Source of the DNA: Oikopleura dioica
Taxonomy: Eukaryota; Animalia; Chordata
Length of the DNA stretch: 64,000 nt
NCBI GenBank assembly: GCA_907165135.1
Contig: OU015566.1
Span: 14,074,001 to 14,138,000, forward strand
Direction of reading: 5' to 3'
In this document: piece after piece, positions 1 through 64,000 of the stretch
Numbering within the stretch: the first letter of the stretch is position 1
Layout of the letters: each line of letters begins with the position of its first letter
Position numbers and translations under genes: made by a program
The notes under the pieces: generated by a model
The model's input: the letters and a program-made list of their open reading frames with translations, nothing else
Databases searched by the model: none
Told to the model about the DNA's origin: nothing

Positions 1-3000
1 TCTAAATCCTGCACGGGCGATGCTGATTTTTCCCCTGAAGATTATATTAGTGACAATCGTCAAATTTTGGTATTGCCACAAGCATCAATATTTAAATTGA
101 ATATGCAAAAGAGAATGATAGATTTAGATAAGCCGATGAACGCGGCAGGATTAGCTGTTTTCGTTCTGACAGACGAGCTTCAGCATTTGAATATGCGATG
201 CTCTGTCAAATTCGCTGATGTTGATTGTTTCTCACCTCGGCTAGCATCGGAGGCAGCAGCTGCTTCTCCTTCCTCCTCATCATCATCTGGCAAAGGAACA
301 TCCAGGGGATTAACTGACATCGGGCTGGCCGGTTTCTCTTGATTTTCAAGAGCAGCCGCATCTGACTCCTTTGTCGGTTCAACAGCCACGGGAGCGCTTT
401 CCACTACTTCAGCTTGAGCCACAGGCTTTGCTTCTTCCGGAGCTGGCGGGGGAGACGGGGATTTCTTGACAACGGGAGGAGGCGAAGGAGACTCTGTCTT
501 TTTTCCGTCGCTTGAGTTCTTGGCACTTGGTTTTGCGGATTTTGAAGGCTTAGGAGATGGCTTGACTGCCGCTGTAGCTGATTTTGGCTTCGGTCTAGGG
601 AGAACATTCTAAGATGGATAAAAATGATTGCATCTATCTTACGTGGTGGTCGTTTTTTGCTGACGAGGACTTGGTCTAGCCGTAGATTCATCTTTCTTCG
701 CAGAACTAGACGCGCCAACTCCGGATGTTCTTGGATGTCTGGGCGTAACTGAAGCTGACCTTGGCTTCACTTCTCTGGCGGGTTTCTTGGCATCTGGCGT
801 TTTGGAAGATGTTTTCGACAATGAAGGGGTCTCGGATCCGTCTGGTTTTGGGCGAAGAGAGGAAGAGGAGATCACATTGGAGGAGTCTCTGGATGTGTTG
901 CGACTGCGAGGTTGAGGGGTTGTGCGACCAGAGGGCTGAAGACACAGAAGATAATTTCTTGGACAAAACAAAAATAAGAAGTAATCAAAATGTTTGTAAA
1001 TACACACCTTGGGCTTGGGATCGAGCGAATGCCGCTCGGATGAAACAGTACGAACACGAGGCTGGGCAAGTCTGTTCAAATGTTCATGGGAGATCGTCCT
1101 GCGACGGAGTTTCGCTTCCTTTAGTGAGGAGTCGCCATTCAGGCTCGGAGGCGAGGAAGTCTACAGAAAGAGTAGTTATATAAAAAACAACATGAGGATA
1201 GGAAAAAGTCTGTAAAATGAACCAACGGGCTAATTCATGTCTAGACTTCAGGACATTCTCTAGCGAAGGAAAACTTCAAGAGCAAGAAAAATGAGTTGTC
1301 GATAGTTATTTCGCTTTTGTACCTGTCCATCTGGCTTTCCGAAGCGTTTGGCTCTGGAGGACGCGGTAGGAGTGAGCAGTCTGTCGGGAACGGAGAAGGA
1401 TGAGTTCTGCGACTTGCAATCTCGCGGTGTTCCAAGCGTTGATCCATTCAGGGAGTCATTGTCGTCCTGATCGAAACCGCCTCGGAGACTTCCAATCCAA
1501 GACTGAAAAAAAAGACTTGAGGCATGATCTTCCTTGATTTTGTGCGATGGAGATTTCCAAAGATGTTGAATTTATTCAACTGGTCTTTTTTCCATCAAGC
1601 CTCGGAATAAATGGGGGAGATTTGATCGTGTAGAAAGGGTGAAAGTGAAAGTGGAACGGTAGTATTGATTTGAGGCGATAAAAGTAAGTGAAAATGATAA
1701 GTGCAAAATGCGCGCATGCAAGTTTTTTTCTGGCATTTTGAAAGTACCTTTTCTGCGGGGATTATTTCCGCCTAAAGACGTCAAATTTGAAATCAAAATC
1801 AGAAAGAACAAAGGAAACTCGAGTAATACAGTACCTGCATGGATCGAGGCATAGCAGTGGGCCTCGCTCTTGAGCCATCATCCCCACCGCCTGAAAACGA
1901 CGTTACTTTACGATTCTCTCTACAAATTTAAGGCACACCAGTAAATATTCAAATTTTCATGCAACACGATTTCGGAAACATGATTTTGAAAATGGGAGAA
2001 TTGGGAACTCGGCCAAAATCAGCAAAAACGTAGGTTCTGCGAATTCACCCGAGGTCACAATTCCCGACTTTGAAAAAGGGAAATTCTGGTTAGCAAATTC
2101 TTGATGACAAGGCGCTGAATAATTATACGATTTTGCATATCAGACAGCAGCGGAATATTAGCGCGATTTTAGCCCCCGTTTATGTAAGCACCCGTTTTTT
2201 TAATAAGCACCGAATGAGGGGTAATATCTTACTGTCGAGCATGTCGGTGCCGAAGACATCTAGTAAAAACAAATGAGTTAATACAAGCACAACATCCAAT
2301 GAGTTCTTTAGTCAAAGAGGGGAAACAACGAAAAAATGGTACAAACGAGAATTTACAATTTTCATCTGGTTCAGTACCCTCTGCGATGGTCTCCGAGGGG
2401 AAGTTATACCACCATGTTCCTGAGAGACAGAAGTTGATTGAGTTAGATTTCGTTCTAGTTTAGACAATTTTCTATACTAGATATTTTCATTTATAATGAT
2501 ATCTACTATCTAAAATAAAGACGCTTTTATTCAGTCAAAAAAGACCGAAGAAGCGTCCTTCTAGAAATTCTTTCGAAAGAAAGTTTTTGTTTTCAAGGTT
2601 CTCTTCCTTGATTTCATATGAAAAATTACCGTGAACGGCGCCGTTCCAGCTCCATCGTTTCTTTTTCTGCGCTTCTCTGCTTCTCGCTTCGCCTTTTTCC
2701 AAGTCCGAAAGTGCCTTTTCTTTCTTTTGACGAAGAATGACTTCTCTTCTTTCTTTTGCTTCATCGTGTCTGGATGATAACGAATCTAAAAACAAAGCTT
2801 GCGAAGGAGAGGCCTATTTTGTTACCTCTTCGTTGTTTTCGTTCAGTCTCAGTTTGCGCTTGAATTTGTGACTTTCTTCTAGCTGCAGTTTCTGCTCTGT
2901 TGACTGTTTCTGAATATCAACGATTTATAATGACTTTCTACAGAGGTTAGCTCGCGTGTCGGATTTTACCCGAAAATGAAATCCGTCTTGACAGGCAAGG

Positions 3001-3495
3001 TCGTGTTTTTCATGCAATTTTAAAAATGAAATGAGAAAAAAGCGACTTTGTTTTTGCTCTTTGAAATTCAGTTGTGGCTTTTTTGGTTTGCTGAAGTAAC
3101 TTTTGTTCGTGAAGGAAAGTGATGGTGGGTGATGAATGTTTAATTGTGTTCTACTTTGGAACACGTGATTCTACTTGTTTTTTGGATGCGAATTTATGTT
3201 ACTATTACTTGTTGGAAAGAAAGGTTTAATTAGATGGTTAGTTGGGGAAGCGGCTTTTAAGTTAAAAGCGCTGTTACCATCAGAATCGTTCCACATGAAA
3301 CATCCGCGGACGCCGAGATCTTGGTCAAAGGTTCAATCAAAATTAGAAAATCTTTACAGAATCACCGAGCATGAATCTGGCTCTAGAATATTCATTACCT
3401 TGGCGGGCGGCTTCACGCTCCTTTTGAAGCCGTTCCCGTCTCTCCCGAGCCGCTGCGATTTTGTCTTCAAGAGTCACTGGCTTCTCGATTTCCAT
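1..3495 (-). CDS. MAP7: MAP7/ensconsin-family microtubule-associated protein (multi-exon; 3' end runs off window start)
   Basis: Spliced translation: MEIEKPVTLEDKIAAARERRERLQKERE (ATG 3495), SRHDEAKERREVILRQ...KKRWSWNGAVHG (cf. MAP7 NRWSWGGSLHG), DRLLTPTASSRAK (cf. NRLLTPTHSFLARS), then S/P/K-rich and acidic low-complexity exons. Confidence 0.8.
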
Positions 3496-3770
3496 TCTAC
3501 TTTTTTCTTTAAAAAGGGTTGAAATGAAACAATATCGTCTTAACTTTGAAGCTTTTAATTCATCACAGTATATTTAATTTTAATACAGATTGACAATACA
3601 GTAATAAACAAACAGTAGCAAGTTGGACGGTCGAACTTTCTTTTACAATTTTTTACAGAAAGAGCGAAAGTTTTTGTATTGAAGAAATATTGTATTTTGC
3701 GTGAGTTGATAGGAATCCGCCATTTTTGGCGATTGTCGATTTACAATTCGGATGCTCTCAGCTCTGAAGT

Positions 3771-6700
3771 TCATTTAAGATTCTTTCTCGATCTTGTGAT
3801 TTGTTGGAAAATGGCTTTAGCTGGATAAAGATTAAGATTAAGCCCTTTCCAGATTTCCTGCAGCTTCTTCCTCTTACCTTCTATGTCCTCTTCGATATCC
3901 GAGATATGAATTTCGACCTGGAAATCGTCTTCCTGAAGCGTTTCCACTTCCTCCTCCATTTCTATCTCCATATTTTCGACTTCCCCATCTTCATCACCGC
4001 CACGTGTTGTCCTTGTCTCCGCCTCAACTTCAATTCTTTCGCGCTCATCCTCCGAGTGTTCCTCGGAATCTGAAACGGATATTAAAAAGAAAGCCAACAC
4101 TCAAAGGCCAGATTGTCACATTTGAGAGCTAGACAGATCCGAATCCCTGAGTGTCTGGGCTCAGAAAAAAGAGGGTCTGGGAAATTTGAGGAAAGTTATT
4201 TTTTGCTTATCGATCAAATACTGACCTTGAGCATTATTTGGCGCGGCGTTGGCAGGATTGATGAGTGGCTCGGCGATGAGGGGGGTGAATCTCCGTCTGA
4301 TTTGAAAGGTGTTCTTTTACGATTCATAAATGCATATAAAGCGAAATTTCTAACTCTCAATCTTTTCAGCCAATAAGAAGCCTCTATAACTCGGCTAGGC
4401 CAATCAGAAGCGAGCAAAACTCACCAAACAGGTTCGAGCATTTCTGATTGGCTAAGCGTATGGAAACAGGCCTCTGGTTGGCTGAAAAAGCCCAAAAGTC
4501 TTCGAAATAATTTTGAACCGTTCCAAAACAAAGGGCAATTCAAAGTGATGAAAGAAGAAGATCATCATATGCATGGTCAACATGCAAGAAGTAAACAAAG
4601 CGATAAACGCGTTTCTTCGACTGAATAGAATTAATTCTAGCGCGTCTTCTAAGCGAGGGATCCTACCTGGTGTAGATGTGGTTATACATGTAGAAGCCTA
4701 AATGGTACAAGTAGAAGAAGCGGATCCAGTACTTTTTGGTTATGGGCGTGTGGCAGCAGTAGGAGTGGAATTGGTCAGCGATCCAAACGGACAAAATCAC
4801 GTAGAAAGCGATTCTAGCGCTCGTTTCGACAGTGTTCTCCTCAGAACTGATGGAGAAGCTCTCGAAACGCGTTCCTGGAATCTCCAAAGTACTCGGACAT
4901 GATGTCTTCGAGCCCAATAAGCGCTAGAACGGAGCTGGCCACGGCGCCGTAGGGAAAGTGATTGTGAATTGTCAAATTTATGGATGCAAATAAAACCCTC
5001 CTGAATCAAAAAAGGGATGATTTTCAATTGAGTATCCACGCCTGAAGATCGAGGGGACCTTCCGTTAGCACCCGGAACACAAACATGAACACCTGTTTAT
5101 AAGCGAACCTACAGAGTAGATGATGAGAAAACCAACCATGAATCAAAATCACCAAATTAATTCGAATTACCTAAGAAGCATGGCAATCAGCGCCGTAAAG
5201 ACCATACAGGCGATTACAGGCACATAAAGCATTCGTTTCTTGTGACCGCCGTTGAAGACAGTAAACTGGTCCTTAGTTACAGTGTTTCTGATAAAACCGG
5301 TGTTTCCGGAAATCTGCACGATGGAGTCCAAAACGATCCAGTCGTAGCCAAACCACTCGGCCAGCAAAACGCGGCCGAACTTGTCCCAAACAAGTGATTT
5401 GAAGCAGTCGTCTTTGGATGGATCGAGCATCACTTTGATCACTTCTACGTTTCGGGTTTTTCGCGCCTGCTCGGATAAACGGAGGTAGCCATACTCGTGC
5501 GAGAACTCAAAGCGGACTAGGTTGAGGTAGTCGAAGCCAAAGTCGAAGATGTTTCTCATGCTAGAAAGATTATTACAAACGAGTTTGAATCTGCAGCCAT
5601 TTGGAGTCATTTTAGGACGAAATAGGCCTTTCCAAAAATTTCGGAAAAGAAATCGCACCTGAAATAATTGGCCTGATAGTGAAAGGGCCGAGAAGGGTTG
5701 GGAGTGTCGGTGATTACATCCGTCGAAATAGTGATAAGTCGTCTGGATATGTTCTGATAGGGCTGATGCTCCAGTTCGCGGTAGAGAGGACATTGGTTCT
5801 CGATTCTGAAAGGCGGAAATGATGCCCTGCTTAGCGACAGAAAACAAACAAGATGGTTACTGTAACATTCGATTATGCTGCTCTAGAGACAGGCGCGTAC
5901 CTGTATAAATAATCAGAAATAAGCGCTGATCTTCGTCTTCCAATCTCTACCCGCAAAATCGACTCGACGGGGATCTTGCCCTTCAAAGGCAGCAGACAAG
6001 TACTGGTGTTGGGGTATCCGACGTGTGAATAAATAAGAGCCAATGCTGCGCCCAGCGCCTAAAACAGCGAAAATGAACAATAGCTTTTGAAAAATCAACC
6101 CTGCTGCGCGATGAGGTGTCATAAAATTTTACAAGCGCGAAAAAAGAAATGGAAAATTTTTCAATCAAAAAATGAAGAGAGAAATTCTTAAAGAGGCCGC
6201 CTCTTCAAATGACTTTCTCATCGAGTGTTGCCATTTGAATCTTGAGTGCGCATTTTATTTCCAGTAATTAATTCGAAATACGAGCGTCTTTCATTAATAA
6301 AAATTCCCCCCTCCAGCAGCAGAAACTTTCTCTATATTAATTTTTCACCTTTATCAAAACAACAAATTCCAAAAAGCGGCGAAGTCCTTTTTTGCACCAG
6401 CGGGCGTAGCGTTGACAAAATGACTAAAGTGAAGGGTGCGTAACGTATAATTCTCTGTATAATTAATTCCATTCTTTCGAATTGACAATCGCCTACAGGT
6501 AGAGCAAGCTAAAGATATGATAATTGCTCGTTATCGTTTTACAATCTACATCTACCACTAGCTATTTTACAACTTTTCTGAAGCTTTTCTTAGAAATATT
6601 TTTAATTTTTCAAAGAAAAAACCACAATTGGCATCAATTTTTTAAGAAAAGGTTATTTTTCTACCCGAGTTTTGTTGATATATATAAAATAGATTCTGCA

Positions 6701-6965
6701 ATAATTTAACGGAAAATAGTTCTCCAAAAGTTCTACTTAAGTATATACTTAAATTATTTATATTCTTCAAAAATTGAACCCTTTCCAGAAAAATATTCGC
6801 AATGTGAACTTGAAGAATCACATCACCAGTGGCCCCCCTGGTCGGCGTCCCCCTCCGTCGTGGAGGTGGCCGGGGGTTGGGCCCTCGGTTCTCTGCCTCT
6901 GTTTGGTTTGGGGTTGGACCGAGACGCTCATGATCATCTGGTCCTCCGAGATCGTCGTCCGTCAT
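3771..6965 (-). CDS. TMEM259: Membralin (ER membrane protein), multi-exon; acidic last exon tentative
   Basis: EFSHEYGYLRLSEQAR...LDPSKDDCF...GFIRNTVT; IAFYVILSVWIADQFHSYCCHTPITKKYWIRFFYLYHLGFY; MIFFFHHFELP all match recalled membralin blocks; ATG 6965 inferred. Confidence 0.88.
4367..4484. repeat. Intronic inverted repeat made of CCAAT-bearing 30-bp units
   Basis: CCAAT at 4370 and 4400, ATTGG/GTTGG at 4447 and 4477; arms are imperfect reverse complements (AGCCAATCAGAA core). Confidence 0.65.
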
Positions 6966-7126
6966 CGTGACTTCAAGCCACTTTTGAGAGCCATTCTGAA
7001 ATGTGAACGAGTTCCAGAGCGATTCTAGAGTTTTGTTTTCTTTTAAAATATGTTACGAGTTTATTTTCTTCTTTTCCATGTTTCTGATACAGTAAGATGC
7101 TACAGGGACACCCCAGGGACTTTTTG

Positions 7127-7242
7127 GCGCTCGAGAGTTGCTTTTTCAAAATACGTAGGCGGTAAAAAGCATTCTTTTGAAGACAAACAATCAAAAAGAA
7201 AGCTGTACCGCCTACGCATTTTTTAAGCTTTTCTCGAGGCGC
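7127..7242. repeat. Short inverted repeat (about 38-bp arms) upstream of TMEM259
   Basis: AAAATACGTAGGCGGTA (to 7164) versus TACCGCCTACGCATTTT (from 7206), extended by GCGCTCGAG/CTCGAGGCGC. Confidence 0.65.
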
Positions 7243-7501
7243 GTGAGAGTGATTCTAGAGCAGAAACAAAGCGTAAATAAATGAAACAAGCACAGGTACA
7301 AAAAATTAACTGATCATCATTGTATTTTTTGTCAACAATTTAAGTTGTTGGTGATTTTTGACCAAATGCTAATTGGGTGCTGATTGGTCGAAAAAAGCCA
7401 CTAGATGTTAGGGTCAGACATCGCGCCGACCTTGGATTCTAGTGTTAAATTGGTTTCAATGATTTGGTTTCAGGTTTTTGGGAGATTATAACTTTTTATT
7501 A

Positions 7502-7702
7502 GGGTCGGCATTTCGATGATTTTCATTGGCTTTTGGGCCGAAATAAGCTTTCTGATTGGCTTATGGGTTTAATCAAGCCCTTTCATTGGAAATATGGTTA
7601 AAATTGGGGCTGTGATTCGCTCATGGCCAAAATAATGCTTCCGGTTGGCTTATAAGCCTAATAAAGTCCTGTGATTGGGCCGATAGAAAAAATGCCCGAC
7701 CC
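7502..7702. mobile_element. MITE-like element with six 30-bp-phased ATTGG(CCAAT) units
   Basis: Ends GGGTCGGCATTT / AAATGCCCGACCC; ATTGG-like motifs at 7525, 7555, 7585, 7615, 7644, 7674. Confidence 0.55.
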
Positions 7703-7759
7703 GCGCCTTCAGAAAGCTTCTTCCTTCGATTTGCTTTCGGGTATTTGTGATTAGTGAAT

Positions 7760-10700
7760 TCAGGTAGCTTCTACAAGATGTCTTGAGTATTCAGCCATCA
7801 TCGGTGTCTTCCGGACTTGTATCCTGGTTCAATAACCGTCTTTCCGTCACAAAATACGCTGGAAATTTGGTTTTACTTTAGATTAACCAGTGCCTTGTTC
7901 CCAAGCTCGTGATGCGTTGCTCAACCAGGTTTTTTCGTGATTGTGGGGCTGGTTGCTACGCGGAAAAGACTTTGTTCGAAATACGGAATGAAGCAAATTC
8001 AGATTCTTGATTGTAGATCAAGTGGCGGAAGTAGCAGTCAAAGCTTCAAGTCAAACTTGGAAATGATGATTGAGACCAGTCATGTCAAGCGCGTAAATGA
8101 TCATCAAGACATGTTCAAGGATCAAGAGCAGACGACTTGGAGTCATGAAATTCCGTATTTTGCACCTGGCAAGACCAGATTGCGAAGCGTCCGGATAGTC
8201 AGCTCGAAGGAGGGATACGCCGGATTCCGGCATCGATCGTTTGCTAAGAGGCTAGCTAATCTCTCGGCGAGGATGAATTGTACCTGAGGGAACCATGAAG
8301 ATGTTGAAGGGATGCTCATCCTTTGGAAGTTCAAGCATCAGGTTCTTTCGCCAGGAGCCGAAGTGGCCACGAACTTTGAGCTAATTTATATAAAGAAAAT
8401 GAATAATAACAGAATATACTCTTATATAAAATCGACGCGTCCTTAATTAACAATCGAAAACACTACCTTGCTGTACTTCATCAAGGCGGCAATAATCTGT
8501 TCACAAGCAATGAAGTTGGCGGGCTGGTACAAGTCTCTGTTACTCCTGTTAATGACAAACACGACCTCGGGCATGAAATCGACATTATCAGTTCCATCGG
8601 GCGGCGTCGTAGTCGGCTGAACAAAAAATTCAACAGGACATTCTAGTCACATGTAAAATTGTGCCTTGAGCATTTCCGCGGTGGTCAGCAGCCGCACCAG
8701 GTTGAAATCCGGCGCTTGATCGTGCAAAACTGTTTCGGAGTGCTCAAAGCTCTTGGGAAGAATATCTAAAGTTTGGATCATTATTCTAGCGCTCCTTTTC
8801 CTAAAATCACGTGACAAACGCTCATGAGCCAAGCAACGAGCTGAAGCGACTGGATTTGGTGGAGCGAGAGGCCGGAAGCGAGATCAGGAGCACCACCACC
8901 TGTAACAGATTCTCAAGTTGCCAAAATAGCAATTTTCTAGCGTTTTTACATTTGACGAATTTCAAATCAATCCTGTTCCGTGCCGCCGATCGCGATCATT
9001 AACGCATAATTCGTCGAGTAAAGAAGTCGAAAGAACTGGCTGAGTGTCTTTTCGAAGTTTAGAAAAGCTTTCAGTTGAGGATTCAAGAAAACGGCCCAGT
9101 TTTGGGCTCAAAAATTCAATAAAGTTAACAATGACGTGCTTTTTTTAAGGTTAACGAAGTTTTCCAGCCCACTTCCGTCATAAAAACCCCGGAACACCAT
9201 ACTTTTTCAGAATCAGCAGAAAATTTCAAGAACTTTGACCATTTAAAATTCTAGAAATCTTCACTTCCGGTCGATTCTAGAGCCGGAAGTTATCGAAATT
9301 TGGGAGTATGGGCAACTTGTGGCCTATCAAATTGATTCTCAGACGATTCCCTATCATCTCAGAGAAGAATCAATCCCGGCCACGGTCAAATCAACCGCAA
9401 AAACTGAAAAAATTTCATAAATTTATGCATTTTTTCGTAGTTTTGGCGGATGGTTTGACCGCGTATGGATTTGTTTCTTCGAATGAATCGATAATGAGAT
9501 GACTCAGAATCTTCTGAGCATCAATTTGATGGGTCACACTTTATACATACTCGAAAATTTCGTCAACTTCCGGCTCTAGAATTGACCGGAAGTGAAGATT
9601 TCTTGAATTTTAAATGGTCAAAGTTCTTGAAATTTTCTGCTGATTCTGAAAAGGTATGGTGTTCTGGGGTTTATATGGCGGAAGTGGGCTGGAAAACTTC
9701 GTTAACCTTAAAAAAAGCACGTCAATGTATTCTATAGGTTTTTGGCACAGCCAAACTATGCCATTTACCAGCACGATCACTATCGTCTCTAGTTGAACTG
9801 AAATCGAATAAATCATATAATTCGAAAAATAAGTGATTTTCTGGTTTTCAAAATAGACGAACGTTTCTTGATTTACGAAAGTGGACAAAGTCTTGTGGGC
9901 TCGGCTAACTCTGTAGGAAGCCTTAATCAGCGCCGTTTATTCTATAAATTATGTGCGGCTTTTTGGCAGACTTCTGAAAGTGTGCTTTTCAAACTCGTTG
10001 CCTAGCAAGATCATCCGCTCGCTGGTAATGAACATCTCCACTCCAGCAGTCATGTGGCAGCCCTTTTCCTTTGTCTCGAATCCTTGAGGCCGAAAGTGGA
10101 AACGCTTGTCGCGACAGTTGCTCCCGCCAAGCAAAGACATCAGCGAGCTTTTGCCCACTCCTTGGTGGCCGATCACGCCGACGACCAGGAAATCCGTGTT
10201 TTCTTGCTTTCACAGTTTTCTACGTGAATTACGATAGCGAAGCGAGAAGCTGATTTTCGAAGCTGCAAGCTTTCTTTCCTCATGGAAAATTTTAAGCGAA
10301 GATGATCCCCAGGTGCTGATTAAATTATGCCCCGGAATGAAGAAATTCCACGACGAAAGCTGCGCGTTTCCCTCCTCCTTATCTTACGATGCTCTCTATT
10401 TCAACAAAAAAGCAAGGTCTTGGAGACTTTAGGAGCTATGTGACACGCCTATGTCCGACGGTTCAGGGGGGTTTCGTCGGTTGAGTAACCATAGAATCAC
10501 AATTGCGCAAATTGCTGGTCTTGAAAACTGTTTCCTGAAGGAAACCAAGCGCTGGAGATGGCTCTCGCCAGTGAAGATTTGGATCGATTATTCGAGCAGA
10601 TCGCTTCATTTCCGCATTTTTCAAGTCTCCTTTTCTTCGGGTTGCTTCATTACTACAATCAACACTATCAATTGCAATAATAAGTGATTGTTCTTCAACC

Positions 10701-10943
10701 CTTTCCTTCCGCCTCATCAACCTCCTTCCCTCTTCCAGAAGAAGGCCGTTCCGAGTACTCGCTGTTGGAATTGTTGTATTCTCGCTGATAAAGGATCTTC
10801 TCCGACTCCGAGTTGTTACTTCTGTTGTATCTTTGGTTCCGCCCATTTCGATTTCCCCGCGTTTTCGTATTTGAATGCGAGCTTTCAGAGTCGCCATTAG
10901 CGTCGACCCCGCGGTTCCGCTGGATTCGGACGCGGCCGTCCAT
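7760..10943 (-). CDS. SMG9: SMG9 nonsense-mediated decay factor (P-loop protein)
   Basis: TDFLVVGVIGHQGVGKSSLMSLL, LDTQPVLS, QSLQLVAWLMSVCHVIL, LLTTAEMLK, HEKTWLSNASRAWEQ, VRKTPMMAEYSRHL* match recalled SMG9 blocks in order. Confidence 0.92.
9133..9723. mobile_element. Foldback/MITE with about 170-bp terminal inverted repeats inside an SMG9 intron
   Basis: 9133-9301 is the near-perfect reverse complement of 9553-9723 (GACGTGCTTTTTTTAAGGTTAACG...); AAT directly flanks both ends (9130-9132, 9724-9726), a candidate 3-bp TSD. Confidence 0.85.
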
Positions 10944-11598
10944 TTTTGAAATTTGAAATCGACTGACTGAAAAGTTTTTCGTTGAAAATCGCTGTTTTTT
11001 GTTGATTTTTATTGTTTTTTTCTTGAGTAAAAGATGAATTACACTAATGGAAAAGATATGTTGAAAACATAGAAGAAAATGAATATTATAATAGTTTTTA
11101 TCAATATTGCAAAATATTAAAAAGAGGGTTGAAGAGTCAGACATCCAACACTAGGTTATAGAAAAGAGCAAGAATGGTCTTCAAATTTTCAAAACATGTT
11201 AAAATGATATATTTTTTCGATTTTCGATTTCATGCAAAAGTTGAAGCAAATGTTGTTTGTACGAGTCTGTTTCTAATTTCGGGCATTTTCTATTGCTGAA
11301 TTTACGTTTTTATCTGTCAAGGGAATTCGATCAGTCGCTAAGAAGCTTTATTTGAAGACGATAGAGAGTACAAAAATTGCAACGACCGGGCGAGATTTTG
11401 GGAGTTTTACAAGTTTGGGTGATTTGTTGGACGATCCACGATTTTTGAGAAGAATTCTAAGTTATATTATGAAATGATGGTACTTGATATTTTTCGGATG
11501 TGTCGTTTTTAAATAGATAGAAAATGAGTTTATAGGTAAGTTTCTTTTTTTCATGTTGTGTGAGTTTTCGTAGCGGGATTTGAAGATTTATTCTGTCT

Positions 11599-13116
11599 TC
11601 AGGGATTTCTGCCGAACGCGCTCTGAAAACAGGGATTAGCGATTATCATAAGATCATGTAGATTTACCTGCGCGCTGTGCTGTGCAGCCTGAGTAGCAGC
11701 GCTGGTGGCCGCGTTCCTGACAGTTTCATTCGACCAAAGCGTCGTGCCGATCGAGCTCTGTCCTTCTGTCATCGCCTTGCCGAAGGTAGCGCCTGTTGCA
11801 CGGTAGATTTCGTGCACTTTTCGAAGCATTATCAGAGCGAAACACAGGCAGATCCTTAAATTAAGGTAGAAAAGGCGGAAAAGGAGGGATTCTTACGTGA
11901 AAGCGATGGAAGAAATCATGGAAATGATGCCAGAAGCGACGTCTTCTTTGATTGCGGCGATCGAAACTACCCAGCCGCAGTAGCCCATTCCTTTGATACC
12001 AATAACCATCAATAAAAGCCAGCAAATCTGAAACGACATTAGGTGCTTGTTTCTTTGTGATGCTGCCGATCTTTCGTGAGGTTGTTTACCTGGAAGAAAA
12101 AGATGAAGAAGAAAATGAAGAAATTGAATGAAGAATCGCTCTTGAACGCTCTGTAAGCGGGAATGTACCAGCACATGGAGCAGGGAGAATAAAGCCCGAG
12201 CCAGAGGACTGACAAGCCAAAGTTCTTGGGTCCACTTTCGCTGTCGGCCGTTTCGCTTTTGCTTTCTGCGATCTGAAAGAAAAATATGGAAAAAGAAGCA
12301 GGAAAAAATGCATTACCCAGAAGGTCATATTTCCAAGAACATTGAGGAAAAGACAGAGGACGTAGGTCATCCAGAGGTAGTACAAGTAACGCACCGTCTT
12401 TTGGAAATCGAGCGGGATTTCGAGACTGATGTCGTGGTAAAAACACGGTTTTACTGGAAACCAGGACGGCAGGGGAGGCCAGTTGTTAGGCTGGACGGTT
12501 CCGCCGGTCTGAAAATGGAGTTAAAATGAGTAAAACGAATGATAAAAGAGTTCATGCAGTGATAAATGAAGAAAAAGATAAGGTGTCTTTACCAAAATTT
12601 ATTACCAAAAGATGATACTACTAAAATATTCAAAACAACCATTCAAAAGAATCTCGCTAACCTGTAAATTGCGCTCCCTTCTTTCCAGCTCTTTCTCCTT
12701 CTGCTCGAGTTCTTGTTGTCTCTTCATCAAATCCTCGTGTCCTGGAAGATCGGAAATCCCCTTTGGTTTCGGAACTTTCGGCGCCGATTCGGCGATCGGA
12801 ATCGAGGTCATCTGTCCGGTCGGAGCGGCGCTCTGGGTTGGCGCGCTCGGAGCTAGAAAAATGGGTGAAATTGGGGAAAGGGAAAGATTTGAATTGATAA
12901 ATGAAGGTAAGTGTAGGTGGTAAAGGTTTTACCATGTGCTGGGTGGAGAAAATACTCATATTCATCTGTTAAATCTTCAAAAAAGGCAATTCCAGCGAAG
13001 AAAAAGAAAGAAAACTTACCGACATCGTCCGCAAAAGGATTGTCTTCAACAGCAGGGGCCTGAGCCGCTGCTCGTTGAGCTTCTACGACCGAAGGATCAG
13101 CGAACGGATTATCCAT
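11599..13116 (-). CDS. SCAMP: Secretory carrier membrane protein (SCAMP family)
   Basis: N-terminal NPF repeats (MDNPFADPS...DNPFADD), coiled coil [31 protein letters not shown] segments, [21 protein letters not shown]. Confidence 0.92.
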
Positions 13117-13625
13117 TCTTCAATTATTTCAAAATCAAAATGGCTTCAATGTTTTTTGAATTAGTAGTGAACAAGTTTTATTTGCTGCTTGATGTCTTTT
13201 TTGGTCGTTTTTGTTGTTAAGTATTTGTTTGAAATTGCATGATTGTTATTTACAGTCGTTGTTATGATGAAAATATAAAGTGTGCTGTATTAAAATTTCA
13301 AAAAAATAGAACACAGAAAAGATGTCACATGTCTTTGGTTAAAATTCCGAGTACGAGGAGTTGTCGGTTTTGTTATTTGGAGATAGGAATGGACAGAAAG
13401 CGAAATTTGCTCAAATTTGAGAATATTTGATGAAAACAGGAATTTTGAAATTGAACTCAAGGCATATTTTTGAAAAAAAAGAGAAAGGGATATCTGTATA
13501 TTCAGACGTTTCTGTAAGTGAAGTGCACTAATGAGTGAGTGAGAATAAAAATGAAAGAACAATTTTGTGAAGATTGACGAGGCAATTTTTCAAAAGATTG
13601 AAAACGAAGATAGGAGAAGCCGGAT

Positions 13626-16565
<2,940 letters not shown>

Positions 16566-17149
16566 GTTTTCTGCGCAATTCTTTCTTTTTTCGTTTTTTC
16601 AAAATATTTTTCTCAAAAAGCCTTCATGTGATTTTTCTTTTCTCTCTTTATTTTGTTGTTTTCTTGTTTGTAAAGCCGCTTGGAAAGCTGAAACTGTTTC
16701 TCTTTTTATATTTTTATTTTCGCTTTTTCAGATGATTTTTTTCCTTTTCGGACGCGGCCTCGATTGGGCGCGATGAGTCATCGCTGCGCCGCCGCGGCCA
16801 TTTTCCGCAAATTTGCGCTTTTCAAAACGAAACAGAGAAATTTACAATTTTCGGGGTTTTCGCGTTTTACGAGTTTTACGAATTTGTTCAAGGTGAAAAA
16901 AATTAAGAGAGAATTACGAAGATCTTTAAAAAAAAATAGAAAATTTGCTGAGTTTCTCTCAAAGATTATTTTTTATTATTTATCTATAATGAATATTTTA
17001 AATAGCAGCGTTATCAACATTTAAATTATTTTGATAAGAGTCATTCGTTTTCTGATTGGCCAGACATTCTGTATCAACTTCTGTCTGTCTTTTATTTTCC
17101 TGATTCTTCTCAATTTTTAGCATTTTTCACGATTTTCAGAAAGAAAGAG

Positions 17150-18694
<1,545 letters not shown>

Positions 18695-18925
18695 GCCCAT
18701 GACTTCCACAGGACCTTTTCTTTCATTTTCCGTTAACCAACTTTTACACTTTCAATTATCTCTTTCGTTTCGTTTTTTGCTGCTTCCTTTACCATGTTCC
18801 TTATCAATTTCTCTACTTTTCTGAGCTTCAACATGCCGCATGTTACATGCGCCAATTCGAAATCGAATTGTCTATCTTCAAAATAAAATTCCGAAAAAAC
18901 AAAGTCCTTTATACAGTAATAGTTT

Positions 18926-19707
18926 CTACAGTTGGCAAACCATGAAATGGCATTCTCCAGATTCGAGTTTTCCGTTGTAATGAGCCGCTCCGAAAGCTTC
19001 TTCGTAATTTACCGATGTTGCAGTTTCAAAACCGAGCTAGAAAGTAGTCAAATTAGGAGCAAACCAGCGAGTTACCTTTTGATAGGTCTTTCTCAAAGGC
19101 TCGACTGTAGCAAAAGCAGTAGCATGGTTTCTTCCTCGTTCTCGCGCTCGGTCCAGGGCGGTTTTTACGAATTCAGTTCCGATTCCTTGTTGTCTTCAAA
19201 AATGAAAGGGGGAGAATTGAATGAAAATTTACCTCAGATCGGTTCGAACAACAACAGTAGCAATTTCGTAGCATTCTTCCGCTTCTTTGACGTTGAATTG
19301 CTGATCGAGGTTTTTGGTGTCGCCGATGAGGGATTTGACGAATTCTAGAGCAGAAATCGGCCGCTGGAAGTTTGGAAGACAGGGGCAACAGTTGAGCCAG
19401 CAGAGCGCGGAGGAAATCAGCGACAGCTCCGTTTTCTTCGAAATGTCGTAGCCGACTACAATGTTTTTTTCGGAAGAAAAGGTGCGAAAAACATACTGAT
19501 AACCGCTGCCAATTTGCCATCCTGATCCCTGTAGCAGATATTTAACTCATTGTCGCAAGCGTACGCCACGAATTGCCGCAGTCTCTTTGGATTAGGTTTT
19601 TCAGTCGTTTGCGCTGCCGCCTGAGCGAATGCATTTTTCTGGAGAAATTCTAGCACCTCGTCCGTCTGATCGCCGACGATTTTCTCTAAATGAAGCTCGG
19701 CTCCCAT
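18926..19707 (-). CDS. GNAT-family N-acetyltransferase (insect arylalkylamine NAT-like fold)
   Basis: Spliced motif A VVVRTDLRQQGIGTEFVKTALDRARERG, then ATAFAT...YQKLGFETATSVNY. Confidence 0.7.
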
Positions 19708-19996
19708 TTTGTAATTGATTTTTGTTTTGAGGAGATTTTGAGCATTTCCGGTTGAGATTCAATTAATTAAAAATTGAGCTTCTGTCTATTTTAAAATCCT
19801 TTGATTACGGCTGAGAAGATGAGTTTTATGATGATTTCTTTTGAAAGAAAAGAATCATCGAAAGCTTAAATGATTAAAAAATCATCAAACTCACAAACTC
19901 GTAAACACATAGTGGATCGTTAACGCGTAATAATTATACGTCAGCTACTAAACAAGTTGCGTTTTTTGAGTTTTGAGAGGCGAAAAATTGAAGAAA

Positions 19997-21449
19997 ATGA
20001 AAAATCTTGAAACGTATTTATTGTTGATTTTGACAACCATTTTGTACGGCCATCATTTTTGGTTTGTCAGTGATTCGGGTCTAAGAGACACAGAAATAGA
20101 GTTGTTGAATAGATTTCAACGATTTCTTCCTGGAGAAGAAGCAGTTCTTCCGAAATATCAAACAAGGCAAGACTTGATCTCCAATAACCGTCAAAAGAGC
20201 CTTTTTAGGAGCGACAAATTTCTCATCCCTTTCCTGAATTGGGGCCCGAACAATCAACTCCGGGGCCTACAAGAGTCCCTTATTCTTGCGATAAAGCTCA
20301 ATCGAACACTTTGTGTCCCTTTTTTCTTCAAACATTTCACGGTGAGAGCCCAATTCTAGCTCCAAAAGCGAATGAAGAATTTTTCAGGACTTGAGTTTGT
20401 CGGATGGAGAGGAGCACCTGGTGATTCCGAGATTCAGAATTGATGTTCGAAAGATTCATGAATTGATCACGACTTGTGACGTCCACGAAATCGCCGGCAA
20501 CTGTGGTGGGAAAGTTGATTCCCTGTTGATTGGGAGGGACATTTGCTCTGGCGACATTTGGAGGACGACTGAGGAGACAAGGAAGAGACTTGGGCTGGAA
20601 GCATTCATGGAGGAGGAGAGCTGCAGAGGAGTTAAGGGCCTCCCGACGTATCCAGAGGAGAAGAAGATTGTCCGAACCTTGTCGAGTGACAAAAAATGGC
20701 TCGAGGAGTACTACCCTGGGGACGAAAGATGCGCAGTGATTGCCTATCCTTACACTCTCTTCCCAAACTTCCACGGCCAAATCGAACGATTTTTAAGAAA
20801 CAGAAAAGGTGCACAAGGCGAGATCTCGGACTTCGACGCTGAAATTTTCTCCGACGTCATCAATTACGTCGCTCGGCCGCAATTTATGAGAGCGCTGGTA
20901 GACGACTTCGTAAAAGAAAAGCTCTTCGAAGGAAGATTTATCGCCCTTCATTACCGATTTGATGATGTGGACTATTTGTCAAGATGCAGCACCGAAGACC
21001 CGTATAAGATTTGCGACGATTTGATGAAGATGAAGGGGAATATGACCGAATCGGCGGAGATCTTCGTCAATTATCTTGAAAAGCTCAGATCTGAGGACGT
21101 TCCCATAAAAGCTGTTTACTTGGCTTCCCCACCACAAGAAGTCCAGATCAATTTCTCGATCAAAGACGCGCTTCGTCGACGATTTCCAAATCAACAAGTC
21201 GTTTTTCTCGATTCAAAAGACATCGAGCCTTTCTACAATCGACTAGCGAATGTGCCAACTGGTCTGAAAGGAGATGTCATGTCTTCGATTGAGCAAGAAG
21301 TCTGTCTAAGAGCTAGAGTATTCTTGAGAGCGAGGCCGTCTTCTTGGTCGAGCAATGTTCATATCCAACGTGTTGCTGATCCTGAAACAAGGAAGTTTGT
21401 CAAAGATGATCGATTATTACTCGATGTTCTCACTGGAAAATCAACTTGA
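19997..21449 (+). CDS. Type II membrane GDP-fucose O-fucosyltransferase-like glycosyltransferase
   Basis: N-terminal TM; NWGPNNQLRGLQESLILAIKLNRTLCVP; FIALHYR; VYLAS; IEQEVCLRARVFLRARPSSWSSNV resemble POFUT1/2-type (O-FucT) blocks. Confidence 0.75.
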
Positions 21450-21599
21450 ATGAGCGATACTGATACTTTCAACCCTTTTAAATACGCTCTATTATTTCGC
21501 TTTCTGGGATTATATACCCCACTTTCACTGTCCTGTAAATAAAATCTCCATGTTCTCGATTACCGGTCGGTTCTTTTTGGTAAAGAGTTAGCAAAAGCT

Positions 21600-21682
21600 T
21601 GACAAGAGTGGGATTCGAACCCACGCCCTCAAAGAGGACTGCGACCTGAACGCAGCGCCTTAGACCACTCGGCCATCTTGCC
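21600..21682 (-). tRNA. tRNA-Leu-CAG: tRNA-Leu (anticodon CAG)
   Basis: GGCAAGATGGCCGAGTGGTCTAAGGCGCTGCGTTCAGGTCGCAGTCCTCTTTGAGGGCGTGGGTTCGAATCCCACTCTTGTCA: cloverleaf with long variable arm, intact A/B boxes. Confidence 0.97.
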
Positions 21683-22015
21683 ACGGAGGTGCCGGCGACA
21701 AAAGGCACATACAAAAACCAGCTTCATTTTCAGTGATTTTTCGATTCCGGCTTCAGAGTAAGAACTCCAAGAGTAAGCCAAATAACGGGTGGTAGACTCA
21801 GCAGAATCAATCAAGATTGCAATCTGCCAAATCATCCTGCAGCTTTCGCTGGCAGCAGCCGTCTGTAATCAGCCCCAGTCAATCCCAATGTCGCCCGTCG
21901 CCACCCTCTCGCACCTGTCTTTCCAAATAAATACCATTCCCTTTTCCCAGAAAAATCAAATCACTTCTCAAAACAAACAAATCAACAAGCAAAAAAAACT
22001 CCTCAAGAAAAAAAA

Positions 22016-22753
22016 ATGACTTCCTCAACCGACAGCTTCCAAAACGTCGCCTTTGAGCTTCCCCAAGTCGACCTCAGCGATTTGGACTTTCTCGCCGGGC
22101 TCATTTCTCCGTCAACTGTTTCTGAGCAGAGCTATTCTAGTCCCAACTTCGCTCCTAGCTCTGGATACAACTCGGCCGCCTCAGACTTTCCCGTCCACTA
22201 TTCTTCCTCTTCATCTCCCTCTTCTTCTAACAGCTCTCCTGGAAACCCCATCCCATCAGCAGCTCCAGTCAACGCTTCCTACTATCACTACCCATCCCCA
22301 GCTCCTTCTCCCCACTACAGCCCCGAGCAATTCTACCCCCAGCAACAGTACTTCTTTCCTTCTACCTTCTCTCCGACCGACTTCAATCCCCAAGCCCTCC
22401 AATCCTCGATGAACTCCTACCTCAGCACTCCTCCAAGCTTCCACCCTTCTCCCCAACCCCAGCCGCTCAAAATCGCCAAATCAGCTTTGAAAAACCGCCG
22501 TGCTTCCCGCTCCAAGTGTCCCTGCTTGAAATGCTGCCACGCCCGCGCCAACCAAATTCCTTCTCCGACTTACCACGCTTGCGTCGTCAAAAACTGCCAG
22601 AAAAGCTACACTCGGCCTGCTCATCTTCGAAGCCACCTGAAATCGCACGATTCTGACGGGCAATTGAAATGCGATCTTTGCTGCGCCAACTTTCCGACTT
22701 CCGATTTGCTGATTTCGCACATGTTTGAGCATGGAAAGCAAATGAAACTGTAA
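22016..22753 (+). CDS. Intronless Sp/KLF-like C2H2 zinc-finger protein with only two fingers
   Basis: S/P/Y-rich N-terminus, CPCLKC (buttonhead-box-like), HACVVKNCQKSYTRPAHLRSHLKSH, second finger CDLC...HMFEH. Confidence 0.8.
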   Translation: MTSSTDSFQNVAFELPQVDLSDLDFLAGLISPSTVSEQSYSSPNFAPSSGYNSAASDFPVHYSSSSSPSSSNSSPGNPIPSAAPVNASYYHYPSPAPSPHYSPEQFYPQQQYFFPSTFSPTDFNPQALQSSMNSYLSTPPSFHPSPQPQPLKIAKSALKNRRASRSKCPCLKCCHARANQIPSPTYHACVVKNCQKSYTRPAHLRSHLKSHDSDGQLKCDLCCANFPTSDLLISHMFEHGKQMKL

Positions 22754-23124
22754 AAAATTGAAACTTATCTGTACATAATTACAAACCCAAATATATTAAA
22801 AATGTTCGAAAATCGCCAAGCAAATATAGTTGCCTCCTTTGAATGATATAGCAAATGGACTACCGGTAAATGCCGTATTTAATATGCTTTTGAAAGGATC
22901 TTGCGCTAATATTTACCTCTGTACTCTTTAAAAGACAGTTCGTATTTTCTTGAACTCTTTGCCCCTGGAAGTAGAACGTAATAAATCGAAAGTTTTTGAT
23001 GGCGAAGACAGATGAAGCGTTCGAAGGTGAGTCATTCATTTCCTCTTCAGTTCGACTGATGTTATTTTTAACAGTAAGATAGTGTTAAGTATACACTGTT
23101 TAAGATTCGTATAATACTATTCGT

Positions 23125-23384
23125 ATAATAGATTCGTTTTTTATTGGGGACGCGTTTCGGCTACAAAAGTGCCTTCATCAGCCCTAGAACAGAAATTAAC
23201 TTTAGTGCTCAGAAAAAGGAAGAATACTCTTACCTAAGAGTGGGCAGTTTCGAATGAGAACGAAAGTTCTGAAAACAGAAAATGAAAATTCGCTTTCGCG
23301 GCAGCCTGCAGGTGAATGGAGCGGCAGATAATGAAGGCACTTTTGTAGCCGAAACGCGTCCCCAATAAACAACGAATTTATTAT
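23125..23384. mobile_element. Inverted-repeat element (54-bp arms) carrying a hammerhead motif; Penelope/retrozyme-like remnant
   Basis: 23125-23178 is the reverse complement of 23331-23384 with few mismatches. Confidence 0.7.
23146..23184 (-). ncRNA. Minimal type I hammerhead ribozyme
   Basis: GGG-CUGAUGA-A-GGCACUUUUGUAGCC-GAAA-CGCG-UC/CCC: complete catalytic core, stem II, palindromic mini stem III, GUC cleavage triplet, GGG/CCC stem I. Confidence 0.75.
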
Positions 23385-23449
23385 TTTGAGAGGTCAACTA
23401 TAAGACTATGTATAAATCTCTCTATTCAAAAGGCGATTTGCGCGCCCAT

Positions 23450-25271
23450 GAAACAGAAGAAAACAAGGAAGAGAAAAAAGAAAATCAGCCAGTTCCAGAA
23501 AGTTCCAGGCAAAAAGTCACGAAGAGAAAAAAAATTTTGGCCATGATATATAAATTTCAAGACTAGAAAAAGCAGCAAATCGTTATTGACATACATTTTT
23601 ATTGGTGTCGTTGCTGAGGCTAGAATCGCACATGGTTTTTTCACCTCCATCACTGGCCCCACTCTTCCCAGTCTAGCGTTCAACTGCGACGTTTCTGTTG
23701 GTGATGTCTCGTCTGTTTTTGCGTGGAGAGGGCTTGGAAATGTAGTCGGAGCGATTGCCGCTGGAATAATTTTACCAAGGCTTTCATCAGGAAAGGTCAA
23801 ATTGCTGACTATTGGTGGCACGCTACTCGTCAACGGGCTCTTTATCGCCGTCATTCCGCTCTTGACAGAACTTTGGTTGCTCGGAACTGTCGCCTTTGCT
23901 ACTACTTTAACGAGCTCCTATTTCACAACTGGCTTGGAATCGCTTGTGTTGAATATTTTCGGCGCTGAAGGATCCGCTTGGGTCGTCGCGATCTACCACG
24001 CGTTCTTTACTATTGGAGGCTTTTTGGCACCCCTGCTTGTTCAAGTTTTTAAGTCAAGTGATCCTCTCAAGGAATGTGTCACCAACGCCGACAATTTCAC
24101 CGGCTACGACAAAAACTACACGTCAGGAAATCACTTCGACCTCAGTAAGAAAAACCAGTTCCGTATTATCATCCATCCTTTTAAAGTCGACGAGGATATT
24201 CTCCCACCATATTTGATCGTTGGCGTGATTGTTCTCGCAAGTGGAATATTCACCTGTGTTTGTGCTGTTTGGAAGCTCATTGAAAAACTGACAACTGCGA
24301 AACATGATGAGGTTTGTTTCATCATCTGTGTAGTTATGAAAGAGTAGGTTGATATGCGCGGCGAAGATCCTTGGAGAAAACTCCTGGTGTTTTTCATGTT
24401 CACGATGTTTATTCATGCTTGTAGCGCGAACACCGATACGATCTTCCAGGTAAAGAAAAAGAAAACAAAAACTAGAGCCAACAGTGTGCTTTAGTCGTAC
24501 ATCTACTACTACGCACTATGCTCGAAAGCCTTCGACTGGGATCCCGTAAAAGCCAATTACCTTAACATGATCTTCTGGGCTGCCTTGACTGCCGGGAGAT
24601 TCATCGGAACCTACACCACTCGAAAGATTAGACCGACCTTTTTGCTCTTGATCTACTTCATTGGTTCAACAATCGGAATCAGGAAAGGCAAGAAAATCAT
24701 ATACATCTAATTTAAGAGGATTTTCTCTATGCATCGATAAGTTTGATCCTCGGAGTCGATGGCAATATCGGTGGATCTTCAAACGACGCAATTTTATACA
24801 CAGCTACTGTCCTGTTCGGAGTCTTCTGTGCTCTTTTCTACGGTAGCTCGACGAGTCTCTGCAACAGCTTCACGAATCTTGGCCTCACCTACGTCTTTAT
24901 CAACAATCTCGGCGCCTCGGTCGGCACTATGATTGCTCCAACAATCACTGGTTAGTGATTGACCAAGCTCAACTCTTGGTAGTTTTAATTTAGGAAAGCA
25001 CATCGAAGACTCGCCAATTTCATTCGCTTGGGCATGTTTGGTGTTCTGCTTGGGCGTTCTTTTCTTCGAACTGTTTGTTCATCTTGAAGGATTCAGAATA
25101 ATGGATCGTATTTCCTACTCCACTTCTCTCAAGGAACGGTCGATGAGAATTCCCGGACACAGGCTCATACCTTTCGAACCTCAAATCGACCTCCAAAAAG
25201 GCATTCTTACACTGTTCGTTTCCAGTAGAAGGCTTTGGAGAAACAGCGCAGATAAGACCAGAATCTACTGA
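23450..25271 (+). CDS. MFS transporter, MFSD4A/B (NaGLT1)-like; start approximate
   Basis: SITGPTLPSLA, RGLGNVVGAIAAG, HAFFTIGGFLAPLL, YLNMIFWAALTAGRFIG and about 12 hydrophobic segments over several exons. Confidence 0.8.
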
Positions 25272-25599
25272 ATCTGTGATAAAAAAAGACAGCAGTTTGT
25301 TTTAAAATTAGAGAAAAATAATGCTGCGGATGACGAACTAACTGAATTTTACAATATTAGTACCAAATAAATAAAAACCCTGACAAATGATTGTGAACAT
25401 GAATCAAAAAGGGCTGGGGAGAAAGAAGATATTTTCAGGACCTCCTAGATCGTGGGGGCTTAACAGCAATTTGCAATTTCGAAACCTTGGTCAGATTTGA
25501 CTTCAGAAATTGCTCTCTTCCTTGATTTCAAAATCGATTTTCAAGCAGATCGTTGTATAACACGCGTTTTTACGGAAGCCTTTCATAATCATATTATCT

Positions 25600-26148
25600 T
25601 CCAGAATGCCCCAAAGACAACAAACCCACATTTTTTCAACTCACGGGGTCAACGCCCTGGTCCCAAGATCGTTTACGACATCGTTCGAAAACAGCTTGTC
25701 TGTCCAAAATCGCCAATTTTCTTGCTCCAGACAAGATGCTTTTTTGCAATCGCACCCATCTATCTTGCCATTTCAAAACTGTCTCCGCACAATCTATCGA
25801 AATCTTCGCCTTCCAAATCGCGATTAGGATCAAAGGTCGTGGTTCGGACGTGCTAAAAAACGCTGCCGCGCAAACTGGTCCGAACCAGAGCCATATTTGG
25901 AGCCGCGCCAGCACTTTATATACCTCGTGCTCAGCCGATTTTCTCAATTTCCACAACTCACGCCGGGCCAGAACGAAAAATACGCCCGAAAAGTAGCTAT
26001 TTTTTACCTTTCCGAGAAAAAAAACGAAGAATCAAAAATGGACAAGATCGAAATTGCCGCGGAAAACATCATTTCCGACATCAAAGATACCGTCGACCAG
26101 ATTTTCTCGACCGAACAAATCGTCTACTTCTTGAACTATGCCAGCTGA
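25600..26148 (+). CDS. Possible small hypothetical protein (exon structure unresolved)
   Basis: Protein-like terminal ORF ending ...DQIFSTEQIVYFLNYAS*; no recognisable motif. Confidence 0.3.
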
Positions 26149-26832
26149 GAAGGTTTCCAAACGGCCATGAAACCAGAAAAACCTCTACAAAACACCGCTT
26201 ACTCCTCCCTTTTTGTGAAAAACTGTATTAGCCTGACTGTAGCTCAGGTTATTTCCCTTCTACCTGCATCACCTCTTTCTCAATTGTGTCTCAATCACCT
26301 CTTTTGTCTCTTTGGAATGTCTGTTTGTCTGCTTGCTTGAATCAAAAACACCTCTTTTCTTACTGTTATTAGTAGCTCTTGACTAGTGAAATCATAGAAG
26401 AGATTCACCTTTTGATGTATTATGCCTGGAATCAATTTTCTTCGAATATTTTGACCAGTTCAAGAGTCAACCTTTAGGATCAATAAACGAATGAATATGC
26501 TTATTTATACTTAATTTATTAGCATTTTAAAGGCAGCAGGATGATATTTCATCCCCCCTCCACCAAGGTCAACCAGAGTCCTTTTGACAATATTCAGCCT
26601 TCATCCATAGTTTTAAGGGAAATGAGTTCGCATAGAATAATTTCCCACCTTCTCTTAGGCAAGATGTGTATTCATTTCCATCTTAGGCGATGTCTATTGA
26701 CGCAACCGTAGCAACTGACGCAAACCCCCCAAACCGTAGCTACTGAGGCGCACCCTCCGTGAGAATATCTTCCTCGATCTTTGAGGCGAAATTCCTTGGT
26801 TTTGGAGTTGGTTAGGTCAGAGTTGCAAATTT

Positions 26833-27174
26833 GCTGAGCTGAGTGAGCTGAGCTGGCTGAGCGAGCTCAGCTGAGTGGTTCTGGAAAATGATCTGATGTG
26901 CTCAGTTCAGCTCAGACAATTTTCACTCAGCTCAGCTCAGCTCAGCTCAATTGTTTTGGAACATGATCTGATGCTCAGCTGAGCTCAGACAATTATCACT
27001 TAGCTCAGCTCAATGAGCTCAGCTCAGCTCTAATTAGGGTCTGCTCAGCTCAGCTCAGCTCAGCTCAATGACCTTTGAAAAAGGCCAGCTCAGCTCAGCG
27101 CAGTAACCTCCAAAATAGGCCAGCTCAGCTCAGCTCAGAGAAATTTTTACTCAGGTCAGCTCAGCTCAGCTCAG
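26833..27174. repeat. Arrays of the AGCT-containing pentamer (GCTGA)n then (CTCAG)n with higher-order units
   Basis: Directly visible repeats; unit GGAA.ATGATCTGATG..CTCAG...GACAATT.TCACT occurs twice (about 26882 and 26959); degenerate GGTTAG/TTTTGGGTTA motifs flank. Confidence 0.9.
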
Positions 27175-27468
27175 AAAAATTAATCAAAATTTGGTTTAGG
27201 CCGAGGTTTTGGGTTAAGTTTTGGGTTAGCAGTAAGTCGTAAGTACTCAGGAGTTCGTACAAAACCTATGACGATCATGATGATTGCTGAGGCATGTTAT
27301 TTTTCCATGATTCAAGCGGCTACGCTGAAATTTCCATGACAAAATAAAATGCCGGTAGAAAGAATTTCGGTAATAAATTTGACCAGCGCTCCACGAGAAC
27401 GGGAATAAAACGGAGGCAAGTTCATCTTTCAGCCACAAAATCTCAAGTTTTCAAAATTTGAAATTCAA

Positions 27469-27948
27469 ATGATAAAAGATATTTTCTTCCTTATTAACTT
27501 CGCTTCGACGGAAGGTCTTTTTATCAAGTTACAACTGCCTCGGTTTGAAAAACTGGTCGGTTCGGAGGTCGATTTGACCCGCCCGATTGCTGTCCAGTCT
27601 GAAAATGACTGTAAAAGCCTCTGTCGATCGGCATCACTATTCATAAGCCCGACTAGACAGTACGATTCCTCCTGTGACTCGCTGAAAATCTACAATAACG
27701 GAAAATGCTCTCTCAATAAAATACCCTCCCTGGAAAAATTCATCGTCGATAAAACAGGATCTCGGGCCCTTTCCTGCACCTTCCTCTGCGGATTGATGTC
27801 TGATTGCAAGATCGTGCAGACAGAGACGAAGATAACGACCAGAATGACTTTCAAGACTTGCTCGTTTTTCGATGGAATTGGTCAAATTCAGCGAACAATC
27901 GTTCCCGTGGAAATTGAAGTCAAAAAAGGCAAATTTTATGAAAAATGA
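27469..27948 (+). CDS. Small secreted Cys-containing protein with PAN/apple-like modules
   Basis: Hydrophobic N-terminus; SENDCKSLC...SC...YNNGKCSL and SCTFLC...C...CSFF spacing. Confidence 0.5.
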   Translation: MIKDIFFLINFASTEGLFIKLQLPRFEKLVGSEVDLTRPIAVQSENDCKSLCRSASLFISPTRQYDSSCDSLKIYNNGKCSLNKIPSLEKFIVDKTGSRALSCTFLCGLMSDCKIVQTETKITTRMTFKTCSFFDGIGQIQRTIVPVEIEVKKGKFYEK

Positions 27949-28095
27949 AATTTTTATTCTTTTACTGGATTTTCCTGGCAATAAATATTGACACGCAAAA
28001 AGCTAGAAAAAAAGGAAAGGAAGCTGAGTCATAAAGTTACGATTTGCCCGTGAGGTCGTTGAGCTCCTTTGTTTGCCCAGAATTCAAAAAAGAGA

Positions 28096-28956
28096 ATGTT
28101 TGAAGAGGGAGGCTTGGATTTGGACCTGGTTTTGCCGGAGTTCCAGAAACAGGCTCAAGAATATGTCTGTGCCATCTGCAGGTTCAAATTATTTCCGCTA
28201 TATAAAGGTATCAAAAAATTAAGAAAAAATCTAGCTTCATTCTCCTCATCTCAATCAAATTCTAGCGGACTTTGCTACAAACCCCGAATAATCTGCCCAA
28301 AGTCGCACATGTTTTGCGAGTCCTGCATTTACCGCCTGCTGAAATGCTCTTCCCAAAAAGACAAATGTCCATCCTGCCGATCAAAATTCTCAACAAAAGA
28401 CATCAAGCAGCCGATTCGACCTTTGGTTAACATTTTGGACTTGATCAGAGTCAAGTGCCCGAACAAAGACTGGTGCTGGAAGGAATTGCAATATGATGAG
28501 TTGGATCGACATTTGAAGGTATCATCCCTTGTCTCGATTCTTCTATAAAAATGACTAGGAGTGCAAGAAACCAGAGGAAAAGTGCAAGGGCTGCCTGCGG
28601 GTTATGCACCCAGATATGCTAGAAGATCACGTGCAAAACTGCGTTCAATTTCTCCGACTAGAAGTAAAACGGTTGGAAAATCGAATTGCCGGACATGCTG
28701 CTCTCTGTTGGACTCCGACAACTCCTTGTCCAGAATGCAATGTACTAAGCGCTTTTTTCGCTTCATCAGCTTACTATCTTCTTAGGTGAATGAAGTGTAC
28801 AAAATGAAAGTCGGAACTCAAACAATCTGCCTTCCCTGCGAGGAAAAAGTCCCCGAAGCCGAGCGAGACAACATCCAGAACAAAGTGAAGGACTTCTTCA
28901 ACCGAATCAAAGAATCAGAAACATCGACCAAACTCAAGAATTTCTTTCGTTTTTAA
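28096..28956 (+). CDS. RING-HC plus TRAF-type zinc-finger E3 ligase-like protein
   Basis: CAIC...CPKSHMFCESC...CPSC; VKCPNKDWC...LDRHLKEC...CKGC...LEDHVQNC. Confidence 0.8.
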
Positions 28957-29077
28957 TCACACAGCTTTATGTTTGTAGAAAATATATTTACAGAACTTAC
29001 AGAACCCGTCAGCTTTTTTTTCGAGAATAACAAATTTTGAATTCCGAAATCTTCATCCAGGTATCGGATTCTACAGG

Positions 29078-30566
29078 TCAAAAACGACGTTGAAGTGTGG
29101 AAATATTAAACCTTATATAATTTCCACCAACATGCTTTATTTCAAACAATTGTCGTAATCCATCCTGCACGCTTGGCATCACCTTCGTGTCTTTGATGAC
29201 TCCATCTTTCCCATCGATTTGCTGCACTACCGCGTGGAAACGGGAATTATCTAAAGCCAAATAAATTTAATTTTCTAATTTGAAATTTCAAACTTCTGCA
29301 TTTTAACCAAAGACGATGTGTTCCATTTCCATTTTCTTTGCAGGCTGCGCTGAATTCAAGTTCCCAGTCAGACTCTTCGTAGCGAGCTTTTTTATCTTCA
29401 TCAGACGCTAACTAAAAGGAGTCTTTGTTGATTTCGAGATGAGGAAGTCTCGTACCTTTATGTTGACTATCCCCCAAGAGCCAGGAGTTTCAGCACATTT
29501 TGCAACTTTTCTTTGTCAAATCCACGTCTTGGTCCGCCTTCAGAAACGTGCCGGTCATCTCCGTAATAACAACCAGCACCTCGTTCGACTCCAATTTCTT
29601 TCTCCAATTCCATTAAGCGCTCCTCTCTCGTTTCGCTTCTTTCCTCGACTGCTTGCTTCTCTCTCCTCAGCTTCTCAATTTCTTGTTCCAATTTTTGGTT
29701 CCGCAGCTTTTCCCTCTTTTGATTCTGGCTTTCTATTCGAGAAGTCTTCTTGAGCTCCTCAATTTCTAGTAGCATGTGCTTAGTTTCTCTTTCGTGTATT
29801 TCTCGCTCGTTTTCCAGTTGATTGAATTCCTTTATTGAAATAAATGACGTTTTCTTTGCTAAATTTGATAACCTGATCGGGCGTTTCCGGGAAAGCAGCA
29901 TCTTGCAGGAAAGTGTTTTCTTGCTTCAATGTTGCAATTTCAACCTGCCAATTTGCTCGTTCTGACTCGAATTCCTTCAATGGATCAGTGATTTTATTAT
30001 CCGAAAAATCTTACCTCTTTGAGACGGTCAAGGCGATTTTCGTATTCAAAAGTCAGAACTTTTATTTTATGTTTATTTCGATCGTTCTCGGCTAGGGCGG
30101 CTTTTAGATTTGTTTGAAGCTCTTCAACTGCTCGCCATGCTTTTTGAGCTTCTTTTTGATATTTTTCTCGCTCATAATTCTGTTTATTTAACTCCTTGAA
30201 TCAGAATATGAATTTTCAATTTTCTGCGAATGGTTTTGACATGTACCTCCTTTAATTTCGTGTTCTCGTGATTTGGTCTTTTAATCTCGAATTCTTTTGC
30301 ATTTTCTGTCATTCTTCCTTCTTTCGGACTGTTCTGAGCAATTCCCGTATAAACCAAGTTCTTTAATTCTTCCATTCCTTTCCTTGTTTGCATCAGCTCA
30401 TACATTATTCCTTGATTGAGATCAGGGTAAAAAAGATTAACTATTCCAACCTGTTACCTGATGAATTTGAGTTGGGAGAAGAGGGTGAAATCGAGCTTTC
30501 TGGAACATCAGACATTGATATATCGCAGAATTCTGGTTTTGGCGGAAGACTTGAATAATCAGACAT
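29078..30566 (-). CDS. Hypothetical coiled-coil protein (multi-exon)
   Basis: E/K/R-rich heptad exons (e.g. LEQEIEKLRREKQAVEERSETREERLMELEKE) linked by GT-AG introns; ends approximate. Confidence 0.55.
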
Positions 30567-31641
30567 CTTTCAGATCAGATATTTATACTTGAAATTTGCT
30601 TTTAGCGAGCTTTGATAATCTCTAAAAAGTCAAAAATAAGTCATCAGTTTTCAAATCAACTAACATTTAATGACACGCAGTTATGTTGTTCCTTATTTAT
30701 GGCGCCACAATAATGATAGATCATAAATTTTAGCGCAGTCCACTACTCGCAATAATCAAACCTTCCTTTCTATACCGTTACTCTTTTTGAAGCAGCTGCG
30801 TTTTATTTAATAGTCGATTTTATAGTAGCAAAAGTTTTGCCGAGGCTAGAATTGTGTCCGCGCCGATTTTTTAACATCAATCACGATTCGTGATTCACGA
30901 AGCCCTTGTTGAATGATCTTTAGCTTCAGTTTCATCAAAAATAACGCGAATAATTTCCATTTTTGTGGAATACTTGTCAAATTTATAATAGTTTGAATTG
31001 TCGCAAAGTATGACAAGTGATTACAAGTTGTTCGACGATAGAGGGTCAGCCAGTGTCGCACCACTTGAAGCACAAGCACCACACCAAATAGCTGGCCACA
31101 GGCATGCTCGAACACCAAATGTTTTGGTAAATTGGAAATTCTTCTTCTACCACACGAAGTCTGAGGGTGAGCGGAGGTCGTTCCAAGAGTGCTTCTTCAC
31201 TACGAAGTTTGACGATCAAGGTGAACCATCTCTTTGTTCATTATTTATACGGTCACGTGATGGATAAGAGTGAGCTCTAGTCCTAAGTTAGGACTCCTAA
31301 CCACAACCCTTTGAAGTCGGACGAAAAATGTTTTTTTGTCAAAATTTCGCCGCTTTTGATTAGACTACTGAAAATTTATTGACTAAATTGCCAGGCAAAG
31401 AATCGCCGCAGAAAAAATTTTCAACCTTTTCAAAGTTCGTGGAGATTACTTTGGGAGAAGTCTTACTTGACTTTTGCACGTGTCCCGCATGTTATGATAA
31501 TTTTTGAGGGCGCCATAGTACCGTACCGATCTTGGTAAAATGCGATGGTGGATCGCTAGAATCAGGTTATTCTGAAATTTTCACGAGAGTAAGAGCAGAG
31601 TGTTGAAATATCGGATTTTTATTAAAATATTTTTTTAGGAA

Positions 31642-32670
31642 ATGGACTTCTTTCGAGGACTGGCTTTGCACGCTGCGATCGCCCAACAGGTTGCTCTTTG
31701 CTTCTAAGTCAAAAACTGACACTTCTTATTTTAGGTCGCTGGTCTAGAGCCATGCGGTACATTGACCGCGAACGGCTGCTGCCCAAGACTCAGAACCGAC
31801 GTGTTTGGAGTTGTCACCGCTTGCCAAGCTACCGGAGCTCTCCACAATGGAAGAGATGTATACGACTGCAGTGGTAGCCAATGGCTTGGCGATGTGAAAT
31901 GGGAATCGGACAAGGGATGGATCATGTGCGACAACCCAAACTATAAGGGCTGTAATAACGTTCTCGCATGGACTTCAAACGTCCCAGACTCAGCTTGCCT
32001 CGGTGACCATCAGTATTACTTCGACGAAGGAGATGCCTGGTCAGAAGTCTCATGCGATTGTGAAATGTCCCAACCTGAGCCACCAACTGAGTCGCCAACG
32101 GAGTCGCCAACTGAATCGCCAACAGCCCCTGATTGCGCAGTCTCATCTATTCCAGAAGCGCTCAATCCTTCTGGCGGCCAATTCAAGTGGAAATGCACAA
32201 AAGTTAAGAACGGTGCGCGGAAATGCAAGGCCAAATGCGACGGAAAAGGAAAAAATGCGAGCTATACGATTGCCTGCAACTCGGACGGCTGGTCCGTGCT
32301 CAATGGCGTGGCGCCCTCTTGCACAGCAGCTAAATGCTCGAACGACTCGATTCCTGCCAAATTCGCTCCTGCTGGCGCTCACTCTTGGACATGCAAGAGG
32401 AACAACGTCGGAAACAACTGCAAAGTCAAGTGCGACAATGGGGCAGACACTGGCGACTACATCGTCCGGTGCAAAAACAAGAATGATTTCTGGAATAATC
32501 GAGGAGCAACGGTTAGTTTATCAAACTTTTTTCGTTTTTATGAAATTTTTAGCCGCCATCTTGCTAAGAGAGACCCACGATCGTCTTCGATTATTAAAAC
32601 TTACCAAAAGATTTCTCCTTGTTTTATTCTGCTTATTTATCTAACTATGCTTTTCTGCCATCAGTTCTAA
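31642..32670 (+). CDS. Secreted Cys-rich modular protein (oikosin/house-protein-like), PTES repeat linker
   Basis: Signal-like MDFFRGLALHAAIAQ, Cys/Trp-rich N-domain, (PTES)x3, two sushi-like WxC-x-C-x3-C modules. Confidence 0.7.
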
Positions 32671-32736
32671 TTTCATAATTGATTGTTTCTCCACTGTTCT
32701 TTAATAAATTCATCTCTCCAAAAATATCTATTTTTT

Positions 32737-34513
32737 TCACAGAACATCGTTTAGTTTCAAATCATCAGTAACTTGTGTTCCAAATTCGCGAAAAAGAGTC
32801 CAGTCGAGTTCAAATTGATCAATCGTCTGGACGAAAACGTCCGGGTTGAGGTGAAAGTTCGCGCTGAAATCTTCTTTATCGACAAGGAGCGCTTCCAGTT
32901 CTGCCGAAGCTAGAATTTTGTCCGCCCCGATTTTTGCCGCGAAAGCAGAGAGTTTTTCCGTCAAGCCTTTTTTTGTTTTCAACCGATTTTTGAAGCAATT
33001 AATGCAAATTATTTATAGAAAACTTTCCTGAAAATAAGGACGTTAATTTTCCGCGAATGTCCAGTTTTTCAGCAAGTTGTTTTGCCGAATCCATCGCTTT
33101 TTCAGCTGGAATTTTGTCGATTAGACTGGTTGCCACCATTTCTTTTGCCTTCGACTTTGGAATGGGCGTTTGAGTACTTTTATTAGCGATGGTAGAGAAG
33201 GTCATTTCGGGATAGTCCGTGGCGAGATTTTCGATTGCTTCGATTCTGCTTTCGTAGAGCTTTAATTCTTCGTTGATTTCAGTCCTTGCCGGTTCTTTTT
33301 CAGCAACTTTTCTTGGTTTTTAAATGCTTCTTTATATAGAAAAATATCTTGTAAACCAAGTCAGAATCGTAGCTTTCAGCTCCATTATCAATTTCATCCC
33401 TTATTGCATCAAACTTGTCATAAACCATCGTTTTTCCATCGATCGAGTCAAGCGGATGGGATATTTTCGTCGACAAGATGTCTTCAGATTTTCTTATGAT
33501 GGTCTCAATTTGCGAGAGATCGAAATAACCATCACTTTCGTCGAATTCTTCCTCGTCTGAAAAACTGTCGAGAACTTCAAGTTGGTCGATGATTCGCTCG
33601 ATTTCTCGCTCGATGTTTTTGTAAGCACCACTGCTCGTCTTTTTATTAGCTTCAGAAAGCACTATCAGCTATAGATGCGCTCTTTCTGAAGCCTTACCTT
33701 AGCTGAAATTTGATTCAAATTGTCCTCAACTTCGACGTGTTTCAACCCCTCGCTTCCCGTCAAAATCTCATCGACACTTGGATAATTTTCAACCACCGCT
33801 AGGATTTTCTCCAGCGCTTCTTGTTTCTCCTCCAAGAACTTGATTCTTTTCTGTCTTTCCTCTTCAACGATTTTTCTCTCCTCCGCGATCGACTCTTCCG
33901 TCACGTGATGAAGACTGCTCGGGTCGGGTTCGAAAGACTTCATCATCACTCGATGCTTCCTGGAGAATTCGATGCTATCATCGAGGTATTGAGTTTGTCG
34001 ATTTTTCGTTGCCAGTTTTGGTTTAAAAGCAACACCAACATTTTTGTCTCTCAAAACAACACCATCAAAGATATTTTCAACGACCTGACGAAAGGGTTGA
34101 CAGCTAAAATTAACTCGCTTGAGTAGAAATGGTCCTTTACTGAAACATTTTACTGAAAAACTTATGAACCCCTTGGCCAATCTTTAGCTTTCTTGAATTG
34201 CTTCTTCGCGGGATCATATAGCTTCGGCAAAAACTGCAAGGCAAGTGTCCCAACAGCTGCTCCCGCGATCCCTCCTCCAGCAGAGGCAGTTGAGGCTTTC
34301 TTAGAAACAACATCGGCCACTCGATCTGCGATTTCTTCCGTCTTCGGCGCTAGAGTTGAGGAAGTGAACTTTGGCGTCGTGAATGGTTTCGCTGAAAAAT
34401 GGTTTGAAATCAACGAGGAAAGTACTGCTTACGCTTGAGGCATTGGTACCCATGATCGACCGATACTGAGTGCTCTGAAAGAGAAAAAAGACTGTGGCAA
34501 TGAAGAGAACCAT
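32737..34513 (-). CDS. Hypothetical helical protein with N-terminal signal/anchor (multi-exon)
   Basis: Chain of same-strand ORFs (34162-34413, 33665-34180, 33300-33662, 32999-33205, 32737-32982) separated by short introns; MVLFIATVFFLFQ start. Confidence 0.55.
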
Positions 34514-36530
34514 GACTTGGAAAAGGAGACTCGCTAACAAAGAGATCCACGCTTTGAATTGGATTCATGTCGCTTCTGTAACCAGGATGGCGGAACAATC
34601 TTGAGAATCGGGTATAATTTCGACTACCGGTAGCAGCGCCGGCTCTTTTGAGCTCATTTCTAATTTTATTCCGATCCCAGCATTCTTCGTACCCGATTTC
34701 GTCGTCTGGGTTGATGATGTACCTCGGCTCGTGCATCGGAAAAGTGAACACGTGAGCAAAACCGAGCGGCCTTGTCGTCATCGGGTCTAGAATAATCGCT
34801 TCTTTATCCATTCCTATTTGGTAGAAACTCTTTTCGCCCTCCGTCCCGTCGAGAAACACGCCTTCTTTTGAACTTCTTCGGAGGCCAGAGAAAAAGATCC
34901 CGTCGCAAGTTCTGAAGCCTTTCCCGAACTCCTGGACTCCGTTTTTCGGGTAAAACGTCAAATCCGACGGCGTGATTTCTGCATCGTCCTCGATTTCCAG
35001 CGGATTTTGAAGCTGCGACCACGTGATGAAATCGCCACTGCCATACGCGAGTTTGAAGTAATACGGTCGCGAGATGATCTCGTTCAGAGGCTCGAAGTTG
35101 AGCCAGCTTTCGGCGTCTTTGAATTCGCCTGTTCTAGCGTTGTTCGTGTCGTTTCCTTTGGCGAAGAATTTGCAGGTTTTTTCGTTGCAATATTTCATGT
35201 TGTTCAGGACTTCGACATCGAATGCGTCTGGGAATTTCTAGAGAAGGTTTCGTTCCTCGATTTTTAAAAGGACAAACCTGGTGATAGATGTGATGAAAGT
35301 CCCCCGGTCGTTTCTGGCAAAAATACAGTAACTCCTTCGTATCGCACCAGAAATCGTTGTATTTTCCATCAGCATCAAGGTACACACAGTCCTGATTTCC
35401 GTTATTATTCGGCTGGTCTTCTGCCCAGTTGCCTTCAAGATCGTCCCAAGTTTCAAATCGCTCGTCATAATTCAAGCTTCCAAAAGGAACTGCTTCCGAG
35501 GCACCACGTTTTTTTCTCCCGGCGCTGAGTTTTTGAAAGAATTCTGAAAATTTTAATAAGAAATCGCCATTTTCTTGCCAATTTTTAAATTCTCAAGACC
35601 TAATAAGGGGGCCTAGACTAATAAGAAGCCTGTATTTTCTACATCGACCAATCAGAAACCAGCATATTTCAACAAAAAGTACCTGGAGTTAAGGGTTTAA
35701 CCCACTGATCCATTGCCTTTATGTCTCCATTTTCGTCAATATTCACTTCTTCTGTCATATCATGGTAAAAAACCCACATTTCTGAAAGCTCCTCTATCTT
35801 TTTCTCATCCCCAGCGCCGACTTTCTCCCGAATATCGAGAATAAAATCCAAATATCGCTCGTCATAAATTCTCAAAAGCTCGAAATCGATTTTAGAAAAT
35901 TTGGAAATCAACGAAGAGTACCTGTGATTCTTGCCGTGCACAGTCCAGTCCTGCGAAAAAATTTTTCTTCTTTGTGTGCATGAGGCGGATGCAAGTGTTG
36001 TAACCTAAGTCGTCGCAGTACCATTCTTGTGGAGGAACTACAGTCGGAGCAGTAGTGGTTTCGGGGATCAAAGTGGAATTGGCGGGAAAAGTTGTTGTTT
36101 CATTTATCGTTGTGTTTGTTTGAATAAGGGTGTCATTAGAAATTCCGCTTCGTGCAAATTTCTCCTCGTAAGGGTCTGGCAAACACATTTCATTGAAAAA
36201 ATCTAGTCTGTTTTAATCTTCGAAATTCACTCTCTTGATAGTCTTTTTGGTCATTTCCGTTTCAACATTCAAACTCTTGATGTCTATTTTTTATTCTTTA
36301 AAATGTTTTTTTTTAAATTTAAATTTAATAAAAACTTGAATAAGTTAATGTAAACAACTTTAAGTCACTCAGCAAATATGCTCAAGACTCCAATATTTTT
36401 GCAAATAACAAGTTTTTCTCCATTATTTGAAAATTCCTCACTCCGAAAATGAGAAATCCAAAATCAAGAAGAGTAAGAATCAGAAGCGACTCGCCAAAGA
36501 AGAAAAAGCAGAAGATTGAAATTTCTTCAT
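34410..36530 (-). CDS. C-type lectin domain protein with Thr-rich stalk; boundaries approximate
   Basis: NWAEDQPNNNGNQDCVYLDADGKYNDFWCDTKELLYFCQK CTLD signature; T-rich N-glycosylated stalk. Confidence 0.75.
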
Positions 36531-37324
36531 CAGATTCAAGCGAGAATTTATTTCAATTGAAGAATTTCACCGCTGTTTTTGAGGCTTCTTTTCAGTCGCT
36601 TTCGTGAGTTTTGGCGGTTTTGGTTGAAAAGGGAAAAAATTCAGGTTGGATTGCACGATTTGCGGCTACTCCATGGACAGTACTTGCGGACTGCATCTGA
36701 AAAACCCGGAAGCAGAAAATGTTTGAAACCAAAAATTAAAATTTTTTTTCAAGAAATTTTTTTCGTTTTAGAAAAAATGCGAAATCTGCATCGGAAAATG
36801 CAACCATGGCTACCACTTCTGCTGTTTGGCTAAATATCTTGCCTATGCTGGTGAAAAAACGTACGAAAAAACGGTCTTAGAATGACTGTAACTCATTTTT
36901 AAGACTTGATGAGTGTCTCCAATGCGAGTCAAAATGGGAATTCAAAGAAAAACTGCCAATTTGACCAAATAAATAGCGAAAAAATTCTTTGGAGCGGTTG
37001 ATTTTTCGAGTGTTGTCAAAATCGGCAGATTTCGTTTGTTTCTAATTTTGACGATCAGCAGTGATAAAAAACGGAACACAAACGGGCAAGATTGAACAAG
37101 AAAGATAAAAAAAAGAAACAAATCGGTGGGTTTTTTAGAAGCTTATTATTGTTTGATGATCTTTTTTGCTTTAACATTTCTGGCAAGTTGCAATGACGCT
37201 ATTTTCGGCAGTTAACTTGGTGGTTTATAGTGTCAGATGTGCCCTTTAGAATTATGGAGACAATTTGGAAGAGCGTTCACTCAGTAGTTGAAGTTGTTAA
37301 ACGCTAAAAACACCAAACAAATAA

Positions 37325-39306
37325 ATGATTTTTTCCAGTTTTTTCGATATTTTTGAGCAGAAGAGCTTCTTTTTCCTCGATTCTGAATTAATCAAATTTT
37401 CCTCAACAGTGGTAATCTTGATTTGTTCCTTCATTTTGTACCTCCATCACAAGAAAACGGTTAAGTATATTTTTATCAAGAGATGATAATTGAAATTTCA
37501 AGAAAATCGAAAGAGAACTGGTCGCTGGAAACATCCTGACCGTCGATGACGGGTCAATTCAGAGAAATTTCCCGATTTTTGGACACGCTCTTTCATTTGA
37601 TTTCGATCCGGTTGCGTTTTTCCGCCAGCTGAACGACTTCGTCGACCATTTGAAGCAAAAAGACCCCGGCGCTCTTTATGGCTATCACTTGCTCGGGCCG
37701 AAGCCATCCTTGTTCGTTCTCAGTCCAGAAGGAGCCGAGGCCATTCTCAAATCGACCGTCCATATCCGCAAAGGGCTCTTTTACAAGCTCTTTCAGGACT
37801 GGCTTGGAACAGGACTGCTGACTTCTCACGGGAAAAAGTGGAAAACTCGGCGGCGGCTTTTGACTCCTGCTTTTCATAAAACTGTTCTTGCGGATTTCGT
37901 CGAGGTCATGAACGAAAAAGCAGCGAAGATGGTCGATATTTTGAAGGAAAAAATCAAAACAGAAAAGGTTGGAATTTAGAAAAAAAATGAAAGAAAAGTC
38001 TTTTTAAGAAAATCAACATGCATTGGCCAATAACACTTTGTGCGCTGGATATTATCATTCAGACCGCGATGGGGGCGGAATCGGACATTCAATTTGAGGA
38101 AAATGTAAGTTTCAAACTTTTCTTCAATTATGAAAATGTCCGTTTAAGAATTCCTACGCTCAAGCGATTTTTGACTGGATGGAACTGACCCAAATTCGCC
38201 ACAAATCAATCTGGTACTGGCCCGACTTGATCTGGAACCTCAGCCCGATCGGGCGGCGGCAGAAGAAAAATGTTACCAAAATGCATTCTTTCACGAAGAA
38301 GATTATTTGGGAAAGATGGAACCACTTTAGAGAGCTAAAAGAAGAGCTTGGAGATGACTTTGAGGCAACTTATTTTGCAGAAAAATGTGACAGTCGAGGA
38401 AGAATGGCGTTTTTGGGTGAGAAAGAGTTGATTTTTTAGGGTTGAGTTTTTGTATTAAGATACGCTCTTGAAAAGCCTGGATCGGGGTGAAATTGATCTG
38501 GAAGGGATTCGAGAGGAAGTGGATACATTTATGTTCGAGGTGAACGAGAATGGGGGCTTTCTTTTTCTTCATTTTCGGCATTCAGGGTCACGATACAACT
38601 GCTGCTGCTCTTTTATGGGCTGTTCAAGAAATTGGAGAAAATTGGGAAGTGATGAAAAAGCTTCATGAAGAAGTAGAACTTGTCTTTGGCGATTCCGATC
38701 GACCAGCGACTACTGGAGATCTTGATAAACTAACGGTTTGTCTTCCATGAAGCATTTTGTGAAATAATTTTTGAATAAGTTCCTTGAAGCGGTGATGAAA
38801 GAAACTTTGAGAAAATTTCCCTCTGTGACGATGTTTTCTCGGGAGTTTGATTCGGATTTGCTCGTCGAAAAAGGAGAAAGACGCTTTAAAATTCCAGCTG
38901 GCGCGATTGTTACTATAAATTGCTACAAACTCCACCGAGATGAAACGCATTGGAAGGAGCCTGAAAAGTTCGACCCATCGGTAAGAAAAATATGAATAAA
39001 GAGCCTCAGACATTTTTCTAGCGCTGGTTGGACGGGGGCTCTGGGGAGACGAGATATGCTTACTCGTACTTTCCGTTTTCTGCCGGCCCGAGAAACTGCA
39101 TTGGGCAGCGGATAAGAGCAATAATCTCAATTTATTTCGAATTTTTCCAGTTTGCGAATTTGACCAACAAAATCATTCTTTCGCATCTTCTCCGAAACTT
39201 CACCTGGAAATCCACGCGAAAAACAAACGAAATTCCGGTTTTGGCTGAAATTATCACGAGACCAAAGGGAGGAATCGACATTATTCTCGAAGAAAAACAT
39301 GCTTGA
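37325..39306 (+). CDS. Cytochrome P450, CYP4 clan (CYP4V-like); start approximate
   Basis: WLGTGLLTSHGKKWKTRRRLLTPAFH, EEVDTFMFEGHDTT, KETLR, FSAGPRNCIG. Confidence 0.95.
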
Positions 39307-39844
39307 TACTAAATGACAATAAAACTTTAGTTGAAGAAAAGACCATTTCTTTCTTTCATGGAAAATTTCCGCTTTGCCAAAGCAATAAATCTTGCCTTGG
39401 TCTGGCATTTGGCGTGAATTTCAAATTTGATATTCGCTACACCCGTCGTCGATTGTTATTGTTTTCCAATTTTATCGTCAAATGTCAACACGCATTTATT
39501 TTGCATATGTTGCGCCGCCACCACCGGCGATCAGCGACGCCACCATCGGATGCTTTAAAACTGCACCAGTTGGTGCGAATTCTATCATTTTTCCAGCTCG
39601 AGCAAAAGAGCAAAAGAGATATTTTGAAAGCGCTAGCATTGAAATCAAGGAAGAGGAACGCGTAAAAACCATGATTTTCGTGGCAAATCGGAACCTTTCG
39701 GGCACATAGCTAGAACCTGAAAGACGGGGCTATTGGTGCGAAAGGCTGCCGTTTTGAAACGGAAAATAATCGACGAAGAATAACTTTTTATTTCATTTAT
39801 TGGTTGCTCGATCAACAATAAGAGAGCAAAACGAGTTCACATAT

Positions 39845-40434
39845 TCAGATGAGAATTCCTTCCTCGTCTTGTTGCTTCGTCTCCAATTCTCGAAGAGTCT
39901 CGTTCAAGATTTCTTGAGCTAAAAAGAAGTAAGAAAAGACTCAATCAAAAAGTTTACTCACGATTCGCGTCTTCCTTGTTTTTTCCTATTGCGTTGATTT
40001 TTTCGAGCAGGGTGTCCATTTTCACGAAGTTAGCCTTGTAACTTTCCATCGCTTTTTGACATGAGAATTTAACTCTAGCTTTAATTTAATTCTAGTCTTC
40101 ATTTTCAAAGAAAACGCGCCTGAAATTGCTTGGTTGATGTTTTCGAGGACCAGTTCTTTCTTTTCCTTCTGCCCATTTTTTCCTAAATTTTTGATAAAAA
40201 TAATGAGCGATAAAGGTTTTAATAATTACCTTGATCCTGTTTTGGGGCAGTCTTCCGAGCCTGCTGAGAATCAGAAGCCACAAATTTCTGAAATTTTCCC
40301 ATCATCTGCATCATCTGCCGCTTCATATCATCTCCAGTATCAGTAGTCTCTTCGATTTTTTCCGGCTCTTTGGTGCTTTTTGCCGAAGTACCAACGCTTT
40401 TTCGAAAAGGCGTCTGTTGTCTCTTGCGAACCAT
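39845..40434 (-). CDS. Small hypothetical basic/coiled-coil protein
   Basis: MVRKRQQTPFRKS... exons joined by short introns to QEILNETLRELETKQQDEEGILI*. Confidence 0.5.
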
Positions 40435-40880
40435 GGCGACTTTGAAAGTGAACTCAAAAAAGCAAAATTGAAGACTTTTCAACGGAGCGGCGGCGCTTCG
40501 GCTCGAACCCGCTTTCCAGAAAAAATGGGCGTCAGCGAAGAGCACTTTCGAGCGGAGCTGCCTTTTCTCGATGAAAAAATGGAGGAATTACAAACTAACC
40601 AAGGCCATAGAATCTGGCTCGAAAACCAACCTTATGACTACACCAGTTGAAAACATGTCCTGCCGGCTTTATTCTCATGCCTTCTTTCTGCAATCAACAA
40701 AGAGTAATCTCTGGCACCTGCGATTTGAATAAATGTTCATGAAAGTTTTTAATATAATGATAAATAAAAAATCTGTTCTTTATGCGAAAAAAGAACAAAT
40801 TATTATCTTTTCAAGGGATTTTCATATTTTTATTTTGATGAATGAAACAGGGCAGTAGAAGAAAGAAAAACGTAAAGGCG

Positions 40881-42143
40881 CTATTTTCTTGGACGGGCGA
40901 GTTTTGGAATGACGGTTTTGATCTCTCCAAGTTCCTGAAATTTTTGAGCAAAAGATCAGGAAAAAACGCTCTACCTTCTTTTCTCCGATAGAAAATGGAG
41001 GTGAAATGGCTTTGCCGACCCTTAGTTTTTGGCCGCACAATTCGAACAGGTTCATCGACTTGACAGCATCAGCCGCTTCCTTTTCTTGTCTTTCAAAGAG
41101 CTGGAAACTTTTACTTTTAAAAAAGTCTTTCACTGAAATGAAAATTCGTTTTCAGCCGTAATTATACTCGATAAAGGCGTTGCCCTTGTTTTCGCTTGTG
41201 ACGTCGTCTTTTGTTAAATGCAACTGCTTGATATCTCCGAAGGGGGAGAACAAGTCGCGGATGTCCGTGTCATCCATATCCTGAACAGAATCATTAACGC
41301 TCTGAGAAACAAGATCAAAGAAGAGAAAGAAAGAGATCTTCATGCTGGAGGAAAAGCTGCGTGGTTTCGCGAAAGTCTGAAACAAAGAACCATCCATGTC
41401 AAAAATGAGTCAATTACCGTTGTTTTAATGTTACAGTTGATTTAATTTCATCAGTCTTTTTTCTTCGGATATATCATGTGATCTGATGAAATACGATATC
41501 CGAAACGGATTTAGATTGATCGAGACTTACTGGCTGAATTCCGGAGACGTAGATGCAGGTCGATCGTTTTGAATCGTAGACGGCTTCGTCGATGGTCTTC
41601 AAATACGGCTGAGCCTGGGTCGGCCGGCCGACTTTGATCGGACGACCCCACATGTTTGCCCCGTTCATTTGCTCGATCGCTAGCTGGGCGGCTTCTGCAA
41701 GCTCGAACCAGATAAACGCGAAACCTATCAAGAAAGAAATGATTTTTGTAAGATTCCCTACCTTTGTGTTTGCCAGTGACGGGGTCGAGATTCAAGTTAA
41801 CAACGTTGATGATCCCAAAAGGCGCAAAAGCATCTCTTAGTTGCGCTTCACTCACTTCGTAAAAAATCGAACCGATGAAGACCTGGCTCATCAGCGACAA
41901 CACTTGCTGAGACTGGACTGAACCTCCATTGATGCCGCCAGACATGAAGCTCTTGGTCTCTTCCTCCTGTTGTTGCATCACGAATCTAACATGAAATCAA
42001 GGAAGAGGACATCGAAAAAATGGTCACCTAACAGATTGTTCCTGGCAGTATCTTTTCGCAGACTCAAGTCGCAATTGCTGCTCTTCATTTAGTCCTGGAA
42101 GGTTGATTTGTTTCTCGCTCTTTTTATAAATTTCTACCGACAT
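40881..42143 (-). CDS. PUF60: PUF60/half-pint splicing factor, RRM1-RRM2 only
   Basis: LPGLNEEQQLRLESAKRYCQEQS, VFIGSIFYE, GKHKGFAFIWFELAEAAQLAIEQMNG, AVKSMNLFELCGQKLRVGKAISPP; start codon approximate. Confidence 0.9.
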
Positions 42144-42288
42144 GGTTGTACCGAAAAGACTGAAAAACAAAAGGATGATTTTTCTTCGTAAGTGAACTTT
42201 TATTTTCCAGGAATGGGTGAAAGTGTTGGGCAGTTAAAAAACTCGGTGAACTTTAAGATAAGTGAAATAACTTCTGGTTATTCTAGTT

Positions 42289-44515
42289 CTAAGCGCGGCC
42301 GGCGGGCAACATCGTCTTCATAAACTCGACTAGATAGTCCGGGAATGGATGGCGGAGCTGGTCAAGTAGATTGAGCAGCTGCTGCTGACGGACGGAGGCA
42401 GTAGGGATGAGTTTCATGATGCTGACTTTCGCTTGAAGAGGAATGTTTTTACTTACGTCCGTGAAAGGCAGGAGAAAGTTCTCGAAGTCGAAGCCCCATT
42501 TGAATGTCAAAGGCTGAAGAGGTGTTAAGAAATGCTCTTTTTTTGTGAAAATTTACCTTGACAGTATCGTTGAAAATTCGTCTTATGCTGATTTCATCGT
42601 GTCGATTCTGCACTTCCCTTGCGATCCATTCAAGAAGCCAGTCTGATCGCTGAGTTGGGTCGATATAGTCGCTAGAATTTGGGTAAATAAACATTTTACA
42701 GAACCCTGTACTTCAAAGGTATATTGATTCTATACTGCACTTTGAGCTCATTCAGCGCCTCCAAGTTGTTGATCAAAAGCTCAATGGACACATCGTAGCT
42801 GTTTTCTTTGCCAGTAAAATCGAAATCCATCTTCATCAAATCCTTCTTCTTCAGAGCGTTCAGAACTTTCAGCGCGTTTTCAGGCCATTTACTCGGCTCT
42901 TCTTGCTCCAAGTTCAGCGCCCTCTCAGATGACCATTTCGGCAACATATTTTGACAGAAACCAGAGTCGGAGATTTCGAAGATCTTTTGGAATGAGCCGA
43001 TGATTGAAATAAGGTCTTCTGAGGGAATCTTCGAAGGGATGAAATCCAACAGTTTGGCCTGGTATTCTGAGTTGATGAGATTTTGGTACGGGAAAAGTAG
43101 CGTTGGAAGTCGTGCAAAATTTTGCGTCTAAAGATGCTCAATGATAATGCGCTTCTGAAAAACTACCTTTATAATTTCCACCATTTGCTGGCTCATCTCG
43201 TCGAATTTCATCAGCGGAATCGTAATTTGCTCATCTACTCCTTCTTTATCGATCAATATTCCGATGTACTGAAGAATCGCGTTTCTCAGCTCTTTATTTT
43301 CCACAATCTTCAGCAGCTCTTGAAAGAACTCGATGTCAGTTATCTTCTTGCTCAAAAATCGCACGGCTTGAAAGTGTCCAGGATCGCTAGCTTTGGACTT
43401 GTCTTGAATTCGATTCTTGAGCTCCGCTTTGTAAATTATTTCTTCGTCGAGTTCGTAGTGGCGCGCAAATGCAAGGGCTTTCTGAAGCTCGTTTCGAGAG
43501 ACGAGCTTTTGGATCTTTTCTTCTGGACCAAGAGGGGTCAGCCAAACAGTTTTGCCGTTATTTTCGTAGACGACGGACACAGAACCAGTACTGTGGTTAC
43601 TCACGTCGGTGCACAGAAGGGACCACTCAACTTTAAGCGCTTTTCCAAGCGAGTCGACTTCGACGAACTCAATTTTGTTGTGGAAGACGAGGACGAGCAT
43701 TTGAACGCTTTCGGAGAAAACATGGCGCTTCATGAAAGAAAGTCGCATTTCGAGAATCCCAGGCGTTTTTCTGACTGCAAGGATGTCCCCAGTGGAGTTG
43801 GAAATACTGTAGATAGCTGAGCATGTTTGGAGAAGAATGAATCGTCGTCCAGCCTGAATTAATTAGACAATCGAAAGCTAATCCGCTCCGAACCTGTAAA
43901 GATTTGATCTCCTCAGACTTCCCCAGTTTCTCATCTCTCGGTAGGTGAACACGCAAATGCCTAAAAACCTCTGGCCCATCTTCAAAAACCCTGATCCGGT
44001 ATATATCCGAGTTTCCCCATGCATAGATGTACTCTGAATCCACAAACGTGAGATCTCTCAATCCAGATGCAAGCTTCAGCTCGAATCGATTTTCCTCCGC
44101 GTAAATGATCAATTTATCAGTCCATAAGATGGCGACGATAAAGTTGGAGACGTTGTGCGAGTAGGTTTTGATTTGAATCGCCATGTCCAGATCGGTTTTC
44201 TGGATATAGAACTCGTTTATTGGATGCTTGTGGCCAGCTGGAAAGACGAAGCCTAAAAAATATTAAAAACAAGCCGTTGAAGATGGCGGTACCTTGCTTA
44301 TCGGTGAAAACAAAGACGGAATCATCAGTCCTCGTGGAAGTGATTTCTTGAACCGGTCGATCGAATGTTAACGGGTTCGACACAGTCCCTGTCGAAGAAG
44401 TCCATCTCAGCGATTTGCTTTCATCTTCAGTCAAAATCGCTTTCGTCGTTATTCCACGAACTCTATCACTATCGATGGGGATTTCTTCGAAGAGATGAAA
44501 CTCCGAACACGCCAT
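42289..44515 (-). CDS. KNTC1: Kinetochore protein Rod/KNTC1-like, N-terminal third only
   Basis: PEEKIQKLVSRNELQKALAFARHYELDEEIIYK, KWSSERALNLEQEEPSKWPENALKVL and LINNLEALNELKVQYRINIPL match recalled Rod blocks in order. Confidence 0.75.
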
Positions 44516-44644
44516 TTCTTCAAGTTTTCGAATGAATCGACGTAGAAAACAAAATAATATTTTGAAGGGATGAGAAAACATAGAAATACAAATTGAGCGA
44601 TTTGGTTTTACAAAAATAAACTATTAGTTTTGACGAAGAATTTT

Positions 44645-45438
44645 CTATTTGGAGTCGCGATCTTTCACGTGTCCGGCTAGCCATGCGATGCCTTCGATAA
44701 TGCCCGTCTAGAAATGTTTTTCCTACTGAAATCAAGGAAGAGAAACTCACCTTATTGATATCTTCTTCTATCGCATTCGACGAAACGATGTTATATGTTT
44801 TTCCTCGTAGCAGTTTCGGAAGATCCAGCAGCTGGGTTATTTCAACTTCTGAACACGAGTCTGCCAGGTCCATTTTATTCGCGAAGAAGAGAAAGACTGC
44901 GTTGTTCTTTTGTATCGAGCTGTCCTCTAAGAAATTGTTGGAAGGGATGAAAAAGGGCCTAAATATCTTGCTCTGAGAAAAAAATGCTTCATTCAATAAA
45001 CTCAAAAAACTAAAGTGAGCGGTTTCGTAGCGAAAAAAATACGGTCGCGATGCGCCCGGAGCCCAGATTGAAGATAAACGACAACAACTTACTGAGAATT
45101 CCCTCAAGCTCATCTTTTGCAACTGCCATCCTCAACCTATCAGCAGAATCGATTACAAAGATCACCGCCTGGGCGTCCTTGTAGTACATTTCCCACATGT
45201 TCCGATACCGCCCTTGTCCAGAAAAGTCCCAAACTGTAAACTCCAGTCCGCCAGCTTGGAACTTTTCGGAGACAAAGCCGACTGTAGGGACGATTTCTTC
45301 AGACCTCTGCTTCGTTTTTGGCGGCTTGAGGCGGTTTATAATTGTTGTTTTGCCGGAGTTGTCGAGGCCGACGCAGACGACCTTGGCTTCAGGCTTTTTG
45401 ACGCCGAAGAGGAGGAGAATTTTATCGAGCAGACCCAT
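44645..45438 (-). CDS. ARL6: ADP-ribosylation factor-like 6 (BBS3)
   Basis: [60 protein letters not shown]. Confidence 0.93.
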
Positions 45439-45722
45439 TTTAGGCGATTTGATTCATTCTATTAAGTTTTCGAATTGAAGCATTTTCGATCATAGAAAAA
45501 TTAATTTATAAAACAGCAGGGAAGTTCATAGAACTTTTTTGAGGGTGTCACTAGAATTGACAAGCTCAAAAAAGTTCCAAATGAAAAATTACTTTTTGAC
45601 AAAGCTCACAACATTATCACATAACATCATGAGGGTTGTATGGAGGCACTACCAGGTAGAGTGAATTAAAAATTAAAGTTTGATGAAGCTTAGAAATATC
45701 AAAATGTGATCAGTGGAAGGGT

Positions 45723-47352
45723 TTACTTCTGAGAAGTGATACGAATATCCTGCAGTTGGATATTCGTCTTGTAGGCTCTAGCAGATGGTCTTTTATTGTG
45801 GAGAGCTGGGTTTGACGCTGACTGACTTATCCGAGGATCAGTACTTGCCCATCTTAGAAAAGGATAGCAAAGATAAAGCTACAAACGACTCACTTCGTGG
45901 ATATGTTTTTGCTTGTTGTTACATGCGTTCTTGTCAAATTCTCCGCAGTTTCTTCGTTCAGCGGATTCATCGGATCATACCCTCTCCGATCTCCAGGGGC
46001 GGTCCGATCAGTAAGGTCCCTGTAGTTGTCCTTGAGTCTATCATTGTGCTTTGCAAACTCAAGATAATAGCACAACGGGCATTGGTTGGGAAATCGGCTT
46101 TCCCGCTTCTTCAACATTTCAATATGGCCAAGCGCGCAGATTCTGCAAATTCTAGCCGTGTGAATGCACTTCGAAAACACGTCATTCATCGGCACAATAA
46201 TCGACACTGGTCGCTTGAGCGTACACACGGTGCATTCGGCGTTTTCGACTTCTAACTTTGGCGTTTGAAAACGATCCCGGCTGATGATCCCTGAAGCGAT
46301 GGAACCGACATCGTCCAGATCTTCTCCGACAGGAGTTTGGAGTTCCGATCGATCTTGAATGACTGGAGGTTGATTTGGCGACCTACGAAAGTAGTCCATC
46401 ACTTTGGCTCGTTTATCAGTGTCAGGGAGCCGGTGATAAGTGCCAATAACCGGTCCATTCATCGGATGATACTGCTGCTGCTGCTGAAGGTAAATCTGCC
46501 GTGGAGGAGTTTGAATGTCGCGATCTGGGTGGGGAACTTTATTTTCAACCTTCAGCTGACCCATTCTCATAACTACAATAGCATGAAACGCGCTCTAGAA
46601 GTTTTTCTTTACTACCCATCGAATGGTCGTTCTCCGGAGTGGAACTACTCATGCGTGTCGAAGAATTGTGCTGGGGAAAATTAACCGCCAATTGTCTCTT
46701 TCTCTCTTCTGGGACGTCTTTTGTTCTGATTGCAATCCTTGATTTTCGTCCAATTCCTTCACGCGTTTTCTTTTCGTCAAGACTTTTCCAGAGCGGCTAG
46801 GAAAAATGATACAACGATGAATTGTGAGAGGAACTAACCTGTAAGAGCTTGTAAACGAGATTTTTCTTTGCCGTTCGTTTATCCCCGCCGACATCGCCCT
46901 TGACCTTCGGTTCGCCGTCGTAGTAAGCTACATGTCCGTTCGATGTCTTTTCTCCTCGGATAAGCTCCGTCTTGATCTCAGCGCCGAGTCCATTAGCAAG
47001 TTCTACGAGAAATTTAGTCAGTAGCATTTAATTATAGCAAACCTAATATATCCAACGCTTTCTCTCGAACATACGTCTCTGGAAACTGAATCGACGCAAT
47101 CAAATTGAAAGCTGCGGAATAGAGCGCTTCTCGTTTACTCGATCCATTTCCCTATCAAACATGACATGAGTTCAATTCTGAAACAAGTACCGTGTACAAT
47201 TCGTCCAAATACTCGAGCGAAGCGTTAAATCCTTGAGCATTCATTCCTTCCTTGAATTTGAAAAACTCGCGCCACGAGCCACCACCGATCGCCACGATTA
47301 TCTGCATTGAATATTTATCGTTCCATTCTGGATACCGAGCGTCAGGCGACAT
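45723..47352 (-). CDS. Two divergent dsRNA-binding domains fused to a C-terminal RING-like finger
   Basis: GNGSSKREALYSAAFNLI and GGDKRTAKKNLVYKLL dsRBD-like ends; CTVC...CIHTARICRIC...CPLC RING-HC spacing; in-frame stop just upstream of ATG 47352; last exon tentative. Confidence 0.65.
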
Positions 47353-47538
47353 GCTTTCTTATTTCGATTCTTCTAAAAAGAGGAGCTCAGTTAGTTTTTC
47401 AATCGAATCTGTTTATTTTATTTATCAGTCGTAAAAATCATGGAAGAAATGGTTGTGAATCCATTATGACAGGTGGGAATCTGAACTTTTGGGATCTCTG
47501 TAGCGACAACTGGCGGTCAAGAAAAGGCAGTTTTCTTT

Positions 47539-49461
47539 CTACTTGTAAATCTTCGAAATCGAATCATCAATCTTGAAATCGACCGAGCACCATCTAAAAA
47601 TCAATCAGTTTACGAAAAGTTTTCAGGGAAAGGGACAATTAAAACAAGAAGCAACAAATGATGCAACATTCCAATTAATATGTTGTCTCGACGGACTAGT
47701 CACGAAATGTACGAAAAAATTAATACTGAGTATGAAATTAAAATAATGAAAGCTGTGACAGAGTAATCATACTTGGACGAAATTGCAGATACAGCATCGT
47801 CTCCTTGATTTCCAGCGTCAGAACGACCAGTTACGTAGCCAGAAGTTTGAGGTTCGTTATGTTGAATTACTGTTGCATCTCCGTCGGGCGACGTTCCCTT
47901 CTGAGTCTGTTGAAGAAGTTCTAGATGGCTCAGATGCTTTTTTAGCGCTTCGATTTCTTTCGTTAGCTTGTCCTCGCTTTTGTCCGGCGAAACTGCTTCT
48001 GTTTTATAATCGCTCAAAAGACTTTCACTTTCGTACGAAACCCCAGAGTCTCGCTTCGATTCCAGCTTGTCAATTTCATCGTAAAGTGTTTCCTTTCTCT
48101 TGTCCAAAGCTCCATTTATTTCGCGCTTGAGGCTGGTCCATAGAGGTTTTAAAAGATTGAAGACAAGATTTTTCTTTGCTGAGGCCTTGCTTTGAGAGAT
48201 TCTACCATGTTCCATCACGCCAGGAGCCAAGTACTTGCATTGAAATTTTTTCGTGCCATCAACCATCACTTCTTCGACTCGGATGTTATCTCGGTTGATT
48301 GGACAACCATTTCGAACAGCAAATTCTAAAAATATGTGAATATAAGATCATAAAGTGGGAGAGATTTCTTACCGAGGATTGCCATGCAGTTTTCTTCAAG
48401 GAATCTATCTAGTCCGTCGAGACAACATATTAACTGGAATGCCGCATCATTTGTGGCTTCCGATTTTCCTTGTCCAATTCCCTAAAAAGATCTTAATTCG
48501 AATTCATCTTCAAAGAAAACTTACCCTGAATGTTGATCCTTCGTAAATGAGTGTAGCATCGTATTTGCCGTCTGTGAGTGCATTCAGCTTGAGTCCAAGA
48601 ATGTCTTTCCAAGAAGCACTTTTTGCGAGTGCGGTCAGAATTGGAATGTAATAGTCGCTATTCCAGTGAGGGAATCTGCCTCTAACGGTGCTCGCTCTTG
48701 AGCCAGTTGAGACTTCTACAGGAGGGCCACTCTTGATTGAGCTTGAAGGAAGGCTTGAGAATGATAGCTCCGTCGAGTTTGTCGATGTCTTCTGCGGTTC
48801 CGGAACAATTTTTATGATCGGCTCCTTCAAAACAGCAACAGGTTCAGGTCTGATAGGACTCATGGGTGGAGATTTCTTCGGTTGAACTCGTACCGCGGGT
48901 CGTTGTGGAGAAGAATTAGGCGTGACCGGCAAATTTTCATTGGCGAAGGTTTTGTCCATCTCTTTCCAGAGAGGCGAAAGAAGCTCGTACGCCAAGAGTC
49001 TCTTTGCATCCTTCTTGACGGCATTTCGAATCTCCAAATCGCTACGGCCAATGTAAGTAGCAACGAATCCACCAGCCGGTGCAGGATTGATTCTCATTTT
49101 ATCAGCCAGAATTCCAGCCCCTTCTCGATTCGCAAGCTCTTAAGAAATTTTAAGTTTGTTAAAAATTATCATTATTACCAAGAAACTGCAAACTATTTGC
49201 CTTCACTATTTCCCGCAAATTTTTGAATGTCTTGAGTAGTTTGAAGGACGCACGATGCTCTGCCTTTTTCTTGCTACTTCCTACTCCTTCAAATGTCTTT
49301 CCATCGTTCTTCAGGCGAACCAAAAACTCATGCTCACCAACTCGCTGTTCTGTAAGCTGGAATTTCGATTTCCAATCACATCCCTTAGCGAGCTGAATAA
49401 GAACGAGCGTGGAATATTGATCCGACCACTTTGGGTACTTGCTCTTTGTTTCTTCGGTCAT
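47539..49461 (-). CDS. Protein with four dsRNA-binding-like domains (two tandem pairs); 3' end tentative
   Basis: FEGVGSSKKKAEHRASFKLL (canonical dsRBD motif), VKKDAKRLLAYELL, GIGQGKSEATNDAAFQLI, SQSKASAKKNLVFNLL; repeated (Y/F)PxW lead-ins. Confidence 0.7.
47627..47699 (+). repeat. Inverted 73-nt copy of the exon segment at 48409-48481 with its own TTTTCAG acceptor
   Basis: 62/73 identical by manual alignment; last 25 nt identical (TTAATATGTTGTCTCGACGGACTAG). Confidence 0.85.
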
Positions 49462-49780
49462 CAATCCTTCTACAAGTGAAACATGCAAAATCAATTCCGA
49501 CAAAATGCAATAATCCACGAATGCGAATTATAAACAACAAGTTGTTTTTTGGGTAATCTTTTATTTTTTCAACCATCACCAGACAGAAAAAAGTGAGGGG
49601 AGGAGTAAAATTGGTACAGGTAGGTTCTGAGAAAGAATCTGGCTTCTGGGCAGGGAGGAACTGGTTCGGAAAAAGTAAGAACTTTTTGGAAAAAATTCAA
49701 TTGTGCACCGATACTGGGGTTTTTAGGAGAGAAGGGGGAGCGAAAGAGGGCAATTTTTAGGAGAGCGACATTTTGCGATT

Positions 49781-50939
49781 TCACAATTTTGCTTTGAGCA
49801 TGGCATCGAGCTTTTCAGCGTCGTTGGCGAATCGGACGATGCCATTGGAGAGGAGATCGACGGCGCAAGGGTCGGTGTTGTGTTCCCATCGGAAGGCCGC
49901 TTCGTCCAAGGATACCTTATCCTGAAAAAGCTGTCAAAAGAGAATCGCTAGAAGCTCGACTGACCTTGGAAGAGTTCTTGGCCTCTTCAGAGCATAAGTT
50001 TCTTGGCAGGTTGTTCGTCTCGCCATCAGCCTTCAAGTTCTCCAGCAAAGAAGGAGCAATGGTCAGCAAATCGCAGCCAGCAAGAGCCTTGATTTGTCCA
50101 ACATTTCTGAAGGAGGCGCCCATGACCTGGGTGTTGTAGCCGTGCTTCTTGTAGTAGTTGAAGATGTCTCGGACGGAAACTACTCCTGGGTCTTCTTCGG
50201 AAGGACCGTCTTTCGCGAAGTTGCCCTTTTTCACATGCCAGTCGAAGATTCGACCGACAAAGGGGGAGATAAGCGTCACTCCAGCTTCGGCACAGGCGAC
50301 TGCTTGGGCGAAACTAATGAATATTGTTGAAAAGGGGACGTAATCAAGCTGACTTACGAGAAAAGAAGAGTCAGGTTGCAGTGGATTCCCTCTTGCTCTA
50401 GTTCTTTGGCGGCTTGAATACCTTCCCAGGTTGAAGCGATTTTGATGAGGATTCGTTCTTTGCCTGAAAAAGATGGTAAACAGGATCTTTATCTGGTCAG
50501 ATAACGTACCGACTCCTCGCTCTTTGAACAAATTGATGATTCGGTGAGCTCGTTTGAGAGTCTCTGCTTTGTTGTAGCTCAATCGAGCGTCACATTCGAC
50601 GGAGATTCTTCCTGGAATCTTCTCCAAAACTTGATTTCCAACAGCGACAAAAAGGTGGTCAGCAGCAATGGCGAGTTTGTCATCTCCTTCGGCTTTCTTA
50701 GCGTATTCGGCAGCGGCTTCGATGTGCTTATCATATCCTTAAAAGGTTGAAAAGGAGAAGGGAAGATAGACATTACCTTCAACCTTCATGGCAGCGAGAA
50801 CAAGTGAAGGATTGGTAGTAGCGTCGGTGGGCTTGTAAAGATCCATGGCAGAGAAATCGGCAGTGTCGGCAACAACAGTGGTCAAAGCCTTCAGGCTTTC
50901 CAAAGCGTTTTCGTGTCGGGTCTTCTTAGTTGGGGTCAT
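49781..50939 (-). CDS. TALDO1: Transaldolase
   Basis: [57 protein letters not shown]. Confidence 0.97.
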
Positions 50940-51232
50940 GCTGTTTTATGCTGAAAATGTAAACTTCCGTTAGTCTTCGTTGATTTCAAGGAAAGTAAAG
51001 GTTTTCATTCAATAGATTTATTTGCCCGTCGTGAACTAAAATAAGTAACCATTTGAGGGAAAGAAGAAGTCACTTGCTCAGGTAATTACAGTTACTGTTA
51101 CATGTGTATCGGCTTTTTACGTAATAATCTGACAGTGAAGAAAATATATTTATATAAAAAATGGTAGATTGTGACACAAACTTTCTTTTTCGTTTTTTTT
51201 CTTTATTTTTTCTCTAGTAGCGAATCTGGAAT

Positions 51233-52793
51233 TTAGTGCGAGAGGATGGGGCGAGCCTTTTCTTCCATCATTTTCTCTGTTTCGGCGACTTCCTTGACCC
51301 AGTCGCTGATTCTGTGGCGCATTCTGTCGATCTACGGAAAGGAACTCGTATGGAAGGTGCGTGGGTGGCGTAGTCTTTTTACCTGATCAACGGAGAGTAC
51401 TCTAGGTTGCACCCAGGTCATATGCACTTTTTCGTCCACCTCATCGATGGTTCCTTTGACAAGATTGAGCGATAACGCGCGGATGATGAGACTTTCTACA
51501 TCTAGAATCAAGTTTTAGCTTCCTATATTTCCTCTAGAAAATTCTGAAGCTTAAGTCCAATCTCAAAATGAAAATGGGAAGATCAAATGCTTTCTGGGCG
51601 TGTCTGATGCCACCCATGAAGAATCTGAAAAATATTTGCTCTTACCAGACTTGGCAAGATTTGTTTTCTCAGCGATTTCAGCGAAGGAAAGGGCACGGTC
51701 GTTTGCAGGTCGGACAAAAGTCATTTCCATCAAGCACATGAGACACATTTTTTCGTAGAGTTTTTGACTAGCCGCCTTGGAAAAGTGAGTTTGATGGAGG
51801 TTTTATGAAGTTGAAGGGTACCTTGAGATCAGCTTGTGTTTGCCACTGGGAGGCAGTGGACTGGAACAAATTAATATCGCCAGAATTGAACGCTTGAAGG
51901 AGATCAACGAGCCATGAGTTTGGAGTGTTTTGAAGAGAGGCAAGGATATCGTGCTGAAGAAGTTCGCCCGTGTTGTACACATCCTAAAACGATCTTGATT
52001 TCTCGTCAGATTCGGGGACTTACTGAAGCTAAAAGGGCGGAAATGCCAATAGAAAAGGCTTTTTCCTGTTTTTCTTCAGCCGAAAGTGATCTAAATAGAC
52101 AGTAAAAAAGCTGTAGAATTGAGAAAATATTACTTCACATCTGCGACTCCAAGGTATTTGAGCGAGTTTTTGTAGTAAAGTCCGTGGTTGGCTTCAATTT
52201 GATAAAGTTTGGAAGCGAGCTCGTAGAATCGACTAAAACACGACCTCATTTTCCGATGGCCAAAACCATGCCTTACCTGTGAACCTGAGGGACAATTCCA
52301 AGACCATCGATTTCTTTCTCGACTTCTTCGATAATTTCCTTGACCTTTTTTCTGTCATCATTGATTCGCAAAATAGTTGCGCCCAAAATAACTTTGATCA
52401 AAATCGTGCTCATCTGGCAGGCAGAAACTTTGGATCCAGCCTTTTCGAGGAATTTTTCAGCATCTTCAAGTTCGGAAATATTCGCGACGGCGCGCTGGAT
52501 GACTTCGACGAGGGAGAGCTTTTTCATCTTTGATTCATATTCGGAAACAAACTGCCTGGAAAAAGCGTAAAAAATCGATTCTAGGAAAGTGAAACTCACT
52601 CATAGAAATTCAAAGCGGAGCAAGTAAAGAACGGCTTCTCCATAAACTCCAAGATCGTCTGGCTCATCTGATGCCACAATTTCTTCTTGGAATACAACTC
52701 AAGCTTTGACCAGTATTCTGCGGCTTCGTTTGGGCAGTCTTGCTGCATCTGGGCGGCCCATGCGGAACCTTTCAAATCGAAGCTCACTGACAT
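51233..52793 (-). CDS. PSMD13: 26S proteasome lid subunit Rpn9
   Basis: [87 protein letters not shown]. Confidence 0.95.
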
Positions 52794-52870
52794 TCTAAAA
52801 AAATAAATTCCTTGATTTACTTTCTCATGATTTGAGCGGCAGAAAAAAGCAGCGCGGAAGCAGCAGTTTA

Positions 52871-53493
52871 TTATTCTGGGCGCTTGAATTGCATCGTATC
52901 ATCTTCTGGCTCTGGATCTTCCGCTTCTAGCTGCCTCTTTTTCTTCTTCGAAAGTGGCTCGTATACAATTTCATCGGTGTCATTATCATCTAAAAATAAA
53001 AGATAAAAGTATCATGAAGTCAAAATTAACTTACAGTTGACTCTATCTGCGTTTTCCCTCGCTCTCTTGATCATTTCCATCGCACTAACATCCTCTCCCA
53101 AATCATCTTCTTCTTCGCCCTCTGGTCTGTTCATCCTTTCCGCAAGTCTCTCCAGCGGCTTATTGAATCCGCCGTAGCTTGCCCTTCCCCATCTAGAAAA
53201 ATTCAATCATCAATCAATACCTTCAAAAACCGCTTTACCTGAGCCCCATACATTCTGCAATCGAAATATCTTCATCTTCCTTGAATTTCACTTCCAACGG
53301 CTGCACTTCTCTGAACCACTGTTCTGGCCGCGTTTTCAACTCTGCTGCCTAGGTAAAGAAATCAACAACCCTTTTCGCTGAGAGAGCGCTTTTTTACCTC
53401 TGCGTCCAAATCAATCGCACTCTCTGCGCGACGCATGAATTTCATACTTCGCAGATTTCTGCTCAAATTCGTCTTCGACCTACGCTCGCCCAT
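52871..53493 (-). CDS. MPHOSPH6: M-phase phosphoprotein 6 (nuclear exosome cofactor)
   Basis: KTNLSRNLRSMKFMRR, WGRASYGGFNKPLERL, DVSAMEM, terminal FKRPE*. Confidence 0.85.
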
Positions 53494-53553
53494 TCTTGAA
53501 TCGAGAAAAAGTAAAAAAAGAAGCTTGAAATTCAAAATATACAGATTTATCAT

Positions 53554-54445
53554 TCAATCATTAGCTGGATGTTCCAAATCCAACCAAGGAATTCCAGAAA
53601 ATGGAACTTTTTTGCGATACTCTTCGTATTCTCTTCCGAATAAGTACAGTAGCGTTTGCTCTTCGTGAGGAATTCTTTCGGCGAAAAATGTGTACGTAGC
53701 AGCAGTGTAGATAATTATACAGACTGGGTTGCAAAGGCAAACTAAAATGAGGTATAACAACGATCGAATCAATCATGTTTACCTTGAGAAGCAATGGACC
53801 ACAATCCCCATCCAAAATAAGAAGGATGTCTGCACAAACTATACGGGCCACTGGTAACCAGTTTGTGCTCCGACCTTCGATGATACTGGATCAAATGCGT
53901 GAAGCCAGCCCCACACCAGATCATCGACAACTTTCTGATAAAATCTCCGAACAAGGTCAAATAGAAACCAAAGCGGGAAACGACAGAAATAACGTATCCA
54001 GTTCCAAACAAAGCGTGCAACCCAGCGAATTCGATGACAGCGGCGGCCATGGCAGCGTGGTAGGCGGGAGAGTGGTTGAGTAAGAAGGAAGTGTACTTGA
54101 GTTGGGCTGGGTTGGAAAGAGCTACGGCCAGGTATTCACCTTAAATTTTCGGTGATTTTGATACAGGAAATTGGTCATACCTAGATGAAAAATTGAGACA
54201 ATGATAATAAAGCTATCAAGCGGTTCAGGCACTTCCCAACTGCAGCTGTACAACACACCAATGAACGCTGCTCTTACAACCGAAGCCAAAGTGAAATTTC
54301 GAAGAACAAAGAACGACCCAAAGAGGCAGATTCCCAAGGCAAACTGGACGAATCTTCTGTCTTTTTCAATTTGAGCTAGGAGCCAGATCATGGAGAAGAA
54401 AGTAGATAAAGTGACAAGACAACATAACAATGGACGATTTCGCAT
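53554..54445 (-). CDS. ICMT: Isoprenylcysteine carboxyl methyltransferase
   Basis: SFLLNHSPAY, FTHLIQ...HKLVTSGPYSLCRHPSYFGW, LCNPVC, RIPHEEQTLLYLFGREYEEY. Confidence 0.95.
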
Positions 54446-54515
54446 TATCTCTTAAAATATCAAGTTTATTCGCGAATCAAGGCAGTAGATACAATGAAAG
54501 ATTTGTACAGAGAGA

Positions 54516-55184
54516 TCAGATTAAAGCTTGCCACTTGGGCTCATCTTCTTCATAGACTAAGTTGATTGTTTCTTGAATCTTTTTAATCGTTGAATACTCC
54601 ACATCTGGGCAGATGGCTTTTCTCCAAGATTTCTCGCAATATTCATCTTGAAAAATAAAAATATTTAACTTCTCGCTGGACCGCTAGAATAATTACCTAG
54701 AGGTATTTGCGCCCCATGAACTTTGAGGGCAAGATCAATACACGCAATCGCAACCGCTTTTTGTTCGAAGTGGATGATTTCCGGCCGGTGAAGTCCGTCC
54801 ATCAAAAAGCTAACTGAAAACTCGGTAAATAAGAATCTTCCTACATTTCTCTTGCCTGATGATTTTGCTACTGCCTTGAATACAGTAACGGCAGGATGGT
54901 TGTTCTGAGTTGGCCTTCCGTGGAACCACTTTTCAATGACGAAAAGATAGTGGCATGTCAAGTCGAAAAATTCAGGCTTTGGGACATGAAAGTTCAGAAC
55001 TCGCAGGATCTAGTGTATTTGTTAGCGTCTGAAGTATCCTAAGTCCTTACCAGAAGTTCTAGATTTCCGATCGAATCCCTCAGATCGTAGAATGGATCGC
55101 TTAGCGTTAAGGGCGTGTCAGTCTTATTGGTGGTGCAGTAGACAACATTGACCAAGTCTCGGAGACGAATGAGCACTTCGGACT
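54516..55184 (-). CDS. CCNQ: Cyclin Q (FAM58A), 3' portion only; 5' exons absent from window
   Basis: RLRDLVNVVY...PLTLSDPFYDLRDSIGNLELLILRVLNFHV, HYLFVIEKW, AVAIACIDLALKVHG, KSWRKAIC match the C-terminal two-thirds of cyclin Q. Confidence 0.8.
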
Positions 55185-56923
55185 CTGAAAACGGACTAAC
55201 ATTGGATCACTGCCAACACTAGTCCAGACCAGGGTCTCGAAAAATTGGATGCGCGGCGGTTGTTTTGGCGCCCCCTCTCGCTTTCAACCCCCGCGCCCTA
55301 GATGTTTGCGCGAGAAAACAACGGTGGGCTGGATGTTGCGCCACCCTCCGCGGACAGTTGTGCGCAACGGGAGCCGGTTGTTAACAACGGGCGCTCGGTT
55401 GTTCACCAACAAGTTCGCGGTCCTCGCCTCATAGAAATAAACAAATTAGTACCCTACGTCGCCATTCTAAGTAAATGATTTAAATATCATATTTGATTTA
55501 TCAAAAAAGATGTTATTATCCAAATAATTTTTAGATATCTTTATAATCTTAGTTTTCAAGAAACAACTCAGCAGAAAATATTTCAGATTATCCTAGCTGC
55601 CTAGTTAGGGACTTTATCAGGTAGACGCGGTGTTTAGATGACTGAGTGTAAGTGGCAGTGCGCTTGTGCTTTGCGCGCTCCCCGGGGTACCTGAAAGGCC
55701 CCATAATCTCAGTGGGTGCACACTCTGACCTACTGTAACAAAAATCACCGGGTGATCCAAACAAAACAGTTCTCGGAAGTGGTAAGCTACCTGTTTGCAA
55801 AAAATATCGAATTTATAGGCAACTATTACGCCCAAAATGTGCTAGTTACTTGAACGATGATCTGTCAATCATAAATAGCTAATTGCCCCGAATCTCAAAA
55901 TAATTTTTACATATTCGTAATCAGCGGAAAAAGTTATATATGGGGTCTAAGTTTCACTGAATTTGAACATTTTTGCATATTCCTACAGCGTTACTTTCCC
56001 TTTGGCGCGAGCCTATATTTCAAACATCCAGCCCAAATTGTTTTTGAAAGTGAACAACGAGCGCGCCGATTTTTTTTTTAATATTTGAGTTTATTTAAGC
56101 AACTAATCACGTGGTTAGAAGCCTGTGCACAGAAAATGGAAATAAAAGAATAAACAGAACAGAAACAAAAGAGTGATGATAACGTAAAAAGAGTAGGGCT
56201 GTGTTGGGGATGAAATATGAGTGGGTACGGGGAGGATGGGTCCATGTCAGGAATGTGTAAGTAGCTACAGTATGTCATATACATAGATATATGCACACCA
56301 GGTGAGAAAGTGATGGAGGAAGGCCTCTGCCCGCAAACAAATGCAGGCAGCTGCCTGCCTAAAGGAATTCAATCGAATCCCGTGCGCTCATCCAGAGCCG
56401 CTGTAGGCCTGTAAACCCAGATGGTTTAAGCAGACTGCCAGCCAAAAAGTGTGAAAGTATAGCCCTGAGGGAAAATACGAGATATATAGTATAAATAAAT
56501 AAATGATAAGAGTAAATACCTACGTAATAAAATACTAATGGTCATAAGGAGAGTATAATGTAGTAGCAAGCATTAAACATACATGGAAAAGTAACTAATA
56601 AGAATTGTACATCAATATGTGTAAGGTATAAATAAATAATTAGGAGAAGAGAGAAATAGCAGTGAGACGTAGCAGATACACAAACTGGTGTACAAGCTGA
56701 TAATAACATATCTAACGTGGCTAAAATAAATATGATTTGTAGATTCCTGGAGTTCATGTCTTCGCCTGTTTTCGTTGCTGTGTTGTTGAGATGACGGTTC
56801 GTGTTGTTGATTTTCACTGGGCGGGGAATGCAATAATCATGACATTCTCTAGAATGCGTGGTGTTATTGTGATTTTTGCGCCCCGCGTCTTCAGTTCATT
56901 CTTGGACCTCCGAGGGTTAACAC

Positions 56924-59900
56924 ATGGAGCCATTTACTGGAAATTATTACGAGGTGAGTGTTGAATAGGAGCGTGATAAAGTTTCAGTTTAAGGTTTATC
57001 ATATTTCATAAATATTTTGAATGATTACTTTATATCAGTAATCTAAACTCCTATAAGGTTAAATGACAATGGGCTATCCAGAGATACCACATGCCTTCCT
57101 GTTGATTCATGCTAGTAGATCTATTTTATTTTTCTGCCAAAAGCTGACAATGCATAAATCAAATGATTCATATTGCGTTGATCGCAGCCGATGGTCAAGA
57201 GGCATAACAATTTTTCGAGCTCTTAGATTCTTTCGAGTTACTAGAAAACAGAGAAAAGCTGGCTTTCATATAATTATTTGAGGCAGAAAGTAATTATTAT
57301 TGGATAATCATTCTAATTATTTTAAATTTTTTCATATAGAATGTGTTGGATTTGAATTAAGTTCACTTTAGACTTAGAGGCTTTATTTTATTTTATAGAT
57401 TCTTTCCGACTACACTTGCGAGGAATTGGAATACTTCGATGAGTTCGGAACGTTTCCAACTTCTTTGGAGCTAGAGTTTTACCTTATGAGCTTAAATGAC
57501 TCATTCCCCCAGCTACCGTCAGATGCGTCGATGGTGATGGAGCCAATTGAGCAATCTCGTGGTAAAAAGTCTACTCAGACGAGCAAGGGACGCCCAACTC
57601 TATCCGATGTTCTCAAGGTTGCCGACACCATGAAAGTACGACCCCGCGCTGGATTCGGAAAGGTCAAAAAGACACCCCAGAGGGGATCTTCGCAACTCCG
57701 CAAGTCAGCTCGTCTTTCCAAAATGCGCAAAGCCGATAAGAAGCTTGAGGGTGTCTCCACCGCCAAACCGGCTGACCCCGAAGAAATGGAGACAGATACG
57801 CAGCTGCCTACCGAGGCAGGCAGTAGCCAACCTCAGCTTACTTCCGAGGATTTGGAGCAACGAGATGCAACTGGTAAGAAACTTAGATTTGCTTGCTCTC
57901 ATCAAAACATGTGTTCTAGAAAGAAGTCCACCCACTGAACAAGAGATCACCGCTGCCGAGGCAAGCTTGGTTCAATCAACCGAAGAGCAAGAAGATGTGG
58001 TCGACTGTGGGCCCGATCCAGTTCGTAGATTAAAGCATCCCGGTCTGCCACTCCCCGCCAACGAAACTCGACCTCCTATCGTTCCCGCTGAGGATTCTTT
58101 GCTCGCCGAGCCTAACTCTGACGATGAGGAGAGCAACTGGGAAACTGTGCAGCCCTGGGCAGAGTCGCTTTATCACGTAACGGAGTTACTATACTATGTA
58201 TGTAATTAATTTGCTCTTAAATGGTTATATAAAGCCCTAGAATAACTATTAATTTCTGACCAAAACTATTTTAGTTCTTGCTTGGTTCAACTAACCGCGC
58301 TCTTAATGACGATAACACCAAGCTCAGAAGTTTGTATCACTTCATTTCCTCTTTTGTTCCAAGCTTGGTTTCAATGTACGACCCACAAGATACACAAATA
58401 TCCCGCACTGTATTGAAGGGAGTACATCTCGATCTTCTTGATCCTAGCCTCCAGGATTCACAATTGCTGCATCAGAAGACTTCCTCCATGCTGAGATTCG
58501 TTGGGGCATTTATGGGACGCTACCTTGAGCGAATCTTGTATCAAAAGCCCGAAGATCAGACATCTGACAGCAAGAACACACTCCAGAACAGGTAGGTTCC
58601 TGCCTGCATACCTCTTCATTAATATTTACTTATTTATTTTTCACAGTCTACTACCACTTGTTGATGAGGATGAGGTGTCTCCTTTGATGGCTTCTCTGGA
58701 GGCTGTTTTCAACAAGAATCTGTTGGAGAAGTCATTAAGCGAATCATTAAGAAATTTGATCTGCTTCCACCTTCAGGTAAGTTATTCTTTGTTATTAATA
58801 AGAGTTCTTATTCTTGTTTTAGCGCTTATTCCGAGTGCTTTCGCCCGAACTGCTGAAGCAATTATTGACTAATATGCCACCCAATCTGCAGTTGTTCACG
58901 CGCGTTAACCACATATTGACTAATCGAAAAGAGCCTGCTCCAACTACTATCACCTGGTCGACATTGCCACATCACTTAGAGTATCGCCGTCAGTTTTATT
59001 CGTGGACTGCCGACAATCAGGCTGCAAATGAACCAGGTGACGGCTTGATCATTAATTCTTGTAAGGAGTGAGCTCTTGAACTCGATAGATATGGTTGAGA
59101 GCGAGGAATTTCTCCTAACTGAACACTTTAGTTGATGAACCTCCTTGTAAAATCCCTGTTGCATCTCGGTGTGAGATTTATACTCTTCGTTCCTTGGAAT
59201 TTTATGACTTGATGTCAGGAAACATCCAGCGAATTCGTCAGGAGGAGCGCGAGCGAGAAGAACGAGAGAGGGAAGAACAAAGACTTCAAGCAGAGCGATT
59301 AGCCACCGAACAAGCCGAAAAGGAAAAAGAGTTGGAAAAAGAGAGAATTTCACGCGAGCTGGAGGAGCAGAAGAAGATGGAGACTACGCAGCAGAAGACA
59401 CTTCAGGACGCGGCGCAAGGGCAATCAACCGTTCTTCCTGAATCTCAGCCTCATTATTCGCCCACGTCTTCTAACTATCCCCATACTCCCAGTACAGCTT
59501 TCTCCGATCATGGGACCGTGCACCCTGCACCTGGTGATTCTGAGATGGATATTTTGTCCAATCATGGCTCCCTTGGACCAGGTCATCACGACATCAGTCT
59601 AGATGAAAATGATGAGATTGATGTGGAAGGCTTGCAGAATAACCCCGCCAGCTCCACCTCAGCTCAACCTATTCATTGTTACCTCGTCATAATTCAGGGG
59701 ACTCACGCTGAAACCATCCGTCTGCCTAATTCTGGTAAGGAAATCATAGCTAATCTCAATATTCTTAATAATATATTTCATTCCATTTCATTAAACAATA
59801 TTATTTCTAGTTGGATTCGCAGAGGCTGCTGGAGTTCTCCAGCATTTCCGTCCGAATACTGCCTACCCAATGCAGGCAGCTACCTCTGTTCAAGCCTCGG

Positions 59901-62900
59901 CAAGTACTCTTTATCGTGAGCAGCAGAGTGGTGCTCCACCGATGACTTATATTCCTCCTGTGCCATCCGACAATACCGTCCAAGGCGATTCCCAGGCGGA
60001 GTTTGAAGATCCTCCTGCAGTGAACTTGGAGCGAATTGGTGTCGAGCCTGTCAATTTTCTGCAATTACTTCACGATGAAACAACTGCCATGGTAACGACT
60101 TTATTACAGCCAACTGGTGAGCCTTCTGGAAATAACGTCGGGCATGTATTTCCTGTTGATCTGCCACCTCGTGTTTGGGGAAGGTACAGCGACACAACCG
60201 ACTACCAACTGATCTATTTCAACGAGTTGGACAAGTCTAAAGTTCGAGTCGAGTATAGAACGACCCCAAGTGATGAGACTGCGTCTATTCGTCTCGCTTT
60301 GATAACGGCAACTCAACTGTTGCCTTCCCCTGCGACTAGCGTCGAGAAACACAAGTGTAGAGTTGTTGCATTCCAAGAGTATTTCAAGACTGTTGGAGAC
60401 TCACCCCAAGCACAACTCCCCGCTGATCTCGCCAAGAAAATCAAGGGTGCTAGAGTGGTTGGTGGATACTGTAAGTGTTACCAAGCGTTCTTGCTTTTAA
60501 AGCTTAATATTTTATTTCAGCTTCATGGCTTCATCATTTCAAGACTGACTTGCCCAATTATGAGAATCGTAACCCTGATGAACCCACGCCTCTACCTTAC
60601 TTGTCTCAACCTGATCTTTTCGATAAAGCTTATCATGATCATGTGACAATGGTCGCTCCCTTTTCTCGAACAGACCTCACTAAAGCCCCTGTTATACTAG
60701 GAAAGCTTTTAAAGGACGAGGCTATTGCTACACTCCAAGCGGTAGGCAACTGCCTGCCTTCTCAACTTGTTTAAACTTTCCGTTTAGAAAATGGATTTCT
60801 ACTACTTCCAGAATCGCCAAACAAGGTTCAAGGCAGCATTGTGCAATGATATCGCGCTTCAAGCCATACCTTCCACTTGGTGTCGTTCTGAGCCCTCAGC
60901 CGACCGTGCTTCCTGGCGTCAGCCCATATGCAGTTCAATTCGATGCGTTACTGCAGGACCGTGCTTGTTGAGGCATAGCACCGTTGTTGCTGGTTTGACC
61001 GAATCAATGTAAGATTTGTTATTATAGTTCATAAGAATATAATGGGGTAGAGGGGAGAGTAGGGTTCTTATTTTATTTATCAGTTTATAGCTATTTGTTA
61101 AATCCTAATTCAGACTGCCGGTTCTGCACTCCATCGCCGATCGCTTGTACCATGTAGCGAAACACGGCAGACATCGGCTGTTGGTCGAGAGTCTCGATGA
61201 TTTTGATCTTGCTTACAAAATGGAGCAAAGTTTATCGCTCCTCGGCGAGTCTTTATTTGACTCCCATACCTTCGTCGCGCCCACTCATCCTCAATTAGTG
61301 AATCACGGCCAGGCCCCAAGCAATCTCGTTGTTGGACAGTCGCTGCATTTCGGGACCCTTGGAGAATATCTACGAGTTCATTTTCCTGCTCCACTCAAGT
61401 CGGAGAACAGCGAGGTAGGCCTTTAGAAATCAGAATACATTTTTAGTATGTTTTGTCTAATAGAGAATGGATTTTCGGACAGCAACGAATTGAATCGATT
61501 AAGGATTGATTTCTTATATTATTATTTTAGTTTCACTCCCGCTATCTTCAACAGTATGGCCAAATTATGTCTTTGTTGAGCTGTTTGGGTTTCCGCGTTG
61601 TGTCACAACCGTCTTCTGGTGATCTATTCGTCCTAATGACTGATGTAACTGCCAGTCACTGCGCCAGACTCATGTCCTACTTCACCGAGATTTCAAGGCT
61701 CGAAAAGAAGTATTGCGATAATAGCTTCACCCGGGAGGAGTCCAACCTGCCTAAGCTGAGTGTTGATTCAGCATTACCAGCCTGTCTTTGCTCCACCGAG
61801 TATCCTTCGATAGTATTAAGACCCGATACACATCCCAGGTAAAATAACCACCTAATTACAACTTATCCTAACGAGATTTCATTGTTTAGTTTACAGGAGG
61901 TTTGCCACACCGCGTTTCATTCCTTTCTTCGATCTGTGCGTCGCGACCCACAATATGGCTTCAATTCTGAGTTGTATTCCAACCTCAGGAGAGCGAGAAC
62001 TTTTTACACACTACACGACAATCCTACCGATCTTGGATTGTTTCATGAGGATCGCCAGAAGTATCTGGACAAGCTGGTCCATTACTTCCATACTCCCGGC
62101 TGCTCGGAGGTTGCATTGGAGACCATATTGTTTCCACTGGAGCCAAACAAGACGTTCCACAACACCTGCCAGCATCGATTCTGTTTCATGCGATGCCACG
62201 CAAATCAGGCTGGATATCGTAGGATGCTGACTGTTCTATCATCTCAGAGAACATTGGAAAAGGTAGCGTCTCGATATTAACACAGGATTCTCCTTTTATG
62301 ATGGTATTAACCATCTTAAATTTAGACCGACGACCGATTCCGTGGTTTATCTGCCAAGTACCTTACGATACTGAATAACCCAGTGGAACCAGAAAGGACT
62401 GGGCAGACGAGTGCTAATTGTGTTATCGGCCTTGAGCTCCCCACCACTTACTTGGATCGCCTTTTTAAGGGTAATTATCAGTGTTCTTCCAGTTTTAAAA
62501 TATCACATTTTACTGATATGACGGGTTAGAGAAGATTATAAAACTTTTATTGTTTAGATATGGGCTCTCCTTTCTACCACGAGAGTAAGCATGTGGCTGC
62601 ACAAATGGAGCCTACTCCTCTGCTGAAGGCCTTTCTCAAGTACGGATGGAGCTTAACAGAGCTCAGTAGACTTGGGACAATTTACGGCCGCCGGGTATTG
62701 GGAGTGTTTCTTCGTCAGAGTAAGTCGAACAAGCGTCGGAACACACACCCCCGAGTCCCTCTACTCAACAGTCACTTCTTCCCGATGACACCAGACAGCT
62801 CACCGATGCTTCTTTCACCTCGACAAAGCCACCCGGTTGGTTTGGATGTCAAGTATCTATCCCTGCTTGAATCTGTAAAGATTCCCGCTGCTCGAAAGTA

Positions 62901-62901
62901 A
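56924..62901 (+). CDS. Large intact multi-exon orphan protein (roughly 1500 aa)
   Basis: MEPFTGNYYE|GTGAGT first exon joins in phase to ILSDYTCEELEY (57399); about 12 further exons join through GT-AG introns to ...VKIPAARK* (62901); basic patch, E/R coiled coil, His/Cys-rich C-terminal half. Confidence 0.7.
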
Positions 62902-63433
62902 TCCTGTACTTGTTCCATGTACCTTCCTGCATGAATAATAAAACAAGCTTTCATCATACACATTAGAGGCAGGTCACTGCCTGCTTTAGTTCAAGACAAC
63001 AGATTTATATGGAAAATCTGTTTTGAATCTTTTTTATTTTGAGTTTATTAATGATGATGACTTTTGGTAAAGTTTTTAGTAACACAGGAAGTAACATATT
63101 GGTAAATACACCTAAAGAACAAACAACAGAGTAAATAAAAGGGAATTCGCAGATTCAGCGATTTCGTGAGAAAGTAAGTAATTCCGCTAAAGAAAGTATT
63201 TTTGTTTTGATATGCAGAGATATTGGTGCCCACGTGATAAGGAGAGCGAGAAATTACAGAGGGGGTATTTACAGATAATTAGCTGTTGTGGCTCTCTGCA
63301 AATGATTTTTACTAGTTTTTTTGGTCTTAGAGATTCACGTTATTGGACAGAGGTAAAAAAAAGAACTACAATAAACAAAACAAGTGTTGTACTTGGAGAG
63401 CTTTAAAGAGAACATGATTTGAGGAGGGAAGTA

Positions 63434-64000
63434 TTATAACGATTCCAGTGATGGCGGTTCGTTATGATCTGACTCGTTTTCATCCAACTTTATCCTCTTG
63501 GCATTCAGTTGGTCAGTGAGTGGGCACAGTTGAAGAATTTCATTTCTTATTGCAAGCAGGTCATATTCTTCCCTTTTCCTCTTCTTGGAGCCGTTATGGC
63601 GGGTTGAGTCAGGGTCGAATAGCTTGCTGATCAGTGCATTGCTGACCCACTTAGGGTTTATTTCTTCAGAAGGGCCGTTTTTGTCTCCCAGACTTTTGAG
63701 GAGCACATTCATCCAAAGTTGATCATTCAGAGGTCCTGAATTAAAATTTAGACTCAGGTTAGAGGTAATTGTGCCTTCATTAGAGCACTGAATGATTCTT
63801 AACGATGAAAAAGTGTGCTTATTCCCCGAAAGTTCACTCCATCTTTGTGAATTACCGCTGAGTTGATCATTTAGCATTGACGTTAGCTCGGTTATTTTAC
63901 CAGTAATTTCGTTAACGTCTTCATCGAACATGTCTTTTGCGAACACTCCAATGAACGTGAACGGTAGTAATTTAGCACATTTGATCAATTTTCTCAGCTT
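63434..64000 (-). CDS. 3' end of a hypothetical protein convergent with the orphan gene
   Basis: Open 184-aa frame ending EPPSLESL*, NLS-like KKRKRE; no recognised domain. Confidence 0.55.
   Translation of the reverse strand, partial: KLRKLIKCAKLLPFTFIGVFAKDMFDEDVNEITGKITELTSMLNDQLSGNSQRWSELSGNKHTFSSLRIIQCSNEGTITSNLSLNFNSGPLNDQLWMNVLLKSLGDKNGPSEEINPKWVSNALISKLFDPDSTRHNGSKKRKREEYDLLAIRNEILQLCPLTDQLNAKRIKLDENESDHNEPPSLESL

Follow-up and report, generated by a model that had tools for sequence, protein, structure and literature searches.

A Penelope-Type Minimal Hammerhead Motif in a Probable Relic Retroelement Insertion of Oikopleura dioica

Introduction

What is a 39-nt string with the makings of a hammerhead ribozyme doing beside an MFS transporter gene of Oikopleura dioica, and does it act there? 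The question arises from a 64,000-nucleotide stretch of DNA (the window; coordinates count from its first letter), in which the string lies on the minus strand and is shared in part with an inverted copy close by. It could be the ribozyme of a mobile element, a chance likeness or a component of local regulation.

Minimal type I hammerheads are carried by the pLTRs of Penelope-like elements (PLEs) throughout the metazoans, cnidarians to vertebrates, and number in the thousands in a genome (Cervera and De la Pena, 2014; PMC4209133). Beyond what the search descriptor for them demands, PLE minimal hammerheads have a base between positions 9 and 10.1, a G10.1-C11.1 pair, a palindrome made up of positions 15.2-16.2 and loop 3, and membership in genomic families, and their helix I is short (PMC4209133). 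Most occur singly and dispersed, which is put down to truncation of PLEs, and dual motifs 100-700 bp apart on opposite strands also occur (PMC4209133). Single motifs gave no detectable cleavage in vitro, while dimers and constructs with an extended helix III cleave weakly (PMC4209133). In the Penelope variant of D. virilis, helix II has a bulged base, the insert in helix III is a 2-nt palindrome and helix I is 2 bp long (PMC4209133). Metazoan non-LTR retrozymes are head-to-tail tandems with canonical hammerheads and abundant circular RNA (Cervera and De la Pena, 2020; PMC7229834), and a recent preprint derives retrozymes from PLE pLTRs (Li et al., 2026; 10.64898/2026.07.22.740005). An extra A after A9 is also found in the hammerhead of the viroid CChMVd (De la Pena and Flores, 2001, cited in PMC4209133).

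Genomic Setting

The window is eukaryotic, with short interrupted ORFs and a GC content of about 42%, and the public runs that contain it come from one species, with traces in marine and biofilm metagenomes. Among window ORFs of at least 220 aa there were no transposon proteins; the Membralin, fucosyltransferase and transaldolase matches listed in Table 1 are ordinary host genes. A search for RT or GIY-YIG domains was likewise negative, both in the window ORFs of at least 220 aa and in the ORFs adjoining the element.

Table 1. Features of the hammerhead motif, the repeated unit and its surroundings.
Feature	Position	Strand	Remarks
Minimal type I hammerhead motif	23184->23146	-	GGG-CUGAUGA-A-GGC(ACUUUUGUA)GCC-GAAA-C-GC-G-UC/CCC; direct sequence reading
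5' strand of helix I, GGG	23184-23182	-	Direct reading
Core box CUGAUGA	23181-23175	-	Direct reading
Inserted A following A9	23174	-	Direct reading
Helix II GGC/GCC	23173-23171 + 23161-23159	-	Encloses loop ACUUUUGUA
GAAA box	23158-23155	-	Direct reading
Helix III palindrome ACGCGU	23155-23150	-	Direct reading; conserved core U at 23150
C17	23149	-	Predicted cut between 23149 and 23148
3' strand of helix I, CCC(C)	23148-23146	-	Direct reading
AAUAAA hexamer, left arm	23140-23145	-	Just 3' of predicted cleavage site; faces outward (leftward)
Longer copy of repeated unit	23125..23330	-	Read 23330->23125; leader of ~120-145 nt, hammerhead motif, A/U-rich tail; 5' limit somewhere from 23304 to 23330
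Dead twin, inverted 5'-truncated partial copy	23331..23406	+	Begins at core AUGA; lacks C3-U4-G5 and the 5' strand of helix I
Left inverted-repeat arm	23125..23178		Repeat search of window
Right inverted-repeat arm	23331..23384		Repeat search of window
AAUAAA hexamer of twin	23364..23369	+	Faces outward (rightward), toward MFS gene; between upstream zinc-finger ORF and MFS ORF
~14-nt tandem repeat (ATTCGTATAATAnn)	23105/23106..23133		Outer end of left copy; length differs among contigs
tRNA-Leu(CAG)	21599-21683	-	Rfam 57.4 bits and ARAGORN; 1.4 kb upstream of element; only one in window
Zinc-finger ORF	22016-22753		Upstream of element; any plus-strand read-through toward MFS ORF would start here
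MFS ORF	23586-24347		MFS_1, E = 8.7e-7
Membralin exon	5167-5847	-	E = 1.4e-21
GDP-fucose protein O-fucosyltransferase exon	20391-21449	+	E = 6.1e-07, under curated cut-off
Transaldolase exon	49917-50627	-	E = 3.9e-40

Anatomy of the Minus-Strand Motif

Read on the minus strand, the motif holds the complete conserved hammerhead core, with one A inserted after A9. Helix I is an open stem of 3 bp without a loop, which places the motif in the minimal type. Helix II, written out as GGC(A C UUUU G U [A])GCC with the bulged A in brackets, consists of 3 + 2 bp around a bulge; its G10.1-C11.1 pair is formed by G 23173 and C 23159, and the inserted A is the unpaired base between positions 9 and 10.1. 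Positions 15.2-16.2 and loop 3 are palindromic (ACGCGU), and a dimeric helix III of 6 bp is feasible. With all published sequence hallmarks of the PLE minimal hammerheads present, the motif is, as far as its letters can tell, a minimal hammerhead of the PLE type.

The copy to the right lacks the means to cut. Between the two arms, 54 nt long, 96% complementary and 152 nt apart in the repeat search, a 33-nt core (ATGAAGGC...GTCCCC) is present exactly twice in the window and was absent from 100 shuffles; the twin is identical to the left arm across these 33 nt and 96% identical across the full 54 nt. At 23328-23330, however, it has AUA in place of the required CUG, and the GGG strand is absent. 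The twin therefore cannot be a ribozyme, since C3-U4-G5 are replaced and helix I has no partner strand. A sequence-only reading of this locus had described the motif base by base, including the core, stem II, ACGCGU, GGG/CCC and the cut site, together with an opposite-orientation copy whose homology breaks off at AUA inside the core; both descriptions were correct, and the inverted partner is indeed a 5'-truncated copy.

On its outer side the right copy is the more complete of the two. Other genomic copies continue past 23125 with sequence like that of the twin's tail at 23386-23412, as seen by aligning the consensus of their loose ends, so that the right copy has a longer 3' tail, to about 23406; one contig of the second DNA run leaves the window sequence at that position. 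The left copy instead ends outward in the tandem repeat of about 14 nt, whose length varies: each DNA run has one contig with a 14-nt deletion at 23105, and another contig is without 8 nt at 23052. A search for a target-site duplication gave nothing clear: the best similarity between the flanks (23110-23128 versus 23399-23415, p ~0.02) overlaps the element tail. The 64-kb window holds no further copy of the element by blastn and no direct, head-to-tail repeat of the unit, only one unit and an inverted fragment.

Significance of the Motif and Its Look-Alikes

How often such a motif arises by chance was estimated with a purpose-written descriptor, modelled on the published search for minimal hammerheads, that demands CUGAUGA, 0-1 inserted base, a helix II of at least 3 bp starting with G-C, GAAA, a palindromic helix III insert, UH and a helix I of at least 3 bp. 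The window has one match, the motif itself (23146-23184), compared with a mean of 0.005 per dinucleotide-preserving shuffle, and 2 of 400 shuffles had any. On the scale of one window such a match is rare and significant. This chance rate amounts to about one match per 200 windows, and several chance sites are expected in a genome of about 100 Mb. Because a whole genome would still allow several such sites, the motif alone is not decisive, and it is the evidence for a repeat family that decides.

A metagenome scan with the pattern ATGAAGGC-N7-11-GCCGAAACGCGTC returned eight contigs, none of which belongs to the family of the window element: five are GC-rich chance matches, two (L001 and L008) carry type III hammerheads of bacterial type and one (L003) a eukaryote-like minimal pair. 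A scan of prokaryotic genomes for the 28-nt core of the arms gave no match. The two bacterial-type contigs are near-identical and GC-rich, and their hammerhead (L001:3390-3448, minus strand; L008:944-972, plus strand) is a complete type III form in which A9 is followed by an extra A, helix I has 6 bp and helix II has 4 bp. The third contig is AT-rich and comes from another organism; two minimal hammerheads stand there (L003:2083-2583) as a divergent inverted pair, with 159-nt arms that are 77% complementary and 127 nt apart, one of them intact (CUGAUGA-A-GGCGC...GCGCC-GAAAC-GCGUC) and one with a mutated core (CUGAAGAU). The string UGA(G/A)AGGU occurs about 30 nt after the cleavage site in both tails of this pair and in the right-hand tail of the window element.

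Rfam proved a blunt tool for motifs of this kind. At the gathering threshold the whole window gave the tRNA-Leu as its sole match. A search with the Rfam hammerhead models had been proposed along with the sequence-only reading, and the motif went unmatched: none of the hammerhead families (RF00163, RF00008, RF02275-7) gave a match at E<=10, whether 701 nt or 61 nt were searched. Matches to MIR2670 (0.11) and snoU82P at E<=10 were dismissed, as the likenesses to the hairpin and the UGAUGA string on which they rest are due to chance. As controls, the type III hammerhead of L001, which shares the extra A, scored 34.4 bits on Hammerhead_3 (gathering score 48.5), and the minimal type I-like motif of L003, with the same ACGCGU palindrome, scored 13.1 bits, on the wrong model. 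Since the L003 motif, the closest control, also scores just about 13 bits, the silence of Rfam is weak evidence either way, and its hammerhead models appear poorly suited to minimal variants.

A Multi-Copy Family With a Common 3' End

For two DNA runs (X1 and X2) of this species, Logan contigs were aligned to 22600-23900 at 80% likeness. Expressed as sums of assembler word depth, which are not copy numbers, contig depth was about 80-130 (X1) and 130-280 (X2) in the flanks, rose to 694-1149 and 984-1681 over 23128-23303, or 8-10 times the flanks, and was 206-271 and 721-862 over 23304-23391, or 2-4 times the flanks. By depth, the core unit measures about 180 bp. The loose ends of the contigs were as uneven as their depth: an outer end common to copies lies at 23125/23128, and the inner ends fall at different places, 23268, 23304 and 23328. 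On the minus strand, a common 3' end with ragged 5' ends is the signature of multi-copy, 5'-truncated retrocopies.

The inverted structure itself is not peculiar to one data set. Error-free contigs in two runs bridge both junctions between arm and unique flank (22986-23169 and 23340-23665), so the structure stands in independent runs, of which one may be the source of the assembly. Another copy runs past 23328 with 12 nt that are the exact reverse strand of the spacer; from this match, head-to-head junctions with other break points seem to occur elsewhere in the genome.

Variation within the family is unevenly placed. The window copy departs from the majority of the family at 23188, 23205, 23206, 23224, 23231, 23244 and 23247, and of the best-supported 40 of 114 base differences none lies in the 39-nt motif and 11 lie in the next 80 nt (23188-23266). 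One frequent change does fall inside the motif, a 1-nt deletion at 23162. With it helix II loses its bulged A, which would turn GGCAC-UUUU-GU[A]GCC into a perfect 5-bp helix and take the folding energy from -3.7 to -7.5 kcal/mol. The deletion is compatible with a hammerhead structure; it is no test of covariation. A high-depth contig (467 in X1) joins 23184 straight to 23270. This junction points to a subfamily, about 95 nt long, in which an internal deletion has removed most of the leader and spared the hammerhead.

Folding and Transcription

Helix III cannot close in a monomer, because its loop would have only 2 nt. Folded as a dimer, a double hammerhead has -23.5 kcal/mol, not far from the dimer's minimum free energy of -26.4 kcal/mol, and in thermodynamic folds of the monomer, the 180-nt unit and the tandem dimer the hammerhead is not the minimum-energy structure. 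Such folding is uninformative on the hammerhead, however, since the energy model ignores the tertiary core. Minus-strand RNA that spans both arms would form a 54-bp hairpin of -120.4 kcal/mol (z = -11.6), which buries everything from AUGA through the tail.

Raw reads of two oligo-dT RNA runs, about 1.5-1.8 billion letters from each, left the element at zero depth at 80% likeness, in libraries that would miss small, circular or non-polyadenylated RNA, and no RNA runs are listed as containing the stretch. The sole RNA reads of the region align at 23436-23523 with a likeness below 90% and depart from the window sequence on either side, at 23449 and 23487. Their source is not this locus but an expressed look-alike at another site that has the same purine-rich stretch.

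The sequence-only reading had further suggested that the ribozyme could cleave antisense or read-through transcripts at this site. That idea found no support: plus-strand read-through from the zinc-finger ORF toward the MFS ORF would contain nothing of the ribozyme beyond its antisense and the dead twin, and the unclosable helix III of the monomer, the 54-bp hairpin and the zero depth in both oligo-dT runs also speak against it. With a single monomer whose helix III cannot close, an inverted twin that locks it in a hairpin and no transcript seen, the motif is most likely inert at this locus.

Origin of the Element

Taken together, we consider it likely that 23125-23406 is a relic left by the insertion of a short, multi-copy retroelement of the PLE kind, made up of a longer minus-strand copy and a truncated plus-strand copy placed head-to-head. 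The relic would be what heavy 5' truncation has left of a PLE, its 3'-terminal pLTR part, or else a non-autonomous derivative mobilized by PLEs. Its longer copy, running from about 23330 to 23125, would carry the PLE-type minimal type I hammerhead near its 3' end, and the second copy, running from 23331 to 23406 with its 5' end cut inside the ribozyme core, would abut it to produce the 54-nt inverted repeat. Judging from the literature, in the life cycle of the element such motifs would excise its RNA from longer or multimeric transcripts, with two copies paired through the palindromic helix III ACGCGU as a double hammerhead. We infer the PLE ancestry, the mechanism by which the inverted copy formed and the catalytic competence of the dimer. 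An earlier proposal of a non-autonomous Penelope- or retrozyme-like element beside the MFS gene is thus upheld in part: the minimal-hammerhead hallmarks and the short, multi-copy element bear out its Penelope side, while retrozyme status does not stand.

The first reading to be considered was a MITE or other foldback DNA transposon in whose terminal inverted repeats a hammerhead-like string arose by chance and has no role as RNA. A 260-bp unit with 54-nt arms that are 96% complementary, its multiple copies, the lack of an Rfam hammerhead match and a chance rate that leaves several descriptor matches per genome are all as this reading would have them. In a MITE family, however, both arms would be equally deep, whereas depth here is asymmetric, at 8-10 times the flanks over the left arm and spacer and 2-4 times over the right arm, and family contigs stop at 23268, 23304 and 23328, inside the supposed element and not at a second terminal repeat. 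Only 4 and 2 contigs in the two DNA runs fit two places on the stretch. Moreover, the CUG and GGG that complete the motif fall outside the repeat arm yet within the repeated unit, the hallmarks of a PLE minimal hammerhead would all have to be incidental, and no convincing target duplication was found. The MITE reading was rejected on the pattern of depth and loose ends, and we regard it as very unlikely. A SINE-like or satellite-derived family unrelated to PLEs, with a hammerhead-like string that is due to chance or a ribozyme of independent origin, would be in keeping with the lack of PLE protein domains in the window ORFs of at least 220 aa, and the 3' tail of the element, with AAUAAA and short tandem repeats, resembles that of many retroposon families. 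Nevertheless, the extra base after A9, G10.1-C11.1, the palindromic helix III with a 2-nt insert and the short helix I together match the description of a PLE minimal hammerhead. Head-to-head, 5'-truncated partners are, moreover, a known pattern of PLE insertions. This second reading is accordingly an improbable one.

Two further readings give the locus a function. In one, the hammerhead cuts local antisense RNA, or the 54-bp hairpin yields small RNAs that silence the family or regulate the MFS gene. The great stability of the hairpin, a motif that matches the family in a copy whose leader departs from the family majority at several positions, and the position of the element about 200 bp upstream of the MFS ORF at 23586 can be cited in its favor. 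Conversely, the hairpin competes with the ribozyme fold, monomeric minimal hammerheads are without detectable cleavage in vitro (PMC4209133), and the oligo-dT runs, for all their blindness to small, circular or non-polyadenylated RNA, had nothing on the element; a functional locus is, in our judgment, quite improbable. In the other, the head-to-head pairing of an intact with a core-truncated copy is a recurrent, selected arrangement, either as an antisense mask on the ribozyme or as a hairpin that feeds small RNAs silencing the family. Were this true, the same architecture in L003 would reflect function and not the mechanics of insertion, and we hold it to be highly unlikely. The preferred reading remains a relic retroelement of the PLE kind.

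Comparison With Known Hammerhead Elements

Set beside the PLE minimal hammerheads, the window motif shares CUGAUGA and GAAA, the unpaired base between A9 and G10.1, the G10.1-C11.1 pair, a palindromic helix III that needs two copies, a short helix I without loop-loop contacts, a genomic family and an opposite-strand pair. It differs in the lengths of its helices, with a helix II of 3 bp plus 2 bp past the bulge where theirs usually has 6-8 bp and a helix I of 3 bp where theirs has 4-5 bp (2 bp in D. virilis), and also in that no adjoining RT/GIY-YIG ORF was seen and one member of the pair is cut inside the core. The Penelope variant of D. virilis resembles it in the bulged base of helix II and the very short helix I; organism and sequence differ, and in D. 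virilis helix I is abutted by an intron boundary, of which the window element shows no sign.

Likeness to metazoan retrozymes is more general. The window element is, like them, short (150-450 nt), AT-rich and non-coding, with a type I hammerhead, a supposed origin from PLE pLTRs and an enrichment between genes. Unlike retrozymes, which are tandem, have canonical hammerheads with contacts between loops 1 and 2 and give rise to abundant circular RNAs, it consists of one unit and an inverted fragment, its hammerhead is minimal, and no RNA was seen in oligo-dT runs that are blind to circles. Retrozyme status was rejected on the lack of tandem units in the window and on a minimal hammerhead whose open, 3-bp helix I is not canonical. 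With the CChMVd hammerhead the motif shares the extra base between A9 and G10.1, but the viroid hammerhead and that of L001 are of type III, have full helices, are active as monomers and are of unrelated origin. The pair in L003 is alike in that two hammerheads stand head-to-head, a single one intact and the other defective in its core, on an unrelated contig.

Implications

The locus is an ordinary further example of a well-described kind of relic in animal genomes, with no sign of activity here. For annotation, the site is best labeled a Penelope-type minimal-hammerhead repeat and not a regulatory hairpin, a MITE or a microRNA precursor; beyond that it has little importance. Given that the Rfam models missed the window motif and gave that of L003 a chance-level score, descriptor searches are needed for minimal hammerheads. 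Contig depth and loose ends in public runs, for their part, can expose a repeat family and its pattern of truncation without a genome search. If the family proves young and active in this genome, it would provide a convenient set for testing the cleavage of minimal hammerheads in vivo.

Follow-up and report, generated by a model that had tools for sequence, protein, structure and literature searches.

Two neighboring genes on chr1 of Oikopleura dioica OKI2018_I69 appear to be assembled from the same pair of dsRBDs, and one of them appears to continue into a RING finger. The locus raises the question whether a single protein of this animal joins dsRBDs to a RING and, if so, what such a protein would do. 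RNA-binding RING ligases tie RNA metabolism to ubiquitination, and none described so far reads dsRNA via dsRBDs. The window, i.e., the whole stretch of 64,000 nucleotides that was analyzed, was compared with OU015566.1 (O. dioica OKI2018_I69 chr1) and showed no mismatch over 13,630 nt.

Gene Models and Operon Context

The structures of both genes are established. Exon models on the minus strand with GT..AG introns of 39–47 nt were found to be identical to the NCBI annotation. The genes of the window were searched exon by exon, and the full-length gene 2 protein is the database entry P0015. The genes, modules, linker and RING described in a first-pass annotation of this DNA could all be located where it had placed them.

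47539..49461, minus strand: gene 1, 537 aa, 5 coding exons; the exon model sums to the annotated 537-aa product
49461-49179, 49138-48525, 48481-48373, 48325-47773, 47593-47539, minus strand: gene 1 exons
45723..47352, minus strand: gene 2, 474 aa, CAG5108510.1 (P0015), 6 coding exons
47352-47191, 47151-47043, 47002-46839, 46796-46616, 46572-45894, 45852-45723, minus strand: gene 2 exons
47353..47538, minus strand: intercistronic region between gene 1 and gene 2, about 186–187 nt, with AATAAA at 47422 and a TTTTTAG acceptor ending at 47373

The exon lengths of gene 2 total 1,425 nt (474 codons plus the stop), and their exon-by-exon translation equals P0015. The TTTTTAG acceptor lies 20 nt upstream of the gene 2 ATG and the AATAAA 49 nt before the acceptor. 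In a transcript of a relative (L009, see below), the orthologous acceptor takes the spliced leader; on mRNA of the gene 2 orthologue, the leader was seen in this relative only.

Both genes belong to a run of eight same-strand genes extending from MPP6 to an RRM gene, with gaps of 78, 294, 320, 187, 285, 130, and 146 nt. Operons of O. dioica are defined as same-strand genes at most 500 bp apart (PMC11067885). The cluster, with one strand and gaps of 78–320 nt, conforms to this definition, in agreement with the operon setting assumed earlier. No precursor RNA extending over two of the genes was observed. No Rfam match was obtained for positions 45300-50000.

A Paired dsRBD Module in Both Genes

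Both genes had been proposed to share one two-domain module, present twice in gene 1 and once in the adjoining gene 2 on the same strand, and this arrangement was confirmed. The three copies are introduced by the lead-ins YPKW, FPHW, and YPEW. Their first domains (A) carry the motifs GVGSSKKKAE, GIGQGKSEAT, and GNGSSKREAL, and their second domains (B) terminate in KKDAKRLLAYELLSPLW, KASAKKNLVFNLLKPLW, and KRTAKKNLVYKLLQPLW. The paralogues found each other in a tblastn search with an E-value of 2e-11 (small database). Two intron positions are common to both genes, one before the GxGxSK helix and one inside helix 1 of the second domain. Judging from these sequence features, the modules of gene 1 and gene 2 share descent.

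The Pfam dsrm gathering score of 23 bits was exceeded only by domain A1 of gene 1 (30.9 bits, E 4e-7). Domain A of gene 2 was sub-threshold (16.4 bits, E 0.014) and the B domains had no Pfam match in any copy. An hhalign comparison placed domains A and B of gene 2 in register, albeit weakly (E 0.0028, probability 11%). Profile searches against solved structures gave no significant sequence match to dsRBPs for the module, and the sole match of the domain B profile was a designed repeat protein.

Inspection of the alignment revealed that RNA-contact residues are distributed unevenly between the two domains. In the B domains, the helix-1 Glu (L-E-L-A) is kept in gene 2 and its orthologues, and all copies show K-[KR]-x-A-[KR] at helix 2, with K-A-S-A-K in B2 of gene 1; the GPxH loop motif is not conserved. 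The A domains retain only S-K-[KR]-x-A, to which A1 of gene 1 adds G-E-H. Domain A has neither the helix-1 Glu nor the GPxH loop.

Predicted Fold of the Gene 2 Module

The gene 2 protein consists of four parts, namely a pair of dsRBD folds, a disordered linker, a C3HC4 zinc finger and a short conserved tail. The two folds map as follows:

47086..47331, minus strand: gene 2 dsRBD A, residues 8-76, split by intron 1; RNA-contact motifs degenerate apart from SKR-x-A
46761..47079, minus strand: gene 2 dsRBD B, residues 79-157, split by introns 2 and 3

The AlphaFold model of the module (pLDDT 87.2, pTM 0.79) shows the alpha-beta-beta-beta-alpha fold twice. In domain A, modeled with a pLDDT of ~90, the elements are H12-30, E34-38, E41-48, E51-57, and H60-74; in domain B they are H79-95, E105-110, E113-118, and H132-157. 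Helix 1 of domain B contains L-E-L-A; K-R-T-A-K-K marks the start of helix 2, and the LLQPLW helix comes next.

The best Foldseek matches of the module were DGCR8, MLE, TRBP, and Loqs. The VIA-align list consisted almost entirely of dsRBDs, with Z reaching 8.9 in domain A and 6.8 in domain B. The highest value for domain A was obtained with the Dicer dsRBD 3c4t (Z 8.9, rmsd 2.0, 61 aligned), and Staufen dsRBD5 (Z 8.7), Loqs dsRBD3 (Z 8.1), and R2D2 were matched as well. DRB3 dsRBD2 aligned with residues 79-163 (Z 6.8), and the tandem structures of DGCR8, NF90, and TRBP covered both domains. Furthermore, all Atlas structural neighbors of the module belong to dsrm families. Structure prediction, which had been suggested earlier as a check on the module, therefore established that both gene 2 domains fold as dsRBDs. 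By paralogy with gene 2, the domains of gene 1 would adopt the same fold.

Linker, Zinc Finger, and Tail of Gene 2

46235..46760, minus strand: linker, residues ~158-318, ~160 aa; predicted disordered (pLDDT <50), basic, then Q/P-rich
46070..46234, minus strand: C3HC4 RING-like zinc finger, residues C319-C373, with two helices after; pLDDT 80-89
45723..45852, minus strand: last exon of gene 2, conserved C-terminal tail with the end hydrophobic-x-L-x-D-hydrophobic-basic

The linker contains a conserved short motif, NLA-x-x-FPQ, which is also present in the distant homologues P0009, P0010, and P0013. Its pN was 0.12–0.21 vs. a pS of ~0.8.

The spacing of the zinc finger is C-x2-C-x18-C-x-H-x4-C-x2-C-x18-C-x2-C. 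The eight ligands do not vary among the family sequences that cover them. In addition, the family conserves V, I or M ahead of C2 and Pro behind C7; these are classical E2-contact positions of RING–E2 interfaces. The gap from H to C5 measures 4–5 residues in the family, compared to the classical 2–3 of RING-HC. The residue after C8 is Tyr, so that the basic "linchpin" found at this place in many active RINGs is missing.

The best solved neighbor of the zinc finger was RING1 of HOIP (6sc5_A; Z 5.2, rmsd 2.1, 52 aligned, 23% identity). RING1 of HHARI, RNF144A, HOIL-1, and Parkin followed, together with U-box and RING-HC domains. Across the top neighbors Z was only 3–5.2, values low enough that they alone could reflect a common small zinc-finger arrangement. 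In the Atlas model of the gene 2 protein, all neighbors were RING or RBR domains (TM 0.50–0.59). None of the Pfam RING models reached its threshold, either for the window protein (E 1.2–7.9) or for distant members of the family, which remained sub-threshold with zf-C3HC4 (E 0.12–0.21), zf-RING_2 (0.11), and zf-RING_5 (0.08). A profile of the RING exon gave nothing meaningful against solved structures. A profile of the RING region against the PDB found HOIP RING1 at E 0.39, the only RING among unrelated weak matches. The C3HC4 spacing given in the first-pass annotation is present; the H-to-C gap of 4–5 and the Pfam scores below threshold set the domain apart from a classical RING-HC domain. According to the models, the domain is probably a C3HC4 cross-brace that most resembles RING1 of RBR ligases.

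The tail is also found in the transcript-derived P0019 and P0020; P0015 itself is an annotated model. The C-terminal ends of distant homologues read FTLKDIHTK, FTLDDVKRD, and YTLDDLHKK. The donor of the last gene 2 intron, GTGAGT, overlaps an apparent TGA at 45892-45890.

The dsRBDs and the RING Are Encoded by One mRNA

The dsRBD–RING combination could be an annotation artefact, if the RING exon were a cistron of its own that had been joined to the upstream dsRBD gene in error. In the window, exon 4 would read into a stop (TGA at 46545) if the 43-nt intron, whose GTAGTA donor is weak, were retained. However, the joined ORF is carried by transcripts. L009, a 1,489-nt contig from a run, begins with the 3′-terminal 24 nt of the O. 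dioica spliced leader (PMC6883708). The leader is joined at an AG acceptor that is visible in the genomic L001, and an uninterrupted ORF of 473 aa comprising module, linker, and RING follows. The relative from which this capped transcript stems is ~70% identical. The transcript-like L011 has the identical ORF arrangement without introns.

Genomic sequences of relatives agree with these transcripts. In L002, the exon 4/5 intron is 39 nt long and reads through in frame; its position is conserved in L002 and L004, and its sequence has diverged. L005-L008, distant marine-metagenome homologues, contain domain B, linker, RING, and tail in a single ORF of 367–390 aa without any intron between domain B and RING, and with the domain-A exon upstream. 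For the relatives, the artefact is refuted, and for the window gene it has a negligible probability. The dsRBD–RING fusion is real: the RING exon resides in the same mRNA and protein as the dsRBDs, as assumed in the first-pass annotation. An alternative exon 4–5 intron of 92 nt was also considered and was rejected because it fits neither the intron sizes of the locus (39–47 nt) nor the conserved donor position.

Four RNA runs labeled O. dioica were mapped to positions 45300-50000 at 95% likeness. The depth was ~0, including the ends of the transaldolase gene and the Arf-like gene, and the only reads covered an ultra-conserved intergenic block of 50 nt and had misfitting flanks. These runs most likely derive from another cryptic O. 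dioica lineage. Expression of the two genes of the window therefore rests on the annotation and on the relatives.

Distribution and Selection

A search of 1.84 billion (1.84e9) protein representatives with a profile of the RING exon yielded six matches, all of which belong to the small family of gene 2. In word-based protein searches, the RING exon returned close fragments only, the intron-poor module ORF of L001 two close fragments, and P0015 only P0003, with no named homologue among them. Protein profile, Pfam, and literature searches found no named family or paper with a dsRBD plus RING architecture. The earlier impression of an unrecognized architecture is borne out by these searches, and the dsRBD–RING combination has not been described before. 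Known members of the family come exclusively from several cryptic lineages of O. dioica and from marine-metagenome eukaryote contigs with the same gene order, and the suspected lineage specificity agrees with this narrow distribution.

For each exon block tested (gene 2 exons 1–5), pN was 0.04–0.24 vs. a pS of 0.5–0.9. Gene 2 is under purifying selection, with non-synonymous change far below the saturated synonymous change. The family is small, fast-evolving and under selection, looks confined to planktonic tunicates, and carries both dsRBDs and a RING.

The first-pass annotation had also presented the two genes as one system. The RING gene was found without gene 1 alongside in three other lineages, in two of which it follows ~380 nt after the transaldolase. 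A metagenome scan with gene 1 exon 2 detected no gene 1 orthologue; a scan with the domain-B alignment detected two further gene 2 loci and again no gene 1 orthologue. In the three lineages, the orthologous place lacks gene 1, so the two-gene "system" is not conserved. As a separate observation, intron gain and loss between cryptic species occurred at the locus.

Comparison With Known Systems and Probable Function

In its organization, the gene 2 protein resembles the RNA-binding ubiquitin ligases (RBULs) MEX-3, Roquin, MKRN, and CNOT4, with an N-terminal RNA-binding module, a flexible linker, and a C-terminal C3HC4 RING. The presumed logic, RNA-guided ubiquitination, would be the same. Whereas the known members use KH, ROQ, CCCH or RRM domains, gene 2 uses dsRBDs. 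Profile searches showed no sequence relation between gene 2 and RBULs, and a literature search found no paper coupling dsRBDs with RNA-binding E3 ligases.

The RBR ligases (HOIP/RNF31, HHARI, RNF144A, HOIL-1, Parkin) provide the best structural neighbors of the zinc finger with their RING1 domains. RBR RING1 domains lack a basic linchpin after the last Cys, as does the zinc finger of gene 2. In contrast to these ligases, gene 2 lacks an IBR, a RING2 and a catalytic Cys; C373 is the last Cys of P0015, and a Pfam search of P0015 gave no IBR match, which places it outside the RBR class.

The tandem-dsRBD cofactors (DGCR8 core, TRBP/PACT, Loqs, R2D2, NF90, DRB4) share the two consecutive alpha-beta-beta-beta-alpha domains, which align over residues 14-151. 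They differ in domain arrangement (rmsd of 10–14 Å for two-domain alignments) and their sequences are unrelated beyond the fold motifs. The YPxW lead-in and the LLxPLW helix are specific to the family of gene 1 and gene 2. The C-terminal effector is a RING in gene 2 and a third dsRBD, a heme/Rhed or a DZF domain in the cofactors. With respect to the Dicer cofactors TRBP/PACT, Loqs, and R2D2, gene 2 has neither a third dsRBD nor sequence orthology, and the likeness is at the level of the fold.

Taken together, gene 2 is a real, conserved and expressed gene, with gene 1 as its RING-less paralogue. We hold with moderate confidence that the gene 2 product acts as an RNA-binding RING E3 ligase, i.e., as an RBUL. 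Such a protein probably links structured RNA to protein ubiquitination. We infer dsRNA binding, E2 recruitment, and a role in any pathway along the following lines. Domain B would bind A-form duplex RNA, domain A would either stabilize the dsRBD pair or contact a partner, and the RING, on its flexible linker, would deliver E2~ubiquitin to proteins on the same RNA or RNP. A part in dsRNA sensing or in small-RNA function, both raised in the first-pass annotation, is conceivable.

Two other readings give different weight to the same domains. The zinc finger may serve structure or interaction and have no ligase activity; the protein would then be a dsRNA-binding adaptor or scaffold comparable to TRBP, Loqs, and R2D2, and the finger would stand in for their partner-binding third dsRBD. 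The RING matches, sub-threshold in sequence and modest in structure, would fit this role, as would the missing basic residue after C8, the atypical H–C spacing, and the dsRBDs of R2D2, Loqs, and TRBP among the best structural neighbors of domain A. We nevertheless regard an adaptor as unlikely, because the eight ligands and the two E2-contact positions are conserved family-wide and because E2-binding RING, U-box, and RBR RING1 domains dominate the neighbor lists of both independent models. Doubtful, too, is the reading in which the paired dsRBD folds are protein–protein ("type B") domains that aim a RING ligase at a dsRBD protein such as Dicer, a DHX9-like helicase or the gene 1 product. It is suggested by the lack of canonical RNA-contact residues in domain A, by the protein-binding Staufen dsRBD5 and Loqs dsRBD3 among its best matches, and by the predicted packing of the two domains as one unit (pTM 0.79). 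Against it, domain B retains K-[KR]-x-A-[KR] together with the Glu of helix 1 throughout the family, both gene 1 copies included, and this conservation is difficult to account for unless RNA is bound.

Within the preferred reading of an RNA-binding ligase, a more specific and quite improbable proposal can be made. The gene 2 family may be a chordate-lineage dsRNA-guided ubiquitin ligase in which domain B reads long duplexes from viruses, transposons, and convergent or inverted-repeat transcripts, and the RING ubiquitinates the proteins assembled there. In the Okinawa lineage, the four-dsRBD paralogue would tune this ligase, with its 80-bp pre-mRNA hairpin (see below) feeding back on splicing or abundance. 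If true, an animal that has no interferon-type sensors would thereby possess a switch for surveillance or for a small-RNA pathway. With ~470 residues and separable domains, the gene 2 protein offers a compact test of duplex-RNA-directed ubiquitination.

Gene 1 and Its Inverted Repeat

Gene 1, the paralogue that lacks a RING, comprises two modules and a coiled coil and was inserted between the transaldolase gene and gene 2 in the O. dioica OKI2018_I69 lineage. The order of its parts is module 1 (A1 and B1), a P/S-rich linker, module 2 (A2 and B2), and the coiled-coil tail, for which only weak coiled-coil-type matches were obtained. Its first exon aligns with domain A of gene 2. Gene 1 would be expected to bind RNA of the same kind as gene 2, as a multivalent, probably dimeric, binder, and its product could compete or partner with gene 2.

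~49180..49461, minus strand: gene 1 exon 1, complete dsRBD A1 with YPKW lead-in and GVGSSKKKAEHRA; Pfam dsrm E 4.1e-7
47620..47699, minus strand: inverted copy matching the beginning of gene 1 exon 3, located in the last intron of that gene (179 nt); partner arm 48409-48488

The inverted arms are 80 nt long and 85% complementary. The free energy of the duplex was calculated to be -116 kcal/mol, compared to -25 ± 4 for shuffled sequences. Within a few kb, the locus combines a lineage-specific paralogue in an operon-like run of genes with a hairpin-forming inverted exon copy.

Gene models and locus

Exon models were built from the sequence, and single exons of the window served as search queries, with P0015 (CAG5108510.1, 474 aa) as the full-length reference. 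The window matches Oikopleura dioica OKI2018_I69 chromosome 1 (OU015566.1 14,113,723-14,127,352; genome described in PMC8008620) with 0 mismatches in 13,630 nt, and has the tiny GT..AG introns of eukaryotic DNA. Gene 1 consists of five coding exons whose summed lengths equal the annotated 537-aa product; the six coding exons of gene 2 translate exon by exon into P0015. The range 45723-49461 of the first-pass annotation coincides exactly with both CDS ends.

49461-47539, minus strand: gene 1
47422: AATAAA between gene 1 and gene 2
Ending at 47373: TTTTTAG acceptor between gene 1 and gene 2
47352-45723, minus strand: gene 2
47190-47152, minus strand: gene 2 intron 1
47042-47003, minus strand: gene 2 intron 2
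46838-46797, minus strand: gene 2 intron 3
46615-46573, minus strand: gene 2 intron 4
45893-45853, minus strand: gene 2 intron 5

Both genes lie in a minus-strand run of eight, in the order MPP6, PCI-domain proteasome subunit, transaldolase, gene 1, gene 2, Arf-like GTPase, KNTC1-like gene and RRM gene. The intergenic gaps are 78-320 nt, which agrees with the proposed housekeeping-operon setting under the O. dioica definition (same strand, ≤500 bp between genes; PMC11067885). The AATAAA and the TTTTTAG acceptor between the two genes are the usual intercistronic layout.

Module and dsRBD identity

The two genes are built from one repeated module, as first described. Three copies are present, two in gene 1 and one in gene 2, with the lead-ins YPKW, FPHW and YPEW, the GxGxSK helix and the K-x2-AK...LL-x-PLW ending. 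By tblastn they are paralogues (E 2e-11), and they have intron positions in common. Gene 1 is intact over its five exons and carries a coiled-coil tail without a RING.

By sequence, the first domain of gene 1 is the only one above the Pfam dsrm threshold (30.9 bits). Domain A of gene 2 was below it (E 0.014), and the Pfam search gave no match for the second (B) domains. For gene 2, the assignment of the module domains as dsRBDs is clear from structure: AlphaFold on the family alignment gave two alpha-beta-beta-beta-alpha units (pLDDT 87.2, pTM 0.79), with DGCR8, MLE, TRBP, Loqs and NF90 as top Foldseek matches. In a VIA-align comparison with 48,161 chains, dsRBDs made up almost the entire return. 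Matches of domain A included Dicer 3c4t (Z 8.9, rmsd 2.0), Staufen dsRBD5 and R2D2, residues 79-163 of domain B aligned with DRB3 dsRBD2 (Z 6.8), and tandem DGCR8, NF90 and TRBP chains covered both domains. A shape search of the Atlas, a structure-model collection, returned dsrm families only.

Gene 2 and its orthologues keep the helix-1 Glu of domain B, and every copy of this domain has K-[KR]-x-A-[KR], as the variant K-A-S-A-K in the second module of gene 1. Alignment inspection showed domain A to be degenerate at the RNA-contact residues; in profile comparison, domains A and B are in register, weakly.

The zinc finger of gene 2

The zinc finger has the spacing C-x2-C-x18-C-x-H-x4-C-x2-C-x18-C-x2-C, and 8/8 ligands are invariant over the gene 2 family. 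The region was modelled with a pLDDT of 80-89. Its structural neighbours comprise RING domains, U-box domains and, most prominently, RBR RING1 domains, led by HOIP (Z 5.2, rmsd 2.1 over 52 residues, 23% identity), followed by HHARI, RNF144A, HOIL-1, ARIH2 and Parkin. For the Atlas model of this protein, the neighbours are likewise RING and RBR domains (TM 0.50-0.59). By sequence, every Pfam RING family was below threshold (E 0.08-8), as was HOIP RING1 in a PDB profile search with the region (E 0.39). The finger is classed as RING-like, with putative E3 activity. Membership in an RBR ligase was ruled out, as no cysteine lies C-terminal of the RING.

RING and dsRBDs in one transcript

In the window, the exon 4 frame stops at a TGA unless the 43-nt intron is excised. 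This exon 4/5 intron has diverged in sequence in the relatives L002 and L004, with its donor and acceptor at the same codon positions. The 1489-nt contig L009, from a public run, opens with the final 24 nt of the O. dioica spliced leader (sequence given in PMC6883708); these are joined at an AG acceptor present in the genomic relative L001, and an uninterrupted ORF of 473 aa follows that covers the module, linker, RING and tail. A second contig, L011, has this ORF, also intron-free, preceded by 491 nt of upstream sequence not yet trans-spliced. In the more distant loci L005-L008, including a TARA metagenome, domain B, linker, RING and tail form one ORF (P0009, P0010, P0013, P0014), with a domain-A exon directly upstream. 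These four independent lines support the join of the RING exon to the dsRBDs. Gene 2 would thus be expressed from a separate mRNA capped by the spliced leader, RING included, as the L009 transcript of a relative shows. For the relatives, an annotation merging two cistrons is excluded by the joined ORFs.

The 491 nt of L011 are genomic upstream sequence crossing the trans-splice acceptor, and all cis-introns are already removed. The contig looks like a cis-spliced precursor awaiting trans-splicing.

Selection and distribution

For exons 1-5, each block tested against two transcript-derived relatives gave pN of 0.04-0.24 and pS of 0.5-0.9; synonymous sites are saturated, and these figures are proportions, not rates. 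A RING-exon profile search of 1.84 billion representatives returned six proteins, 6/6 from the gene 2 family, and three word-based protein searches found close fragments only. Sources label the family only as "hypothetical protein" or by a CDS identifier, and the full-text literature search found no paper joining dsRBD with RNA-binding E3 ligases. The family is small, appendicularian-type and narrowly confined.

Proposed function

An RNA-binding RING ligase of putative activity is the best-supported reading of the gene 2 protein. Duplex RNA would be the docking site for domain B; domain A would either assist domain B or engage a partner, and the long disordered linker could let the RING reach proteins on the same RNP. 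Judged from sequence and models, the dsRBD would serve as reader, a combination new among RNA-binding RING proteins, with function putative.

The rival readings are that the dsRBDs bind protein and that the zinc finger is a non-catalytic zinc module. For the finger, V/I/M before C2 and Pro after C7 are conserved; these positions are E2 contacts in RING-E2 interfaces, and by this analogy the residues fit E2 binding. The residue after C8 is Tyr, and together with the RBR-RING1-like shape this leaves several modes of E2~Ub activation possible for a RING ligase. Of the earlier reading, the dsRBD folds, the RING in the same protein and the operon run held, but a conserved two-gene system did not.

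Gene 1 as a lineage-specific paralogue

At loci L005 and L008, approximately 380 nt separate transaldolase from the start of the gene 2 orthologue; in the window this distance is 2.4 kb, occupied by gene 1. The 2.2 kb that precede gene 2 in L001 are unrelated to gene 1, and a metagenome scan with the largest gene 1 exon gave no match. At this position gene 1 is thus an insertion or paralogue specific to the lineage, in line with the scrambling of operons that has been reported between cryptic species of O. dioica (PMC11067885). As a partner in a dsRNA-sensing "system" it is not conserved, being absent beside gene 2 at these three loci.

Comparison of L001:1-2192 with window 47353-49800 puts a synteny break immediately before gene 2 in this relative, which is approximately 70% identical; downstream, L001 is still collinear (Arf-like, KNTC1-like, RRM). 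Gene 1 also contains an inverted copy, with arms of 80 nt that are 85% complementary:

48409-48488, minus strand (gene 1 transcript): inverted-copy arm
47620-47699, minus strand (gene 1 transcript): inverted-copy arm

The 47620-47699 arm is an inverted copy of the sequence across the intron 2/exon 3 boundary, with 7 nt from the intron side and 73 nt from the exon side, and sits in the unusually long last intron (179 nt). The predicted RNA duplex has -116 kcal/mol, compared to -25 ± 4 for shuffles. Such a hairpin would be possible in the pre-mRNA only and would mask the 3′ splice site of intron 2.

Conserved block and intron turnover

The spacer separating gene 2 from the Arf-like gene contains a stretch of approximately 55 nt (45598-45656) that is near-identical in L001, L002 and L004, with diverged flanks; two more conserved blocks follow this first one. 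The first block has a C-box-like ATGATG, gave no match in an Rfam search and may be a small RNA or regulatory element. At 95% likeness over window 45300-50000, the public RNA runs X1 and X4-X6 gave almost no reads, housekeeping exon ends included. Reads of X4-X6 were placed only on the first block (approximately 50 nt), with mismatching flanks. The near-absence of same-species reads suggests that the species label spans lineages too diverged for this setting; the runs probably derive from another O. dioica cryptic lineage.

Intron 1 of gene 2 is missing from the L001/L002 lineage and present in L004; introns 2-5 are all missing from L005-L008. The 39-nt intron 2 in L001 and L002 and the 39-nt intron 4 in L002 are open in frame, and read-through yields fused ORFs from prokaryote-style gene callers.

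Follow-up and report, generated by a model that had tools for sequence, protein, structure and literature searches.

ADAR2 acts on its own pre-mRNA (self-editing), and both Microprocessor, on the DGCR8 mRNA, and bacterial RNase III, on rnc, self-regulate through structures in their own mRNA. The locus described here lies in a window of 64,000 nucleotides (the whole stretch of Oikopleura dioica DNA that was analysed, contig OU015566.1, forward-strand positions 14,074,001 to 14,138,000, within which window positions are counted from 1). As with DGCR8 and rnc, the gene encodes a dsRNA-binding protein and carries a long, predicted double-stranded element in its own transcript, and in its host protein it recalls ADAR2 self-editing, although that protein lacks a deaminase domain. 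Whereas the DGCR8 and rnc elements are local hairpins of the 5' UTR or coding sequence that are cleaved, the duplex predicted here joins an exon and an intron over a range of 700 nt.

Conserved long-range complementary boxes modulate alternative splicing in Drosophila and human genes (PMC2724269, PMC8052449, PMC7797038), and among the docking and selector sites of Dscam1 conservation is far stronger in one partner than in the other (PMC12962786). Likewise, the pre-mRNA of the present locus contains a pair of complementary segments separated by hundreds of bases, of which one lies in a candidate alternatively processed intron. The intronic element is conserved above its surroundings, with a one-sidedness like that of the Dscam1 docking site, and stops 12 nt short of the last intron's branch-point-like motif, with both arms in one primary transcript. 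Its arms, however, are about 80 nt long where such boxes usually measure 10-30 nt; they are an inverted duplicate of the gene's own exon and acceptor, with one arm coding; and the candidate event is retention of a terminal intron, giving a hydrophobic tail rather than a soluble end. In splicing boxes both segments are expected to be conserved, whereas here the exon arm occurs in forms that are 13/80 apart.

A second comparison is with the editing-site complementary sequences of ADAR substrates, such as the GluA2 Q/R site and insect nAChR alpha6 (PMC3553965, PMC1919356). Here too an exon is predicted to pair with a conserved downstream intronic complement in a duplex available only before splicing, but synonymous sites in the exon arm change fast and A·C mismatches are lacking. 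The locus thus differs from both classes in its length, its origin from the gene's own exon and acceptor, its one-sided conservation and its host gene.

Gene model and the terminal intron

Comparison with L010, a sister-clade transcript, shows that two apparent upstream 'genes' of the window form a single minus-strand gene with about four dsRBD-like repeats. Its features are as follows.

48525-49461, minus strand: exons 1 and 2, with the ATG at 49461, dsRBD 1 (Pfam dsrm), repeat 2, a linker and the N-terminal half of repeat 3
49139-49178, minus strand: intron 1, 40 nt
48482-48524, minus strand: intron 2, 43 nt, GTAAGT...TTTTTAG, its homolog kept in L010
48373-48481, minus strand: exon 3, 109 nt, the GxGxxK...AA helix part of a third dsRBD-like repeat, assigned by resemblance to repeat 1
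48409-48488, minus strand: upstream arm, comprising the last 7 nt of intron 2 with its TTTTTAG acceptor and the first 73 nt of exon 3, encoding GIGQGKSEATNDAAFQLICCLDGL
48326-48372, minus strand: intron 3, 47 nt, phase 1, missing from transcript L010 but found in genomic L011 and L012
47773-48325, minus strand: exon 4, a fourth dsRBD-like repeat and a coiled-coil region, ending ...AISSK at the donor AA/GTATGA
47594-47772, minus strand: last intron, 179 nt, holding the tail ORF, the inverted copy, a branch-point-like CTGAT (47604-47608) and the acceptor TTTTTAG
47700-47772, minus strand: intron read-in ORF, a hydrophobic tail ...K YDYSVTAFIILISYSVLIFSYIS, with its stop TGA at 47700-47702 followed by CTAG
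47620-47699, minus strand: downstream arm (the inverted exon copy), within the last intron, beginning 1 nt past the TGA of the read-in ORF
47539-47593, minus strand: last exon of the spliced form, (K)WCSVDFKIDDSISKIYK, stop TAG at 47539-47541, matching the L010 C-terminus WASTDLGIDDSISKICAKRK
47412-47422, minus strand: a pair of AATAAA poly(A) signals past the last exon

Protein searches were made per exon or per single ORF, not on the spliced, joined protein. Repeat 1 (ORF 49159-49518, minus strand) matches Pfam PF00035 dsrm (30.9 bits, cut-off 23, E=4e-7), and the sister-clade protein likewise matches dsrm above the cut-off; the two exon pieces of repeat 3, searched separately, gave no Pfam match. 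By eye, the exon that carries the upstream arm resembles repeat 1 (TFEGVGSSKKKAEHRASFKLL versus TFR/GIGQGKSEATNDAAFQLI), with the basic KKxAK residues largely lost, and the homolog of exon 3 in L010 reads GMGQGMKQATNGAAFHLVCLLDGL.

Related sequences came from two routes. Exact-protein look-ups gave close lineages as marine-metagenome contigs (L003 and L004, with 87-90% amino-acid identity, and L005 and L006, with 78%), and a profile search gave distant relatives (41-44% identical proteins, n=4). Further lineages were sought in JGI metagenomes by a DNA pattern scan and a protein-guided scan, and none was found. That relatives turned up in marine metagenomes only, together with the 64-Mb genome and introns of 40-48 nt, agrees with an Oikopleura source. 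L010 is without two introns found at the same places in genomic L011 and L012, and is therefore a partly spliced transcript. It retains the 41-nt intron before the arm-exon homolog (L010:1089-1129), which holds an in-frame stop, while two downstream introns are spliced; even where a clade lacks the inverted copy, then, that preceding intron may be slow or regulated. Separately, a segment of about 80 nt at the 3' end of this contig (1881-1960) is repeated exactly at 2093-2172, probably an assembly artefact or a sign of alternative 3' ends.

At the last intron, L010 joins ...VDSK to WASTDLGIDDSISKICAKRK at a junction where L011 and L012 have an intron. At the protein level, P0008 (on L010) ends ...VSSVDSK-WASTDLGIDDSISKICAKRK, and P0006, P0007 and P0009, from genomic contigs, end ...VSSVDSK-YDLFLKTLIFPKLLPVLVFFCVYVLNS. 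The donor AA/GTATGA (exon end 47773) and the acceptor TTTTTAG/A (exon start 47593) are present in the window, and donor, acceptor and last-exon ORF are conserved across all lineages compared. Because of the L010 splice junction and these conserved splice sites and last exon, we place the copy inside the last intron. The same evidence led us to drop a placement in the 3' UTR, just past the true stop, which is valid for the retained-intron form.

The long minus-strand ORF at 47700-48269 reads into this intron and stops at the TGA at 47702-47700, one base before the copy. Among the close lineages the tail ORF has indels of +3 and -3 only and its stop position is fixed, while L011 and L012 differ in it by 10 synonymous and 4 nonsynonymous codon differences. 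Whole-codon indels, a fixed stop and a synonymous excess indicate that the tail ORF is coding. The spliced form ends in a conserved soluble peptide, W.S.D..IDDSISK, and the retained form in a peptide predicted to be hydrophobic and tail-anchor-like. On these sequence comparisons, both the hydrophobic tail and the soluble IDDSISK end appear to be under protein-level selection, and the natural reading is that the last intron is facultative, with a conserved choice between retention and splicing.

The stop of the tail ORF invites a translational explanation, in which UGA-CUAG and a helix 1 nt later would drive readthrough in retained-intron mRNA, adding a 29-codon extension, LVRRDNILIGMLHHLLLLVLIVPFPENFS. 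UGA CUAG is a stop context that has been associated with readthrough (10.1101/2021.04.18.440353); (T/G)TGACTAG is invariant, and the extension frame is open in all lineages. A 29-codon open frame is, however, about 25% likely by chance, of the few substitutions in the extension most change the amino acid in that frame (3 nonsynonymous versus 1 synonymous), CTAG is simply where the copied exon piece ends, and the sister clade has the same tail stop without the copy. We consider readthrough highly improbable.

Origin and conservation of the inverted copy

A repeat search paired the arms at 47620-47699 and 48409-48488 (80 nt each, 709 nt between them) at 85% complementarity, that is 68/80 positions, or 74/80 when G·U pairs are counted in minus-strand RNA. 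The match that the earlier note had described was reproduced, with 62/73 exon bases matching the copy and the inner (last) 25 identical. Its claim that the copy keeps a TTTTCAG acceptor at the boundary holds in the window, where that motif is aligned opposite the exon's TTTTTAG, and fails in one lineage, which has TTTTCGG. Read on the plus strand, the copy translates as GKGQLKQEATNDATFQLICCLDGL. A plus-strand exon using the copy's TTTTCAG was considered and rejected, given TTTTCGG in L005 and L006 and no supporting ORF context.

A whole-genome search of the 64.3-Mb assembly found the exon and one inverted copy only, the latter at E=1.8e-18. With two genomic copies and such a score the repeat is neither a chance match nor dispersed, which rules out a dispersed repeat or mobile element. 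Because the copy contains intron bases, it appears to derive from a duplication of genomic DNA. The earlier note had traced it instead to a once-coding paralog on the strength of codon-like divergence. This origin is not supported: the copy is an 80-nt fragment with 7 intron bases and sharp homology ends, differences between the arms are spread 3/3/5 over codon positions, and nearly all lineage-specific change falls in the real exon rather than in the copy.

The copy was found in all four contigs of the close lineages (L003-L006), which are independent assemblies. It differs from the window's copy at 1-3/80 positions (96-99% identical), against 9-20% in coding sequence and up to 42% in the small intron; in the near lineage the figures are 1/80 for the copy and 9% for coding sequence. 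Differences between the window and L005, the far lineage, are distributed as follows.

Inverted copy: 3/80
Adjacent exon 4: 111/561 (p=1e-4)
Intron 3: 22/52 (p=4e-8)
3' UTR: 27/85

The 26 nt between copy and acceptor are similarly conserved (1/26). In the sister clade the last intron is 118 nt long and has the same tail ORF, with about 33 nt from tail stop to acceptor, which leaves no room for the copy. The copy thus appears to be a lineage-specific insertion that arose after the split from the sister clade and before the close lineages diverged, and since then it seems to have been kept nearly fixed by selection.

A functionless, neutral relic of a local inverted duplication would sit well with the genomic origin of the copy, intron bases included. 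Such a relic would hardly show 3/80 differences where neighbouring introns and UTR show 32-42%, nor be present in four independent assemblies, and we regard this explanation as extremely unlikely. A copy that stays near-unchanged in related lineages is probably functional, and may well work as an RNA switch rather than persisting as a dead relic. The earlier note had held that a copy absent or decaying elsewhere, or lying outside the transcript, would refute its reading; the copy is instead near-invariant in other lineages and intronic, within a downstream intron of the same minus-strand gene as that note had proposed.

Predicted pairing with exon 3 and the variable exon arm

In the predicted minus-strand fold of 47590-48520 the MFE and centroid structures both pair the two arms (z=-7.4), in agreement with the intramolecular duplex first suggested from the sequence. 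For the arm-arm duplex the predicted energies are -116 kcal/mol (minus-sense RNA) and -96 kcal/mol (plus-sense RNA). Read in the sense direction, the copy forms a long, pyrimidine-rich tract whose end lies 12 nt before the branch-point-like CTGAT. No local structure was found in the copy or the conserved block (z -0.2 to +1.9 on both strands; copy +0.6 to +1.9), so the copy is available for long-range pairing. An Rfam search gave no match in the conserved block and only two sub-threshold chance matches elsewhere; with the local-fold z values, this led us to reject a local hairpin, miRNA precursor or known RNA family. The conserved 65 nt past the arm have no partner that beats shuffled sequences (best -36.5 versus a null of -38.3); the branch point, the acceptor and the coding last exon account for their conservation.

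Among the partners predicted for the intronic copy, the second best lies in a neighbouring gene. A tandem paralog with dsRBD-like repeats is directly downstream (window 45890-47352, minus strand), its ATG at 47352 being 21 nt past a TTTTTAG acceptor-like site and about 60 nt past the AATAAA signals of the upstream gene, a layout that looks like an operon with trans-splicing. A cysteine-rich, RING-like ORF at its C-terminus (45890-46570) had no Pfam match. The homologous exon and acceptor of this paralog (47071-47160, minus strand) are predicted to pair with the copy at -50.9 kcal/mol, against shuffle bests of -40.8 +/- 2.9, and a 29-nt, 72% complementarity between copy and paralog exon recurs in L003. 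If both genes are co-transcribed, the paralog exon could compete with the main duplex. The genes flanking the pair, 49917-50939 and 45010-45438, share its minus strand and by eye, from ORF translations, resemble a transaldolase and an ARF-like small GTPase.

While the intronic arm is almost frozen, the exon arm varies. L007-L009 and L004 reveal two classes of exon-arm haplotype that are 13/80 apart, with a three-base codon change from CAA to TCG among the differences, against 5% in the exon just upstream (p=0.0012), so that the exon arm changes about three times faster than flanking exon. Between the window and the L007 haplotype there are 12 base changes in the exon bases of the arm, and only 2/24 residues are altered. 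Most of the haplotype changes weaken pairs with the frozen copy, and several transversions break them. The exon arm is not co-conserved, and pairing alone therefore cannot explain the frozen intronic arm. The haplotype classes also recombine with flanking variation, L004 combining a window-type arm with an L008-type downstream exon, which suggests gene conversion with the copy or balancing selection.

Several patterns nonetheless point towards pairing in the sense RNA. Each of the six transitions between the arms (6/6) leaves a G·U pair if the minus strand is transcribed and an A·C mismatch if the plus strand is (p=0.016), and the window carries a change that turns a G·U into an A-U pair. L005 and L006 show one double change, from A-U to G-C; of the far-lineage exon arm only 22 nt are known. 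The two exon haplotypes, for all their 13/80 differences, have near-equal predicted duplex energies of -116 and -114 kcal/mol. Gene conversion between the arms could yield some of these pairing patterns, including the double change in L005 and L006.

These observations bear in opposite directions on the idea that the copy is kept for a sequence role independent of the exon, either as a pyrimidine-rich splicing enhancer or silencer or as a protein-binding 3' UTR element of the retained-intron mRNA, its complementarity to the exon being a mere trace of origin. The strong asymmetry of the near lineage, with 1/80 differences in the intronic arm and 13/80 in the exon arm (p=0.001), fits such a role, as do the position of the pyrimidine-rich tract 12 nt upstream of CTGAT and the equal conservation of the adjoining 26 nt (1/26). 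It leaves unexplained, however, why every transition is G·U-compatible on the sense strand only, why two very different exon haplotypes reach equal duplex energy, and why L005 has its double change; 80 consecutive frozen bases are, moreover, rare for protein-binding tracts. We judge an exon-independent role unlikely, though well worth weighing.

We would give about the same modest weight to an ADAR substrate, with the copy as an editing-site complementary sequence and adenosines of exon 3 or the intron edited before splicing. Editing here would recode the protein, or would mark and retain unspliced RNA. An exon with a downstream intronic complement that is more conserved than coding sequence is the classic signature of such elements (PMC3553965, PMC1919356), and the genome encodes an ADAR-type gene in which dsrm repeats lie directly upstream of A_deamin exons. 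At this locus (L015, G000:C5:15297421-15300807) dsrm matches at E=2.6e-13 in two stretches, followed by A_deamin exons at E=1.7e-31 and 3.1e-40. A second A_deamin locus, on C2 (L016/L017), yielded no dsrm from the scanned ORFs and is possibly ADAT1-like. Furthermore, 4/12 of the window's exon-arm changes relative to the copy are A-to-G, leaving G·U pairs, and this pattern together with the fast exon arm would fit a genomic hard-wiring of edited sites. Known conserved recoding sites, however, have unusually conserved synonymous sites around the edited exon, whereas here the exon arm changes fastest; the count of A·C mismatches in the sense duplex is zero.

A duplex of about 80 bp with a perfect 25-bp core might also serve as a source of small RNAs of the endo-siRNA type, cut from unspliced or retained-intron RNA (on the gene model, the only RNA in which the duplex exists) and targeting the gene's own mRNA. 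For small-RNA production there would be no need to keep one arm frozen and let the other drift, and we think this explanation very unlikely.

A candidate switch in the last intron

Our preferred reading, quite plausible if short of probable, makes the copy an intronic, exon-complementary element by which splicing of the last intron is set against its retention. A multi-dsRBD gene would have gained an inverted duplicate in its last intron, and selection would have fixed it there. In the pre-mRNA an imperfect helix of about 80 bp would arise between the copy and exon 3, which lies about 700 nt upstream. Left unpaired, the copy would present an exposed pyrimidine-rich tract near the branch-point-like CTGAT; the helix would hide this stretch just upstream of the branch point and would put the 5' splice site in a 709-nt loop, at the opposite end of a rigid helix from the branch point. 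On this geometry the paired state should favour intron retention. The earlier note had spoken of an exon-masking duplex, a wording that is doubtful, since transcription passes the 43-nt intron beside the exon arm about 700 nt earlier than it reaches the copy.

Formation and melting of the helix would then set the ratio of retained to spliced isoforms, retention giving a hydrophobic, tail-anchor-like end and splicing a soluble one. Proteins that bind dsRNA, possibly including the gene's own product, could stabilise the helix. A double constraint, from pairing and from recognition of the intron element, would account for the frozen copy; and if selection acted on the stability of the whole helix and not on individual pairs, the exon arm could drift while the energy is kept. 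The helix in vivo and any feedback loop are our inferences, as is the effect on splicing, which we draw from geometry. The fullest version, in which a dsRNA-binding protein reads an ~80-bp helix derived from the exon for part of its own RNA-binding repeat and so switches itself between membrane-anchored and soluble forms, in an arrangement frozen across cryptic species, strikes us as doubtful, with a considerably smaller chance of being right than the splicing role itself.

The setting gives the element its interest. The genome is extremely compact, with most introns about 47 nt long, and the extra 80 bases of this enlarged intron are the best-conserved part of the locus, which makes them a strong candidate for a functional RNA element. 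They sit in a gene for a dsRNA-binding protein, at the very intron that would decide between two conserved protein ends. The locus offers a small, testable case of how local inverted duplication of an exon can create long-range RNA structure that is then kept by selection, and it illustrates the use of marine metagenome contigs for testing the conservation of non-coding RNA elements in animals. If the proposal is correct, one small inverted duplication would have made a self-sensing isoform switch.

Follow-up and report, generated by a model that had tools for sequence, protein, structure and literature searches.

An apparent hAT-type insertion holding a giant LINE in the first intron of a cyclin-Q-like gene of Oikopleura dioica

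The cyclin-Q-like gene and its neighbours

The window analysed here, by which the whole stretch of 64,000 bp is meant, is C4:14074001-14138000 on chr1 of Oikopleura dioica OKI2018_I69; genome-wide searches covered this assembly (64.28 Mb, 19 contigs), and features past position 64000 are given in window-equivalent, C4 or L035/L036 coordinates. On the minus strand a cyclin-Q-like gene is followed by a gene of the ICMT family and then by MPP6-like and PSMD13-like genes, in the operon-like run that a preliminary description of this DNA had recognized, and the ICMT-like gene starts at 54445, about 70 nt past the stop codon of the cyclin-Q-like gene. The cyclin gene itself has four minus-strand exons bounded, by inspection, by GT...AG. 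Exon 1 begins with the ATG, is 205 nt long, ends in ...ACAAAAG/GT (a slash marks a boundary here and below), and lies outside the window at window-equivalent 74889-75093 (C4:14148889-14149093, L036:889-1093). Within the window are exon 2 (134 nt, 55051-55184, with its AG acceptor at 55186-55185), exon 3 (313 nt, 54697-55009) and exon 4 (131 nt, 54516-54646, including the TGA stop), together with the remaining 37 nt of an originally 45-nt intron 1 (55185-55221), the acceptor end of which reads ...TTTTCAG. The homology to cyclin had been seen to stop at 55184, where exon 2 begins on the minus strand, and the N-terminal exon reported as missing from the window sits directly past the other end of the mobile element that is the subject of this report.

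The exons were searched singly, and a natural protein, P0024, an orthologue-like sequence of 249 aa encoded on a 918-nt and presumably transcript-derived Logan contig, served as a proxy for the full-length product. Aligned by tblastn, residues 1-67 of P0024 fall at window-equivalent 75090-74890, residues 67-113 at 55188-55048, residues 113 to about 205 from 55009 downward, and residues 203-245 at 54647-54519. The exon lengths sum to 783 nt (205 + 134 + 313 + 131), or 260 codons and a stop, and it is on these lengths and the colinearity with P0024 that we argue for a coding sequence that would be intact and in frame. The preliminary view that the cyclin is cut off by the element does not hold in this form, as the insertion is intronic and leaves the four exons and their 783-nt frame whole. 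The gene is single-copy in the genome.

Naming the gene depended on the longer proxy. P0024 scores 26.4 bits on the Pfam Cyclin_N model against a cut-off of 23, and the single OKI exons reach 13.9 bits, below that cut-off; exon-wise searches of Pfam and the PDB were too weak to name the cyclin, word searches returned fragments without names, and a search of representative proteins with exon 3 gave 13 matches, mostly unnamed fragments and one unnamed fish protein. Exon 1 corresponds to the N-terminal segment of the cyclin box, with a weak Cyclin_N match, and is 100% identical to the annotated protein P0001 over residues 1-67. Among named ESM-Atlas clusters, those nearest to P0024 are 'cyclin-Q family protein' and 'Cyclin-Q' (score 0.95). 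In the PDB its best sequence matches, at about E = 1e-4, are to cyclins L1, K and T1, and no chain named cyclin Q is listed among them. The designation cyclin-Q-like follows the ESM-Atlas clusters, read alongside these PDB matches. Cyclin Q is a putative partner of CDK10.

A non-autonomous hAT-type element and its family

Immediately past the intron remnant, in the direction of the plus strand, the 8-bp sequence GTCCAGAC (55222-55229) is followed at 55230 by the terminus CAGGGTCTCGAAAAATT and then by about 170 bp of GC-rich DNA with CAACGG and CGGTTG repeats, and the preliminary description of 55222-55430 agrees with the letters in these respects. Read on the minus strand, the octamer is GTCTGGAC and forms the start of cyclin intron 1, GT donor included. 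The inverted right end that had been predicted beyond 64000 (...TTTTTCGAGACCCTG, then GTCCAGAC, then the 5' exon of the cyclin) is present there. It ends at C4:14148880 on the opposite strand, 19,651 bp from the left end and outside the window, and its junction reads ...CCAATTTTTCGAGACCCTG/GTCCAGAC/, after which comes cyclin exon 1 on the minus strand; this second copy of the duplication lies at window-equivalent 74881-74888 (C4:14148881-14148888, L036:881-888). An element longer than 8.7 kb inside the cyclin gene had been proposed, and the actual span is thus 19,651 bp. Both ends begin CAGGGTCTCG, and the CAGGG terminus fits the (C/T)AG(G/T)G criterion for hAT inverted repeats. The left terminal inverted repeat (55230-55288, plus strand) is identical to the right end over its first 22 nt and matches it at 54 of 59 nt overall.

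The left subterminal region (55230-55430, plus strand) carries three copies of CGGTTG(TT), at element positions 28, 146 and 167, and three of CAACGG, at 90, 136 and 156. Where the left 201 bp has these six, shuffling that preserves dinucleotides gives 0.68 +/- 0.81, and none of 2000 shuffles reached six; the right end has a single occurrence, and across five close copies of the element the motif is limited to the ends. The region is 98-100% identical to four sister copies, and the same identity to sister copies is seen in the last 61 bp of the backbone at the right end (window-equivalent 74820-74880, C4:14148820-14148880, L036:820-880).

It is clear that the terminus belongs to a multi-copy family, as had been supposed. 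At up to three mismatches its first 24 nt have 29 matches in the genome, against none for the reversed control, and the ends occur mostly as inverted pairs 0.1-2 kb apart; three solo ends (C1:2388410, C1:4501288 and C5:432205) are either short elements or partnerless within the DNA fetched. Perfect 8-bp duplications flank 12 of 12 complete elements examined, namely the 19.65-kb copy in the cyclin gene and others that range from 124 bp to 1976 bp. The transposase of Hermes prefers nTnnnnAn targets and binds subterminal repeats at the element ends through its BED domain (PMC10368747), and the family's duplications, with T at position 2 in 6 of the 12 complete elements and A at position 7 in 7, lean towards a Hermes-like preference of this kind (PMC10368747). 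Of the five closest copies one is 88% identical to the window backbone and the others 94-96%, and 18 substitutions in about 900 bp (about 2%) are private to the backbone in the window.

No transposase could be linked to these ends. A genome scan with PF05699, the hAT dimerisation domain, found nine places, none of them within the element or its family; tblastn with the reading frames of an autonomous hAT gave no match to the element or its sister copies; and a search of the genome for an autonomous partner sharing the terminus found none. An intact hAT that does bear a transposase, 6,073 bp long at C5:13843992-13850064, has ends CAGGGTGTCAAATCGC and an 8-bp duplication and shares only CAGGGT with the ends of the window family. 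Since no autonomous partner was found with this terminus, the superfamily assignment is drawn from the terminal sequences, the target duplications and the subterminal motifs, which support it well. The element is non-autonomous, its family being without a transposase, and because the family encodes none, the CGGTTG/CAACGG repeats are putative binding sites, probably of a transposase acting in trans. Rfam and tRNA scans of the backbone region 55100-56200 gave no match to a known RNA gene for the internal module of the backbone. The published annotation of OKI2018_I69 leaves 44% of repeats unclassified (PMC8008620). The family seems to be an undescribed and recently active one of non-autonomous hAT-type elements in a very compact genome.

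A giant LINE inside the element

The great length of the cyclin copy is due to a single insertion. A 918-bp sister copy at C4:4310309-4311226 aligns by BLAST with the element in two pieces, positions 1-862 of the sister with element positions 1-844 and positions 858-918 with 19591-19651, the left piece being 844 bp of colinear backbone at 55230-56073 on the plus strand. At the intervening point the sister copies are uninterrupted and read ...GAGCGCGCCG/ATGTTGAGAGCG... (...GCGCCG/ATGTTGAG). The window copy there reads ...GCGCCGA-T10-AATATTTGAG... at 56074 and ...AAAAGTGA/ATGTTGAGAGCG at 74819/74820. Because the sister is contiguous where the window copy holds 18,746 bp, the interior is exactly one block of that length, placed 61 bp from the right end of the backbone, with at most 2 bp (AT) duplicated where it joins.

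This block (window-equivalent 56074-74819, C4:14130074-14148819, minus strand) has its 3' part, 56074-64000, within the window. Its minus-strand 3' end reads ...GCTTAAATAAACTCAAATATT-A10, that is, AATAAA followed 14 nt downstream by an A10 tail (T10 on the plus strand, 56074-56083). On the minus strand are ORF1 (865 aa, L035:7284-9881), ORF2 (1802 aa, L035:1846-7254) and an ORF3 with its start inside the window; a long frame lies downstream, from 63434 onward. ORF2 matches the reverse transcriptase domain RVT_1 with E = 3.5e-21 (76 bits against a Pfam cut-off of 29.6), and a Pfam search of nine interior frames returned RVT_1 alone, apart from a sub-threshold low-complexity match to TAF4. Pfam endonuclease families gave nothing in the LINE frames at E <= 0.01; read by eye in the translation, GGDFNAQL and SIDHI upstream of the reverse transcriptase resemble APE motifs. 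The two ends of the interior have no repeat in common (neither LTRs nor inverted repeats), and both adjoin unique backbone sequence. All the long frames are open, so that about 10 kb of LINE reading frame is unbroken. At the DNA level the block is single-copy in the assembly, and the source copy of the LINE is thus not in this assembly. A Helitron, considered for the interior since the insertion falls at an A/T dinucleotide, was rejected: the ends are not TC...CTRR, and the A-tail, AATAAA and a reverse transcriptase are present.

Antisense to the LINE, on the plus strand at about 56924-62901, runs a large multi-exon gene, of which the exons 57399-59068, 60788-61009, 61109-61423 and 62542-62898 were tested. 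An intact gene of this size, with several long frames beside it and hAT-type ends on both sides, is what would be expected of a true cargo-carrying hAT that had captured host or novel genes in the Pack-type or transduplicating manner, and the preliminary description had spoken of a large cargo region. The relatives of the LINE argue otherwise. ORF2 has relatives in the genome at 28-35% identity, and at all four for which 10 kb downstream was fetched, homologous antisense exons (matching window 60788-61009, 61109-61423 and/or 62542-62898) lie 4-6 kb downstream in the same order. A fifth relative, a 5'-truncated copy at C4:2163045 within unrelated flanks, has a T14 followed by the same terminus (AATATTGAATTTATTGAAGCTACTAATCACGTGGTTAGAAGC, compared with AATATTTGAGTTTATTTAAGCAACTAATCACGTGGTTAGAAGC in the window copy) and five colinear antisense exons at 40-49% amino acid identity, plus a 23-residue match at 70%. 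One antisense exon, at 59870-60643, is without a paralogue anywhere in the genome. The plus-strand gene recurs, then, antisense to reverse transcriptase frames at five loci, the fetched stretches of which contain no match to the hAT family terminus; all that separates the two halves of the backbone forms a single poly(A)-tailed unit that encodes a reverse transcriptase; and the backbone, contiguous apart from this, is broken cleanly where the insertion lies. Capture by the hAT element is on this evidence very improbable. The interior is thus a full-length giant LINE, to whose family, and not to the hAT element, the antisense gene belongs, and what had looked like cargo is one poly(A)-tailed retroelement inside an ordinary 0.9-kb non-autonomous copy.

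History of the insertion and its consequences

The site without the element can be seen in wild relatives. A metagenome scan was queried with P0002, a 75-aa read-through peptide from relatives whose C-terminus, ...SKGLD-stop, is the read-through predicted from an empty site, and two independent marine-metagenome contigs, Ga0209092_10035503 and Ga0115008_10007521, have the exact empty site, in answer to the earlier proposal that such an allele be sought. Both read ...ATCAAAAG/GTCTGGACTAGTGTTGGCAGTGGTCCAATGTTAGTCCATTTTCAG/AGTCCGAG..., with a 45-nt intron in which GTCTGGAC occurs once and which differs from the OKI intron remnants at two positions; the element terminus was sought in both and is absent. 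The OKI flanks joined by a single copy of the duplication align with either contig over 248 nt without a gap, at 207 identical positions. Since the relatives' contigs carry an empty site with a single GTCTGGAC, the insertion is the derived state, with the first 8 nt of the intron, GT donor included, as its target.

These contigs also bear on the reading of the junction as an assembly artefact or as an ordinary long intron found in all individuals. The assembly was made from one male, with Nanopore contigs and Hi-C scaffolding into 64.3 Mbp and 19 scaffolds (PMC8008620), and a join peculiar to it is conceivable on that account; a misjoin would not, however, yield a pair of inverted repeats together with an 8-bp duplication that matches exactly and a known repeat broken cleanly by a nested insertion. 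As to an ordinary long intron, the intron at this site is 45 nt in the wild relatives and the median intron of O. dioica OKI2018_I69 is 49 nt (PMC8008620). We hold either form of this reading to be highly unlikely.

The explanation that we favour, at a probability of about 0.82, is a non-autonomous hAT-type insertion in cyclin intron 1 with a giant LINE later nested in it. In the Okinawa lineage a non-autonomous hAT of about 0.9 kb would have inserted by cut and paste at the very start of the 45-nt intron, duplicating the 8 nt GTCTGGAC that hold the 5' splice site; later, in an order that we infer, the full-length 18,746-bp LINE would have retrotransposed into this copy in the sense orientation of the cyclin gene. 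The outcome would be a composite of 19,651 bp that leaves four exons and their splice sites intact. Short element first and LINE second is the simplest history inferred, and a LINE younger than the backbone fits the contrast between about 2% of private substitutions in the backbone and about 10 kb of unbroken LINE frames.

An alternative sequence of events is that the composite was itself mobile, the LINE having landed in a short hAT copy elsewhere and the hAT transposase having then pasted the whole into the cyclin intron. Because both ends are intact and the outer duplication is perfect, the composite could have travelled whole; the subterminal repeats are undamaged as well, the LINE stops 61 bp short of the right end and leaves the 59-nt inverted repeat unbroken, and it has no second copy in the assembly, as relocation by cut and paste would leave it. 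A perfect duplication is equally expected if the short element came first, however, and the single-copy status of the LINE requires a lost source in this history too and so does not discriminate. No second composite or longer member of the family exists in the assembly, the other members all being 0.1-2 kb, and the 18 private substitutions in about 900 bp of backbone, set against the unbroken frames of the LINE, also speak against it, with the qualification that the location of the backbone at the time is then not fixed. A mobile composite is in our estimate unlikely.

The direct consequence for the cyclin gene is the enlargement of intron 1 from 45 to 19,704 nt (45 + 19,651 + 8), about 440-fold. 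The donor context is kept to position +8 by virtue of the duplication, and the acceptor with the 37 nt upstream of it is untouched. The LINE lies in sense orientation to the cyclin gene and places a signal for polyadenylation some 0.9 kb ahead of exon 2. A word search with the peptide of the exon adjoining the element recovered, as an NCBI protein, the public model Oidioi.mRNA.OKI2018_I69.chr1.g3841.t1 (114 aa), which uses the donor of exon 1, continues into two segments of the LINE 5' region (at about 74330 and 74203) and stops; no mRNA of the cyclin from the OKI lineage was among the database matches. As this public model suggests, the cyclin may be cut short within the LINE, which has its sense orientation, through cryptic splicing and polyadenylation there. 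Since g3841.t1 joins cyclin exon 1 to LINE sequence, it is a chimera and calls for a correction of the annotation, and through the insertion the only cyclin-Q-like gene may have been knocked down or knocked out naturally. There is a lesser prospect, which we would not expect to be borne out, that the composite is a functional unit moved by hAT transposase, and/or that the sense LINE, lying in intron 1 of the leading gene, has rewired the operon-like run, with downstream genes expressed from LINE-initiated or read-through transcripts, or that the cyclin is spliced across 19.7 kb. The mechanism proposed is ordinary, a nested insertion of known kinds, and the locus offers a clean natural case in which a 45-nt intron would have been inflated by two successive transposon insertions, with the exact empty site preserved in wild relatives; the remaining interest lies in what becomes of the sole cyclin-Q-like gene and of the run downstream, and in the small chance of a mobile composite.

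Parallels with known systems are instructive at each level of the structure. Non-autonomous hATs and hAT-type MITEs (Ds of the maize Ac/Ds system; the hobo, Ac, Tam3 and Hermes groups) have in common with the window family a CAGGG terminus, 8-bp duplications, short imperfect inverted repeats, subterminal repeats clustered near both ends, the lack of coding capacity, many short copies and a weak nTnnnnAn-like bias. In contrast to typical members of that class, the inverted repeat of the window family is long (59 nt at 92% match), and its ends diverge after CAGGGT from those of the intact hATs of the O. dioica genome. The LINE has the layout of other O. dioica giant LINEs with an antisense spliced gene, namely ORF1, ORF2 with reverse transcriptase, and ORF3, with the antisense multi-exon gene in the 3' third; it differs from them in that its long frames are all open, in that it is single-copy at the DNA level and in that it sits in a hAT-type element within a gene. 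As in other nested insertions of a LINE in a DNA transposon in an intron, the break is clean, poly(A) stands at one junction, the junction duplication is at most 2 bp (AT) and the duplication of the outer element is kept, whereas here the LINE, at 18.7 kb, is of unusual size and has an antisense gene with introns, and the host intron was only 45 nt long in a genome with a median of 49 nt. Pack-MULEs and transduplicating transposons likewise have genes between the inverted repeats of a DNA transposon, but the genes between the ends of the cyclin-intron element belong to a separately inserted retroelement and give no sign of capture by the DNA transposon.

Size variants and internal module of the backbone family

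Among the elements of the OKI2018_I69 assembly (G000) that share the terminus of the backbone, the hAT-type element in intron 1 of the cyclin-Q-like gene, the copy at C1:1332284-1332407 (L029) is a 124-bp mini-element that comprises hardly more than both inverted ends and is flanked by a perfect 8-bp duplication, ACTGCGAC. Because an element reduced nearly to its ends has this perfect duplication, its structure suggests that the terminal ~60 bp may be enough for transposition. Two longer members, of 1563 bp (C5:9661128-9662690) and 1725 bp (C4:2621865-2623589), each carry 670-830 bp extra at one common internal position (about 290-330). Similarity between these two extra segments is only about 69%; they could go back to a longer ancestral form or be nested inserts that arose independently. 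For the internal module of the backbone (window 55636-55974), about 25 additional related sequences, 68-74% identical, are spread across all large contigs. The module gave no match in Rfam and tRNA scans and may be common to several short-element families.

Other repeated and hAT elements

Within a stretch of C3 (L052, C3:1855000-1864999), elements with ends CAGGGCTGCCGAATTC occupy positions 681-1500 and 3916-5495. Since the identical 8 bp, TAGTAGAC, are found at all flanks, the region 681-5495 looks like a local duplication taking in both element and target site.

Seven near-identical hAT dimerisation-domain matches, sharing the same 177-aa open frame, lie in two pairs on C1 (636914/641782 and 732634/737494, 4.86 kb apart within each pair), at C4:380299/393172 and at C5:13847453. 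The copy on C5, at least, is an element of 6,073 bp with ends CAGGGTGTCAAATCGC and duplication GTGTTAGC, and the group represents a young autonomous hAT family.

The cyclin gene model and its downstream neighbors

The public model Oidioi.mRNA.OKI2018_I69.chr1.g3841.t1 (P0001, 114 aa) is a chimera of cyclin exon 1 and the LINE nested in the backbone: it joins that exon to two segments from the LINE 5' region (L036:140-330, window-equivalent about 74140-74330) and lacks the remaining cyclin exons. Downstream of the cyclin, closely spaced minus-strand genes lie in window 52273-54445: an ICMT family gene spans 53554-54445, an exon resembling MPP6 is at 53012-53206, and N-terminal repeats of PSMD13 are at 52273-52793. 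The gap from cyclin stop to ICMT start is only about 70 nt, an operon-like spacing.
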